A stretch of DNA of 64,000 nucleotides, taken from Leidyana gryllorum EB-2025a (Eukaryota; Protista; Apicomplexa). The position numbers and the translations under genes are program-made. Below the pieces are notes generated by a model. It saw only the letters and a program-made list of their open reading frames with translations, had not been told where the DNA came from and did no database searches. Below are positions 1 to 64,000 of this stretch, piece by piece; within the stretch, counting starts at the first letter, position 1; each line of letters opens with the position of its first letter. The stretch spans positions 101,360 through 165,359 of the forward strand of contig JBLWGC010000041.1 in NCBI GenBank assembly GCA_048772705.1. Reading direction: 5' to 3'.

Positions 1-350
1 AGTGCCGGTGGCCGGTCCACTTGGAGACAGATACAGAGACGAGGAGCGAATGGGCCCGGGAGGACATCATAGGTGACAAAACGAAAGTCGGTATATATGG
101 CGACCGAGTGCTGCCAGCAGGCCTCATAAGAGCCGCTCAGACATTTGGGATTGAGCTTCGCCACATACAGATTTCTAACACTAATTCGTATTTGATCGAC
201 CAACGTCGGGGATATCGGCCTATCGAGCCGTGCGACCTCTGCATCGTTGTAGGGACGCCAGGCGCCTCGTTTGATCGACTGGAGGAGAGGCTCAAAGGTT
301 CGCAGGAGCTCAATACGATAGTCATTCTTTCTCGCACTGTGAACCAATAA
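1..350 (+). CDS. 3' end of a hypothetical protein (5' part outside window)
   Basis: Open frame from the window edge to TAA at 350; no recognisable motif. Confidence 0.45.
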   Translation, partial: CRWPVHLETDTETRSEWAREDIIGDKTKVGIYGDRVLPAGLIRAAQTFGIELRHIQISNTNSYLIDQRRGYRPIEPCDLCIVVGTPGASFDRLEERLKGSQELNTIVILSRTVNQ

Positions 351-463
351 TCAAGTCGCCGCGACCGCTGTTACCGTACGTGTTCATATTTGGGCGCGCG
401 GGTCTTCTCAGAGTGTGTTGTCAGCCCATTAGTCGAGACATGGAAAAAACCTTTGATGAAGAA

Positions 464-2562
464 CTACAACTCATCATGCCTGCGAAGGCCATTGAGATAT
501 AACACCAACATTACAGAGTCTACCCTGCGAAGTGGGTCGTCAGGAACGACGAAATCGCCTCCACACTCCTCTCGCCGTCATAAACGATTGGCATACTCGA
601 TCTGCAGCCGTGAAGGACACGCCAAACATGATTGCCACCTACCGCTTGTCAATTATCACAATCATTGGTAATCCCTCAATGTTGAGGGTACCCATACGGC
701 CTGACGCCGTCAGCAGGGGTGGGAACGTATTGCTCTCCACATTCAGCGCCGCGAAAGTCAAACTCGCACTGCTGAACCGTTCAGCTACTGCAGTGTACAG
801 AGGTGTGACCTTGTAGCAGTGAGCACACCTGAGGCGCGCAATCGAACGAGATCTAACCACCACAAACTCACCAATTGGCATACAGATAGACCACAAGTGA
901 GGGGGCCTTCGGGTCGTTCAACAGATCGTTGAGCCCATAGCTGCTCAGGTGCTGCCGACCAGGAATGTCCCGCTGTGCTGAACACGCACGCACACTCACC
1001 ACAATGGCACCGTCAGGTTTGGCTTTGACGGAATCCGACGGCAGCAAATTCGGTCGCAAATCATCCCGCATCGCGCCTTTGTTGAGGAAAGAAGAAGGTG
1101 TGAAGGCCACAATCCGTGTGTGTTTGCGGGACTCACGCTCAGCGAATGACTTGAGCTTTGCGCTGCTGGCCTCCATCCAGTTGCTTTCTTTGAATTCGTA
1201 TCCCACTCGCGACTCTGTTAGAGTTGGAGAGAACCACGTTCTCTCAGTCGAGGTGTCTGGTGCCGTGGCGACAGCGTATCGAGGGATCAAAGTTGGGAGC
1301 GGTTTGTAGAGGATGAGACGGGGCGGGAGGCTCATTCGCATGAGATCGGTCGCATTCTGATCAATAATTTGACTCAACGAGAGCCAATCCAGCAGTCTTC
1401 TTTCGAATGGAGTCGAAGCTCCCATTTCGGCTACAATCAGACCCAAACTTCGCAGAGGTTTCAGCTGTAGAACAAAGGGACGGGCGATATGTGGTGATCC
1501 CTCCTTCGGATTTGTGACACTCACCTTCTCGCGGGCCTCACTCAACGCAGCGTCGTCAATGTTCTCTGGGTAGATGGCCAGTAAGACGGGTTTCATTCCT
1601 CCCAGCACCTGTTGATGAATGTGGGTTACTCGCGCTTCTCTCTCATTCATGAGACTTACGCCTTGGGCATTGCTTTTATCGAGGCGGAGGGGAGATTTTT
1701 CTTGTAGTATTGTGGCATAGGAGGGTATGTCGGTTGCCACTTTGAGCTCCCAGTGGGTCCAGCCGGCTCCCAGCCTGTTTCTGTACAGGAGAGAACAGGT
1801 TGAGGGGGCGCCCCCGATGACTTTAGCGCAATGATTGGTGCGAGCTATCGGGAATTCATAAGCAGTTTTGGCCAAATCTACCAGGGTGGGTTGGTCGTTG
1901 CAATTGCACAGCAAACCCAATTCTGAGGCGAATTGCATCAGATCTTTGAGCTCCGACTCAGTCTGGATTTCCACCGCCTCGGGCTGGCTTTTATCTTGCC
2001 TGCAAGCTACTGCCATGAGACGGAGACCTGATAGCCTACTGGAGCGTCCACAGATAAACATTCGGGGCCTGCAGCTCGCCGGTGAAGATCTCCGGTTCCT
2101 GTTCTTCTCTGAGAGAGGGGCGGGCACACACATACTTTGGGTGTAGCGCGTTCCAACAGCTTACACATCGAGATAGAGGGTTGTGGGCACCCAGTCAATT
2201 CCCCATTGATCCAATACTTCGGGATACTTTGCGGCATCAATGGTGACGAATCGTGGAGCTCGGTCGCCGTGTGTATGGTTATAGTACTCTGCAACCCGAT
2301 CGAGTTCGTTCAGATACTTTCTGCAGGGCGAGCACCAGTCGGCTTGGACCACAAGGAGTGTGGACTGGGAAACCGAGGATAAGTCGGCAGGTGATATACT
2401 ATGCACGAGTTCCGAGTGTTGTGGCAAAGAGTCAGAAGAACGAGCAGCGTAACGCCTATTGCGGGAAAAGCCCCATATCGGGGTACTCGGAGCATTCCAA
2501 TTGGGAGTGTTAGCCAGGGAGAACACTATGCCCAGCAGGCATGCTGCAAGTGCCCTGGACAT
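464..2562 (-). CDS. Protein disulfide isomerase-family ER protein (two thioredoxin domains, HDEL)
   Basis: Signal peptide MSRALAACLLGIVFSLA and a first Trx motif QADWCSPC. Splicing four short GT-AG introns gives a second motif YANWCAHC, then YDGERSVEAISSFL and a C-terminal AGHDEL* (stop 464-466). Confidence 0.85.
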
Positions 2563-2581
2563 TTTTTTTCTCGACTACACA

Positions 2582-3187
2582 ATGCTTCCCACTCTGCGGA
2601 TGCTATCCAAGAGTCAATCATCAACATGGCTTGCTAGAAGTGCTGTGCCCATGCTGTGGTCGACTCGTACTAATCATATAAATGTCCCGAGGCGATGGAA
2701 CGGGAGCAGCGGAGGTGACTGTGAGAACGGCGGAAGCCAGCCGTCTTTTAAGGAAGCTCCCAACACCACCACCACACCAGCTAGCGAGAGTCTGTTGAAG
2801 GGGAGGACGATACCCTTGGAGAGGAAGGAGTACGCTGATTTGCCTTCAACTCGATATGATGCTATTGGGGTGCTGTCGGATCTGATCGGCAACCATCCAG
2901 TGGTATTGTTTATGAAGGGGACTCCGGACGCTCCCAAGTGTGGCCACAGTCGGAAAGCCACCGAGGCAATCGCAAGGACGGGGCTGAAGCATTATATCGT
3001 GGTGGATGTACTCGCAAGTCCCGTTATCAGAAGTACATTGAAAGAGCTAGCTGGATGCAAAACAGTGCCACAACTCTTTGTAAAGGGCCAATTCGTTGGC
3101 GATGCATCGAAAGTGGTCGAAATGCAAGAGTCTGGAGAGCTCCTGGATCTGTTCGCAAGTTGCGCCGCCGACACACACACGGAGTGA
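2582..3187 (+). CDS. GRX5: Monothiol glutaredoxin (Grx5-like), probably mitochondrial
   Basis: VVLFMKGTPDAPKCGHS and TVPQLFVKGQFVG motifs; Arg/Ser-rich N-terminal presequence. Confidence 0.85.
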   Translation: MLPTLRMLSKSQSSTWLARSAVPMLWSTRTNHINVPRRWNGSSGGDCENGGSQPSFKEAPNTTTTPASESLLKGRTIPLERKEYADLPSTRYDAIGVLSDLIGNHPVVLFMKGTPDAPKCGHSRKATEAIARTGLKHYIVVDVLASPVIRSTLKELAGCKTVPQLFVKGQFVGDASKVVEMQESGELLDLFASCAADTHTE

Positions 3188-3257
3188 GAGGCGTTTTGAG
3201 CATTGTTTTTTGTGACTTCAAAACACATTCATCTCTCCTTCCGCGCTCCACCCAAAG

Positions 3258-3635
3258 ATGTCTGGAATCACTGTTCACGCTGATGTCATCTCTGAGTGGA
3301 ACCAGATGAAGCTCAAGCATGCTTACAACTACTTGACCTTCAAGGTACAAGACCAGAAGGAGATTGTTGTCGACAAGAAGGGCAAGGGATCTTTCAACGA
3401 GTTCAAGAGCACTTGTCTGGAGGCCAACCAATGCCGCTACGCTGTCGTCGAAGTGCCCAACACCCCGAAAATTGTTTTCATTATGTGGACCCCCGACTCG
3501 GCCGGAGTCAAGGATAAGATGATCTACGCATCCAGCCGCCAGGCTATTTTGGAAAAGTTGGCGGGTCACGCTAAAGCTATTCAAGCCTCTGATCACTCAG
3601 ACATCGACGAGAACAAGGTTCGTGCTGCTCTTTAG
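3258..3635 (+). CDS. ADF: Actin-depolymerizing factor / cofilin
   Basis: MSGITV start, CRYAVV, KIVFIMWTPDSAGVKDKMIYASS and IQASD motifs. Confidence 0.95.
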   Translation: MSGITVHADVISEWNQMKLKHAYNYLTFKVQDQKEIVVDKKGKGSFNEFKSTCLEANQCRYAVVEVPNTPKIVFIMWTPDSAGVKDKMIYASSRQAILEKLAGHAKAIQASDHSDIDENKVRAAL

Positions 3636-3764
3636 AGAAAGTGTTGCTACAAAGTGATTGTTCGTGATTAAGGTCCTTTCTTGTGAATCACAGGGGGGAG
3701 TGCAATCCATAAGCACCTTCATGCAACATGTAACAAAAGTTGAAAGTTCAAAATAAAGGTCTCT

Positions 3765-4674
3765 CTAAGCAGTTGCGTTCAGCAACTCCTCAGTCTCTTC
3801 CATGTTGTGCTGAGGGGTCTCAGCATTCGGGCCGGTCAGTCCCTCCTTCTCGCCCGGAAGAGTGTGCCAGCCCTTGCGGTAGACGCACAGCCAGATAAAG
3901 ACGAAAATGGCAAACCAGAATCTAAGAGCAGTGCTGCTGTATCCCTGGTAGTGGGGTCTGATGTCGTAGTCTTCGCCTAGAGCGAGGTAGTACTTGCTGG
4001 CTGCATATCTATGCCACCACAATTGAAGCAGGACGTCGGCGTGGAGCTCAACCAGAGAGATCGGAGCCAGGAAAAGGAGAATGATAACGTCTATGACGAC
4101 AATCGCGCGGTAGTGAGTTCTGATGCTGCCGAGAAGGCCGTTTTTCGCGAAGAGGGTGGAGAGCTGCGATATGGAAAATGGTGAATTCAGACTGTTGAGT
4201 GTTGAATCTCACCCTGGCCAGGAGGCTGCAACCCAGGAGACAGGTGGTCACGATAGCTAAAATGAAAAGTGTTTTGGTCGATTTGATCGAGTCGGAAAGG
4301 TTGAGGCAGAGAGACTTGTCAGCACCATCTCCTTCACAGATGGTGTCCTGGAACCTGGTGTTTTTCCGAACACGTGTGCCAATGGTACAGCAAAATCTGA
4401 GTACTCACTCTTGGAACGATCCCAAGGGAAGGTAGGTACCATCGGTGGGCCACGCTTCCTTGGGATAGGCCTTGAAGCCTCTGCCGACGGTCGCGAGGGT
4501 GACAGGGTTGAAGCTGCCCACACCCTCTGCGTTTTTTATTCCAGCGGGCCAGAAGAGCTGTGTGGCTAAGGGCAGCCAGAACTCTATGAAACTGAGGGCG
4601 AAGATTAGCGTTTCGATGCAAATGAAGGCAATCTGGGCCCGTTTGTGGATACGAGTGTCGCTAGTATCGGACAT
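3765..4674 (-). CDS. Multi-exon hypothetical membrane protein
   Basis: ATG at 4674 after AAAA; hydrophobic segments in first and last exons; GTGAGT...CAG introns. Confidence 0.55.
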
Positions 4675-4737
4675 TTTCGTTCTCGGTTGCACGCAGTCGT
4701 ACTAGGTGCATGCACATGAAGTGTCTACTTGGATGAG

Positions 4738-6234
4738 CTAAGCACCAGTCTTCGCCATCAAATCACGTGTATTCACATAGATCTGTTTGAAGATGTGGTG
4801 TTGCTTGTTGTACATCTCCCGTACTTCAGGAACCGGTTCCTGGATACTTCCGACTCGGTTCCACCCCTCGATATCTTCGAGGCTGCATGTCTTGGTGGCG
4901 AGCGCGGCCAAAAATCCATCACCGAACGAAGCGCCGGTCATTTTCTCGCGAACAACCTGAGGGTATCCGCTAATGTCCGACACTGCCCGAATCCAGATCG
5001 GGTTCTTCGTACCCCCGCCAACAGCGACCATTTTGCGGGGAGGAATGCCGGCTTCTTCAAAGGTCTCGATGGCGTGTCGAACGCCATGTGCAATTCCCTC
5101 TATTCCAGCTCGATAAATATCAGCTCGAGTATGCGTAAGGTCCAATCCAAAAATGACACCCTTCGCAAGTGGGTCGTGGATGGGTGTTCGTTCGCCAGAA
5201 AAATAGGGTAGCATTAATAGACCTCTTGCTCCGGGTGGGGATTGCATTCCCTCTCGACACATTTGCACTATAACTTCATCGGGGCTCTTGTCGCGGAATA
5301 TCTCTCTTCCCATCCACCGAGTCAGTGTACCGCTGGTAGCCAGACCAGCTTGTGACACATGTAATCCTTTGAAGAGCCACGGCGCATACCAAAGTCTAGA
5401 GTCTCGGACAATGTTCTCAGTCACTTGAATAATAAAAATAGTTGATCCATACATCATCATCAGATCTCCAGGACTGACCACTCCCACACTTAAGGCTTCG
5501 GCAGCAGCATCAATCGTTCCACATACCACTGGAGTACCCTCAGCGAGCCCAGTTTCAATAGAAGCAATCCGGTTAACATGTCCAACAATCTCACTGCTCC
5601 ACGTCAAACGAGGGAGGTATTCAGGTTTTATAATTCCATCACAATGCTCTTCATTCCAGCATTGTCTCACAGGGTCATACAGTGGAGTGTACCCCGCTGC
5701 AGTGAAGTGATCCATCACGTACTCTCCAGTAAGCTTATGCACGATATATGATGTCGCACTCAGGACCATTCGGGTCTTCGCATACAGATCAGGCCGTTGA
5801 CGCTTCAACCATAAAATCTTCGGCCCAACCGACTGACTTGTCAATCCAGAATTGCATGTTTCCAACAAGTAGTCAACACCATACTTGGATAAAAGTATCT
5901 CAATCTCGCGATGAGCTCGAGTATCCACTCCATACAACACACCATTAGTCAAAGGCTTTCCTTCTTCATTGAGAGGCAGCATACAGGGGCCAATGGCACT
6001 CGTACAAATGGCTCCAATCTCTCTTGGATCACAGTTGAACTCGTTCAATAGCTTCCGTACAATGTCTTTCACGTCACCCCACCACACACCCTCAGGGTCG
6101 TGCTCCGCCCATCCACTTTGCGGAACCAACATTTCATGAGGTTTGGAGGCGGTGGCTAGCAATATACCTTTGCTATCCACAAGCACCCCCTTCGATTCGA
6201 AAGTACCAACATCAACACCAATAAAAAATACCAT
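4738..6234 (-). CDS. FGGY-family carbohydrate kinase (xylulokinase-like), intronless, bacterial-like
   Basis: IGVDVGT, PQSGWAEHDP, GTIDAAAEA, LPYFSGERTP and AVGGGTKN motifs; start taken at MVFFIG. Confidence 0.93.
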   Translation of the reverse strand: MVFFIGVDVGTFESKGVLVDSKGILLATASKPHEMLVPQSGWAEHDPEGVWWGDVKDIVRKLLNEFNCDPREIGAICTSAIGPCMLPLNEEGKPLTNGVLYGVDTRAHREIEILLSKYGVDYLLETCNSGLTSQSVGPKILWLKRQRPDLYAKTRMVLSATSYIVHKLTGEYVMDHFTAAGYTPLYDPVRQCWNEEHCDGIIKPEYLPRLTWSSEIVGHVNRIASIETGLAEGTPVVCGTIDAAAEALSVGVVSPGDLMMMYGSTIFIIQVTENIVRDSRLWYAPWLFKGLHVSQAGLATSGTLTRWMGREIFRDKSPDEVIVQMCREGMQSPPGARGLLMLPYFSGERTPIHDPLAKGVIFGLDLTHTRADIYRAGIEGIAHGVRHAIETFEEAGIPPRKMVAVGGGTKNPIWIRAVSDISGYPQVVREKMTGASFGDGFLAALATKTCSLEDIEGWNRVGSIQEPVPEVREMYNKQHHIFKQIYVNTRDLMAKTGA

Positions 6235-6629
6235 GATCACTGCAATGCAACACCAATAAACAGGAAGGAGTAGATCACTGCAATCACGGTCAACAGCAAA
6301 TTCAATAAGTCTAGTACACGCCAAAAATCCGACCTTTCTTCGTCATCATGTGTGCGCCGATCGAACGCGTGCGTCACCCCCCTGTGCTATCATGGCCACC
6401 CCGTTTGTACCATTCGGCAAAGTGTGTTGTTGATTTAGCGATCTAATGTTCATGCGATTCGATGTGGTCAGGTCGCATCTGTCTTGCTTTCTGGCTGAAC
6501 ACGCATCTGAGGGTCGTCTTTCCCGAGACACCGTACCGTAGTAATCTAGCAACTAGCTGCCGTAGGCGTAAGGAAGTATGAGCCAGTGTCCTGTCGTCAG
6601 TTCGCCACTTGCTCGGTGTTGCGTGCAAA

Positions 6630-6977
6630 TCATGCAACCTGAGCTTTCATCTCTTGGAAGGCATCGAACTCTCTCAGCACCATGTCTTTCAAGCTTCCCA
6701 TGAACTGCTTTGCCCTTTCAGGGTACTCCGCAAAAATCGACGCCAACGTCGCTTGAGCTTGCTCCAACCGGTCCTTCATCTCATCTTCCACCTCCTCCAC
6801 CGAACGGCAATGAAAGTACTCAGCTAGTTCCTCTTGATGGTCGAAAAACTCTGCCATGATGTCCGTAGCCTCACTCACGTGTCCCTTTTTCAGCTCCCCT
6901 TTCGCCCGCTTCAATGAATCCGCATACATCGTTTGGACTTGAGCTGACACAGTAGGATCAGGAGCAACCATATTCAC
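6630..6977 (-). CDS. Hypothetical charged helical protein (5' end unresolved)
   Basis: 115-aa ORF with protein-like E/K/A-rich composition; frame stays open upstream. Confidence 0.45.
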   Translation of the reverse strand: MNMVAPDPTVSAQVQTMYADSLKRAKGELKKGHVSEATDIMAEFFDHQEELAEYFHCRSVEEVEDEMKDRLEQAQATLASIFAEYPERAKQFMGSLKDMVLREFDAFQEMKAQVA

Positions 6978-7021
6978 TTTGCGACTCCAAAAGGGTCTCT
7001 CTCCAAAAAGTACTGCCCTGT

Positions 7022-10000
7022 GTGTGCGCCCAAACCCATACCCTCACCCTCTCAGGAGACCCAGCTACTTTTCTACACCACTCTCGGTTTCCATGTTTAG
7101 ACTCCAAAATAAACCTCCCTTTTACACCCCAGCACGCCCTACAGGGCCGCTGGATTAGTCAGCCACGGTACACTCGACCGTCCTCCACTACCACCACCTC
7201 AGACAAACAGCAAACCACAACATTATGGGCCCCTCTCCAGAACTTGGCCACCTCCACATCCATACCCCTTGAGCCCTCCTTAGGAGTGGCAATCGTCTCC
7301 GATCAGTATGATCAAGGATGCCCCGCCTGCCCTGGCCGCCATATAACGGCTGCGATCTTTGTGCCCCCTCATCTTGCCCCCCACCGATATAGATATGGTA
7401 TAACCATTCTCGGACTGTCTGACGGCACCCTGGTCGGCCTCATCTGCGGAGAACCTTCACATGGGATCTCGGAGACCTTTGTCTCCTCAGCACCACACAC
7501 GTGTGCTATCACTCAACTTCAAGTCGTTGCATCCGATAGACGAGAATTAGCTTCCACGTCTCCTTATCTTGTGATAGCTTTCCAACCTGAATCGGGAAGT
7601 TTCACCTTTTGGAGTCTGGATGACGGCCGCTGTGTCTTGTGGGCACACCAGATTCTACCCTACACTGTGGATCTGTTCGCATCCTTTCTATCACCCTTCC
7701 TTCCGTCTGACGATACATGCCCATACCAAGGAAGATTTCTGGCTGTTGCTGGAGGACCTCAAGTGCATGTGATTGACTGGAGCTCGAGAACCATCGCTGC
7801 CTGGTTACGATGGGATACTCATGTCATGGGGACGAAAAAACTCAGCCGGCGCAAAGCGTCCCAGTTCGTTGTTACTTCAATCGTGTCTGCGCTTCATGGA
7901 GAACAAGCCCTGGTTGTCGTGTTACTAAGGCATCAGGAGGTCTGTCTATGGGACGTCACAACTCAGCTGGATCGTCGCCGAGCCGAGACTGAAGTGCTGG
8001 GTGCATCACAAGCCCCTCCTGCCGTTATACCCGCTGCCAAGGATGGTCTAGATCCACTGGAAGTATATCCCACTGCGCGATGGAAGGCTGAGGACTTGCC
8101 AGGTTCCGAGGGAATCAGCCATACGTTCTCTGTCTTTGCGCGCCGATTGTCTCATCCGTTCGAGCAGCCTGTGAAGGGTCCGCTTCTGGCAGTAGAGTTG
8201 TGCTTACCGCATCTGTGTGTTCTCCACAGCAACGGTGTAGCCATTCTGGCATTCGATGGTGTTTCGCTTAAGCTTCGTCATAATGTGCTGGTTGAGAATG
8301 GGCCAGGCAAGGCTCCCCAGATGGTTCGCAGTCGAGCACAGGAGGTTTTAGTGAGGTGCTCGAGCGGGCGAAGAGTGTCTTACATTGATGTGTCGGGTGT
8401 GGTGACGAATGTGGAGTTGCACTCGAAGCTACCTGCACTGCACCGGCCACTATGCGTTATCCCCCGCGAGCCACAAGAGGATGCAATGTCTCATTCTCCC
8501 GAGATGAGGCGGTCGACGAGCTTGTTGGCCGACATTACCAGTCGCGTAGTTAAACAACATAGTCTGCACAGTCCTCCACATCCGATGGGTGCAAAGCGGA
8601 CGCGACTTGATATGATCACGTGTGACGACTCAGGTCGCCGCGTACAATGGATATCACTGGAGCAAGAACGATCGCCGCGGTCATTCGGTCCGCCGGCAAT
8701 CTTATTTCAACCACGAGAAGCCTCGCGTATATACTCGTATCCCCTGGGGAAATGGCGAGTGCGGGACGGAGCACTGGTTTCACCCCCACGCCCACCTGTG
8801 ATTGAGGATTTGTTCATGAAACACCAACACTCGGAGAGCGGTGGGAAGCGCAAGAACAGGATACGATCCGTGATGGCCCCAATTGACGTTGATGGGAGGA
8901 TTCAAGTAGCGTACTGGACTCCTCACCGATTGATTGTGTGGGGGTGGGCTCCAACCGTTCTGTACGACGGCGGGCTCAATCCCCCATCGTCTCCGGATGA
9001 TGACCATATCAGTCCCGAGAGAAAAGTGGTTCCAGCATCCCAAACCTCAGTGATGCACCTGTCTGCTCCGCCAGACGGCACGAAGAACTCGTCTGATGCG
9101 GTCTCCTCGTCCCCTGCGAACTCGATGGGGCACAAGGAAGAGAATGACGCGTCTGAGCGAGGGAAGACCGATGTTGTGTTTATTGGAAGAGACCAGAACG
9201 CCCGTCGCAGAGCGTGTCGGCAGACGGTCGACTTTGATCCCAGTGACTCACCCCCACCAAAGCCTCCGGAGCCGAGTGTGAAGATTGTAATGAATCGGAT
9301 GAATGGAAGTCAGCGGGATTCTCTGCCGAATTTGAATACTGAGACCACACTTAGTTCCGACAATAACGGGGACAGACGGCGTTCCGGAGTCATATTCACT
9401 AAGCAACTCTACCCGGTGAATTCCAGTATGTTGGAGAGATTGAAGCCGGGCAGAAGTAAGAAGTGGAGATCATTTGGAAGAATAGTCGAACGAGGGTTGG
9501 ACACTGAACTCTCAATTGTGCATTGGGCAACAACAGATCTGATTGTATGTGGCACCACGCGAGGTTCCTTGTTGTTTTTACGCCCCTCGGATGGTTCACT
9601 GTTGGGATACAAGACTGGTGTGACTCCTGACAAGATTTGTTCTATCACATCCTGCTGCGTTCTGTTGCCTGTTGAGAATTCTTCGACTCCGACTTCAAGT
9701 TTGACTGTGGATGCGAGTAAGATTTTAGTGGTGGACGAGGCAGGCTTTCAAGCTTTGGTATGCTTTGTTCCTAATGATGTGGGTCGCGCTGCAGAGAGAA
9801 GGAGATCGAGTCCTTCGAGGGAGAATGCTCTATCTGATGTGGACGACGGAGACGCCGCCAACTCGTGTGATTCCGTTTCGGATGATGATGACTGTTCAAC
9901 AGCCGATATGAGTGACGACCAATTTACTCTATCGGAACCGTTTGTATATATAGGGTGTCCCGGGGGTGCCTATGAGCCCAACACAGCCGGAGAAGCGGCG

Positions 10001-13000
10001 GCTGCGCTTGAAATCAGCGAAGGGTCGAGAGCTCTGAAGGTGGGCAGTGTCGAGATGACTCTCGGGAGACTCAAGGCGCCCAAACATCGTCAAAAGATGC
10101 TGCACCATGTCGCTGTGTTTCCATTGGAAACGTTACCGGTGAAGGATCGACACTCGCCACATGGGGTTGTATGGACGCCTCGATGGAGCAAATTGAGTGT
10201 GATTGATCATGAGGGCAATATCGCGTCCTATGGTCTTCCGAGTGGATCTGTAGAGAGGACGCAGTCTGCGGCGTCCTTATCTCTCCTACGGAAGAGATGG
10301 GCGGCACAATCATACACTCTTAACCGCAGTCGAGATTGGATCGGAACGTTCAATGAAGTCGGTCTCGACTGGCCCACCCTTCACGTGTCTTTTGCGGAAG
10401 TCGGTAGGCCACAGGAGTACTGTCACGCTCTCAACTCGGCGTCGGCAATCACTGGATGCGGTCACGTCTTGGGTAACTGGAGATTGCTGGGGTCATCAGG
10501 CGACTGGATTTTGCATCCAGCCTATATGAAGCTGATGACTCCGGATCAGCCACTTCGCCTGAGTCTCGAGACGAGCAAACAGGTGGCGGCCGCGTTGTCG
10601 CTGGCCTTTCCGTGGGGTGCATTACATCACCAAGAGACACTGGGTGTGGTCAGTTTGGACGATGAGCGTGACACAGTGCGAGAGGTGTTGGCTGACAGTG
10701 CTGTTCTGAAACACCTGCCTCTCATGCTGGCCACTCTGGGCGCGGGGTACTCGATGGCCCTCAATCCCTTACAGACCTCTCATGGCCAATTTGGAGGGCC
10801 CGGACTGTATGGGACTTGTCTCCAATCTATGAGTGCGGATTCGGTGTACGCGCTACAAGCTCTCCCTCTGATGGCCAAGAAGCCCACTGACAATGATAAG
10901 ATTATGATCGAGTTGGGCAAAAAGGTCCGTCAAAGTTTGATGAGACACCTCTTTCACAAGATGCGCGACTTCCAGTCCCAGTTGGCCAATCCACTGTTCC
11001 TGGCAGCCACCCTGTGTGGCCACGGTCTCTCTCTGGGGGTACGGGAGACCGCTCATTACTACTTGAGACATTTAGCGTTGCGTATGATGCGCCCGTTGAA
11101 ACAGGCCACCTCCTCGTACGACTGCTCTTTGGAGCTGACGAGTCTTTACTCCGCCTTAACTTTAGTCATCCGGATGGTACAGCTATGTGCTCAAGCGAGC
11201 CCGGAAGATGACCTCCACTTGGGCTCGAGACAAAGCCGAGCGTCAACCGAAACCCTCCGGCGGGACTCAGATCCACCGTCTGTCACTACCCGAAGCCCGG
11301 CCGCTTTTGGTCAAGGCAGTGTCGACCCCAAACGTCGGGATAAGAAGGCGATCACTCGACTTCCGAACGGTCAGCGCCCGTTGCCCACGACAGCGGACAA
11401 TCTTAGAGCACCGATTAATGCGGCAACCACGACTGAGCGATACTTCCCTCCATTGTCAGAACCCCATACGACAAAGGCAGTGTGCGCCGTCAAGGCTCAG
11501 GATCTTATATGTACTCCCACGGTAAGACAACGTGTGTTGTGTGAGCGATTTTACACTCTCCATCGATCGGCAGATGTCGCCTTGGGAAGTGGGTCTGGTG
11601 GTATTCTGGGCTATGATGGTCGCATGGAGAAGCGATGCCAGTGTTCGATTAGACAACACGCGGCCCGGTATCAACGACAATCCCGTTGGCTTGGAGGAGG
11701 TACACTTAGCACATTACAAAGTATTGAAGAGGATAGTTGAGGGAATGTTAGAGGAGCACGAGACGCTGGCTGCTGAATGTCTCGTTCGTGCACTCAGCCA
11801 TCCCCTTTCGATTTGTCGCGATTCCATTGGCTTGACGGGCGATCTTGCCTTGGCACATCGCCACTCCTCCCGCAAGTCCACCAATATGCCCCCCACAATG
11901 ACTCGACATACCGACACGGTCGCTCAGCAGCTCGGATTGGAGAAGCGAATGAGAGTTTTGGGTATTCGGCGCGCCGAAGTCCAGGCTGTGAGCCGTGATG
12001 GGGTTCTGGGTGCCAAAGTGTTGCTCATGATGGAGTTTTTTACTGCTCATCCACTCCACTGGCGTGGATTACTATTGACTCACTCCGCGTGGCTGTCTTT
12101 GGGACGGCCGACGACGCAATTCACGCGAACGGTTTGCGCGCTGGAGGAGTCTTTGAGCGGCCATCAAACCAATGCGGGTACAGATCAACCAACACCCGCC
12201 TTGCGGCATCAAGACAGTCTGTCTGGAGTCATCAGCACTATGCGTGACCGGAATATAAGAGAGCTGAGCAGTGCGATTCTCGGCATTGTTACGTCCTATG
12301 CCACAGAGACTTCCTTCTCGAGCTTCTGTGCTAATGTATTCTACCAATGGTTGATCTTGGATCCAAAACATACCCTGGCGGCGATTGCCAAAGCCATCGA
12401 GTGAGTCGTTGAGAAAAAAATCGAGGATCACTCTCATTCAATGTGACCCGCGCAGCATTCACGATATACCGGTTACAATGCCTCTCGCTGCTCTGCGAGC
12501 TATGGGGCATATGGTGACAAAGTAAGTGTGTGTCTTGGGAGCACCGAACGTCATTCTGCTGCAATGATCAGTGACCCTCAACTGGGATATCGGTTCGCCA
12601 GACTTATGATTGAGTTGGTGGTGTTGAGATTAGTCGATCCAACTGTGATACGTTTGAAGTAAGTGTCGCCCCTCAAGTCCCATAATTGTGCTCAGGCGAG
12701 AAAGCGTACGGGGAGTGACAGGTTTCGTTTACGAACTCATTCGAGCGGTTCCGGCAGTGGCATTGCATCGAGAGACCCAACGATTAGCGGTCGGATGCTC
12801 CCACGCTATATATGTATATCAGTTGAAGACAGCAATGCTATTCAGGAACTTCACCAGTCTCAGAGGAAAAGTCCGAGCGGTGGCCTTCGTGGAAGATGGG
12901 ACAAAGCTGTTGTCCTTCACGCCTACGGAGGCTCACGTCAAAGTGTGGCCTTTAGATCGGCAGACGAGTGGAACATCCGTCCTGTCGACCTTTGGAGGCG

Positions 13001-13143
13001 CAATGGGATTCAATAGGAAAGGAACTCCCCGCACACTCCTCTTGATCCCCAGGCCACAAGTGCGACCAGAAGATGATCTCGATACAGTCGCTCGGTTCTC
13101 AATCACTCGTGCAGCAACTGGCGATTGGATGTTAACAGAGTAA
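7022..13143 (+). CDS. Large WD40 protein, WDR7/Rabconnectin-3beta-like (multi-exon)
   Basis: N-terminal GLSDG...HTCAITQL...ESGSFTFWSLDDGRC and C-terminal ALHRETQRLAVG...AVAFVEDGTKLLSF...HVKVW resemble the WDR7 ends; introns near 11522, 12401, 12521 and 12659. Start unresolved. Confidence 0.7.
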
Positions 13144-13408
13144 GTGAGGGAGGAGACATGTGTTTGAATGATTATGGTGTGTGTGTGTGGTGTGTGTGGT
13201 GTGTGGTATTCGGTTGCGCCGTCAGGGGCTTCACGATTATATATTTGTTGTTGATTTGATCTACTTATATATGGTTTGTGGGCTCTTTGAAGGTGTACTG
13301 TCTGTCCCTCAGTCATCAGTACGAGCAAGTGTGGCGTTTGTCAAATGCTGCTGTGAACGGCGGGCGGTAGAAAAAGTATATATCAGCACAAAAACGACAA
13401 CAGATCAA

Positions 13409-14269
13409 TCAGCAGCATCCACCAGACTGTTTCTTGTGTTGCGTCGGTTGAACAGACGGCGCAACAGATTGGTGATTTGAAGATCTGTTGTTATGCTTAG
13501 TGGAACTCCTGGCCTGGCTCGGCTGATCATGAACCGAACCGCCAACAGCAGCAGCATTGGACGAGGGAGGGACGGGAACCGCCAAAGAATTAGATGGAGC
13601 CACTGAGGGCGGTATTGAAGTATAGCGCGCCAAGGGGGAGCCATACGCACTTAAAGTAGGGGGATATACGGGTTGCGATGTCATGGTCGATGGCGGTACA
13701 GACGGTGGCCTGCTCATCAGTAAACCGCCTTGCGCCGGCATATCACGGAAGGACATGTTAGCCAGTGTAGGTTTCGGAGCTGGGAGACTTTGACTCATCA
13801 CTGCGGCCGACGCGGGGATGCTCGCTGTAGAGACAAACGAAACCGGCACAGACTGAGAGATCTTCCTTTCAATTGGCGGACGCGAGTTGATAATAGTTCC
13901 GGGTGGCGGAGCAGCTGCTGACGGCTTAGGGGTGGGCTCCATCGTGCGAGCCGTAGACGGCACGTCTGGCGATGGAGCTCCAATCAAACCCCTACGCGCC
14001 AACGATGCGAGACTTTCGCCAGCAGGGATCACTGTTCCCACCATCTCCGTGGATCGAGGCCCCACAGCAACGGCAGTCTTGCTCTGTGGCTCATATGTGC
14101 TCCCGAAATGGGCCGTCGCGGCAGAGTTAAACATCGGGTTTGGCGCGGGGGCGGTTGTATTGGCAGTTAAAGGGGCAAGTCGATTCATCACAGTAGTCGA
14201 ACTTGAGGGCGGAGGGGCTAATGGGGACCGTTTACTCGTGTCAACCAGAGTTGAACGACTGTAATTCAT
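13409..14269 (-). CDS. Pro/Ser/Thr-rich low-complexity protein ending KKQSGGCC
   Basis: Long intronless ORF; start at 14269 or 14188. Confidence 0.65.
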   Translation of the reverse strand: MNYSRSTLVDTSKRSPLAPPPSSSTTVMNRLAPLTANTTAPAPNPMFNSAATAHFGSTYEPQSKTAVAVGPRSTEMVGTVIPAGESLASLARRGLIGAPSPDVPSTARTMEPTPKPSAAAPPPGTIINSRPPIERKISQSVPVSFVSTASIPASAAVMSQSLPAPKPTLANMSFRDMPAQGGLLMSRPPSVPPSTMTSQPVYPPTLSAYGSPLARYTSIPPSVAPSNSLAVPVPPSSNAAAVGGSVHDQPSQARSSTKHNNRSSNHQSVAPSVQPTQHKKQSGGCC

Positions 14270-14285
14270 ACAGAAAATTTCCCAA

Positions 14286-14875
14286 ATGGACCCAGTCTCG
14301 AAGGCTATCTTCAATGTACCTCCGCGTATAGTCTACCAGGCTCTCGCCACCACCGATGGGTGGTATAGACTTTCCCTCGGAGCCCACACCGATTTTGTAA
14401 GTGCATAATATCGCCCTTTCGTCTCATTTTGCAGCCCAAAAGGTTCCCGTTGTGGGCAACGCCTACTCTGTCTTGGATGGTATGCTCACGGGCAGAATCA
14501 TAGAGCTCCGTCCCGAGAAACTCGTCCACTTGAGCTTGAAATTGTAAGTCTGCCCCTCGCGCCTACTAATTCATGTTTCACAATCTTCACGCAGAGCGGA
14601 TTGGCCAGCGGATGCCACCCCATCTGACGTGCGCATCAAACTCGGCGAAGAGGGTCGAGCCGACTCCACTCGCATCGAAGTGGCACAAACACCAATCTAC
14701 ACTCGCCCGGGCGAGACCGAAGGTGTCGGTAAGGCTTCAGTTCACGCACACACGTGTGTCAATAACCAATGACTGCATCACAGCCACTAAACGCATGGCC
14801 ACAATGTGGGAAACCATCTGGGATCGATTAGACAAAGTTTTTGGCTACGGACGGGAGCGTCTGGAGGATGATTGA
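14286..14875 (+). CDS. Stand-alone Aha1 C-terminal (SRPBCC/START-like) domain protein, 4 exons
   Basis: Manual splice gives MDPVSKAIFNVPPRIVYQAL...YSVLDGMLTGRIIELRPEK...DWPADATPSDVRI...WETIWDRLDKVFGYG; three GTAAG...AG introns. Confidence 0.75.
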
Positions 14876-15114
14876 GTGATCTAAAGAACTAACCTAAAGG
14901 ATGACACTGTTTATACTAAAGCTCTGCCTGCCCATCACTCGCATCTCGATTTAAAAGAAAAACCATCAGGAAAGACACTCCTACTAGTCTTCAAGACACA
15001 CAAGGAGAGACACCAGCCACCCTCCTGTCGCTGTTGGAGTTGATTGGCGAGGAGACATGGCAAGAGCAAAAAAAAGGAGAAGCTGCAGAAAAAGTCCACC
15101 CTAAAACACGAACC

Positions 15115-16686
15115 CTAACAGGGGATGCAATAATGCTTTGGATGCCGCCTCCGGGTGGTGGGTGAGTTCTGCACTTTATAAGCTGGCGGATGCACAAGAT
15201 AGCCACTGACAGAGTTTAGCTCCAAGTCGTTAGGTATTCTCATCAATCTCCCATGCCGACCCACCACTGTTGGGACAGGACCGCCCATTGCATTGTGCTC
15301 CTCTGCATAGTCATATGGGGGTGGGATCTGGCTTAACACAATGTCTCTTAAGGACACTTCGTCATCAGCAAATAGATCGTAGTATTGCGCAGGAGCTGTA
15401 GCGCTCCCCAGAGGTAGATCGGGATCTGCTGGAACCACCAATACTGGAGGCTGCCGTTGCACCGACACAGCGCGATTGTAAGACGTCCGCGGCACGTGCA
15501 GAGATGGCCGCTGCACTGCTTGCCGTGGAGCAGCATGAAGCACTTGAGGGGGCGGGGGGGAAGGGGAGGTAGTAGCTACTGCCCCGACCTTCTCCAAGCT
15601 TTTCGGGTTATGAGCTAAAGCAGCCAGCAAAGGATTTGGGGTGAACGCGGGAACCGACTCTTTCGCCACAGTGTGCCCTTCGGCGGCAGGCAGCTCGTTG
15701 TTAACTGCTGCAGAGGACTGCTGGACGACAGGCCGGGCTATCGTTGTCGGGAGTCGAGAGGCGGGGGATACTGGAGGGGACGCCACAAACTCGGGCGCTC
15801 CTCTCATCACATACTTAGGAGCTGGAGTCAGCTTGGACATCGACGCCGGTGAATTAGCAGAAGGCCATTGGGTCTGCACCGAAGGTTTGGTCACCTGCGT
15901 CTGCTGCTGCAGCGGAGATGGAAGCACGTTGTTCGATGTTGCGCGATATGTTGTTGGAGCAATAACTGTTGTAGATGGGGGAGTCGTCAATGTCACGCTC
16001 CTTCCCAACTGAGATACAGTCGGACTCGACGAATGATGGAGTAAAGGGGAAATTTGGCGGCTTTCCACACTGGTAGCTATCAAATTGACACCGATAGTTG
16101 GTTCTGCAGATAATTGAGCAGGAACAGTTACTTCACCAAGAAGTGAGGCCATAGAGGGCCGAGGAGTGGAAGCTCGCATCAGCAATTCACTCTCTCTCAA
16201 AGAGGAAGACACTCTCGTCATCGAGAAGGGAGTAGGGGGGGAGAAAGGGGCAGATCCTTCCTTGCTGTTGTGTGCCCCTGATCGAGACCCATCACGGAAT
16301 ACCGTAGAAGGCCTCGACCCTGAACGAGATCGTGTGGCAGCGAGTGCTGTTCGTGTGTCTGTTGTGGTTGGAGTTTTCGGGTCGCTACTCAATCCATTCT
16401 GAGAAGACGACCGGTGTTTCAATTGAGCTTTGGCAGTACTAGCGGTAGTGTCGGCCAAGGAACGAAATCGGGAGGTTCCGAATTTAGCCGTCGACCGTGA
16501 CGTTGCCGCGGCTTGAGAGGGTGGGACTCGCGACAAATCGAGTTCATTCATACTCGCTCTTGGTTGTGTCATCCGCACACCCCCACTCGGGGTGCTCTGA
16601 TATCTTGTTGCTCCCATCGAAGGCTTTTGCTGACTGGAGTACTTCAAGGCCTGGGCGACCCGCCTCCCTTTGAGGTAGTCTGCCAT
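15115..16686 (-). CDS. Pro/Ser/Thr-rich low-complexity protein ending RRRHPKHYCIPC
   Basis: About 520-aa intronless ORF; first ATG at MADYLKG. Confidence 0.7.
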   Translation of the reverse strand: MADYLKGRRVAQALKYSSQQKPSMGATRYQSTPSGGVRMTQPRASMNELDLSRVPPSQAAATSRSTAKFGTSRFRSLADTTASTAKAQLKHRSSSQNGLSSDPKTPTTTDTRTALAATRSRSGSRPSTVFRDGSRSGAHNSKEGSAPFSPPTPFSMTRVSSSLRESELLMRASTPRPSMASLLGEVTVPAQLSAEPTIGVNLIATSVESRQISPLLHHSSSPTVSQLGRSVTLTTPPSTTVIAPTTYRATSNNVLPSPLQQQTQVTKPSVQTQWPSANSPASMSKLTPAPKYVMRGAPEFVASPPVSPASRLPTTIARPVVQQSSAAVNNELPAAEGHTVAKESVPAFTPNPLLAALAHNPKSLEKVGAVATTSPSPPPPQVLHAAPRQAVQRPSLHVPRTSYNRAVSVQRQPPVLVVPADPDLPLGSATAPAQYYDLFADDEVSLRDIVLSQIPPPYDYAEEHNAMGGPVPTVVGRHGRLMRIPNDLELNSVSGYLVHPPAYKVQNSPTTRRRHPKHYCIPC

Positions 16687-16756
16687 CCACCACTCAAGAG
16701 CCACCAATCGCAATCACAAAATCGAGGTGTTAATCCAAAAAATCGACATCCACACC

Positions 16757-17565
16757 TAGGTCAAGGGGATCTTGACCATTTTATCACGGTCCTCCTCGAC
16801 TCCTTGGAGTGCAAAGTGTTCATAAATATTGATCCATTCATCTCCGACTAACTCTGGTCTGCACAACGCGATCAATGGGTGAATTGATGAGACCTTTACT
16901 CACTCAAATCCGTGCAGGTTCACTTGACCCTTGTGACTTTTCTCCCACTCTTTCTCTCTCTTGTCTAATCGCTGGGAAATGATGGGCAAACCCACGGCAC
17001 TTCCAGTCCGTAACTTGAGGGACAACGTGGGCCGTGGCGGATGATTCCCGTACAGCACCGCAGCCGCGGCGTACTGCTTCAAAGCGGTCGCCACTGCTTC
17101 CGCCCCCGCTTCCCCAATGTCTCGCCGCGCGGACCTTACAAACCCCTCGTTTCGAAAGGCTTGATCAGCGGTCCCGTCTTTGGTACGGACCACCTGGATG
17201 TATTCTACAGTCAATCGATCTATGCTGGAGAGAGGGAGAAAGAGAACGTACTGCTAGCTTTGTCTTCCGTGTCAGAAAAGTCCTGGAAAGCTGCTTCAGC
17301 AGAAAGTGCGCCAACTACCTACCGGCACTTCGAGATCGTAATGAATATTCACATAAGGGTGGCCAGGGTCATAGTCGTCTTTGCCGTAAACTGGTTCTCC
17401 CAACAATCCTACATTTGGTTTGAAAGCTTGCATCGAAGCAACTGGAAAGTTCTCATTGCCAGCTCTGTAGGGGTTCATCTAATGTTCCTTTTGTGCGGTG
17501 AAGTCTTTCCAACCACTCACTGCGAAGGCTGTAGATATTAGAACCACAACCTGATTTAGTGGCAT
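16757..17565 (-). CDS. Hypothetical secreted protein, 4 exons
   Basis: Exon 1 MPLNQVVVLISTAFA (signal-like); 42-nt GTGAGT..TAG intron at 17479-17520 joins it in frame to MNPYRAG...; two further introns; ends KMVKIPLT*. Confidence 0.6.
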
Positions 17566-18731
17566 ATGCAAAGTCTTTTGAAGTCCTTCGTGGAAAGTAT
17601 AAAGCCAGTAGTTGAGGGTGCTGGCTCGGCTGTGGTGGCGAGTGGCTCCAACGATGATTCTGGAGCTGTAGCAAGCTGTACTCTTGACGGAATTGACTAT
17701 ACAACTGTCCCGTCTCCCGAAAACGGAGAACCGGTAGGCACCAAACGTGTGTGCTGTGCGAACTACTTACTCCCTTCCAGATATGGCCCGCCTTGGATGC
17801 CACTAAGCTGCAGGAAAGCTGGGAAAGTATCAAACAAAGCGTTTCGAACTCAGAGGCAGCTCAGCAGCACTTCAAACAGGCTGGCGAATTCGTAACTAAA
17901 GGATGGAGTATGGCAACTGAGTCTGTCAAGGCAACCGCAAAGGTCGTACTGGATGACGTTCAGGCTTTACGGACTGTCACGCAAATGGATGCTGAGATGC
18001 CGAAGGCGACTACTCTACCTCTGCCAGCGCCTCCGCCTGGCCATCCGTTTGCTACCCTTCCGTGGGAAGATGTAGAAGTCAAATATAAAGGAGAGCCTTG
18101 GTTGGACATTGCGGAGCCTCAGGAGTTACGGCAGGGTATCAAACGAATTCTTCGAGCGGTTGCGCAGGATGAGAGTTTGTTCGACTTCCCACCACCCCCG
18201 AGCGAATATCACTTCGAGTTTGACCCTTGGAGACAAGCCTTTGCAGCTGCTATGATTGTTATCGATCAGGAACTGGCAAGGCTCAGGTACGAGATGGTCC
18301 CCAAGCGTTTGAGAGAAGAGGACTTCTGGTTGATGTATTTCTATCGAGTTGAAACGGAGGCGATCCCCTCCATCCCGAAGAAAATTGTTGGCCAGCTGGC
18401 CGAATTGCGGGCGGGAGCGGAAAGCTCAGTTGCGGCCGACGAGAGGGACGAGCGCGCCAACAAACGCATCCACGAAATGAAGAAGAAAATACAACAGGAT
18501 AACGGAGGGAATGAGTCGATGGCTGCATCGCAGGGCTCGCTTCTGGACATCATTGGACGCGTGGTAGGCGGTGATGTTGCATCACCAGAAGGCGCAATTC
18601 CTGTTGTGGAGTTGACCAGTCCTCAGCGCGGTGGAGTAGAGGTCGCGGAAGACCCCACGCCAACACCCGAGCATCGCATCGGAGACGAGGAGCTGGAGGA
18701 ATTCGAGGAGATGCTCGCTAAAGGGGTCTAG
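17566..18731 (+). CDS. BSD-domain protein (SYAP1/BSDC1-like)
   Basis: DQELARLRYEMVPKRLREEDFWLMYFYRV is the BSD signature; phase-0 intron at 17734-17780 joins the ORFs. Confidence 0.8.
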
Positions 18732-18840
18732 TTCATGTTCGTGTACCGACCAATCTGTGGGAACTCCCAGGTAGATTCGAAAGTTATCCTCTTACCTCTC
18801 GCACAGGGCTAAGATGACCTTAAGATCGGCTTTCATACTC

Positions 18841-21800
18841 TCACGTGTCGGAGATCGAAGAGCTTCTGAGCCTTAGTGAACAGACAGACAGATTAGGACG
18901 CCGTTTCCTACCTGTTACAGGATTTCCCCCATCGGATATACTCCTCTGAACAATGCGAACCGCTCTCTCGATCATAGTCGTTAGTTGAATCTTCTCCGGC
19001 GAGCTGAGCGCCACCTCGTCGATATTCACATTCATTAGGGCATGGCTGGACAGATTGTGGCGTTACCCTCACCCGTGTGGAGACTTACGTTATCCAGTTG
19101 GCTCGCCTTGGGACATCCAACACGTCAGTGACGACAGAAGCCATCGGAACTCTCTTGATGGAAGGATCCCCAGAGGACGTTGCCAGACGGAATCGGGAAG
19201 TGTTCTCATCCGCTCGATGCTGGAAGCAGGCAGCCATGCTGTCGGAGAGGACTGGTTAGGGGTAGGGATCGTCGTGAGTCACAGACATCATTTTCGGAAC
19301 GTTACCTTTCACGACAGCCACCACAATTGACGTCTTATCTTTGAGACGCTCATCCTTGACATTCATGTGTCTTGTGGCAAGGATGGTCCAGAATCCGTGG
19401 GTTTTCTCGTCATTATCCTTGGAGCACGCGTGGTACAACGCAGTGTCCAGCTCGCCATCACCAATATGCTTGAGCAGCTGCTCAGCAACCGCTTCCTTGA
19501 CGTTTGAGAGGTCAATTTGCGAGAGATCGGTGGTGTGCGAGTTGTAGTTCTGGTCGTGGGCTGAGCGTGAGGACACCAATTGATCTTCGTGAGGGGTGGA
19601 GATGATGCCCTGTGGAGGGGCGTTGGGGCTTGCACGCAGAGCGGAGCTCGACGGCGGAGCCAACCGGCCACCATAAGGAGCCCACGACTCCACCATGGCT
19701 CCATGAGGTCTGCCGTAGATGGCCGAAGCACTGGCTGGCCAGTGCTGATGCCCAGTGGACGCAGTTGTCCCCAGACCGTCGTAAGGAGGGAACCGGCTGC
19801 TGGGTCGGAGGGGTGGCACCCCAGCTGTTACACTTTCGTAGGATCTGTCAGTGTAGCTGGGCCCACCATCTGAAGGGAGGTTATGAAACAGAGCCGCGAT
19901 TGGGGGGAAGCTTACACTGGGAGCGGGTAGTGCGATGAGCACAGGCAGGCATCTCTAAGGGCGTAGGAAGCTCGTGATGATGGTGGTGGTGAAAGTCGGG
20001 ATGGTAGGTACGACTGGAGGCGGAGGGCGGGGGAATGGAATGGTAACATCGGTACGGAGGTGCCATCTCGGAGACGCAGTCCAGACACTCATGTGGAGCT
20101 GGTACTGTGTGGTGGTAGTGTGTGGGCTCCGCACCCATGGTGGCAGATCTCCGTTGGGCTGGCGAGATGGGCGGTTGCAGGTGTTCCATGAAGTTCTGAC
20201 GCATTGTCTCGAATTGAATTCGGAGATTCTCCAACGCAGCCTTCATCGAAGAGGATTTTTCGCTGATGATATCGATCAACTCGGTCTGAAGGCGAGAATT
20301 GGGGATTCAGTTGCAGCAAAGGAGTCGACTCACGTTGTCCTTGGGCGCCGTCGGAGTGGCTCGGTTCTGCAAGAACTGCTCGGTGATCATAGAGCGTTGT
20401 TGCTCGAACAGACGCTCCAATTGGGACGAGAATTGTTGTACAAGAGTGTCCTTCTGTAAATCCATTGTCTGCCGAATCTCCGCAACATCCTCAATGATAC
20501 TGCTCAATTTGCTCTGTAGAGCAGATTTGAGCAGCGTGGATGTTTTGGAGAGATGGTCAGCTTGCAGTGTAGACATTTGTTTCGCAACACCACCCAAAAT
20601 GTCGTTCTTGGTGCGAAGCAGTAGACTGTTCAATATCTCCTCGGATACTCCAGTACCCTCGCTGTTCAACTTGCCCACTTCTTCTGATGCAGCAGTCACG
20701 GAAGATTTGACAGTGTCGGTCAACGAGCCCAGCCTCTCTTCCAATGTCTCCTCGATGCCTTTCAGGATGACTTGGCACACATAATTAGACATATGACTGA
20801 GAAAAGGCATTTTTCTCACACGGAAGACCCGTAAGTGCCACTCACTGTGAAAGGGATTCGCTGAGCGATTTGATCGCACTGTTGACGCTCTGTTGGATCA
20901 CTCGCTCGACTTGGTGAGTGATACGAGTGCTATTCTCCAACATACTCTGGTTCGAGACCAAGCGGTCTATGCGCCTGGAGAGATCTGCAGGAGGCAGCAA
21001 ATTAATCTTTGAGCCCGAAGGTGGTGAGAGGAGTGAGCGTACCTTCAAAGTCGAAATGAGTAGATGGAGCTGCAGGCTGGGAGAGAGGGATCCGAGACTC
21101 CAGTTTTGACACAATGAGTGTCGCCAACCCATCCAAAGAAACATTCTGCTCCTGAGGTTTGGGAGAGTCTCCGACGAGAGTGTAGTTGGGAGCACCCCAC
21201 ATCCTCTCATTCTCGTCTCCTTGTTTCTCTAAGGGAGAACTGAATCCGGGAGGGACGGTGAGAGGCGCGGCGAGAGGATCTAACGAGAGGTCGGGAGACT
21301 CTCGCAAACTTCTCACTTCCTCCTGTATGTCTCGCAGATCGTGTTCCTCATACGATGCGACGCCGTCCTCCATGTCGTCACCAGCCTCGTCATCGGGCTG
21401 AATGACTAACTCCTCTTCGGTATCATCCGACGAGGAAGGAGAGCTTTCGACGTCCCCTTCATTATCATCTTCACCTTCGCCTTCACCATGTTGGGGTATT
21501 GGCTCACGGCTCGGAGCTCCCGAACTGGAAGCCGAGACAGCCGCGCTTCCGTGACGGGGACGAGTTCCAGTGATGACCTTGGAGGAGTCGATGAGATTAA
21601 AATGAGCGGTCTCCGCTGGATTCGTGGTGGAGGGAACAATCAAATAGTATTGGTCATCTCTGACATTGACGATTGCGCGGGTGCCTGGGAATGCCTTGTG
21701 CCATTTGACTTGCAGATCACCCCCTGCAATCCATTTGAACTGAGCTATCCGAGTGAAAGGCGCCGAGCGCGAGCTTTTGGTCCTCTCCACAATAAATGTG

Positions 21801-23105
21801 AGGTGTCCGTCCAGGGTGAAGACCGGTGAATAGCGTACAGTGGGGCTGGTCTTCGCGGTTTGACGGAATCTGACAGTGCTGAGCACCGGCGACACGCGAC
21901 AATTGTCCAGAGACTGAGCACTCGCAGCAGAAGACCGACCTACGGGTCCATTCCAAGAAAACAAGTCGTAAAGAGCAAACTCCCCAGGCGTCTGTGTTTC
22001 GACACACATGGCGTTGCTTTGGAGACTGTGACCTTTAGTCTTGCCACGCCATTCATCCGACTCCGTTCTTCCACCGGACGAGCCCACGTTCTCCGCTGTC
22101 AATGGCGGAATGGCGTACTGGGCAGTCGCTCGGTTTTTCTCGCTCGGAGGACTGGGCCTCGCTTGACCGTTGATCATAAAACGATGAGCTTTGGTCGTTT
22201 CCAAGCGAAAAACGCCTCTGAAACATAAAGGATTGGTCTCTTCCGCGTTGTAAACAGCCACATGACCCTCGGTGAACAGAATGAACAATCGATCACAATC
22301 GCCAATTCTTTGGAAGCAAAAGTCGCGGAACTGGATTAAAGTCTCTACAGTGTGGGTAACAGGTTAGGTTAGGTTGAGTTGAAGTCAAGAGACGCAAACT
22401 CACTGTAGTCGTTTGGTGCGGCACCCGGGATGGTTTTGTGCAAACTTGCCACTCGTCGAACGACAGTGTACTTCTCGAGCTTGCACTTCGACGTCATACA
22501 CAACTCACTGTCATACACAGTGACAACCTCGCTAGACCCGATGTCATGCAGAGCCATGAATTCCTTGTGGAAGGTAACAAACAACCAGTCAGGAGACGCA
22601 TGCCAGCCCGCTTTGATCGGTTTGAGGTCCTCCTCTTTCGGGAACCGATATGTTCGTACCAGTTTCATCTCGTCGGGATCGTCAATCGGGACTCGATAAA
22701 TAAATACATTCCCCTCGCAGGTCAACACAGACACGTGAGGAGCTCGCGGATCATGAAGACACTCGATCTGCCGTACTTCTTCGGCGCACTGCGCTACCCG
22801 TGTCCATGCAGCTTGCCCTCCGACCACCAGGGTCATGTAAATCCGACTGCCCTCCTCAGGGCCGAGATTGCAGGCATAGCATATCACACTGCGAAATATA
22901 GTGTTTGAGCCGACTTGAAGTGTGAGAAAATCGCTTACGGCGGACTTTGATGGAGGAGTGGTCGATCTTCAAGTGGTGCAGGACTGTTTATCTGACTCAA
23001 CACACTCTCATAACTGAACGTTTCCTCTGCGTCAACGATTTTTGGCAAATCAACGTCAACATTCGACCTTAAAGCGACCTTTAACGACTCATCACTCGGT
23101 AGCAT
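18841..23105 (-). CDS. Large multi-exon protein: beta-propeller-like N-terminus, acidic linker, coiled coil, helical C-terminus; possibly EDC4/Ge-1/Varicose-like
   Basis: Chain of minus-strand ORFs joined by GT-AG introns from MLPSDESLK (23105). The architecture and LLKHIGDGELDTALYHA recall EDC4; the identity is tentative. Confidence 0.5.
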
Positions 23106-23144
23106 CTTCAGAGCCTGGTGGTGGCAAAAAAATTGTGGTTGAAA

Positions 23145-24321
23145 ATGCTAGCCCAGGGTCCGGGCAAAGCTTCTGGAGCTGCAGGCACCATTGCTCGTCT
23201 CAATGTGTTCGGGTCGACCAAGCGGAGTAAACAATGCCCCAATTGTCGCGACCGCGGTACCATTGTCTATGATAATCACAGTGGAGATGAACTTTGCTCC
23301 CAGTGTGGACAGGTTCTGGAACAAAAGGTTATGAGCGAGGAACAGGAGTGGCGTAGCTTCTCAAATACCGACGGAGGCAGCGGAAACGATAGGTCTCGCG
23401 TTGGTGGTAAGTCTAGCCGCCACTCTTAGCTCTCCTCGCATCAACATTTGTGTCCACAATTAGGCGTGAATGACACGTGGCTGGAAGAGGGAGTGCAAGG
23501 CACCACCATGATGGGGGGCGACCGACGCTTCAACCGTTTAGCGCAAGCACATGAGCTAGCCACGGTAGGTGTTTCAGAATTATCTTACACAACGATGGAC
23601 ACATAAACCAATCGTAGTCGGCGTCCAGTAGCGACCGTCAGCTCAAGACCGCCTTCAACAATCTTCGTCTGATCGGTGACCACTTTGGGCTGCGTGACAA
23701 CGCGCTTGAGCGTTGCAAGGAGATTGTAAAGGACATGCAAACGAGTGGCAATCTACGGAGCCGCACCGGAATCACCTATATGCTCTCTGTTGTGTACCTA
23801 GCTTGCCGCGAAGAGAATTTGACCTGGACCTTAAAGGAGCTCACCAGTTTCGACCGCACCATTCAAGAACGCGATTTGGGCAAAGCAGTCAACAAAATCA
23901 AGAAGTCTTTGCCCCAACGGAATCTCAACCCCACTACATATGCTTCTGCTGAATTGATCGTAAGTGAAAGCAGTCACGCTTGTTGGGATTTATACAAACG
24001 TGTGTGCTGCAGCCCCGGCATTGCCAAGTACTGAACTTGGGGCCGCCCGTTGTGCAGACGGCTGAACACATAGCACGAAAGGCGGAGCAGCTGATCCCCC
24101 GCAACCATAAACCCAACAACGTGGCGGCTTCAGCCATCTACTTGGCGGCTCAACTCCACAATGTACAAATGTTGAAGGCAGCTGACATAGCTCAAGCTTC
24201 CCGGTCTGGTTACAGTGCTATGATGGCAGTCTATAGAGAGATGGTACCCGTAATCAGAAGCCTAGTTCCCCCTAACTTCGTACCATTGAATGTTGGAGGG
24301 TTCAATGCCCTCAAACAATGA
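23145..24321 (+). CDS. TFIIB: Transcription initiation factor IIB
   Basis: Zn ribbon CPNC..CSQCG, B-reader EQEWRSFSN..DRSRVG, cyclin repeats (VYLACRE, AASAIYLA); 3 introns. Confidence 0.95.
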
Positions 24322-24337
24322 AAAACTGCAATATATT

Positions 24338-26812
24338 ATGATCCCTCCCGAGACAGCTGTTCAATTCTTCCGAGAGGAATTCTATACATCGGCTGAAAAT
24401 GGCACAGAGCGGATTGAAGCGCTGCAGAATGTTCATTTAATAGCCAAAGCCATCACGCCCCACCAATGTGTTACTCAGCTTATTCCATTGCTCGACGGTA
24501 GGATACGTTGGATCGTAGGTGTTTCGACAAGCTGAAAAACGTTAGATATCGTGAGACCGACTGATGATCCGGACGACGAGGTTCTGCACGTATTATGTGA
24601 GCAACTGCTCGTCTTGACCGAGTACGTGGGCGGCGAACAGGAATACTATCACCTGTTACCGACCTTGGAGTCGTTGGCAAACCAAGAAGAGACGATCGTT
24701 CGCGATAAGGTGTGATTGGGTCGTGGAAGGAGTGGAAAGCTCTCTCTTCTCTCACAGGCAGTGGAAGTTATGGGGCAGATATTGTCGGATAAATGTAGCG
24801 AAGGATTCCGGAACGAGTTTGCCGAACAGCACCTGTTCCCCATACTGTCACGTTTAGCAGCGGCCGAGAGCTTCCCGGGGCGAGTATCGGCGTGTGGACT
24901 GTATCCGCTTCTGTTGCCGAGCCTTCAAGGAGACACGAGAGCTAATGCCACAAGGTAGGTGAGGGGTTTTCTTCTACGTCGTTGCCATGATGGTTCCCAG
25001 CCTCTTTCTGCAGTTGTCCAAAGATGAGATTCCCATCGTACGACGGGCTGCAGCCAATGCTCTGGTGCCTATTATGAAGCGGGCTGAGCTGCGAGAGATC
25101 TTCACTACCTTCATGGACGTAGTACAGGAGGCGTGGAGAGACCCAATGCGGGATGCCCTCCGAATAGCTGCGATTGAGTCGTTGGCAGCAGTTGCTGATA
25201 GGCTGGATGAGTCTGCCTGCCGGAAACATGTGATTCCCACCCTCCATCAAGCGACTAGCGATGCAAACTGGCGCATTCGGTTGGCCTTGGTGAAAATCTT
25301 GCGACAAGTAAGTCTTGTTGTGAGTGAGTGTCGTCGACCTTTGTACTGATTGGCAACAGACTATTACGTCTGCAAGTCCCAAATTAGTGGCTGAGTCTTT
25401 CGCGCCGTGGTTTGAGAAGCTGCTGTTGGATTCCGAATTTGAAGTGCAACTTGCAGCCGTTGAGGCACTGGGTAACCTACCAAATACAATCTCCATAGCA
25501 AATCTGTAACGTCCATCAGATGTGTGCGTTAAGCACTTCTCCATCGAGAACATCGAGAAACGTCTTCTGCCTATCTGTGACCGTCTCTTAGTCTCACCTG
25601 CCGAACAAGCCCGTGGTCAGTACTTTGGAGAGTATGTGGCCCAGACTTGATATGCTTTCTCTCCACGCAGCCGGTATGGCCTCCGTTCTGGGCCCGATGG
25701 CGCAGAAACTTGGGAGCGACATCACCAGAAAAGATCTGCTCCCTCTTCTCTCAAAGCTTATGGAAGATAAATGCAGGGAGATCCGATACAAGTGAGTGCG
25801 AGCCCGCGCAGTGTGACTCAACACACTTACACACACACTTGTATCTTCTGCTCAGCACGACGATGCAGTTTTCGGACTTTTGTCAAGTTTTGGGCGGTGA
25901 AGTGAGCACAGAGCTATTGTACCCGGCCGTTCATACGGCTTTGGTGGACAAGCAATGGCGAGTGCGGTTAGCTGTGGTTCAACAGATCCCCAAAATGGCC
26001 CGGATTTTCGGGGCCAACAGCTTCTTCCAAACTAAATGGGAAGGTTTGTACTTCAACGCGTTAATGGACGGAGTGTGGGCAGTCCGAGAAGCTGCTGTCA
26101 ACTCGGTTGCTGAGATAGGGTCTGACTTTGGGGACAACTGGGCCTCACAGTATCTACTAGGGAGCCTGATAGAGATTTTCGATCAAGGGTTCAAGAGTGA
26201 GTCACAGGGCCCCCACAACCAAGCCCGCTCCCTTCGCGCGTTAACAGACAACAAGAAAGGGCCCGATGCGGATATTCAAAATCCTACATATGTGGCGAGT
26301 ATGGAGCACAGCGCGAGATCTCTCCAATCTTACATCTCTCGAAACACTCTTCTGCACGCCCTCGAGGTGAGTTTCTCATCATTTGATTTCAAGTTCAATC
26401 ACACGTGTTTGTTCGGACAGAAAATGGCTATGGTGATTCCCCAGGAGCAACTGAAAGAGCAGATTTTCCCCCGCATTCTCGCTGCGCTGCAGGTATTTCC
26501 AACTTCGATCGATTTGTTCGCCAAAACGTCGGTTTGCTCTTGTCCAGGATGAAATTCCCAATGTTCGCTTGACGGGACTGCGCATATTGTTCAACTTGGT
26601 GCAGGGCAACTTTATTGATCTGGAGTGTGTCGAGACCAGATTGTTACCGTAAGTTTGGGGAAGATGTGGGGTCGAGATGACGGTTTGTTGTGCGACATAG
26701 GGCCAGTACGGCGACGGAAAGCGATGATGCAGATCCCGATGTTAGGCATTTTGCAATGTTGACAAGCGAACAGTGCCGCACGAAATTGCCCATTCAGTCC
26801 CAACCTGCATGA
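24338..26812 (+). CDS. PPP2R1A: PP2A scaffold subunit A (PR65, HEAT repeats)
   Basis: LANQEETIVRDK, RVSACGL, DEIPIVRRAAA, DANWRIR, DKQWRVRLAVV, DGVWAVREAA, DEIPNVR and DADPDVRHFA repeats; about 9 introns. An alternative ATG at 24305 overlaps the TFIIB stop. Confidence 0.93.
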
Positions 26813-26854
26813 TTGTCATAACACACTGTGATTGTTGGAAAAAAGAGGCGCGCC

Positions 26855-28018
26855 ATGAGCCACACCATAGCCAATGTGCCTTGCATCACCTTTTGGGCCG
26901 ATGACATGGCCTATATGACCTCTTTCGTGGGCGCTGTATATGGTGTACTCAAGGCTGTGGGCAAGGCAGTTCCCTATGCCGAGCTGCTGGCTGTCAGTGG
27001 TTATGGAGTGCGGGCTGTATGGGAGCCTGGTGCGTGGAGATGGGGTATTGATCGGATAGCTCCGTATGACCAGCGGCCGTTTGATCTTCAGGATAGACTG
27101 TTGCGTACGTACCAGTGGGATTATAAGCGAATTACACGGGGCACTGACGACGAGTGCCACGAGTCGCGAGATGAGTCTGGCTGGGAGACGCTTATGCGAG
27201 AAGAAGCCAAAAAGGCACTGGATCGGGGGATGCCCCTTATAATCCGTGCAGTGTCGAAGAAGGCGACGCATCCGAGGTCGTTTAACTTATACTTTGGGTA
27301 CGAGGATAATGGGGAGACCCTCGTTGGTTATGACTACCATGACAAGCTGGGTGCTGTGAAGCGGTTTCCTCGCTGGTACGAAGATACATCCGAGATGGTT
27401 GTGTTGCTCGAACAGCGTGGGCCGCCGATATCGGATAGAAGACGCGCACTCGAAACTCTTGGGCAAACGCTGATAGTCGCACTACACGAAAACAAGAACA
27501 GCAATTTGGCGTTCGGTGCTCGGGCATGGGAGGCCCTTGCGACCGACTTAGAAGACGATGATGAATTTGCAGGTTGTGTCTTATTGGCTAAAGACGAACC
27601 AGGCGACAGTGAGAAACTCCAGAGTCTGGAGAACCGACTGCTCTTGTATTGCGACTTTCTTTGTTTGATCCATCAACGTCTCCATATTCTACCGTATTTA
27701 AGCAAGATCGCTCGCGAAATTATGCCGGAATTCCGGGTACAACTCCTTGAAGCGGGGCGTTTGTTGGGAAATTCGGCTTCGTATGGGGGATTCTTGTGGG
27801 GACTTGGCTTGAGCTTCACACCCGAAGGTTTCGCCAAGCTCGGAGACCCCAAAATACGTCGCCGTTTGGCTGCAGAGTGTCGCCGAACTGCTGCTCAGGA
27901 AGCAGCAGCGCTACGGGTCATCAGAATAGTCGTGGAAGACGAAACCAGAGTAGCAACCCCAACACGTACCTTGCCCAGTTCATCCATCCTTGACCACATT
28001 TGGGGGCTCCCATCGTGA
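26855..28018 (+). CDS. Intronless hypothetical protein resembling bacterial BtrH-N/C39-like proteins
   Basis: 387-aa ORF with motifs YAELLAVSG..RAVW, ALDRGMPLI, GYEDNGETLVG and GARAWEALA. The family call is from pattern memory only. Confidence 0.65.
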   Translation: MSHTIANVPCITFWADDMAYMTSFVGAVYGVLKAVGKAVPYAELLAVSGYGVRAVWEPGAWRWGIDRIAPYDQRPFDLQDRLLRTYQWDYKRITRGTDDECHESRDESGWETLMREEAKKALDRGMPLIIRAVSKKATHPRSFNLYFGYEDNGETLVGYDYHDKLGAVKRFPRWYEDTSEMVVLLEQRGPPISDRRRALETLGQTLIVALHENKNSNLAFGARAWEALATDLEDDDEFAGCVLLAKDEPGDSEKLQSLENRLLLYCDFLCLIHQRLHILPYLSKIAREIMPEFRVQLLEAGRLLGNSASYGGFLWGLGLSFTPEGFAKLGDPKIRRRLAAECRRTAAQEAAALRVIRIVVEDETRVATPTRTLPSSSILDHIWGLPS

Positions 28019-28037
28019 CTCAAATGATACAAAAGAC

Positions 28038-31000
28038 ATGAAAGCCCGTGGGACGGTAGCAGCAGGCGATGACCCCCTCAGCGCCATGCTTCGGAAGCCC
28101 ACACAACCTCGCCCCTTCACTGCCGCGGTGCCACGATCATTACCGAGCACCTCCTCCTCACTACCTCATCATCCGGCCCCTTCCCCTCCCGGCCCACCAT
28201 CCCACCTGACCGCCGGCGAACACCCACAGCAGGATGAGCTTCACTTCCCTTTACCGCCGCCCAGCGTTGGCACTTCCACTTCCACGACGACATTCCCCAC
28301 GACCGCAAGCGGCACCATCACAATGAATGCAGCCACCACCAACACAACGATGACGACTACGACAACATCAGTACGACCAGCAACTACCGCTGGTATCCAG
28401 AAAGGGCTCAAATCGACATTCGATGTAGCAGCTCTCAAGTTATCCAAATACGCTGGAGCCGCCGCCTCGCACATTCGCGCTTTGGCACAACACGTATCCG
28501 ACAATAATCGACAATCTATCTTTGATGCCGAAGTGGATCGGCGGCTCTTAGAGGGCCGAACTATGCCCATACCATCTCCTTGGATCCATTCTTTCCATGA
28601 ACGACCTGAATCTATCGTATCCCCGACTGTTGGGGGAGTTATGGCAAGTCAAAGCACCACCAATGTTCCGACACTCTCCCCCCGTATGACCCTTTTTGAG
28701 CCATGGGATCTCGAAGCGATAGACTTCGTTTTCCCCCAAGCAATACTCGTATTGGAACAGTCGTGCCGGGGTATCGATGTTGAAGAGCGCACTGCACAGC
28801 TGGGGGGTCGTTTGATGGTCAGCACACATCGCCTATTCTTCGACCCCCTGCGCTATAAAGCTGATTCTATGCTGGTAGAATGGTTAATTGCACGAAGTGG
28901 TCTCATCAGTATTCCTTATGCTGCCGTGAAGACATGCAAAGTTACTCCAGACTGGGGAGGCACCGGCACCCATCACGAGTCTGTACGACAAGGGGGAGTA
29001 GGAACGTCCGGGGTCAGCACGCACCATCACTCCTCCAGTCGGCATTCCACTGAGCCACAGTCGGGCGATTCAGCCAGCAATTCGTCTTCCAAACCTACTG
29101 CTTGCTTTATAGACCTCACTCTGAGGGATTACACAAATATGTCATTTTACGTCGAATGCAGCCACATGGGCTTAAGCGAGAGCTACGAGGTGAGCACCGT
29201 ATTACATTATTTGTTTCAGACGTTGCGTCGCGTCGTCGCGTCGTCGTCGTCATCTGTGTCCGACCCGTCTTCTCCACACCACCCCCAATCCCCTCTCTCT
29301 CGCAGATGTGTGTTCAATCTGTCGCGGCAATGCTGCGATATCGGACAATGGAAGCTGGAGCACCGTCGGTGGCTCTCCGCGTTAACAATGGCGAACCGTT
29401 AACTGCTCGTCTGGAAGCAGATGGATCCGCAACAATCCCTTACTATGCAGCCTTCAATCCTCGGGCGGTAAGCACTCGGACCAATGGTGGCGACTATTGA
29501 TTGATTGACTTGCGGCGACCACAGGAATACAGCCGTATGGAATCCGATACTGTGACCGAAAATTGGGAAGGATGTCAGCTGAGTACGATCAACAAGACGT
29601 TTGGATTGTGTCCAACATATCCACCGCTGCTGCCTGTACCCATTGGAGTGACGGACACCGAGTTGAGGGATATTGCGTCATTCCGCAGTAGAGGCCGCAT
29701 ACCAGTACTCAGTTGGCGCAATCCTCGCACAAAAGCATCCCTCTGGAGATGCAGTCAGCCTCGATCAGCCTGGGGAGGTAATCAAGCAGATGAAAAACTC
29801 ATCAATGAACTCATCCGGACCAATGGATCCAACACTTTCATCTTCGACGCCCGACCCTTTGCCAATGCTATGGCCAACAAATTAATGGGTGCCGGCTATG
29901 AGGACATTGGAGCGTATCACAACTGTACAGTAAGGCGGCAAAGCGTTGCTACTGCACCCCCAAACTCTCGTAGCTCGAATTTGCTTCGATCGAGAACATT
30001 CACAAAGTCTCAGATGCACATGATATCTTAATGAAAAGTCTCAAGAAGGAGACTCGTCACTTGCGAACAACAAAGTACCCGACCACTGGGCGATTCGAAA
30101 TCATAACTGCCCCGTCTACCTTTTGGAAAGCAATATACTCTGGACCCTGGTATGACTATCTACATACACTGATGAAAGCGAGCGCCCAAATCGCCTATCA
30201 TCTCTCATCAGGAGAGACTGTCTTAGTACACTGCAGGTGAGCTCTCTAACCGACGGGACACAAAACTTCATCCGATCGATCACTGATCGATCACCGAGCC
30301 AAAAAAGCGACTGATGCGACAAATTGGTCACTCTCCACTCTTCTGATTCGTCCGTAAATTTCACTTCCCATCAGCGACGGGTGGGATAGGACAGCCCAAT
30401 TGACGGCTCTATCCACCCTTTTAGCGGACCCCTATTACCGCACAATCCGAGGCTTCATATGCCTCATCGAGAAAGAGTACAGCTGGTTTGGCCACCGGTG
30501 GCGAACTCGGCTCGATCTTCCGCGAGCTATTCCGGGCAGCGAAGCCACTTCAAATCTCACCCATGACGTCCCCTCCAACTATGGGCCAAGTGAAACGATA
30601 GACTCCGACTCCTTTGAAGCCAGCGATTGTGCTGTCGACACAAGTGACGGAGGGGCGGCCAGCGGCGTCTCGACTACAAATGCGACCATTGAGAAGCGGA
30701 AAGGAGGCTCTCCTATCTTTTTGCAGGTGAGCTTCGCTCTCTCCCCCCCCCCCCCCCCCCCCGTCCTTTCCATACTTCTCGTTTCTGTCAGTGGCTGGAA
30801 TGTGTGGCAATGGTTCACTCACGATATCCCCAAGAGTTTGAGTTCAACGAACTGCTACTTTTGGGCATCGCGACACAGCTAGACACCGCTAACTATGGGG
30901 ACTTCCTCTTTGACAACGAACAAGTAAGCACACTTCATCGCCCTCTGGCACACACACACACACCGCCCCGAAGCCACATCTTTATCTCTGTCATCATCAT

Positions 31001-31246
31001 CATCAGGAAAGAGACTCCGCTTACAAAGCTGGATACCGTTGGACGAGTCTCTTCAAGCGTATATTGACAGACAAGTCAGGACGCTTCCTCAACCCAAGCT
31101 ACAGCCCCACCACGGAATCCTTGTGTATGCAGTGTCATCCAGGTACCTTCCAACCTTGGTGGTCATATTGGCAAAGGTGAGGGATGTCATTTGGGACAAA
31201 TCGTGTGTGATGAATGGGGTTCAGGAATGGTATTCCCCTCCTATGA
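28038..31246 (+). CDS. Myotubularin-family phosphoinositide phosphatase
   Basis: [26 protein letters not shown], spliced active site [14 protein letters not shown], and [10 protein letters not shown]. Confidence 0.93.
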
Positions 31247-32484
31247 TACCGGTGCGGTCGGTTGCTCAACCGATTTACGTTGTCTAAGAAGAGTTTCGTA
31301 GAAACGCGGTGCCCGCACCACGCTTTTTCCTCCCGATTCCAACTTAGTTGGAATCTGCAGAATGCGGTGCTCCCCTCCGCCAGAAATCACTTGAGACATA
31401 AACTCGGCCATATGCTGGCAGATTGTGACATCACTTTCGTCTCAACACTTACTTTATAGTACGACCGAGGGAACAATTGCCAAGTGTCATTGTGGGTCCC
31501 CCCAACTACGCGCAACAACCACTTCATAGGACCCCCGCATTCATCGTACAGACGTTGCAGTTGCTCGGGGGAAACCAATGTGTCATCAGTACCAGATATG
31601 AACAGAGCTGGTACCTTCAAATTCCCGATCAATGCACCTGTGTCAAATCGAGCCCGTAGGAGAAAGTTCAAAAGTGACCGAGCGTATCGGAATGGTGGCA
31701 TTAAGTGCAAAATCTCCTCTTCCATTGAATAGAATGTGTTCTCCACCATTACAGCCGCGACCTAGCAGACACACACGCAAAATCAGTCAGATTTGCACCC
31801 AACCAAACCTCACCTTATAAGATCTGTCATGTGCGAGGCGAAGAGCAATGGCTCCACCCAGACTCCTCCCGAATAGGAAGATCTTCTTTGTGTCAATTTG
31901 GTCCCCCATCTTCTCGTAGTAGTGGTCCAACACTGCCGCGGCATCGGCATGGACGCCGTCTTCAGATGGCACGCCCTCGGAGAATCCATAACCCCGGCAA
32001 GACACTGCTATGATGTTCGCTTTGAGACTGCGATGTAATTCAACTAGATTGGGCAATCGGAATCCCATGTCTGCGCACACACGTGTGTCTCCATCAGCTG
32101 CTGCAGGATGATGGCTTACTTCCGGCATTTCCCTGGAAAAAGACGATAGTGGGGGAGGATGTAGAATCTTCATGCTTGATGAACCAACTGTGCAGTTTCG
32201 TTCCATCCGGAGACGTTACATAGATATCAGCAAAATTGAGTTCGTATTCTCCAGGTGATCGTAGACCCTCTGGATTCTGGTCAGGTGTCTCGTAACCATC
32301 CAAGGCTTTCGGCAAGAAGATCATACGCTCTTGGCGGATGTAGAGGAAAGCTGAGTGCGCGACGAATCTGGGGTGACGCTGCACAACCCGGGGCCTTACT
32401 GCATATCGCAATGGTACCGAATACCAAAAGGAAAGGTACGCGGGTAACGAACAGGAACAGTATTGACATGATAGTCTGGATCAT
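31241..32484 (-). CDS. ABHD13/Bem46-like alpha/beta hydrolase
   Basis: N-terminal TM segment, FFQGNAG, RGYGFSEG.PSE.G, nucleophile GRSLGG, Asp (DTLV) and His (GTHNDTW). Confidence 0.9.
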
Positions 32485-32544
32485 GGGGCTAAAGTCCCGA
32501 AAGCGGAGTCGAAAAGGAAAAAGGTCGGAAAGTTTGGTTTGGCC

Positions 32545-34046
32545 ATGGTGGAGCAGCAGCCTCTGCAGCCCCCTGTGGCTACTCACACAATTGATGCTGG
32601 TATACCGCAAGCGACGTTTGTGGTGCCAGCGTCCAACATATCGGTTTTGAAGAGTCCAAAGGAGTTCAAGACGGTTTTATTCGATGGTGTGAGGAATGCG
32701 AAGCGCAGGAATTGCATTGTATCACTGTATGTCGGAAGTGACCAGGAAGAGTTTTTGGACATTCTGTTCAAGCGCAGCGCCGAGTCAGCTGTCGCTACAC
32801 ATGTTCTCACCGACTATCTGCGGACGATGAGGGTTGAAGGGAAAAACAAGAAGAGCTCACTGAAATTAATGCACGAGACCTGGCAGCGAGTGGCTAGGGA
32901 GAGTGATGAGCGACGCTCGGCATTCGCGCCCAAGTTGCCATTTATCTCCTTGTTTCAGACCCCTCGCAAATTCCTGGGTCAAAATCTGTTCCCTTACCGG
33001 CTACAAGAGGCTTTGGGAGTGCTTCACTGGAAGTATTACGTTTTCGATGACAACGTGATCTTGACGGGAGCCAATATCAGCACGTCGTATCTCACCGATC
33101 GCACGGATCGATGGTTATACATCGAGCGGGTGCCAGAGTTCGCACAGTTTTTATGGGACCTATCGCTCTTGCTACGGAGGAATTGTCACACTGCTGATGT
33201 AGGGACTACGAAACGGAACCCAGTCTTCTCCCCTCCTCAATGGGGCCCGGAATGTCTGTGTCCCGCTATCGCTAAGTTTTTGTGTCGAAGGTCGACAAAA
33301 ACTGCAATCGATCCTGAAGAACTGCTGGATCACGGTGAGTGTGTGTGTTCGTGTGGCTGAAAGTTATTGGTGTCTTTGATTGCGCAGCGGTGATCCGATG
33401 GGGAGTCCAATGTGGTTTCGATCCCTCGGAGAAGAATGAGCTTCGTGACACGGAGCTGCATTTGGTGGAGCAATTGGTAGCGCAAAGCCCGCCCAAGGGC
33501 ACTGTGGTGATGGCCTCACCGTATTTGAATCTACCTGACCATCTGCTTAAGTCTCTGCAGAAGAAGCTGCAGGGTCGAAATCTCCAAGTTGTTGGATGTT
33601 CCCCGAATGCCTGCAGCTTTTTCAATGGCGGCCCCATTTTGGGTGCCGTTCCTTTCGCGTACGCAGGTTTGACGGCTCAGGCGTTGGGGTCTCTGGGGTC
33701 TGCAGTTCGGTTCTTGCAGTTTGGAGGGGAGAACGGACATTCTTTCCACGCTAAGGGGGTCTGGAGCGATGGCACGACTGCCAACGACGCTTATCGCACC
33801 CTTTTGGGGTCGAGCAACTTTAGTGTTCGATCCGCGACCAGAGATCTGGAGTGTCTCTGTGTGTTGGAAACGAAATCGCCGAGTTTGGTGAATCAGCTGC
33901 GAGTTGAAGTGGATTCTTTAGTCCAAAGATCTCAGCAATTGCGAGCTGTTACCGACGCCGTTAGTTCTTTTGCCACTGCCCATTGGTGGACTCGCACTGT
34001 GGCGAGTGTGTTTATCCGAAATCGTTTCTTACGCTCCATCTTGTGA
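32545..34046 (+). CDS. PGS1: Phosphatidylglycerophosphate synthase (PLD/HKD type)
   Basis: SLYVG, GVLHWKYYVFDDNVILTGANIS.SY.TDR.DR, FHAKGVW and GSSNFSVRS motifs; 1 intron. Confidence 0.88.
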
Positions 34047-34248
34047 GAGAGAGTGAGGTAACAGCGGTTTGTCTTCTTCGGCTCTGACTGACCCCCCTAC
34101 TTTGATATGAGTTTATCATTACCAACAATCAACCGTCATTGATCGACTAGACAAAGAGAGACAGAGAATGTTCTCAATGGATGCTGCTTCTGCTTGGCAT
34201 GAAAAAGCAACGTGGCTACTATATAGTGTGTGACTATTGTTGTGATAA

Positions 34249-34733
34249 TTACCGTCCTCTTGAAGAGGGACCACCACCGCCTCCTCCAGAGAGGAAAGCA
34301 TTGCCGCCAGCTCTCGCTCGCATGACCATTGCTCGGCGCTGTTGCCCAATGCCCAGTCCCCGACCCCGGTTTTTCCCTTGGGCGAGTTTGAACATGGGCG
34401 CGTGCCGTAGCATGTCTGGGAAGACAACGAACCGAATCTGAGACCCTCGAATGAATATTTGCTGCAAGAAGGAAAGTTAAAAGTGTTAGTCAGATCGATG
34501 GGGGAGCGTACCTCAAGGGTCGTTATCCGGCCATCCTTGGCCGTGTACGTGGCCCCAGTGACCAGAATATTCATGTTATCTTCGACATTGGCCTAATTAA
34601 CAATTAACCATTGACATTTGAAAACCTCAATACATACCAGATGTCCTCGAATGGTATCGCCAGACTTTAGTTCGATGCTGAGTGTGTGGCCAATGCCCTC
34701 ATACAAGAGCTTCAACGGGAGGCCTACGTACAT
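34249..34733 (-). CDS. SmD3: snRNP core protein Sm D3
   Basis: Spliced MYVGLPLKLLYEGIGH...EDNMN...FIRGSQIRFVVFPDMLRHAPMF with an RG tail. Confidence 0.95.
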
Positions 34734-34759
34734 TGACGCTCTTTTTTTTTTGCGAAGAA

Positions 34760-35318
34760 ATGTCACGTAGCAATCCTGAGCCCACGATGCTCCTTGAAGA
34801 CCGATTCACTATCGCATCATGTGATAACTCCAAGTTTGAAAAGGTCACACGAGTTCGAGGCAGGACTGCCGCTTTTGACGCCGAGATCACTCTCGACATA
34901 AACTCTCAAATATACCCTATCAAGGAGAAGGAGGTGAGTGCTCGGACGCTGTCAACTATCTCTCTCTCTACCAACAGACACTGCTGGTTATGTTTGCTGA
35001 ACACGTTATAAAGGGTGCTGGTCCCAGCGGTGCCGCTGACGGGGGCGTGTCCGCGTCGAGCCAAATGACGACGTTGATAGACGAGTACGAGTACGTTATG
35101 TTGGGAAAGGTGTTCAATGAGGAGGAGAAGTTGCCAGACAAAAGGTTAGCGATCAATCTTAGGGGGCGCAAAACACGTTGTACATTTATAGGGCCGTTTA
35201 TCTGTCGTTTGGAGGTTTGTTGTGCGGGATTACAGCTGATAAGGAGATTCTAAGCGAGTTTGTATTGGATAGACGGCTTTTTATATTATTGAAAAAGGTC
35301 GGAAGGGCCAACGATTGA
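34760..35318 (+). CDS. RPB8: RNA polymerases I/II/III subunit RPABC3
   Basis: LLEDRF, KFEKVTR, LDINSQIYP, DEYEYVMLGKVF and SFGGLL motifs; 2 introns. Confidence 0.95.
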
Positions 35319-35337
35319 ATAATTGACACGATAAATA

Positions 35338-36195
35338 ATGCTCCGATCACCAAGTCTTGTTGTACGGAAAGAACGCTCTGGCCGCCGGAAAGAGATTGTG
35401 GCTTGTCAGTACCATCAACCGTCCCATGAGAGCGCAGCCTCTTACTACTGGGATCTCTTAGATCACTCCCTGGAATTGGTCTCATTCGGTGGCCTACTGT
35501 ATACATCGAGTGCAGCGTTGAGTAAACAAATCGACCCCTCTACGGACGCCTCTGACACTTTGAAAGGTATCAGTGCGTCCAGTTGGGCACTGCTCACTGT
35601 CTGCGCCCTAATTCCCCTTCGACTACTGCGGTCTCTGCCCGGGAGGAGGGCGTTAGAATTAGGACTGACTGGGGTGCTGTCACTTCTGGCTTTCGCCACC
35701 CTCGGTACCATAGGATACGGACACTTTCTAGTTGGACGCAATTCACCTCAAGCTCATTACGACCGAGATCGGTACCGATGGTCCTTCGGTGTGGTTGAGA
35801 TCGTTGCTGCAGCCGTCTTGGCGGGATGCGCTGTGGTCCACACCGTCCTCTTCCGTACCATCGGGGGCCTCTACGCTCCAATTTGCCCCTCCGTTCACGC
35901 CCCAACGATCATTCCCATGTTCTTAATTCAGGTTTCTTGGACTGTGCTGCTCACCGTGGCCTTCGGTCTAGCCATACATCCTGACCATGCGGAGATGACA
36001 GAAACCGTGAATGTTCTGCGAGTTGTGGCCTTCAGCTTGGCCACGCTTCACGGCTGGGGCCAGCTATGCATCACACGAGTCGTCCATAAGAATGGACTCA
36101 AGCGGTGCAAACGCCAGCAGAAGAAAACAGCCCCCCTGCCCCCGGATGAGCTGCCGTACAAGCGGCCTAGTCAGACACCTACAAACGATATTTGA
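35338..36195 (+). CDS. Hypothetical multi-pass membrane protein
   Basis: 285 aa with about 6 hydrophobic helices. Confidence 0.65.
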   Translation: MLRSPSLVVRKERSGRRKEIVACQYHQPSHESAASYYWDLLDHSLELVSFGGLLYTSSAALSKQIDPSTDASDTLKGISASSWALLTVCALIPLRLLRSLPGRRALELGLTGVLSLLAFATLGTIGYGHFLVGRNSPQAHYDRDRYRWSFGVVEIVAAAVLAGCAVVHTVLFRTIGGLYAPICPSVHAPTIIPMFLIQVSWTVLLTVAFGLAIHPDHAEMTETVNVLRVVAFSLATLHGWGQLCITRVVHKNGLKRCKRQQKKTAPLPPDELPYKRPSQTPTNDI

Positions 36196-36267
36196 ATCGC
36201 AGCCATTTTGAACGTTGCCGTCACTGACTCCACAAAACCTGCAATAAAAAAAGTCGCTCAACCTCGA

Positions 36268-38218
36268 ATGGCATCAGGATGTGCGGTTCTAACCCGCCCG
36301 CTACTGGAGGACACCACTGAGTTCGTCCAAGAAACTGATGAACCTCCGATACCGTCTGCTTTAGGAGCGGAAGGCTTCTGGTTCCTTAATGATGCTGTCA
36401 AAGGCAAGTTCTTCTATCCCTACAATGGAGATTGGTTGGCTAAACCTGTTGACTTCAAGAATTCTCTTGGCCTGAACCCCTCCCCTACCTCTATTCCACA
36501 TGGCATGGGTCTCAGAAATCGATCCAACGCCTGCTTCCTCAACTCTGTCATTCAATCTCTGACTTATTGTCCACCCATTTATCACGATTGCCGAGCCAGT
36601 CGACACAGCAGAAAATGCACGCGTGCGGCTAACAAGCTGGACTGCGGCTTTTGTAGCTTCGAGAGTCATGTCAAAAAGGCCACTTCCCAACGAAAGGGAA
36701 CTCTCAATATCCCCTTCTATGACAAGCTAAAGAAGGAAAGTATGAAACAGATGGGAGTCACTATCGATGATCAACAGTGCGCTCATGAGTTTTTCAGCCT
36801 GTTTCTCGATTGGCTCAGACGGTACGACGTTCCACGCCAACTCGAAGCCGCCTTCATCAAACACGCATTGAAACCGTCCCAACTACTGACCACATATCTC
36901 GGTCAAATCTTCGGCTCCGTCATTGAACACCGACGAACATGCATGGTAAGCTTCACTCGAGCCGCTACCATTTTTTGAAGTGGTACTCTCCGCTGCACAC
37001 GTGTTTGCCCTCACCGTATCACCCCTTTCGTCTGCTCTGGAGTGCAATAAATATGTTTTTCTCTTCAGGGTTGCAAGGATCAGACTGTGCGATATGAGCC
37101 ATACACCGATCATGTGCTCAGTATTCAAAAGTCGAAAGGCATCAGTGATGCCTTCCGCTCGTATTTCAGTTCAGAGCTGCTCGAAGGTAGCAATGCGACA
37201 GAGTAAGTGATATGCTTGGAGCGTGCTTTGCAAATCTATTCCAATCCGCAGCTGTGATGCCTGTAAGAGCAAGCAGGCCAAGTTGTGGGAAAGGCGTTTA
37301 GCGCTGCCCCCAAACGTTCTAGTGCTCACCGTTCGCCGTACTGTGTGGTCACAGGGTGGGCATATCCACAAGGACAAACGGGTTCTACAGATCCCCTTAC
37401 ACTTTGACATAAGTCCTTATTTGAAGGGAAAGAATAGTCCTGATTTGGGCTACTCCAATATTCCTAACGAGTATAGGCTGTTCGCCACGATAGTGCATCA
37501 AGGAGGAGGTTGTGGAGGTCACTACTATGCCATCTGCCGGGCCACTGATGGGAGCTTCTATCGGTATGACGATGAGTATGTGACTCAAGTTCGGCCAGCC
37601 GATCTGGCTACTGAGTTAGGTCGAGGTTACATTTTCTTCTACGAGCGGTTAGGAGGCTCGGTGCCAAAGCCATCGAGTACCTCACAACCGACGTCCTTGG
37701 CATGGCAAGTGGCGTGCAAGGAGGAGAGCACGAACCCCCTTGGGTTGGCAGCCTTTTTAAACAAGATGCCGCCAGCTGGAGGTCCACCTCATAATCTCGA
37801 AATCCACGGCGAGGTGGACTCTGATGCGCCAACACAGACCCCATCTTCGTGTTCTACAGCGTCCTCAGTTGTGTGTGATAGTCCCACTCAGCAGAAGGGC
37901 GCCGATTTTTCAGGTCACACGGCGCCACCACGTCGACATCGACACTTAGGATGGCGTCTTAGTCGTCTTAAGAAGTGGTCTCGTAGGCTCCGGGCCCTTC
38001 ATACTGGGAACGACTCGTGTGAGGAAGGTTCATATGACGAGCCACCGACCCTGCTGGCTTCCAGGAACTTTAAGCCGCTTCAAGAAAAGCTCTCTCAGGC
38101 AGCCACGGGACGTCTGGCGCCGGAAGAGTTGGGGCCTGGTTGGAATCGGAGAAATGAAGTTGATCGTGAATATGACAGAGGAAGGTTGAAGAAACGTAGA
38201 GTAATTGACAACAACTGA
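36268..38218 (+). CDS. Ubiquitin-specific protease (C19, USP36/42-like)
   Basis: Cys box GLRNRSNACFLNSVIQ, QQCAHEF, His box VHQG...GHYY..DD, and C-terminal DREYDRGRLKK. Confidence 0.92.
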
Positions 38219-38322
38219 ATCGTGATACATTCGTCATTGTCCCATAAAAACAACAACCGCGCATTTTGGTAATTTATCAACTGGAATCGATCCTTCTCTC
38301 TCTCCTATTGGACCCTGTATAA

Positions 38323-40092
38323 ATGTTGGCTAGTGATATTCAAAAGGCCGTGGACGACTACCTCCAGCAGGAGAAGCAGTCTGATTTTATCGCTGATTGC
38401 AAAGCGGCAACTCCCGAAGTTCTTAATGCCCGTTTCGCGAAGCGTATCAACTTTGGCACTGCTGGTTTACGTGGTGTCATGGCATTCGGGCTCAATGCCA
38501 TGAACTCTGTGACTGTTCGTCACGCCACTCAAGGCCTCTGCCAATACTACATAAATAAGATAGGGGAGGAGGAGATCAAAGGCCGGTGGGTGGTCCTCGG
38601 TTATGATGGTCGACACAACTCTCGCTACTTCGCCCATCTGGCAGCAGCCGTTTTTCTGAGCAAAGGGCTCAAGGTCTCGCTCGCCGCGGTCACCACTGCC
38701 ACTCCACTGAATCCTTACGCCGTCAAGCAGCTGAACGCGGTCTGCGGAATTCAGATAACCGCATCCCACAACCCTAAGGCTGACAACGGATATAAAGTCT
38801 ACGGGTCGAACGGAGCTCAAATTATTCCCCCCATGGACTCTGAAGTCATGGAATTGATCAAAGCTAATGCCTATATCTGGCCACACGTAGACGAGCTGAT
38901 GCGTCATGACCTCAAACAGCTCAACACTGCACATCCTTTGATGGCCAACGTGCACGATAAGATGTATGAGCTCTGGCCTAACTACAAAGCCGATATACTC
39001 TCGAGCCTGTCCATCAACTCCCTCCGCTCAGCATCTCTCAGTGTGGTATACACTGCGATGCATGGGGTTGGGTACCCCTTCGTCAGCGACATTCTGCGCA
39101 CTGCCGAGTTCCCTATGGAAAGATTCCATGTGGTTCCCCAGCAACGTGACGCGGATCCCGACTTCACCACTGTCAAGTTCCCCAACCCCGAGGAGAAAGG
39201 AGCCATGGACGCCGCTATCGAAATGGCCACCGCAGAGAACGTCAATGTGATCATCAGCAACGACCCCGACGCTGATCGCTTCGCCTGCTGTGAGCGACTG
39301 ACTGACGGCACCTGGCGCCAATTCACTGGTGACGAGCTTGGAAGCATATTTGGTGCCATCGCCTTTGAGTCTGCCAAGAGAAAGGGCATTCCGACTGACA
39401 AAATGGCGTTCATTTGCTCCGCCGTATCATCCCGCTTCCTCAGCAGATTGTGCTCTGTTGAGGGTGCCAACTTTTATGAAACCATGACCGGATTCAAGTG
39501 GATGATGAACAAGGCTGTGGAGCTTGAGGAGAAGGGCCTCACTACCGTTTTCTGTTACGAGGAAGCTCTGGGCTATGGACTGTCGATGGCCGTTCCGGAC
39601 AAAGACGGTGTCAGTGCTGCAGTGGCTTGGGTACAGAAGGCGGCCGAAATGGCATCCTGCGGTCAAAATATGCACGACTTCTTGGATGAACTGTGCCAGA
39701 AGTACGGATACTTCGCAACACAGAACTCCTACTATGTCTGCCACGACCCGTCCATCATGCTCGACATCTTCCAGACCTTCCGCAAGGATGGCTATCCCAC
39801 CCATATCGGAGAGTACGAAGTCAGCCGAATTCGTGACTTGTCTCAAGACTATGATTCTGGATCAGCTAACAAGCAGTGCGACTTCCCCAAATCCAAGGAT
39901 GACATGCTTACTATATACTTCAAGAACGGAGCTCATCTAACCCTGAGAGGTTCCGGCACTGAACCTAAGCTCAAGTATTACTCGGAAATGTCACACGCTT
40001 CCAGCAAGACGGAAGCTGCAGCTGAGCTACAGAAGGTTGTGGCAGCGGTTCAGGCCCACCTGATCGGAGACCGTCCCCTCAAACACGCGTGA
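38323..40092 (+). CDS. PGM2: Phosphoglucomutase-2 / phosphopentomutase
   Basis: FGTAGLRG, TASHNP, DPDADR, YEEALG and RGSGTEPKLKYY motifs. Confidence 0.95.
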   Translation: MLASDIQKAVDDYLQQEKQSDFIADCKAATPEVLNARFAKRINFGTAGLRGVMAFGLNAMNSVTVRHATQGLCQYYINKIGEEEIKGRWVVLGYDGRHNSRYFAHLAAAVFLSKGLKVSLAAVTTATPLNPYAVKQLNAVCGIQITASHNPKADNGYKVYGSNGAQIIPPMDSEVMELIKANAYIWPHVDELMRHDLKQLNTAHPLMANVHDKMYELWPNYKADILSSLSINSLRSASLSVVYTAMHGVGYPFVSDILRTAEFPMERFHVVPQQRDADPDFTTVKFPNPEEKGAMDAAIEMATAENVNVIISNDPDADRFACCERLTDGTWRQFTGDELGSIFGAIAFESAKRKGIPTDKMAFICSAVSSRFLSRLCSVEGANFYETMTGFKWMMNKAVELEEKGLTTVFCYEEALGYGLSMAVPDKDGVSAAVAWVQKAAEMASCGQNMHDFLDELCQKYGYFATQNSYYVCHDPSIMLDIFQTFRKDGYPTHIGEYEVSRIRDLSQDYDSGSANKQCDFPKSKDDMLTIYFKNGAHLTLRGSGTEPKLKYYSEMSHASSKTEAAAELQKVVAAVQAHLIGDRPLKHA

Positions 40093-40141
40093 ACACACAC
40101 AATGGACCAATTATGCTACATGATTTTTCGGTGACAAAAAA

Positions 40142-41272
40142 ATGCTTTTGCTGAGACCAAATAGGAATCGCGTAGGCCAATTGACTATAAGAAAGCTCCC
40201 CGAGCTCCAATCCATTGTCCCAAGCACCCTCCGGTCAACTCAACATATATACCATGGCATCAGCGTCGTGCGCCCCAGCAGATGCGCCTCTTCGAATCGC
40301 AGACGGTCGGAAGGACTGGAGTCCGAGCCCAAAGACACGCCGTCGTTCGCTGATCAGACTCCTAGACGTCGAAAGGTGAACTGGCGGGAGGACATCAAAG
40401 TAATGCTGACAGTTCTGGCGCTGTTGGCTGGAATTGGAGCTCTTATCGAGGCTGAGCATGTGAAGGTGATGCTCCAGGGCCGGATTGATCAGATCAAGGA
40501 CCGCCTCATTCGGAGAAATGATATACGAGACATTGGATTGCGCTGGCTACAAGAAATGGTCACGGATCCGGTGACAAAGGCCAAGGTTGATGCACTCATC
40601 CAGCAGCTCTTGACGCAGCACATTGGCACCATCCGAGATGGCTTGGTGAACGGGCTAATGCAAGATCAAGTATTTGTCGACGCCGTGGTTGAGTGGTCAA
40701 AAGAACAGGCTGTGTAAGTCCGTTGTCATTCACATGAAATTGCAACTCTGTTCTCCTTGTAGCGCCGTATGTCAAGATTCTGAGACAGTCAAGGCGATGA
40801 CTCAACTAATGCAGGAGGCCATCGAAAGGTAAAGCGCATAGTTCTTCCCTTGTCACCCACATTGGCACAATTTGTCCTCTACAGACCCGAAACATTGCGA
40901 TCAGCACAAGACGTCATCGAGAATCTAACCCGGAGTCCAGAGACCGAGCGTCTTGTCAGGGACTTTGTGGTCCGCACGGCCAGTGACAGCACGGTGCAGA
41001 ACGAGCTGGCGAAGGCGGGCCGCGGAACCTTGGAGTCGTTGGCAAATGATCAGCATATTCAGGAGGCCTTATCTTCATCACTGTGGAATATCACGCGCAA
41101 GGCTTTGGTGCCTCGATGGTTAGCGGGCCCGCCAGAGAGTGAAGCGACAGTGACGGCTGTGCAGAAGTTGAAGAGGAGAAGTCGCGAAGTGACTGGGAAG
41201 AGTCAAGGATCTAGCCTCATTGCCACGCCAGTAGCCTCCTACGAGCAAGCAAACAACAGCAGTGTTGGTTGA
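40142..41272 (+). CDS. Hypothetical single-TM protein, probably mitochondrial, 3 exons
   Basis: Basic presequence-like N-terminus, one TM segment, helical body; GTAAG introns. Confidence 0.6.
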
Positions 41273-41279
41273 GTTGATC

Positions 41280-42771
41280 TCTATACCCACCAATCCGATA
41301 ACGAGTCCTTTATAAACTTGACGGAAGGAGCATCTATTCTTGATACTATGTTCCCGAATGCATTGTGCCAACTGAGGTGCCTCATACCACATTGAAAAGA
41401 ATCACGACGAAGCCTACCGAAGGAGTGAGTTCGACTTCCCATACATCAAGGAGACTTTTGAAATGATATTGCGAGATCCAACCATTGGCGTATCCCATTG
41501 CGACATTCTTCACAAATTGACAATCCTATCAGTTGTCGTGTTTGTTTATCGCAGGCCGCAATGATAACTCACCTTTGTTGTTGGCACCTTCGGGAACGGT
41601 AACCGGTATGTGAGGACATCGCGGAGTTTGACTCTCGTTTCGTCGTTGGGTAGACCGGTGAGTTCACCTCTGGGCTGGCTAGCGAGATCCGCCATCGAAT
41701 CCTCAGATGACGTCGATGAAGAGGACGTGTTGATCCGAGCACCACAACACCCGTGACAAGGCACGATTGAGACTGGTCGGTCTCTCCGAGGACGGAGAGC
41801 TCGAGCGCGAGGGTGCGGGGTGAGATGTTCATCTCGCATATCACGGACAGCAGCACAGAGTATTTTCTGCAACGACAATTTACGCTCGTTTGACAACAAC
41901 TCCTGTAATCGATGGCTGTGCTGTACCCCCGTTGTGGTGACGATGGAACTGTAGAGCTCTCGCAAGTCCATCTTATTCTCCGAGTACATGTCCCAATATT
42001 GTGTGATTACTTTGACGGTGGCGGGTGTGATCTTGAACTGTGGGCAATTAGACATGGATGGTCAGTGTGCGAGGCGCTTACGTCGTGCGGACCTCCACAG
42101 AAGTCGCCGGATTGATTGTCAAGTGGTTCTTTCACGGTGGACGGCACCACAACCACCTGACCACTTGTTGGTGGTTCGGGTGGCAGTTCTCTGAAGGGAA
42201 TCCCGGAGGCTTTCTCTAGCACATTCTGGATCAAGACTCACAGAAGACTGTCTACATCCACCTCCTCTTGCGTATAAGGAGCTTGAGTTCCCGCCAGGTC
42301 TCGAAGTCGCTCTAAACTGACCCAGTTGTCGTCTTTCCAATCTAACATATCACAGATGAAGTACATGAAGTCTGATCGGGCGTTGATCCCCATTTGGCGC
42401 AGTACCCGACAGAGGCGGGAGGCGGGAACTTCGCAAAAGGTGTCAGGAGCGTAGACGAGACTTAGATTCTCAAAGAGGGAGCGCATGAATGCTTTTCTGT
42501 CTCTTTCGAACAGTTCTTTCCAGTACTCTGCTACCTTTGTGTCCAACCCAGAGCCCAGCAAACGTGGTGGGCGGTAATACCGAGACTCGTTGAGTTGAGC
42601 CTCGCGTGTTTGATCGGGGTCAATAAGGCGGTCATGGGTGAGGGGGTCGAGGGGAAGACTTCTGGCAAGATGGTATGATAGTTTCTGCTCTCGGCTGGCA
42701 GGTGGCTGTGGTGAGTTAGAAAGCTGAAGTCCCCCACTCGGACTGATGGGAATGGAACTAGAAGAGGACAT
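41280..42771 (-). CDS. Multi-exon hypothetical protein with degenerate EF-hand-like motifs
   Basis: LDWKDDNWVSLERL and WDMYSENKMDLREL; 3' end unresolved. Confidence 0.5.
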
Positions 42772-42810
42772 TGTCGAGGTGCACTCAGCACCAGTCCATG
42801 TAAAAAAGTC

Positions 42811-43716
42811 ATGTTACTACTGTTGGGCGCGATTGTGGTGGCGGTTGTAAGAGCCCAGACGGCTCGGCCTGTCACTTACGGCTCTGTTATACAGCTGGAG
42901 CATAAACATACGTCGCATAACCTCTTCAGCTTGACTAATTACCAATTGAGTCGAGCAGGCCAGCTTGTGGTGAGGAATCGTTGTGTCCGATGAGGCTACA
43001 CTCTTGGTGCTTCCGGTAGAGTGCTGCGCCCAAGGGGTCTCAGCGTGATGACTTTGAGGCTACGGGATGGATAGTTCGTACTCCAGGGCCTCGTCTGGCT
43101 TCTGCGTTGCTAACTGATACTGATCTCCCGTGGTTTTCGAGTGCAAGTCAAGCAGACAAGTCGGGTCATGCAGCCTTCAGTACTAAAGATACCGGGTCTC
43201 CAGTCAAATGTGGAGACATCGTTCGGCTGGAACACATAGAGAGCGGAATGCTGTTGAAAGCCGGTGATGGAGACGCCAGACTCAGCGGCAACTACGAAGT
43301 CGTTGGGGTTTCCACGAGCGGCCCAGGGGTGTACTTTGAGGTCGTGTGCCCAAAGGGGCAGACGGGGGATGCCTGGCTTACGAGGCAGGATGTGGCTTTT
43401 AAAAATGTCAAGCTCGAGAACTTTCTGTCTACCAGTGCTAACTTTCAGTGAGTTAAGGGATTGGGCTCCAACGCTAATCCCTCCAGGTATACTGAGCGGA
43501 ATTGTTTCCGATGCCCTGTGTTGTCACACAGTGAAGTAATGGTGCTGCGGCGGCCACGCCAAAAGCCCGGCAGTGATCAAATCTGGAGAGCGAAATCGGT
43601 AAGGAGGGTACAGCACTTTCGGGCAGTTGGATTCACAATCGCAGATCGTCCGACTTTCGCTGACCGAAGATGACGATGAGGACGAAGTACACGACGGAAC
43701 GCATGATGAATTATAG
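42811..43716 (+). CDS. SDF2-like MIR-domain ER protein with HDEL
   Basis: Signal peptide, VTYGSVIQLEH, VKCGDIVRLEH, and C-terminal DGTHDEL*. Confidence 0.88.
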
Positions 43717-43717
43717 T

Positions 43718-44383
43718 CTAAGCTATGATCTTCTCGAGCGCTTTGACGGACTCCTCGGGCTTGCGACCTTTTTTCTGCTTCTTCCACTCCTCAATCTTCC
43801 TGAGAGTTTCCTTCTTGCTGGCGGCCTTCTGCTTCTGAGCAGCCGCCTTGGCAGCCTTGGCGAACTTGCGTTGCACCTTCTTGTTCTTTCTCTCCTCCAC
43901 AGCCGCTATTCTGGTCGTCTGAAGGGACAACTTTGCCTGCAAACGTTTCATGTGCTCGTCAGACTTGATCATTTCCACATAATAGTCTGTCGGCCGCACA
44001 TATTTGACGCCCAAGTATTTGAACTTGCGCAGACCCTCCTTGGTCATCTCCAACGCCATATCGAAGCTGCCACATAATCAATGAATACGAACATTGTCAA
44101 GACAACCTACAAGGCATTCTCCCGGGCTACATCCGCTGAAGGGTCCACCTCCTCCGAGAGTTTTATATGGGGAGCCCCCAAAATGTCTAAACGCTCCAAC
44201 CACGGCACCCGCTCAGCTTTTTGAGGAATGGGGTACTCAATCCCCTTCTGTACCCTGGCCAACCCATTCAGGTCCAGAACTACGAAAGCTTTCTTTGAGG
44301 TGCCATGCAATCAATCACTCACTGACAGCCTGATCCTCCGTTGCCAGTAAAGGGTCGTAGACCGCACCCTCAGAGTCGCTCAT
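43718..44383 (-). CDS. EBP2: rRNA-processing protein EBP2
   Basis: PWLERLD, DVARE, RPTDYYVEMIKSDEHM and RKFAK motifs; 2 introns. Confidence 0.9.
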
Positions 44384-44423
44384 CCTACCTCAACCCAAAA
44401 AATTTTATAAGTACGAGAGCAGA

Positions 44424-45714
44424 ATGGGAGTCAATGTGTACAGCATTTCTGTTCGTTATCAACTCTCAGTTGACAACGGGTGGACAACAGTACTCTTGGG
44501 AGGACATATTGCCATGTGCTCATTCAATCAGTTAGTCCCATGCGGCGGCGGCATTCTGATCTGGGCACATTTGATCAACCCTTGGATCACACCCAATGGT
44601 TCACGATACCAAAGTAGATTCTTGTGGTATGGCACCATAGGCGTCCAGTTGCCTCCCGCCCCCAATTAACCCAACACATAGCACAAACTTCTCTTATTGT
44701 CTGAGGCCACACCCCGAAATGTGATGGGGTTCCCCACCATTGCCTAGCACCAGGCGTGATTTAAGCTTGTTGTCAACGCTTCGCACTTCAGAGACGTGTA
44801 GGGCTATCGAACGTGTGTGCTGGGCGGTTTTTCGGCGAAGGGCCGATGACTTCAGAGCGATTTCTTGCTACTCGGAACTTGAAGCGACGCGTCAAAGCAG
44901 CGGCACTATCTTCTTTGCCTCGGAAGTTTGATCCATCCGATCCAGAGCTGGTGTCATTATATGTAGACTCAATCATACGTGCTATTCTCAAAGGCCGGAT
45001 AAATGAGTTTGTATTCGGCCATGAAATGGATGACTACCAACGCCAGCAAATAGTTGATGCCGCTAAAGCCAAAGGGCTGAGTGCCGAGACCGTTGACCCT
45101 ATGTCATCCTCTGTTCGCATTTATATTCCTCCGAACTCTCGGCTAGCTAGTATATTCGCATTTAAGCACGATCGCGAGCGTGCACAGCTCACTATACCTC
45201 TGGAGGATGACCAAGAGTTGATTACCTTAGCGGCAATGGCTTTCAGAATGGGTTTAGTATGCGTGCCGGCACCACTTGAAGATGTAAGAATGCACATACT
45301 ATCCGATCACGGCCAACACTCCCGGTTGTACGCGGTTAATCGTTGTCCTGTCAGTCTGCCACCGGCATTCAAGCTATTTGCTGCAAGAGCCCGGAAGAGT
45401 GGTCCGTACGACGTCCCTCTCTCGCCGGCGAAGATGATTTACTGCTGACCGGAACGCCACAAGTCCCTACTCGCCGCGAAAGCTGGCATACTCGCAAGGA
45501 TAGCTGGCAAGTCAATTTGACGGGGCGTCTGGAAGTGCTACCGACCACAGCGTCTAGTCTGGCGGACCTCAAGTATGAGGATACATCGCCTGTCATACGA
45601 CAAGTGCCTGTGTTCCATCCCAGCCTAACAACCCGCTGGAAACGTGCGGTAGCGCGGTTCATGTGGCGCTTCTGCGGGATCTCCACGTCTCTCATAACCA
45701 TAAACTCGTATTGA
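44424..45714 (+). CDS. Multi-exon hypothetical protein, possible degenerate R3H-like domain
   Basis: EFVF..EMDDYQRQQIVDAAKAKGL; 5' exons unresolved. Confidence 0.4.
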
Positions 45715-45753
45715 CTCGCGACTTGAGGTGCAGCACTGAAAGGTGCAGACAGC

Positions 45754-47630
45754 ATGACCAATCAACAAGGTCTGCTGGGCAAGGTTTTGGGATGGGGGTC
45801 GCCTGGTCGACAGCCAGTGGGTCCAATCCGATCAACCACCTCTCAGTGGTCCCCGCCTCAAATCATGGAACTTCCACCGCATATTCGGCAGAAGGCCGCC
45901 ATTCAGTCAAATCAAGATAAACAGCAGCAAGTAGGAACAACGCCGCAACAGCCCCCCCCTTTCCGACCACAAGCCTATTATCCCGCGCCACATATACGTC
46001 AACCCATACTGGGAGGATCCAAAATCGGAACAGTGAGAGGAGACGGCAGCCGCATTACTCGCATTCATACCGACGACTTTCAGTTCTATCAGCCCAACAC
46101 GATGAGTTCTCGGTCGTCTCCTCACATGAACTTCTCTTCTCCTCCAAGCAGTAGTCAATCTCCGCCCACAGTAGTGCAACAAGTCATCTCACCACCTCAA
46201 GCTCAACACCGACAAACGCCACATGTGGTCCCCTCCACGAGTGCTCGGCAATCAGCCACCCCCACCACCGATTCCCTGCCCCATGAGGTGACAATCGGCG
46301 CCCCAAGGATGAGTTTCAACGAATACAAGCAGCGCTTCCATCAGTTGCAGCTCCAACAGCAACAGGTTCGGAACAGCGTATCTCGTGAGCTGATGCCTCA
46401 GGGATTGGACATTCTGACTCAGCTTGCTGACCGAGCGCTCCAAATGCCGCAACCACAACATCAGCAACAACGAAAACACCACCGACAACAGCTTAGCTCT
46501 CAGGTCCCATCGCCGGCACTAATGTCTACTAAGCAAACAGCGGCGCTGCAAGAAGCTGATAGAGCTCCAAGTATGCGAGTGGCGGAACTACCCCCTTCCA
46601 GTAGAAACGTGCAGCCAGAAAGCAAACCAGACACCTCAAGAATTCTATTGCAAAAGGTACACAAATCGGTTTCTGTGGCACACGTGTGTGCAACCACAAT
46701 CCATTGCTCAGGTAACGGAATTGCAAGCATCCATGGAACGCCTATCATCCGAGGTTGACGGCATCAAGAAGGCTGTTCTCGCTCAACCCCAGGAAGGGGC
46801 ACACCCTCCAGCCTGGTTGGAGGAGATCAAGCTAAACATTGCACAGTTGATCAAAGAATTGATCAGGCCACAAGAATCTCATGCTGTGGCACAGCTCGAG
46901 AGCCCTAGTGATCAGCATCTTCAGTCATGGCCAGTTGTTTCCAAGAATCATAGGCTTGATGAAGCTTTCTTGCGAAGTGGCGAAAATTTTGTTTCGGACG
47001 ACTATAGCTCTGAGAGCCTAATCCGGGCATCCAGGAGAGTCGAGGCTGCCCTCCATCGAGTTAGTTCGGGAGGCGAGAGTCTGTGCTATTCGTTGAGTGA
47101 CCAGCGAGAGGGAGCAGAGCCCGGTCAACCGTCTTCGCAAGAATCTTTTGGGTCTATGACAAGGAATGTCTGGCAGACACCGCCAGTTCTGGGTGCCCCT
47201 CGAGCAGCACCACACGGATCGTTATAATGGATGGGTGAACTTTGCTGTTCTTCTGCAGCAAGTTCAGCCAGAGTTGGCCAGTTTGATTTCAACTGATAGG
47301 GACAACGACAACAGCGCGAATGGCCCCATAATAGACACGAGTCGGCTGATGGGTGACCCTGTCAACCCCACCGGAGCTCCAGCTATGATACCACGGGCGT
47401 TCGCTGCTCCATTGGGCTTCTATGTCACCTTGCTACCGGGAGAACAGATACCAAGGCACGAAACACCACGAAGTCCGATTGGTGGTTTTGCCGTGTCGCC
47501 ACCATCAAGTGTTCAAGAGTCGAAAGAAGATTGTCATAAAATTGGCGGATATGAACCAGTTGAGGGTGCACGGCCCAGTAGTACCGTTATAGACACACAA
47601 CGCGTAGTAGCCGCATTAGAGGGGCTGTGA
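45754..47630 (+). CDS. Gln/Pro/Ser-rich multi-exon hypothetical protein with coiled coil
   Basis: Three ORFs joined by GT-AG introns (e.g. 46657-46711); may extend further 3'. Confidence 0.6.
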
Positions 47631-47887
47631 CTGAACGTGGTGATTCGTATTAACAACGTATTGGTTGCTCACAGGAAGCCAAAAGGTTTGATAAAAAGGG
47701 TGATGCACATAGCGAGCCGTCGCCGAGTAACGAATTGATACGAGCCAGCGCCCTGCAGCCGATAAAAATGCCTGGAATCATTGAAGTAGAGAGTGTATCG
47801 GGGTGTGGTGTGCACTTCTCTTGTGATTTCGCTCACCCACCCCTGACGACTGCGATGCAGACAAAGACGTGGAGAACAAAATGCTCC

Positions 47888-49177
47888 TCATGGCGCAGTA
47901 GGAGGGGTGGATTCACCATCACTGCTCCCTTTGGTGGAGTCAGTGGCCTTTTCATTTGCAGGCGACTGCTGTGGGGTGTGGAGAGTCAACAACTGGAGTG
48001 GCGGAGGGGTTGGGAGGGCCGTCGTCGAGCCTGGTGAAGTGTCTGTTGCCAGTGACTGCTGACAATGGTGGAGGAAGAGGTTGACATCTTCTTGGTGGGT
48101 GGCGAAGTGGGTCAAGAGTCTAGCGACTTTGAATCCACGCAGATTTGTGCAGTCCCCCAAGACGGTCTGATAGGCTTCGACAGGGTAGGAATAGAAAGAT
48201 ACGCCACTTTCGGTTAGGAACTCTATGACGCTGGTCGGCATGACGACAAAAATCTCATTAGCTTCAACCGGATACACTAAGGTAAATCCACAGAGGGACA
48301 CCATACCATCAGCAAGACAAGTGGCCATTGCATTGGCGTGACGGGCGCCCTTGATCCAGAGGTCGTCCTCTAAAAGAGCGGTGGCTTGGACCGATAGGAA
48401 GCGACATTTGGATACGAGCTGAGCGGCACGTTTCTGGCGGAGATCAATGCCCGTATTGAGTTTCTTGTCAAAAATGACAATTAGCTCCGACATCAGTGCT
48501 CCGGCCTTGGTGAGCCCCAGTGAAAGGGCGTCAACTCCAGCGCGCCAGGTCAAATCCGCTGGCGAACAATTGAGTTGAGCAATGGCATTCGCAAGTCTTG
48601 CACCATCCATGTGGACTTTGAGACCCAACATGTGAGCTGCATCACACAAAGCCTTCACTTCCTCGCAGGTATAGACAGTTCCCACTTCAGTACAATTCGT
48701 TATGGAGACGACGAGTGGAGGTGAACGGTGGACCGACGACGGGATGGAGTGAACGTGATTTATCAGCAGTTCAGGTGTGATTTTACCTTCCACTGTTGCC
48801 TTGATCGTCCTTATAACCTGACCACCGGTCAGGTACTCGGGAGCTCCACACTCGTCTGTGACAATGTGAGCGACATCAGTGCAACAAACGGCACCAATGT
48901 TCCCATTCAACAATTGCGCTAGCGCGATGCAGTTGGATGCAGTCCCAGTGCAAACAGCGTGACATTCCAGACTCTCATGCTCAAAGACACGTCGGACGTT
49001 GGATACCATTTCTTTGGTATACCGATCGGTTCCGTAGGCAGGACATGTCTCGTCGTTCTGATTGCACTGGGTAATCGCGGTGATTACGGCGGGCATGCAG
49101 CCAGCATTGTTATCCGAAGCGAACGCGAGGGTCCGACGCTTGTATTGGACCTGACGAGCAGATGGAGTGTAAACCAT
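47888..49177 (-). CDS. ltaE: Low-specificity L-threonine aldolase (PLP), intronless, bacterial LtaE-like
   Basis: FASDN, YGTD, TGTASN, AHI..DECGAPE, TEVGTVY, HMDGARLANA, LSLGLTK (PLP Lys) and SK.RF motifs. Confidence 0.93.
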   Translation of the reverse strand: MVYTPSARQVQYKRRTLAFASDNNAGCMPAVITAITQCNQNDETCPAYGTDRYTKEMVSNVRRVFEHESLECHAVCTGTASNCIALAQLLNGNIGAVCCTDVAHIVTDECGAPEYLTGGQVIRTIKATVEGKITPELLINHVHSIPSSVHRSPPLVVSITNCTEVGTVYTCEEVKALCDAAHMLGLKVHMDGARLANAIAQLNCSPADLTWRAGVDALSLGLTKAGALMSELIVIFDKKLNTGIDLRQKRAAQLVSKCRFLSVQATALLEDDLWIKGARHANAMATCLADGMVSLCGFTLVYPVEANEIFVVMPTSVIEFLTESGVSFYSYPVEAYQTVLGDCTNLRGFKVARLLTHFATHQEDVNLFLHHCQQSLATDTSPGSTTALPTPPPLQLLTLHTPQQSPANEKATDSTKGSSDGESTPPTAP

Positions 49178-49281
49178 GGGACAAACAGCAAAAATATTTA
49201 CCCACCATCGACAGAGAATTCGGTTAGTCGGCCCGTTGTCACACACTCATCTGAAAAGCGCACCAGGGTGCGCTCCACCGC

Positions 49282-49689
49282 TCATGCTGCCCCAAATATG
49301 TTCACAACCACACTACCCACGAGTATGAAACCCAGTCCCACAATGGCACCTGCATTCAACGGCTGCTTGAGAAAGACCAGTCCGATCACAGATGTAGCAG
49401 TAATTCCAACTGCGCACCAGGTTGCGTAGGCGATGCCCAGCGGCATAAAGGCGAGGACATAACCGAAAATCAAGTACGCTAAACTGTAGGCCACAACCAC
49501 TCCGAGGGTAGCCCACAGGACTGTGAACCTTTTTGATGCAGCCAATAATGACGTCCCCATCACTTCCAGGGATACAGCCAGTAACAGTAAACCCCACAAC
49601 ATCACCATACGCAGCGAATGTCCTCCGCCACCTTCTTTGGTGGCTACCTCCGTGACATCCACCTCCACAATCACACCAGCTGTTGACAT
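49282..49689 (-). CDS. Small multidrug resistance (SMR/EmrE-QacE-like) transporter
   Basis: Four TM helices, LAVSLEVMGTSLL (Glu14 equivalent), PLGIAYATW.AVG, TM4 G-x6-G motif; intronless. Confidence 0.92.
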   Translation of the reverse strand: MSTAGVIVEVDVTEVATKEGGGGHSLRMVMLWGLLLLAVSLEVMGTSLLAASKRFTVLWATLGVVVAYSLAYLIFGYVLAFMPLGIAYATWCAVGITATSVIGLVFLKQPLNAGAIVGLGFILVGSVVVNIFGAA

Positions 49690-49719
49690 TGGTCGGGTAG
49701 CGTCCCAAGCGAACAGAAA

Positions 49720-52502
49720 TCACACATTCCCAGCTATCAGACGCCGACGACTGAGAGCTTGAAGTCGAATGAAACCGGATTTGTGCTGTTCTACTTCGCG
49801 CCGAATCAGCTGCCGCTGCCACATAGACTGCACACACGAAACGCGCGACCTTCAATTTTCTCAAAGTGTTCAAATCTCACCTCCAATAAGACAACCAATG
49901 GCTCCCAAGCCGCCAGCGCTTGTCGCTGCGCGTGGGCCATGTCTTTCATGGCCTGGGGCTTCATGAAAACCATTGTCTTTCCGATCTTCCAGTCAGTCTC
50001 TGGGATCTTGGCACCCTTGAGCATGTCTCTGGAAGCTTCAGCGGGGTCGAGTGACGGGTCTTCGGCGAGTCCGAGGTTCACGAAGCGGTATTGGAAGAGG
50101 AACTCTTTATAGACACGTCTAATGGGAGGCAGGAAGAATCTGGGACGGTTGGGTCAAATCTAAACTCACCTGTAGGAGTAGCCGAGATTACGCAGCTGCA
50201 GGGCTTCGAGAATACTTAGAGACTGCAGCTGGATTAGAACTTTGGCTGGGTTGAATGTGAGGGCCTTCTTTTCTTCGTTGGGTTTGATGCATCGAATAAA
50301 GTGAGGTTCGGTTGCATTGATCAGCTCCATGAGAGCTGTCAGCTGATTCATGAACTGTGAGCCAATGAGTTGACCCTTGGCCGATTTGCCTTTCTCGACG
50401 ACGACACCTTCGTAGATTTTGCTGGTGACGCAGTTTTCCGACGCTTGGATGACTTCAATAAGCTCGGGTCTCAGTACATCCTTGTTCTTGAATAAGAATC
50501 CCGTAACAGTGTATTGGATGTCACCAATGGTGTGAGCGACAATAAAGTTCTGTTGCCCTCCAACTTTGGCTGGGAAGACCTTTTCGTTGCCCTTGAGGCC
50601 AGAGTAAAGTGCGCTAAGCATCTTCTCATCTGTGCCACCAGGGGCGAGACACTGATCTTCTAATATGGCCATAAAGGAGGCTTTCTTGGCTGTCAAAGCC
50701 GTGATAACTTCAGCGTTGGATGTGAAAATCAGATCAGCAGCGGGAATGCCTTCGTCTCGGTATAGTTTGGACTCCTTCTCGAATACAGTATCAGTGAAGT
50801 TCTTTTGAAGCATCTCATTGGTGACGTTAATGAACATCTGTTCAAGCGAGTTGTTCTTGAAGACCTCGAAACCAAAGATATCCAACATAGCCATGTAGTG
50901 CTTCCACTCAGGTGGCTCAATGTTAGAGTTTAGCTTCTTGATAATCCAGTGGAAAGTGGCATCAAACATAGCCTTGGCCAAGGAAGCTTTCAACATGTCA
51001 GCCTCGTCCTGCTTCCAGCAACCGCGGATCTCGTTACCTCCTGCAATACTAATCTTGACAGTCAGACCCTCTTCCGTCTTCGCGGCGTCCAAAAACAGCA
51101 ATTCGCAGGCCTGAAAGGGGAAGGACAAGAACGATGATAGACAGACCGACAGACAGATTGATCTTGAGCAGCCAACGGGGAACAGTGCTCAACTTACATC
51201 TAAGAAAGCTTGCCGCGACCCGGCATCGATCTCAGATGCGTCGCTCAAACCAGACTTAGCCACCCCATTGATTTTAACATTACCCATTAGAATCACACCT
51301 GCGTGAAAACAATGTGGGAGACACGATCGACGTGAGTGTGTGTACCAGAAACAATGGACATCACAGAATCCTTTTCGTCACGACTCATCATCATAGTGTC
51401 GAATGACTCTTGAACATCTGCCCATTCTTGCAGATCATCCTAGATACACTGAGTGATCTGCGCTGACACATACACACTCACAATTCCATCTGAATCCAAA
51501 CATTTGGGATTAATATAGTTGTAATCAGTAATCTTGAGTAACTTCCAGGCTTTTCGCTTCTCCGCATCAGCTCCCTTTAACATCTGATAGAAGATGTGGT
51601 AACTTCGCTCGGTGTCTTCCTGACACAAAATTCTCGACTTTTCCAGCAAGAAGCCACGGACAGATCCGAATTCGATACCACCGCCTTTGGCCACTTGCAG
51701 CTGCATGAAACGTCCGAAACGTGACGAGTTGTTGTTACGGATAGTCTTGGCGTTTCCAAAAGCTTCCAGCACGGGATTAGCAGCCATGATAGCTTTCTGT
51801 ACACGCAGATCAAGTGCTCCGGATTTGGCGGCGGCGAAAAATCGCATAGCTTGCTTGACAGCTTCGGTCTTCCCGGCACCCGATTCGCCCGACACAATAA
51901 TGGTTTGGGATTTGTGGACGGCGTGGAGGTTCTCCAGTGCCACACGGGTGATTCCGAACGTGTGAGGCGGTAATTTAGATACATCGCTCACATCGCGATA
52001 TTTGAGAATCCATTCATCCGTAGCATTCCCCAAGTTCTTGAAGGGATTGAGCACAGCCAATAGCGGATCAGCGGTGACGAAGATCATCCCTTGGTAAAGT
52101 CGTTGGCGCATAAAGTCCAGGATGCACGCATCGTTGGTATGGGGGATCATCCCAATGTCAGAGAACGACATTGGATCTACCTGGGAATTACAGTTGTAGG
52201 TCTGGGCTCGAGGTACTTCGAATTCTTCCCCATTCTCGGGCTCAACCTGACGTAGTTTGAGGGTATCTTCGGTGGAACCAGGGAGAACTAAACACTTCGC
52301 AAACAATTCCTCCGGATTCTCCTTCACCAAAGGTGCCTTGCGTGACCAAACATAAAACGCCTGAGCTGGATGACGGACAAGGCACAGATTATGAACGATC
52401 TACCTTGAAGACATTCCCCGAAGCATCCAGAGCATTCACAAGGGAATGAGCCCTCTCAGCAACCTTCTTTGTACCAGCTTTGGCCTTTGCCTTCGGAGGC
52501 AT
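49720..52502 (-). CDS. MyoA: Class XIV myosin A (glideosome motor)
   Basis: N-terminus ALDASGNVFK..VW...AP, P-loop GESGAGKT, NNNSSRFG, DIFGFE, tailless end RLQALSRRRL; multiple short introns. Confidence 0.95.
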
Positions 52503-52575
52503 TATTGATCACGCTCAGAGACACAGAAGAAGGATACACCGGAATCAATTTTTTCGTCCTCCGCGACCAGAAGAA

Positions 52576-54483
52576 ATGCGTGCGTCTGTGGGCCTCCTAC
52601 TTCTTGCTGCCACAACCTTGGCTCAGAAAGTAGCCCAACAAGTACCCGTGAGCGATAAAACGGATCCAGGACACTCCCAACACTCATATCTTTGCAGCCA
52701 CAGCAACACCATGCTGTCAAGGATCCCCCACCGATGGCCTACGAACAGCGAGCACCTCCCCCCGTAAATCAACAAGCACCGCCTCCTGGACAAGGACCCC
52801 AGGTAGCACAAGTCCAGCCCCAACTCGTGCAGCATCCAGGAGTCCCCAATAACCAGCAACAAGCACCTCCGCCCCCTCAACAGTACAAGCAACCTCCTCC
52901 CCAGCAACCGCCTCCGCAACAACAACCGCCTCCTCCTCCACAACAACAACAGCAACCCCCTCTCCAACAGCAACCCCCTCCACAACAGGCACCGCCCCAA
53001 GCCGCTCCTCAGCAGGCTCAACCGGTCTATCACCAGCCTCCTCCGCAATATCAACAGCAGCCTCCACCACAGTATGTGCCGCCTCCGCAGATGCAGCAGC
53101 AGCCGCCCCAGGCGCCCCCACCACAGCAGCCGCCGCCTCAACAGATGCCGGTACCTCCCCAACAAGTGCCTCCACAGCAAGCCCCTCCCCAAGCTCCGGC
53201 GGCACGACAACAGCATCAGCAACAAGCTCCCCCTCCCCACCAACAGATGCCTCATCCCCACGGACCACCGATGGGAGCTCACGGTGGGGCTCCCCCACCC
53301 GGACATCCTCACCACGCGGGTCAACCCCACCCACACGCTCAGTACGGTGGCCCCCCACCCTACATGGGAGGGCCGCCTCCGGGGTACGGTGGTCCTCCGG
53401 GCTATCCACCCGGCTATGCCCATCCCGGCATGGAGCAACCGCCCAACGCTCAAGTCAAGCCGGCAAATGTTGTGAACGTAAATCCTGTACATCACGGCCC
53501 ACCCCATGGCTACGATGCTTACCAAGGATACCCTCCTCACCCGGGTCAACATCCGCCCTACATACCTCCAGGATACCAAGGCGGGCCGCCCGAACCCCTA
53601 GGACATCCGGCTATGGGTCATCCAGGAGGCGCGGCTGGACCAGTTAGAGACATTGACCTGCCTGACGAGGAGTTCCGGAAGCTTCAGGCCCAGCAGATGT
53701 ACCAAGCTGGAGCCGGAACGGACAGCAATGTGACGGGATCTGATGTGGAGAACTTGGCCGTTGAATGGGAGAGAGTGATGACAGACTTCCTGCCAGACAT
53801 GTAAGTTGACCACTGGTGAGATCTGCTGCGACCAGATGTGTAGGATTGTGACTTTCCGGCTGGCCGCTGGGGCTCAAGAATACTTTAACCAAGATGTCGG
53901 CAAGGAACCTGTTCTGATACGTGGAGGGTTTTTCGAGTCCACTGATGAGCATACGGGTGCTATTAGCTTCCAGATTTTAAGTCCCGCTGGAAAGGTGAGG
54001 TTCGATCGGGAGACGCGCGATCGATTAATGATGTGTGCTTCCTGCAGGTTGCTTATCAAAGTACCAAAGGTGAAGGTCTGTTCAGAATAACGACAAAGGA
54101 GGAAGGAACTTATACCTTTGCTGTGGCGAACAATGCCTGGTAGGTTTGCTGCGGTGATGCTGGAAGGTTCGATCATCTGGTGATGCAGGTCGGGTAATAA
54201 GTTTGTGACATTTGTTGTGGGTGCCGGTGTCCAGAAGCAACTGACAGCAACAGATGTCGAGACGCTGGACGGAAACATCCAAATGTTGTATCGAATGCTG
54301 GGTGAAATGGAGACACAGTCGTCGTATCTGTGGGTGCGACAGAAATCACACTTGGAAGGAGTTAATGCGACGGCGCGGAGGACGTATCATGCGCTGATAG
54401 TAGGACTGGTAATGACGGCATTGGCGACGATTTTCCAATTGAATATCATCAAACGCATGGTAGCCCATCGTCGAATGTTCTGA
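52576..54483 (+). CDS. p24/emp24 GOLD-domain cargo receptor with long Pro/Gln-rich N-terminal region
   Basis: Signal peptide, GOLD region (FQILSPAG, GTYTFAVAN, KFVTF), coiled coil, TM segment, tail IKRMVAHRRMF. Confidence 0.85.
52740..53600 (+). repeat. Coding CAG/CAA/CCN-rich low-complexity tract (QQPPP, then GGPPPGY)
   Basis: Directly visible in the DNA and the translation. Confidence 0.9.
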
Positions 54484-54764
54484 TCTTTGGAGGCCAGCCA
54501 ACTGACTCTCTTAGTGGGAGGGGCGGACGGCGGTGTAGAGATGCCAAAGATGTGTGGAAATAGAATGAGTGATGGACTGCCAATCGTCCAGCGACAGAAA
54601 AAGTCTTACTGGAGCACCCGTCACACTATTACTTAAAAAGGGTTTGGTGCAAACCGGGAACGCTTTGTGATTGAAGCCTATCTTGCCAAAGTCGTGAGCA
54701 GTGCTCCTTATATCTGACTGTCGCCAGGTTAGCGGGAAGGTCGCGGGGCTCTCGAAGACTAGTG

Positions 54765-56378
54765 TCACGCCGAGATCGGCACACCTTCTGGCACATCAGC
54801 TGCATCTGTAGTGGGTACAGCTGACAGATCATCTAGACTCGTCGGCTTCTGTTGTAAGGAGAGGATTGCGTTTACATCCAGGGAGACTGTGCCTCGGTTG
54901 ACTGGGTCGTTCATGAAGTTGGGCGTGTTGTAAGTGGGTTCTCTCGAAAGTGGAGAGCCGGGTTGTAGGACCCGGTCGACGACCTCAACGCCTTGCATGA
55001 GCGAATGATCCATGTTTCCTACCTCATACTTCCAACCACCAAATCGACCGCGAGAGTAAATATTCAGAGGCTCTAATACACCGTGGATTTCTCTCAAAAG
55101 CGAGTCCCTATCTGTGGTGGGGGTTGGGTACCCGTAGTGGAATGTCTCCGTCCACCGAGAGATGATCCGTACATTGTCATCAATTAGGGAATACCTTCGG
55201 GCTGCATCTTCGGTTGCAGCAAACAATTCTTCCTGTCCAAGTTGTTGTGGACGATGGGCAGAGTAACTGCTTTCAAACAGCAGGGAGTAGTAGTGATCTC
55301 CGTCTTCGTTTGTCGGCGGGACCAGTTTCGGGGAGTAGTGGGATAGAACAGTACACCGATAGAAGGGCACGTCGAGAGCCGGGAAGTAGCCCCAGTGGAA
55401 CCTATCCAAGCGTTCCGGCTCCGGTCCCTGGATACCAAAACCAATAACCACGACGCTGCAGAATTTGAGCTTCGAGGTCAGCTCTTGTAACAAGACCTTC
55501 TTGGAATATGAAGTTACCAGGATATCTTGGGCTAGCGTTTGTAGAGATATAGTGTTAATCAGAATGTCATACTTGTCAACACTTCCGTCTTTGAAGGTAA
55601 TTGTCCTCGTCTCCGGATCTATTGCGGTTACCCGCATATTCAGCTTCACTCGATCGCTCGGCAAATGGTCTCCAACAGAAGTCCATATGGCTCCCGTGCC
55701 ACCCTCGAGGGCAAATTTGAAGACGGAGTTAGGGCCCCAAGCTTCTTTCGCCTCACGCGGTTGTCCCGGCTGGCGTTGGCTTAGTTGCGTGAATTTGGCC
55801 ATAACCTTCTTGAAATCCGGCACAGCAACCCTCTCGCCCAACCAGTCCGCGCTCATGGCCTCCATTGGCCAGGCCCAGAGCTTCTCATTATACGGGCGCA
55901 GAAATGCATTCATCAGCCCGGGACCCATGAGTCCAGTGCCCCACTCGGCAAAGTTTGTAGGCTTCCAGTTCCGTCGCTCCTGGAGATGTGATGCCACATA
56001 GCTATCAAGCAACCCATCCAGGCAGGGCTGCCACAGGTCGGGCGGTAGTTCATCCACGTGGTTTTGCAGTGGATAATTGACCTCGAATTTGCCTTCTTGC
56101 ATGAATACCAAACATTTCCGTGTAAGTGTAACTCGTTCTCTGGGTCCCAAGTGTTCCAGAACGTCGTCGAAGTACTTGTAGTGGCTGAATATGACATGTC
56201 CACCGACATCCCACAAAAACCCCTTGTCGTCTGCAATCGACCGACTTAACCCACCAACACGGTCCTCCAACTCGTACAAAGTCCAGTCGGGGTGATCGAG
56301 CTCTGTGAGTCGTACGGCAGCTCCAAGACCGCACGGGCCACCGCCCAGAATTACAACTCGCTGCTCTTGTTTGGTCAT
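54765..56378 (-). CDS. glf: UDP-galactopyranose mutase, eukaryote-type
   Basis: GGGPCG FAD motif, GGHVIFSHY, RPYNEKLW, WLGERVA, WGPN, GYPTP and RGRFGGWKYEVGNMDHS. Confidence 0.92.
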   Translation of the reverse strand: MTKQEQRVVILGGGPCGLGAAVRLTELDHPDWTLYELEDRVGGLSRSIADDKGFLWDVGGHVIFSHYKYFDDVLEHLGPRERVTLTRKCLVFMQEGKFEVNYPLQNHVDELPPDLWQPCLDGLLDSYVASHLQERRNWKPTNFAEWGTGLMGPGLMNAFLRPYNEKLWAWPMEAMSADWLGERVAVPDFKKVMAKFTQLSQRQPGQPREAKEAWGPNSVFKFALEGGTGAIWTSVGDHLPSDRVKLNMRVTAIDPETRTITFKDGSVDKYDILINTISLQTLAQDILVTSYSKKVLLQELTSKLKFCSVVVIGFGIQGPEPERLDRFHWGYFPALDVPFYRCTVLSHYSPKLVPPTNEDGDHYYSLLFESSYSAHRPQQLGQEELFAATEDAARRYSLIDDNVRIISRWTETFHYGYPTPTTDRDSLLREIHGVLEPLNIYSRGRFGGWKYEVGNMDHSLMQGVEVVDRVLQPGSPLSREPTYNTPNFMNDPVNRGTVSLDVNAILSLQQKPTSLDDLSAVPTTDAADVPEGVPISA

Positions 56379-56439
56379 TCAACAAGTTCTCGATAAGACC
56401 AGTTAAAGACAAAAAGGAAGATCAATTTATAGTGGCGAT

Positions 56440-57798
56440 CTATATAGCTTGTGTTTTGTGGGACGCGGTGATCTCCTCCGCGTCTCTCTCTTTCTGCACT
56501 GTCCTCTGAGTCGTGAAGAAGTTTTGACTAACAGACTGGTTGAAACCTCTGGCCTGGCTGAAAGCACGACTGTTCATGGTCTTGAGCTGAGCTAAGTTCA
56601 TATTCAAGCCGGCCGCGCGCGTCTCGGCATCCGTCATCTTGTGGCGAACGGCAAACTCTTCTTGCCGCTTCATGCAAGAGAACAGGTTGCCCTTCCGCTT
56701 GCTGCGCTCCTCGGCCCAACGATCCACAGCCTGAGTCTGATGCATGTACATACCAAGCAGAACCTTGTTGGACAGTGCATCGGCTGGGACGGGCTTCTCA
56801 ATCACACGAGTCACATGAACAGGAACAGGAACCTCAGTCCACCTGCAAAGAAACATAAAATCACACCATTCATAGATATAACGAGACAATAACATACAAA
56901 TATGTATCACACATTCACATATGAACCACACACTCTTGCCACATAGACATCCAGACACACCCACACACTTGAAGACACACTTGGACCACGCACACACGCA
57001 CACACACACACACACAGACACACAGACACACACACGGATTAGGTGTGGAAGACGGACTTACTTGGGTACGAGGACGGGGCATTGGAATTCCTGGACAACG
57101 TGAAGCTCGACCGGGATGGGAACATTGCGGTCGACCAAGCGTTCGACGGGGACGGGTTTGTAGTGGACCATGGGTACTTCAACGGGGCGGGGGTTGTGGC
57201 GGTAACGAGGGCCAGAGAGTTTTTGGTAGCTGGGTTCATGAGGAATTGCTTCGAATCTGTCGCGTTCGTCAAAACGCATCTCGCTCATTTGGGTATGGAC
57301 GACTTGATCGAATTTGTCCTTGGGCACTTTGACTGTAATTTCCTCCACCTGGCGTTTGGCAATGGGCACAATACGCTCTTGGATGATGTATTTTGGCTTT
57401 TCGATCACGCGTTCCTTGTAGATATCCTCAAAGCGTTCAGTGACCCTGTCGACGACGTGGAGTTGAGGCATTTCAACAATCTTCTGCTGCTTGACCGGTT
57501 TGGGGATATTGATCTTGCGGTGCAGAACATCGATTCTGGGCTGTTTGGAGAACCGCTGCTTCTTGACAGAGACGGGGACCTCTTCGAACTCTTCACGAAT
57601 CTCAACATGAGGGACCACAATACGCTTGATCTCAGTTTCCTCGATGATATCCTGAACGTCGCGAGATTCCTCACGAGGAGGAAGTTCTATGTCATCGACC
57701 ACCGGAACATCTTGGAGAGAGATACGGCGTTGAGTGGGATCTCGCGGATCGGCGGGACCCACATGAATTTCAGGCGTTCCTTGATCGGTAGGTTTCAT
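56440..57798 (-). CDS. Alveolin / IMC family protein
   Basis: V/P/E/K-rich repeats and the IMCp-like VERLVDRNVPIPVEL; intron at about 56843-57061. Confidence 0.88.
56900..57036. repeat. Imperfect (CA)n microsatellite within the alveolin intron
   Basis: cacacacgcacacacacacacacacagacacacagacacacac is directly visible. Confidence 0.9.
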
Positions 57799-57878
57799 CG
57801 TTTTGCCACAGAGAGGGCCCTCTGTTGTGCATGCACTTGTGGGGATCTGAGTTATAGCCCAATCGCGTGCAGAACACT

Positions 57879-59578
57879 ATGGACAACATCGACCGAGAAT
57901 CCAAGCCTCAGGGCTCGGAGGCTCTCTCACAGGAACACCTTCATCGCCGAGTTTTCGTCAATGAAATTCCAGATCACGCCAATGCTCACTCGGCTGGGGA
58001 GCGTATTCGTGAAGACATTGTAAGTTTGACGCGCATCACTTTTCGTCACTTCAAGCCGTTTAGGAATACGTTGCTGTGCCTCGAAAAGTCAAATACCGCG
58101 AGAGCGTGACGGAAGTGCCGGTTAAACGCCAATACCATCAGTTCGAACCGCGGTGGCAAATTCAGCATGTCAAAAAGCGCATCCCTAAAGAGGTCCCAGA
58201 GTACCAGGACGAGATCACTGAAGTCGGCCACAAGCGCGTTATAGATGAATACGTCGAGGTTCCCTATGATGCTGGCACGGAGGTGAAGTGTGTGCCTCGT
58301 GTTGAGGTCCAAGAGCGTGATATCGAGGTCGCTGTCCCCCGTATTCAATGGGTTGAGCGCGAGGAGCGAATCCCTGAGGTTCGTGAAGTCGTCCGCTATG
58401 TCGAGGCCGATCACAACATTGAGCGTGTCATCCGGTACGTCGCTGACAGTCCCGGTGCCCCCGACGAGCAGTCTTCTCGTTCCCCTACGGTTCGATCTCC
58501 GAAGCAACAAACAGCGTCTCGCTCTCCGCGCGGTCCGGACTTCCTGTACGCCGGGAAGGAGGTGTTTTCACCAGCTATGATGGACGTAGGTCAAAGTCAC
58601 ACATACACACACACACACATCTACTCTTCCTTTAGGGCAAGGGACCCCTCGAATCTCCTCTTCAGGGTGTCGTGCTTCCTCAGGCAGCACACATCGACTC
58701 TCGGGACCGTCTGAGCGCCAAGACTCCTGTGACTGTGGATATCCCAGTCCCCTTCATGGTACCCAGGTGAGTCGATCGTTCGAAAGTGACTGTCCGAAAA
58801 TCTGTTTCTCTCCCCCAGACCTCTGTGCATGCCCGTTGAGGTGCCTCTGATCCGTTTCCGTGACAACTTTGTGCCCATTCCTGGCCGTCGTCACGTCACT
58901 CCGAAGCTCACTTTCACTGACGAGGTGTACGATGTGCCTTGCGCCAAGGAGAAGCCCATCTTGGTGGTGCAAGACTACATGAAGCCTGTACCAGTGGACT
59001 GCCACATCCGTGTCAAGGAGAAGGACGTCCGTGTCAAGCCTTTGGATCCTGCCGAGCTCAGCCAAGGCGACATGTACGCTATGTGGCATCGTGCCAACGC
59101 CGATCTCTTGGACAAGTACAAGGAGGATCACGGTGGCAAGTACCCGAGAGGTTACCACGGCCCAGAGAACACCAAGGTGCCGCTCAAGGAAACCGACTGG
59201 GAGGCGGTCTTGGCCGACGAAGCCAAGAGAGCCGAGGAGGAAAAGAAGAACGCTCCACCCGAGGAAGAACCCAAGGAGGATCTCGGTACCTTGCCGTTGC
59301 ATCCTGGTCATCCACTTATGATGACTGTTCTGCAGAACCAATGGATGCAGAACCCGACCAACATTACTCACGCTCAGTACAACGCCGACTTCTTCCGTCA
59401 CCACTACGCTGGTCTCAACGCCCAGTTGGACCCGCAGTGTCACCAAGTCAATCTCACCCAGGAGCAGATGGACAAACTTGGACCGGCTCCCCACATTCAG
59501 CTGCCCAACCCGTGGAAACTTGTCAACAACATGCACGCCCTCCATCAGGAGGCCGGCATTCCGGGCCGCCCGCTTTGA
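57879..59578 (+). CDS. Alveolin / IMC family protein
   Basis: EVP/ERI repeats, VDIPVP..VP, PVEVP, EKP..V.DY.KPVPV, and LPLHPGHPL; 3 introns. Confidence 0.88.
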
Positions 59579-59588
59579 GCTTTGTCCA

Positions 59589-60370
59589 CTATTCCCGGAG
59601 ATCAGCTTTGAAATGTCTCAATGCTTTCCGATGGATCCATGCCAAGTCATTTTTGGCGGCTTCTCGATCGCTTTCTTCCATTGTCATTACATGTTTAGAG
59701 TCAACCCAGATCAAGTGTGTTGGCCATTCACCGAGATCTCCCAGAATATGTGACGCGTAAATCACAATAGAGTCCTTCTCTTCAGCCAGAAAGCTCAATA
59801 GATCCATTCGGGCTATCAAATCCAAACTGCTCGTTGCTTCGTCCAAAACGTATAACCGGGCTGGACGTGCAAGATTAACCAATATCTGAGCCCGTCGCCG
59901 TTGCCCGTCGGAGAGTTCCAACGTATTCCAGTCGAGATCGACCTCCAACATGCGCTGTAGTCGCTGAAACCGCTCTTCTTCTTCCGAAAAGTTGGGAATC
60001 ACCGTCTGACACACCCGCCGAATGCGCTCATTCACCAACTCGCCAGTCGGCCATCGATCGGTAACGTACGCCATCTTGAGCGTCGTGTAAAAAACACATC
60101 TCCCGTCCAAGGTTATAGTGTCCTTCGGGAGGATCTGTTATGTTATCGGACAAATAGTTTTACACCTCTCCGACACCGCCTCACCAGTTTACCGGCGAGC
60201 ATCGCCAAAAAGGTCGATTTACCAGCACCATTCGGTCCGAGAACAAGCGCACGGTCGCCTGGCTTCAAGGAAAGACCGGGCGAAGGTATTATCAAAGATG
60301 TCTTTCCGTGGCTCCCTGAGTACGAATAGTTGATCGGATTGCATTGGAGTCCTGGTTGCTGTTCGCTCAT
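59589..60370 (-). CDS. Soluble ABC ATPase, CAF16/ABCI20-21-like
   Basis: GPNGAGKST, DLDW..LSDGQRRRAQ, LDE..LDLIAR.DLL.FL and YASHI..WPTH motifs. Confidence 0.88.
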
Positions 60371-62064
60371 CGAATTTTCGTGCAAAGGGGATTCAAAAAT
60401 ATCACCACAACTAATCAAGCGCACAGACTCCAGGAATACCGGGTGGGAGATGGCACCACACACACCTGTCCACACTTCAGACGACTTGCGAAGAAGCGTA
60501 ATTGTAGCAACTCGAACGACATAGTAACGCAACTGATCGCCAGCATCAGTGCCTTCGCTTACTTGTGGACCAGTAGACCCCAACTGACAAGGCGGTTCCT
60601 CTCGGCTCTCGATCGGAACCTTGAGTTGGGTATGGGTAGGGAAGGTTATGATTACTCCGCCTTTGGACTGGATCGCAATCATCCCTGCAGCGCTGATGGG
60701 GAAGCACTGATCATCATCGGTGTGCGATTCGAATTCCATGGGCAGCGCTCCAGCAAACATGAGGAAAGAGTGTTGTTCTGGAACGAACGTGTGTGTAACT
60801 CCGAGACGCCATATAACATGATAGGTACCCGGAGGTACGTGGCGGAATCTGGTTCCTGCCACACAGTTATCCCCGGGAGTCAGGTGACTCCCGAAACCGA
60901 AGAAGGAGCGCGGAAGAGGAACCAAGGAGGGCACCCATTTCTCAGCTTGCTTAGGATGATAGTGTGTCACGGCACCTGGAAGTATTCGACCATCGCGCAG
61001 AGCGCCATGGTCTTGCCACATCCAAAAAGTTATGGGGTCTTATACCCCACCACCTCGCCATCTTCGGTTAGGTACACACCATAGCCCAAATCGCGTTCTT
61101 CAACCCTCCAACCCAACGAGTTGCCGTCTGTGGCTGGATTGGGGATGACGTTTCCTCGGGCATCGACGTATCGTTTCTGTTTCCATTGCGCGTCGAAAAC
61201 ATTCCAAATCTGACGTGTATTGTCATCTATTTGATCCATCTCGGCCGCAATGATGTTGCCATCAGTGCCGAAGATGGTAGGGCTGTGGCTGGTAAACTTG
61301 GCTATCTCACGTGCCGGTTGGTCAGCTGAGTCTCCCTGTTCCATGATGGTGTAATGATACCGAACAATCTGATACCCATCCGGTATTTTGTCTGGCGAGT
61401 CGACCAGCAAGTTTCCCTCTGACGGTCGAGGGGTCTCCCCGTCCCTCTGCTTGCACCTCAGGATGAAACTATCGCCTCTGTCCTGTATCTCAACGGCCTC
61501 CGTATCTATTTCTCCCTCTTCAAGAGATCCCTGGTGGGGCTCTCTGTCCTGGGATGACGCTTGGTCTGAGCTGAGGTGTTTTTTTCCTACTTGCGTCTCC
61601 TCTTCACCCTGCCCATCTGTTTCTTGACAGTCGTCAAAATGGTCTGTGACGGCTCTGAGAGGGGTGATACAGACTGTTTCGAAGCTTTCGTCGTTGTCGT
61701 CGAGCTCAAAAACAACTCCCCGTTCTGCACGAGGAGAGGGTGGCGGTGTACTGGGAAGAGTAGCTGCTAGTCGGGCTGCAAGTCTGCCGATGGGGTGGTT
61801 AGATAGCGTTATAATGAGGTTTTGAAGGATGTCATCCTTTGTTGGAGGTAATGTTTCCATACTTTGATAGACTGATCGTTCTTTGGCACTCCTTGTGAGT
61901 CGATCAGAGGTTTGAGTTCTGCCAACCTCAGGTGGGTGTGTGCCATGGAGTGTGTATTGGCGTGGTGGTAGTTTGAGGGGGGGTACTTTGGAGGAGGGCG
62001 ACTTGATCTTAGATTGCCGCGGAATGGTAGAAGGCATAGCGATGAATGCACCTACCTGCGACAT
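60371..62064 (-). CDS. Hypothetical protein; its last exon runs in frame into the ABC ATPase
   Basis: ORFs 61030-62145 and 60143-61021 can be joined by a phase-1 GTGTGT..AAG intron. Confidence 0.5.
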
Positions 62065-62143
62065 GCGTTTTTGTTGGACACAATGAGATGAGAAAAATAT
62101 TGTGGGTGTGTATGGATGGGGAGTGCAGGCTGGAAGAGCAACC

Positions 62144-63248
62144 ATGGGTGAATTGACGACAAGCGATGCTTTCGAAGAGATGAATCGGAGGGCAAAAGAA
62201 GCGCGACGAGCTACAGATGCATTCCAAACACACTTTGAAAGCTATCAAAATGCCTGTTTCAATCTCGAAATGCTGAAAGAAGCACCTAATGACAAAGCAG
62301 CCGTAGCCAAATGGAGACGATCAGCGTACGTCGCTGGAGCCGAAGCATACCAACGTCAACGAGCTGCTGAGAAAGATCTCATGATGGCACATCGCAAACA
62401 CAGGGAAGCAGTACGAGGGGCAAAACTGGCACTCCTAAATTCATCAACCCCACCCCCCATCAAACCGTTCAACCTTCGCCATGTCGTCCCACCCACTGAT
62501 GAAACTCTCTCCTGGCTCTCAACCAGCATCGAGGAGAATTCCTTGAAATGACAACGTGAGAGGTTTTTGTGTGCATATCTGTGCGAGAGCTGCGCAAGAA
62601 ACCCAATACAGTCATCGTTTCAAGCGCTCATTCAAGGGCAATAATAAACACCAACAGATACAGCCAGCAGAATACCGAACCAATCCCAAATAAGCCAATC
62701 ATGCCACAGATAAGGCGGTTGAGTCTGTGTGAAATCGCTGGCCTGCTCGCCGTCGATTTGATCCAAGGGAGCATGGCTGCTCCAATAGATCGATGGAAGC
62801 GAAACGAGTGGTCTTCACTTTACGCATCTCAATCTTCGTCTTCGAACTCGTTCTCGGCGACCACTCCGCGCTTCCATCCAAACTCTCCAACGCGCGACTC
62901 GACAATTGTGATGTCGCCCCACTACCCAATCGCGCCCATAAATCTGCCGAGGTTCCCTCAGCGAAAACTATGCGGAACTGTAAAGTGCCGACCGGTCGGC
63001 CCTCCACATCAGATAACTGCACAGGTAGCACAAAGACTCATTGCGTCAAAGACACCCTTACAATAGCCGACCCAAAAAGACCTTTTCGCCAACACCGCAT
63101 CACGCTCCAAAGATCTTGGAGTGCCGCTGATCCCAGCACTCGCATAGTTGAGCTCCCGCCTCCATCCACGCAGACAAACAATCTAGAAGTGAGGGAATTT
63201 GAGACCACACACACTCAGCCACACGCGGAGACGGAGACACGTGATTAG
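62144..63248 (+). CDS. Multi-exon hypothetical protein
   Basis: Helical N-terminal exon followed by low-complexity ORFs; splicing unresolved. Confidence 0.45.
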
Positions 63249-63280
63249 GAGGCATGTGACTGAGTTGCTTAAACGCTCGG

Positions 63281-64000
63281 TTACCTGAGGTCTGCTTCCC
63301 CATTATATTCGCTTTCGAGTTCTTCATTCCACTCCAAGCGGCTCCTATCATTTCTCATCCGTTCAGTATTCGCAGCGACCCGGTCGTCCAATAATATACT
63401 GCAATATAGATAATCGTCCAGACTGGTTAGCGAGAACCGTCTTGACTTTGCCACACAAGGTCCGAGACCCTCATAATACCAGGGTAAGTGTCCGGTCTTG
63501 GCACCCACTCGAGTTGAAAGACGATTTTGCCACGTGGCTCAAGCTGCAAAGCCGGTGTGCCGGTTCGGGAGGCAGAGCGGAAGACATACACAGACAACAC
63601 CTTCCTCACAACCGTTGCGCAGCACAGTTGCCAATCGCCGCATCCCAGTGGAGACGCAGTGTCCACCATCGAGAACTACGAAGCTGAGATTGGAAGTGAT
63701 ACAGCTTGCATTCGTTTGATCTCTCACTCCAGCTCGGGTTGATCAGTGTATGGAAACTTAAAAGCCGCTGTCAATGGGAGTTTTCCTTCTGTTGGGAGGA
63801 TCGCAGGGCAGGTGCCCTCGTGATATTCGTTGGCCCTCCCGGAAGGTAACCTCACCCCCACATTAACAGGCTAGTTGCCGGAGCATCGGTGAGAGCGGCA
63901 TGGCTTACCCAATGGTGGTCGAATTCAGATAGATTTACGAGTATGACCTTCAATTGTCCAGGTCTTCCTTTCAATGCCGACGGCCGAGGCGTCGCACTCA
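63281..64000 (-). CDS. 3' part of a multi-exon hypothetical protein
   Basis: Short minus-strand exons with GTAAG-type donors; no motif recognised. Confidence 0.35.

Follow-up and report, generated by a model that had tools for sequence, protein, structure and literature searches.

A Qac/EmrE-type SMR transporter gene of probable bacterial ancestry behind the myosin A gene of an apicomplexan parasite

In the 64,000-nucleotide stretch of Leidyana gryllorum DNA analysed here (the window), we have identified an intact ORF for a Qac/EmrE-type SMR protein that is packed between a myosin gene and a threonine-aldolase-like gene, both of which carry introns. With a probability of roughly 0.7, we consider it to be a functional transporter gene that was taken from a bacterium by an ancestor of the apicomplexan lineage; as for one part of this reading, namely that the gene is real, selected, integrated and of bacterial ancestry, we regard it as very likely. 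In textbooks, SMR transporters serve as the example of a minimal transporter with dual topology and antiparallel subunits, and the family is regarded as prokaryotic. The features of the locus are summarized in Table 1.

Table 1. Coordinates of the SMR gene and its neighbours in the window
Feature	Position	Strand	Structure and basis
Threonine-aldolase-like gene	47888..49208	(-)	ATG at 49206-49208; 55-nt intron at 49151-49205; exon 2 at 47888-49150
Spacer between SMR stop and aldolase ATG	49209..49281	(-)	73 nt; unbroken in contigs X1 record 4 and X2 record 9
SMR ORF	49282..49689	(-)	135 codons and TGA stop, intronless; ORF list, Pfam, contig splice joints, selection
SMR core, residues 30-122	49324..49602	(-)	four transmembrane helices; whole Pfam model, AlphaFold2, Foldseek
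N-terminal extension	49603..49689	(-)	about 28 residues, net acidic; outside the Pfam and EmrE alignments
Linker between myosin stop and SMR ATG	49690..49719	(-)	30 nt; open, in frame with both, 10 sense codons
Last myosin exon	49720..49827	(-)	IQ-like tail, TGA at 49720-49722; translation, and joint 49827 to 49881 (GT..AG) in three runs
Last myosin intron	49828..49880	(-)	53 nt; skipped in X1, X2 and X3

The original prediction, which was made from the letters of the DNA, had described an intronless ORF with four transmembrane helices that can be aligned with EmrE, and this description was borne out when the proposed Pfam and BLASTP searches were run. In the contigs of relatives (see below), no splice joint falls inside the ORF, which is therefore taken to be intronless. 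Residues 30-122 of its product match the Pfam family PF00893 (Multi_Drug_Res) over the entire model (positions 1-93 of 93; E 2.8e-18) with a score of 66.6 bits, the curated gathering cut-off being 23.7. EmrE chains were the top matches in the PDB, where residues 38-132 were aligned with residues 10-104 of EmrE without any gap (E 1e-15), and BLASTP against the emrE gene of E. coli K-12 gave 36% identity over 98 residues, again with zero gaps. Furthermore, an AlphaFold2 model calculated with 27 homologues as input has a mean pLDDT of 89 (more than 90 in the core) and four predicted helices at residues 24-51, 58-81, 84-105 and 113-133. The top match of this model in Foldseek was EmrE (8uoz; rmsd 2.1 Å, target TM-score 0.83), followed by Gdx-Clo. 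An N-terminal extension of about 27 residues had also been predicted; relative to EmrE, the protein is indeed longer by 28-29 residues. The extension is modelled with low confidence (pLDDT 60-68) and is 21% identical to its shorter counterpart in L002, a 3.3-kb Logan contig that comes from an unrelated public run and represents a distant relative of the parasite. From the sequence, Met28 or Met30 could be the true start codon.

All of the residues to which the prediction had drawn attention were found, namely E42, the stretch P83-L-G-I-A-Y-A-T-W-C-A-V-G95 and the two glycines, G118 and G125. In the gap-free alignment, the glutamate in TM1 (E42) corresponds to E14 of EmrE, Y68 to Y40, the tyrosine switch (Y88) to Y60, the binding-site tryptophan (W91) to W63, and the glycines in TM4 (G118 and G125) to G90 and G97. 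No variation at Y88 or W91 is seen among the 27 homologues, at least 90% of which also conserve E42; reviews of the SMR family describe the glutamate, the tyrosine switch and the tryptophan, and likewise Y68 and the glycines in TM4, as mechanistically essential (PMC9574504, PMC7695847). The Gly-x-Gly fulcrum of TM3 reads Ala93-Val-Gly95 in the window protein and Gly-Ile-Ala in L002, and its first position is also variable among the nearest bacterial homologues. The site of Ser43 in EmrE is occupied by Ala71, and Ala is common at this site in the nearest bacterial homologues, too.

In terms of the SMR subtype, the Qac/EmrE models ranked first in NCBIfam with 58-72 bits, while the scores with MdtI, SugE/Gdx and MdtJ were 34.8, 30.1 and 20.7 bits (curated cut-offs: 103, 126 and 122, respectively). 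Since every NCBIfam score, including the best one (72.5 bits with a cut-off of 200), lies under its curated cut-off, the protein is the equivalog of no named pump. Gdx proteins are known to have a conserved Trp16, a site that is Gly or Ala in the Qac subtype (PMC7695847); in the SMR protein examined here, it is Gly45 (Glu-Val-Met-Gly-Thr, as compared with Glu-Val-Val-Trp-Ala in E. coli Gdx). The phylogeny of subtypes that had been proposed was also constructed, and in a tree of 74 rows, the protein was placed inside a 70-row group together with EmrE (support 91/91), with MdtI, MdtJ and Gdx of E. coli outside the group. Based upon the profile scores, Gly45 and the tree group containing EmrE, therefore, the protein is filed as Qac-like, and judging from these sequence features, its subtype is Qac/EmrE rather than that of the guanidinium exporters (Gdx) or the polyamine pumps (Mdt). 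The original prediction had proposed a toxin, guanidinium or polyamine as the substrate; the HMM scores and Gly45 favour the Qac/EmrE type but speak against the other two, and export of guanidinium or polyamine by this protein appears less likely.

The gene was also predicted to lie 30 bp behind an intron-containing myosin A gene and hence to be physically integrated. Indeed, the ATG of the SMR ORF at 49687-49689 is located exactly 30 nt past the TGA of the upstream gene, which is a myosin with Myosin_head matches on two exons (E 1e-71 and 5e-72) and with introns backed by spliced contigs. On the other side, exon 2 of the aldolase gene matches Pfam Beta_elim_lyase (E 2.6e-40), where both neighbours were searched exon by exon (exon 2 of the aldolase and the exons of the myosin) and not as joined models. 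The joint of the aldolase intron, from 49148 to 49204 (cut +2, GT..AG, minus strand), was found in both X1 and X2. We noticed that the first coding exon of the aldolase gene is the ATG alone, followed by the 55-nt intron, and that this arrangement is also seen in L002; at the C-terminus, the aldolase-like protein ends in about 70 residues of low complexity.

L002 repeats the gene order of the window (myosin tail, SMR, aldolase), and the proteins encoded are 63% (SMR) and 79% (aldolase) identical to those of the window. The position of the last myosin intron is also common to the two, with a length of 139 nt in L002 and 53 nt in the window. Positions 1-20 of L002 are a SMART-type cDNA amplification oligo, gtggtatcaacgcagagtac, and the myosin and aldolase introns are still present in this contig; its source may be RNA that had not been spliced, or else genomic DNA that entered a cDNA library.

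In the sequencing-run index, no run shared more than one-tenth of the words of the window, and the runs used here (X1, X2 and X3 among them) represent close relatives. Contigs from four such runs of three studies, which are about 87-95% identical to the window, span both of the SMR junctions. In X2 record 9 (2269 nt), for example, the myosin and aldolase introns are removed, and the SMR ORF lies between the two genes. Because their introns are spliced out, these contigs are derived from RNA, and the stretch is therefore transcribed in close relatives; being contigs without RNA ends, strand or expression level, nonetheless, those crossing from gene to gene prove neither a single transcript nor a separate SMR mRNA. 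Some spliced myosin contigs end before or inside the SMR ORF (X1 record 5 at about 49695 and X3 record 11 at 49390), and these ends might be either 3' ends of the myosin mRNA or breaks in coverage.

A typically prokaryotic family and an intronless ORF would bring to mind contamination by bacteria or chimerism of the assembly. Genes with spliceosomal introns are, however, present within 30 and 73 nt of the ORF, and the same order of the three genes recurs in L002 and in the contigs of the four runs. The GC and GC3 of the SMR ORF match those of its neighbours (GC3 of 0.54 compared with 0.55-0.60), and the identity of the protein to bacterial sequences does not exceed 50%. Contamination or chimerism is thus effectively excluded; the SMR gene is integrated in a eukaryotic chromosome, as had been claimed, and is adapted to the base composition of its host (amelioration).

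The ORF is, furthermore, under strong purifying selection. Between the window and L002, pN of the SMR gene is 0.21 and pS is 0.77, which is saturated, giving a pN/pS of about 0.27, and the differences in the core are distributed over the codon positions 1/2/3 as 34/15/64; the first 27 residues, with their differing length and low identity, depart from this conservation. For comparison, pN and pS of the aldolase gene are 0.18 and 0.80. In the near relatives, 10 of the 11 differences listed inside the SMR ORF are synonymous, the remaining one replacing Val with Leu. An X1 contig with a depth of 3 has a 1-nt insertion at 49529 inside the ORF, and a deeper X2 contig lacks it; the insertion is probably an assembly error but may represent a frameshifted allele of the near relative. 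Such an insertion, together with the neighbours only 30 and 73 nt away and the RNA contigs that link the ORF to both of them, would speak for the ORF being an untranslated relic, in which an insert from a bacterium is decaying and acts only as the 3' UTR of the myosin or the 5' UTR of the aldolase. A relic would hardly be compatible with an ORF kept intact in two lineages with saturated synonymous sites, with the pN/pS ratio and the pattern of codon positions, with the predominance of synonymous changes in near relatives, or with the retention of all the catalytic residues, and the insertion itself is confined to the shallow contig. We thus consider decay of the ORF to be very unlikely.

The close spacing leaves hardly any room for a promoter or a poly(A) site of the gene's own, in either the 30 nt upstream or the 73 nt downstream. 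It is also the case that the SMR ORF is in frame with the last myosin exon both in the window (49687-49827) and in L002 (738-890), the two being separated by a single TGA and a few sense codons, 10 in the window and 14 in L002. The SMR domain might then be, at least in part, a C-terminal extension of myosin A that is produced by read-through of the TGA, resulting in a membrane-anchored motor. The linker peptides of the two species are, however, unrelated, and a nucleotide motif common to both, TTGGGACG, is found in different frames, from which we consider a read-through fusion to be unlikely. Also, the base following the myosin TGA is T, which is not known as a context promoting read-through, the residues for transport are conserved in spite of being needless for a mere anchor, and chance alone would bring the frames of two related species into agreement in somewhere between a few percent and tens of percent of cases. 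Taken together, a fused motor is highly improbable. More broadly, myosin A, SMR and aldolase might form one ultra-compact expression unit, in which reinitiation or read-through on a transcript that is polycistronic or overlapping yields the SMR protein, which functions as a dual-topology antiparallel homodimer in eukaryotic endomembranes; such a combination is speculative, and we hold it to be doubtful.

As regards the origin of the gene, the original prediction of horizontal acquisition agrees with the homologues retrieved. An exhaustive HMMER search of 1.8 billion cluster representatives gave 1465 matches, only one of which is more than 50% identical and is the syntenic relative; the next match shows 46% identity. 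For the homologues that we followed up, either the name or the gene neighbourhood is bacterial, as with Desulfovibrio, Bradymonas, loci linked to TetR and operons of paired SMRs. When 185,579 species genomes were scanned, the best named matches were from Kaistia, Brevundimonas, Rhizobium, Acinetobacter and Desulfovibrionaceae with 39-50% identity; the scan was based on a 7-row alignment, the peptide pattern of which favours Pseudomonadota among the named matches, and no donor is therefore drawn from them. A scan of JGI metagenomes with both of the parasite SMR proteins hit nothing closer than 43% identity. Matches with a long N-terminus were considered as candidates for eukaryotic proteins, but those looked up turned out to be over-called bacterial ORFs beside TetR and the like or members of paired SMR operons.

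In both of the trees constructed, the window and L002 proteins form a firm pair (support of 100 and 100/95). This parasite pair sits on a long stem of 0.57-0.99 changes per site with a weak sister (78/65), and bacterial classes are scattered in the tree. Because of the long stem without a supported sister, the transfer is considered to be old or its donor to be unsampled, and the tree names no donor. Bacterial ancestry is the best reading of these sequence comparisons, and the transfer would predate the split from the L002 relative, given the synonymous sites that are now saturated.

One protein from a metagenome deserves a separate description: P0147 (JGI metagenome 3300045300, 15.5-kb contig) belongs to the SMR family, and its N-terminus is extended by about 60 residues rich in Ser and Pro. 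Its gene lies between those for an 858-residue BCS1_N/AAA protein, a protein of 1978 residues and an LRR protein of 989 residues. This context looks eukaryote-like, and other eukaryotic SMRs may hence exist; in the tree, P0147 is far from the window protein and near paired bacterial SMRs. The long stem without a supported sister and the existence of P0147 would both be accommodated if the gene had been inherited vertically from an ancient eukaryotic SMR that was lost nearly everywhere else. Against such inheritance, nonetheless, the sole other cluster above 50% identity is the syntenic relative, P0147 is distant, and a survey published in 2023, which presented the SMRs of anaerobic gut fungi as the first eukaryotic ones, found none in other eukaryotes (PMC10443351). 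Vertical inheritance therefore appears scarcely probable, and in the literature, we found no report of an SMR from Apicomplexa or gregarines.

The aldolase-like gene also has bacteria as its nearest named relatives (Azospirillum, Rhodospirillales and Gammaproteobacteria; 42-49% identity). Acquisition of the SMR and aldolase genes as a cassette in one step was considered and gained no support, as an aldolase-like gene was present within about 2 kb at none of the 85 bacterial SMR loci.

Turning to the way in which the acquired transporter would work, SMR proteins act only as antiparallel dimers, and those encoded by single genes are dual-topology homodimers, in which the bias of Lys and Arg falls within about ±2 (PMC9574504). 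A paired SMR paralogue, for which a genome search had been suggested, was not found: in a six-frame search of the 15.5-Mb assembly, PF00893 matched only once, at 49324..49602 of the window, with no second SMR gene and hence no adjacent pair with opposite bias like MdtI/MdtJ. The Lys+Arg bias is -1 in the window protein (2 versus 3) and 0 in the L002 protein (2 versus 2). The single gene and the near-zero bias would thus agree with a dual-topology homodimer. Structure prediction for a homodimer with two copies of residues 28-135 gave a score of 0.02, which is neither for nor against dimerization.

We propose that two identical four-helix subunits would be inserted in opposite orientations to form an antiparallel homodimer, in which Glu42 would bind protons and these would be exchanged for a cation of the lipophilic or quaternary kind. 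As the dimer would be symmetric, the direction of transport would be set by the proton-motive force, and the cation could be cleared from the cytosol, whether by crossing the plasma membrane or by entering an acidic compartment. Such transport might serve for protection against cationic toxins or for export of a cationic metabolite. We put proton-coupled cation export as the activity of this protein at slightly better than even odds.

It is conceivable, alternatively, that the protein is functional but has a physiological role other than efflux of toxins, such as export or sequestration of an endogenous small cation (choline or betaine, polyamine, or guanidinium) or a task in an internal acidic organelle. 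EmrE itself is recorded in E. coli as a multidrug/betaine/choline efflux transporter, and substrates are known to overlap between SMR subtypes (PMC9574504). The parasite protein is the equivalog of no characterized pump, furthermore, and its neighbour, the aldolase, is an amino-acid-metabolizing enzyme that also looks bacterial. On the other hand, Gly45 at the Trp16 site of Gdx and the low scores with SugE/Gdx and MdtI/J argue against the guanidinium and polyamine types, the genome provides no partner subunit for an Mdt-like heterodimer, and aldolase genes are lacking within 2 kb of bacterial SMR loci (0/85). We consider an endogenous or organellar role to be rather unlikely, and the reading that we prefer remains a Qac/EmrE-type transporter of bacterial ancestry.

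Among the known SMR proteins, EmrE of E. coli (PDB 3b5d, 7mgx and 8uoz) is a close counterpart. Both are four-helix proteins with a core of about 105 residues, aligned gap-free with 36% identity, and the equivalents of Glu14, Tyr40, Tyr60, Trp63, Gly90 and Gly97, as well as of Gly17, are kept in the parasite protein. The predicted fold superposes on that of EmrE at 2.1 Å, and the single gene with its near-zero Lys+Arg bias would fit a dual-topology homodimer here as well. Unlike emrE, however, the gene examined here is in a eukaryotic chromosome between intron-bearing genes, and its product has a 28-residue acidic N-terminal extension, Ala in place of Ser43, and Ala-Val-Gly in TM3 instead of Gly-Val-Gly. 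With EmrE models, furthermore, the protein scores only 61-64 bits, far under the cut-offs of 162-226, and is thus not an orthologue of EmrE. Staphylococcal QacC/G/H/J (NF000384 and NF000277) gave the best scores of all the curated models, 70-72 bits over residues 34-134, but these are less than half of the cut-offs (160-200), and no specific kinship is seen in the tree. Gdx (SugE; Gdx-Clo, PDB 6wk5, and E. coli Gdx) has the fold (target TM-score 0.82) and the central Glu, Tyr and Trp in common with the protein but differs from it in the sequence (27% identity), the profile score (30.1 bits with the cut-off of 126) and the site of Trp16, which is Gly here.

For the SMRs of anaerobic fungi (Neocallimastix and Caecomyces), too, a bacterial source has been put forward; their positive charges are likewise balanced, and how dual topology would come about in the membrane of a eukaryote is a question that they share (PMC10443351). 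The proteins of the fungi are Gdx-like, the Trp16 site being Trp, and show 79-80% identity to proteins of rumen bacteria (PMC10443351), and because of this high identity, the fungal transfer is considered to be a recent and separate event. The parasite protein, in contrast, is Qac-like with Gly at the Trp16 site, and its identity to bacterial proteins reaches 50% at most. As the gene is common to two lineages with saturated synonymous divergence, the transfer to the apicomplexan would be independent of, and much older than, that to the fungi. As far as we could find in the literature, the apicomplexan is the second eukaryotic lineage with an SMR, the first with the Qac type, and the first case in a protist. 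An old and selected copy of the Qac type in an apicomplexan means that a eukaryote can retain an SMR protein over the long term, and the gene offers a natural test case for how the insertion machinery of the ER handles a protein that would be needed both ways round. Also, a candidate device for detoxification joins the bacterial genes adopted by this lineage of parasites, and its tight packing behind myosin A raises the testable question of how transcription and translation proceed in such genomes when genes lie so near to one another.
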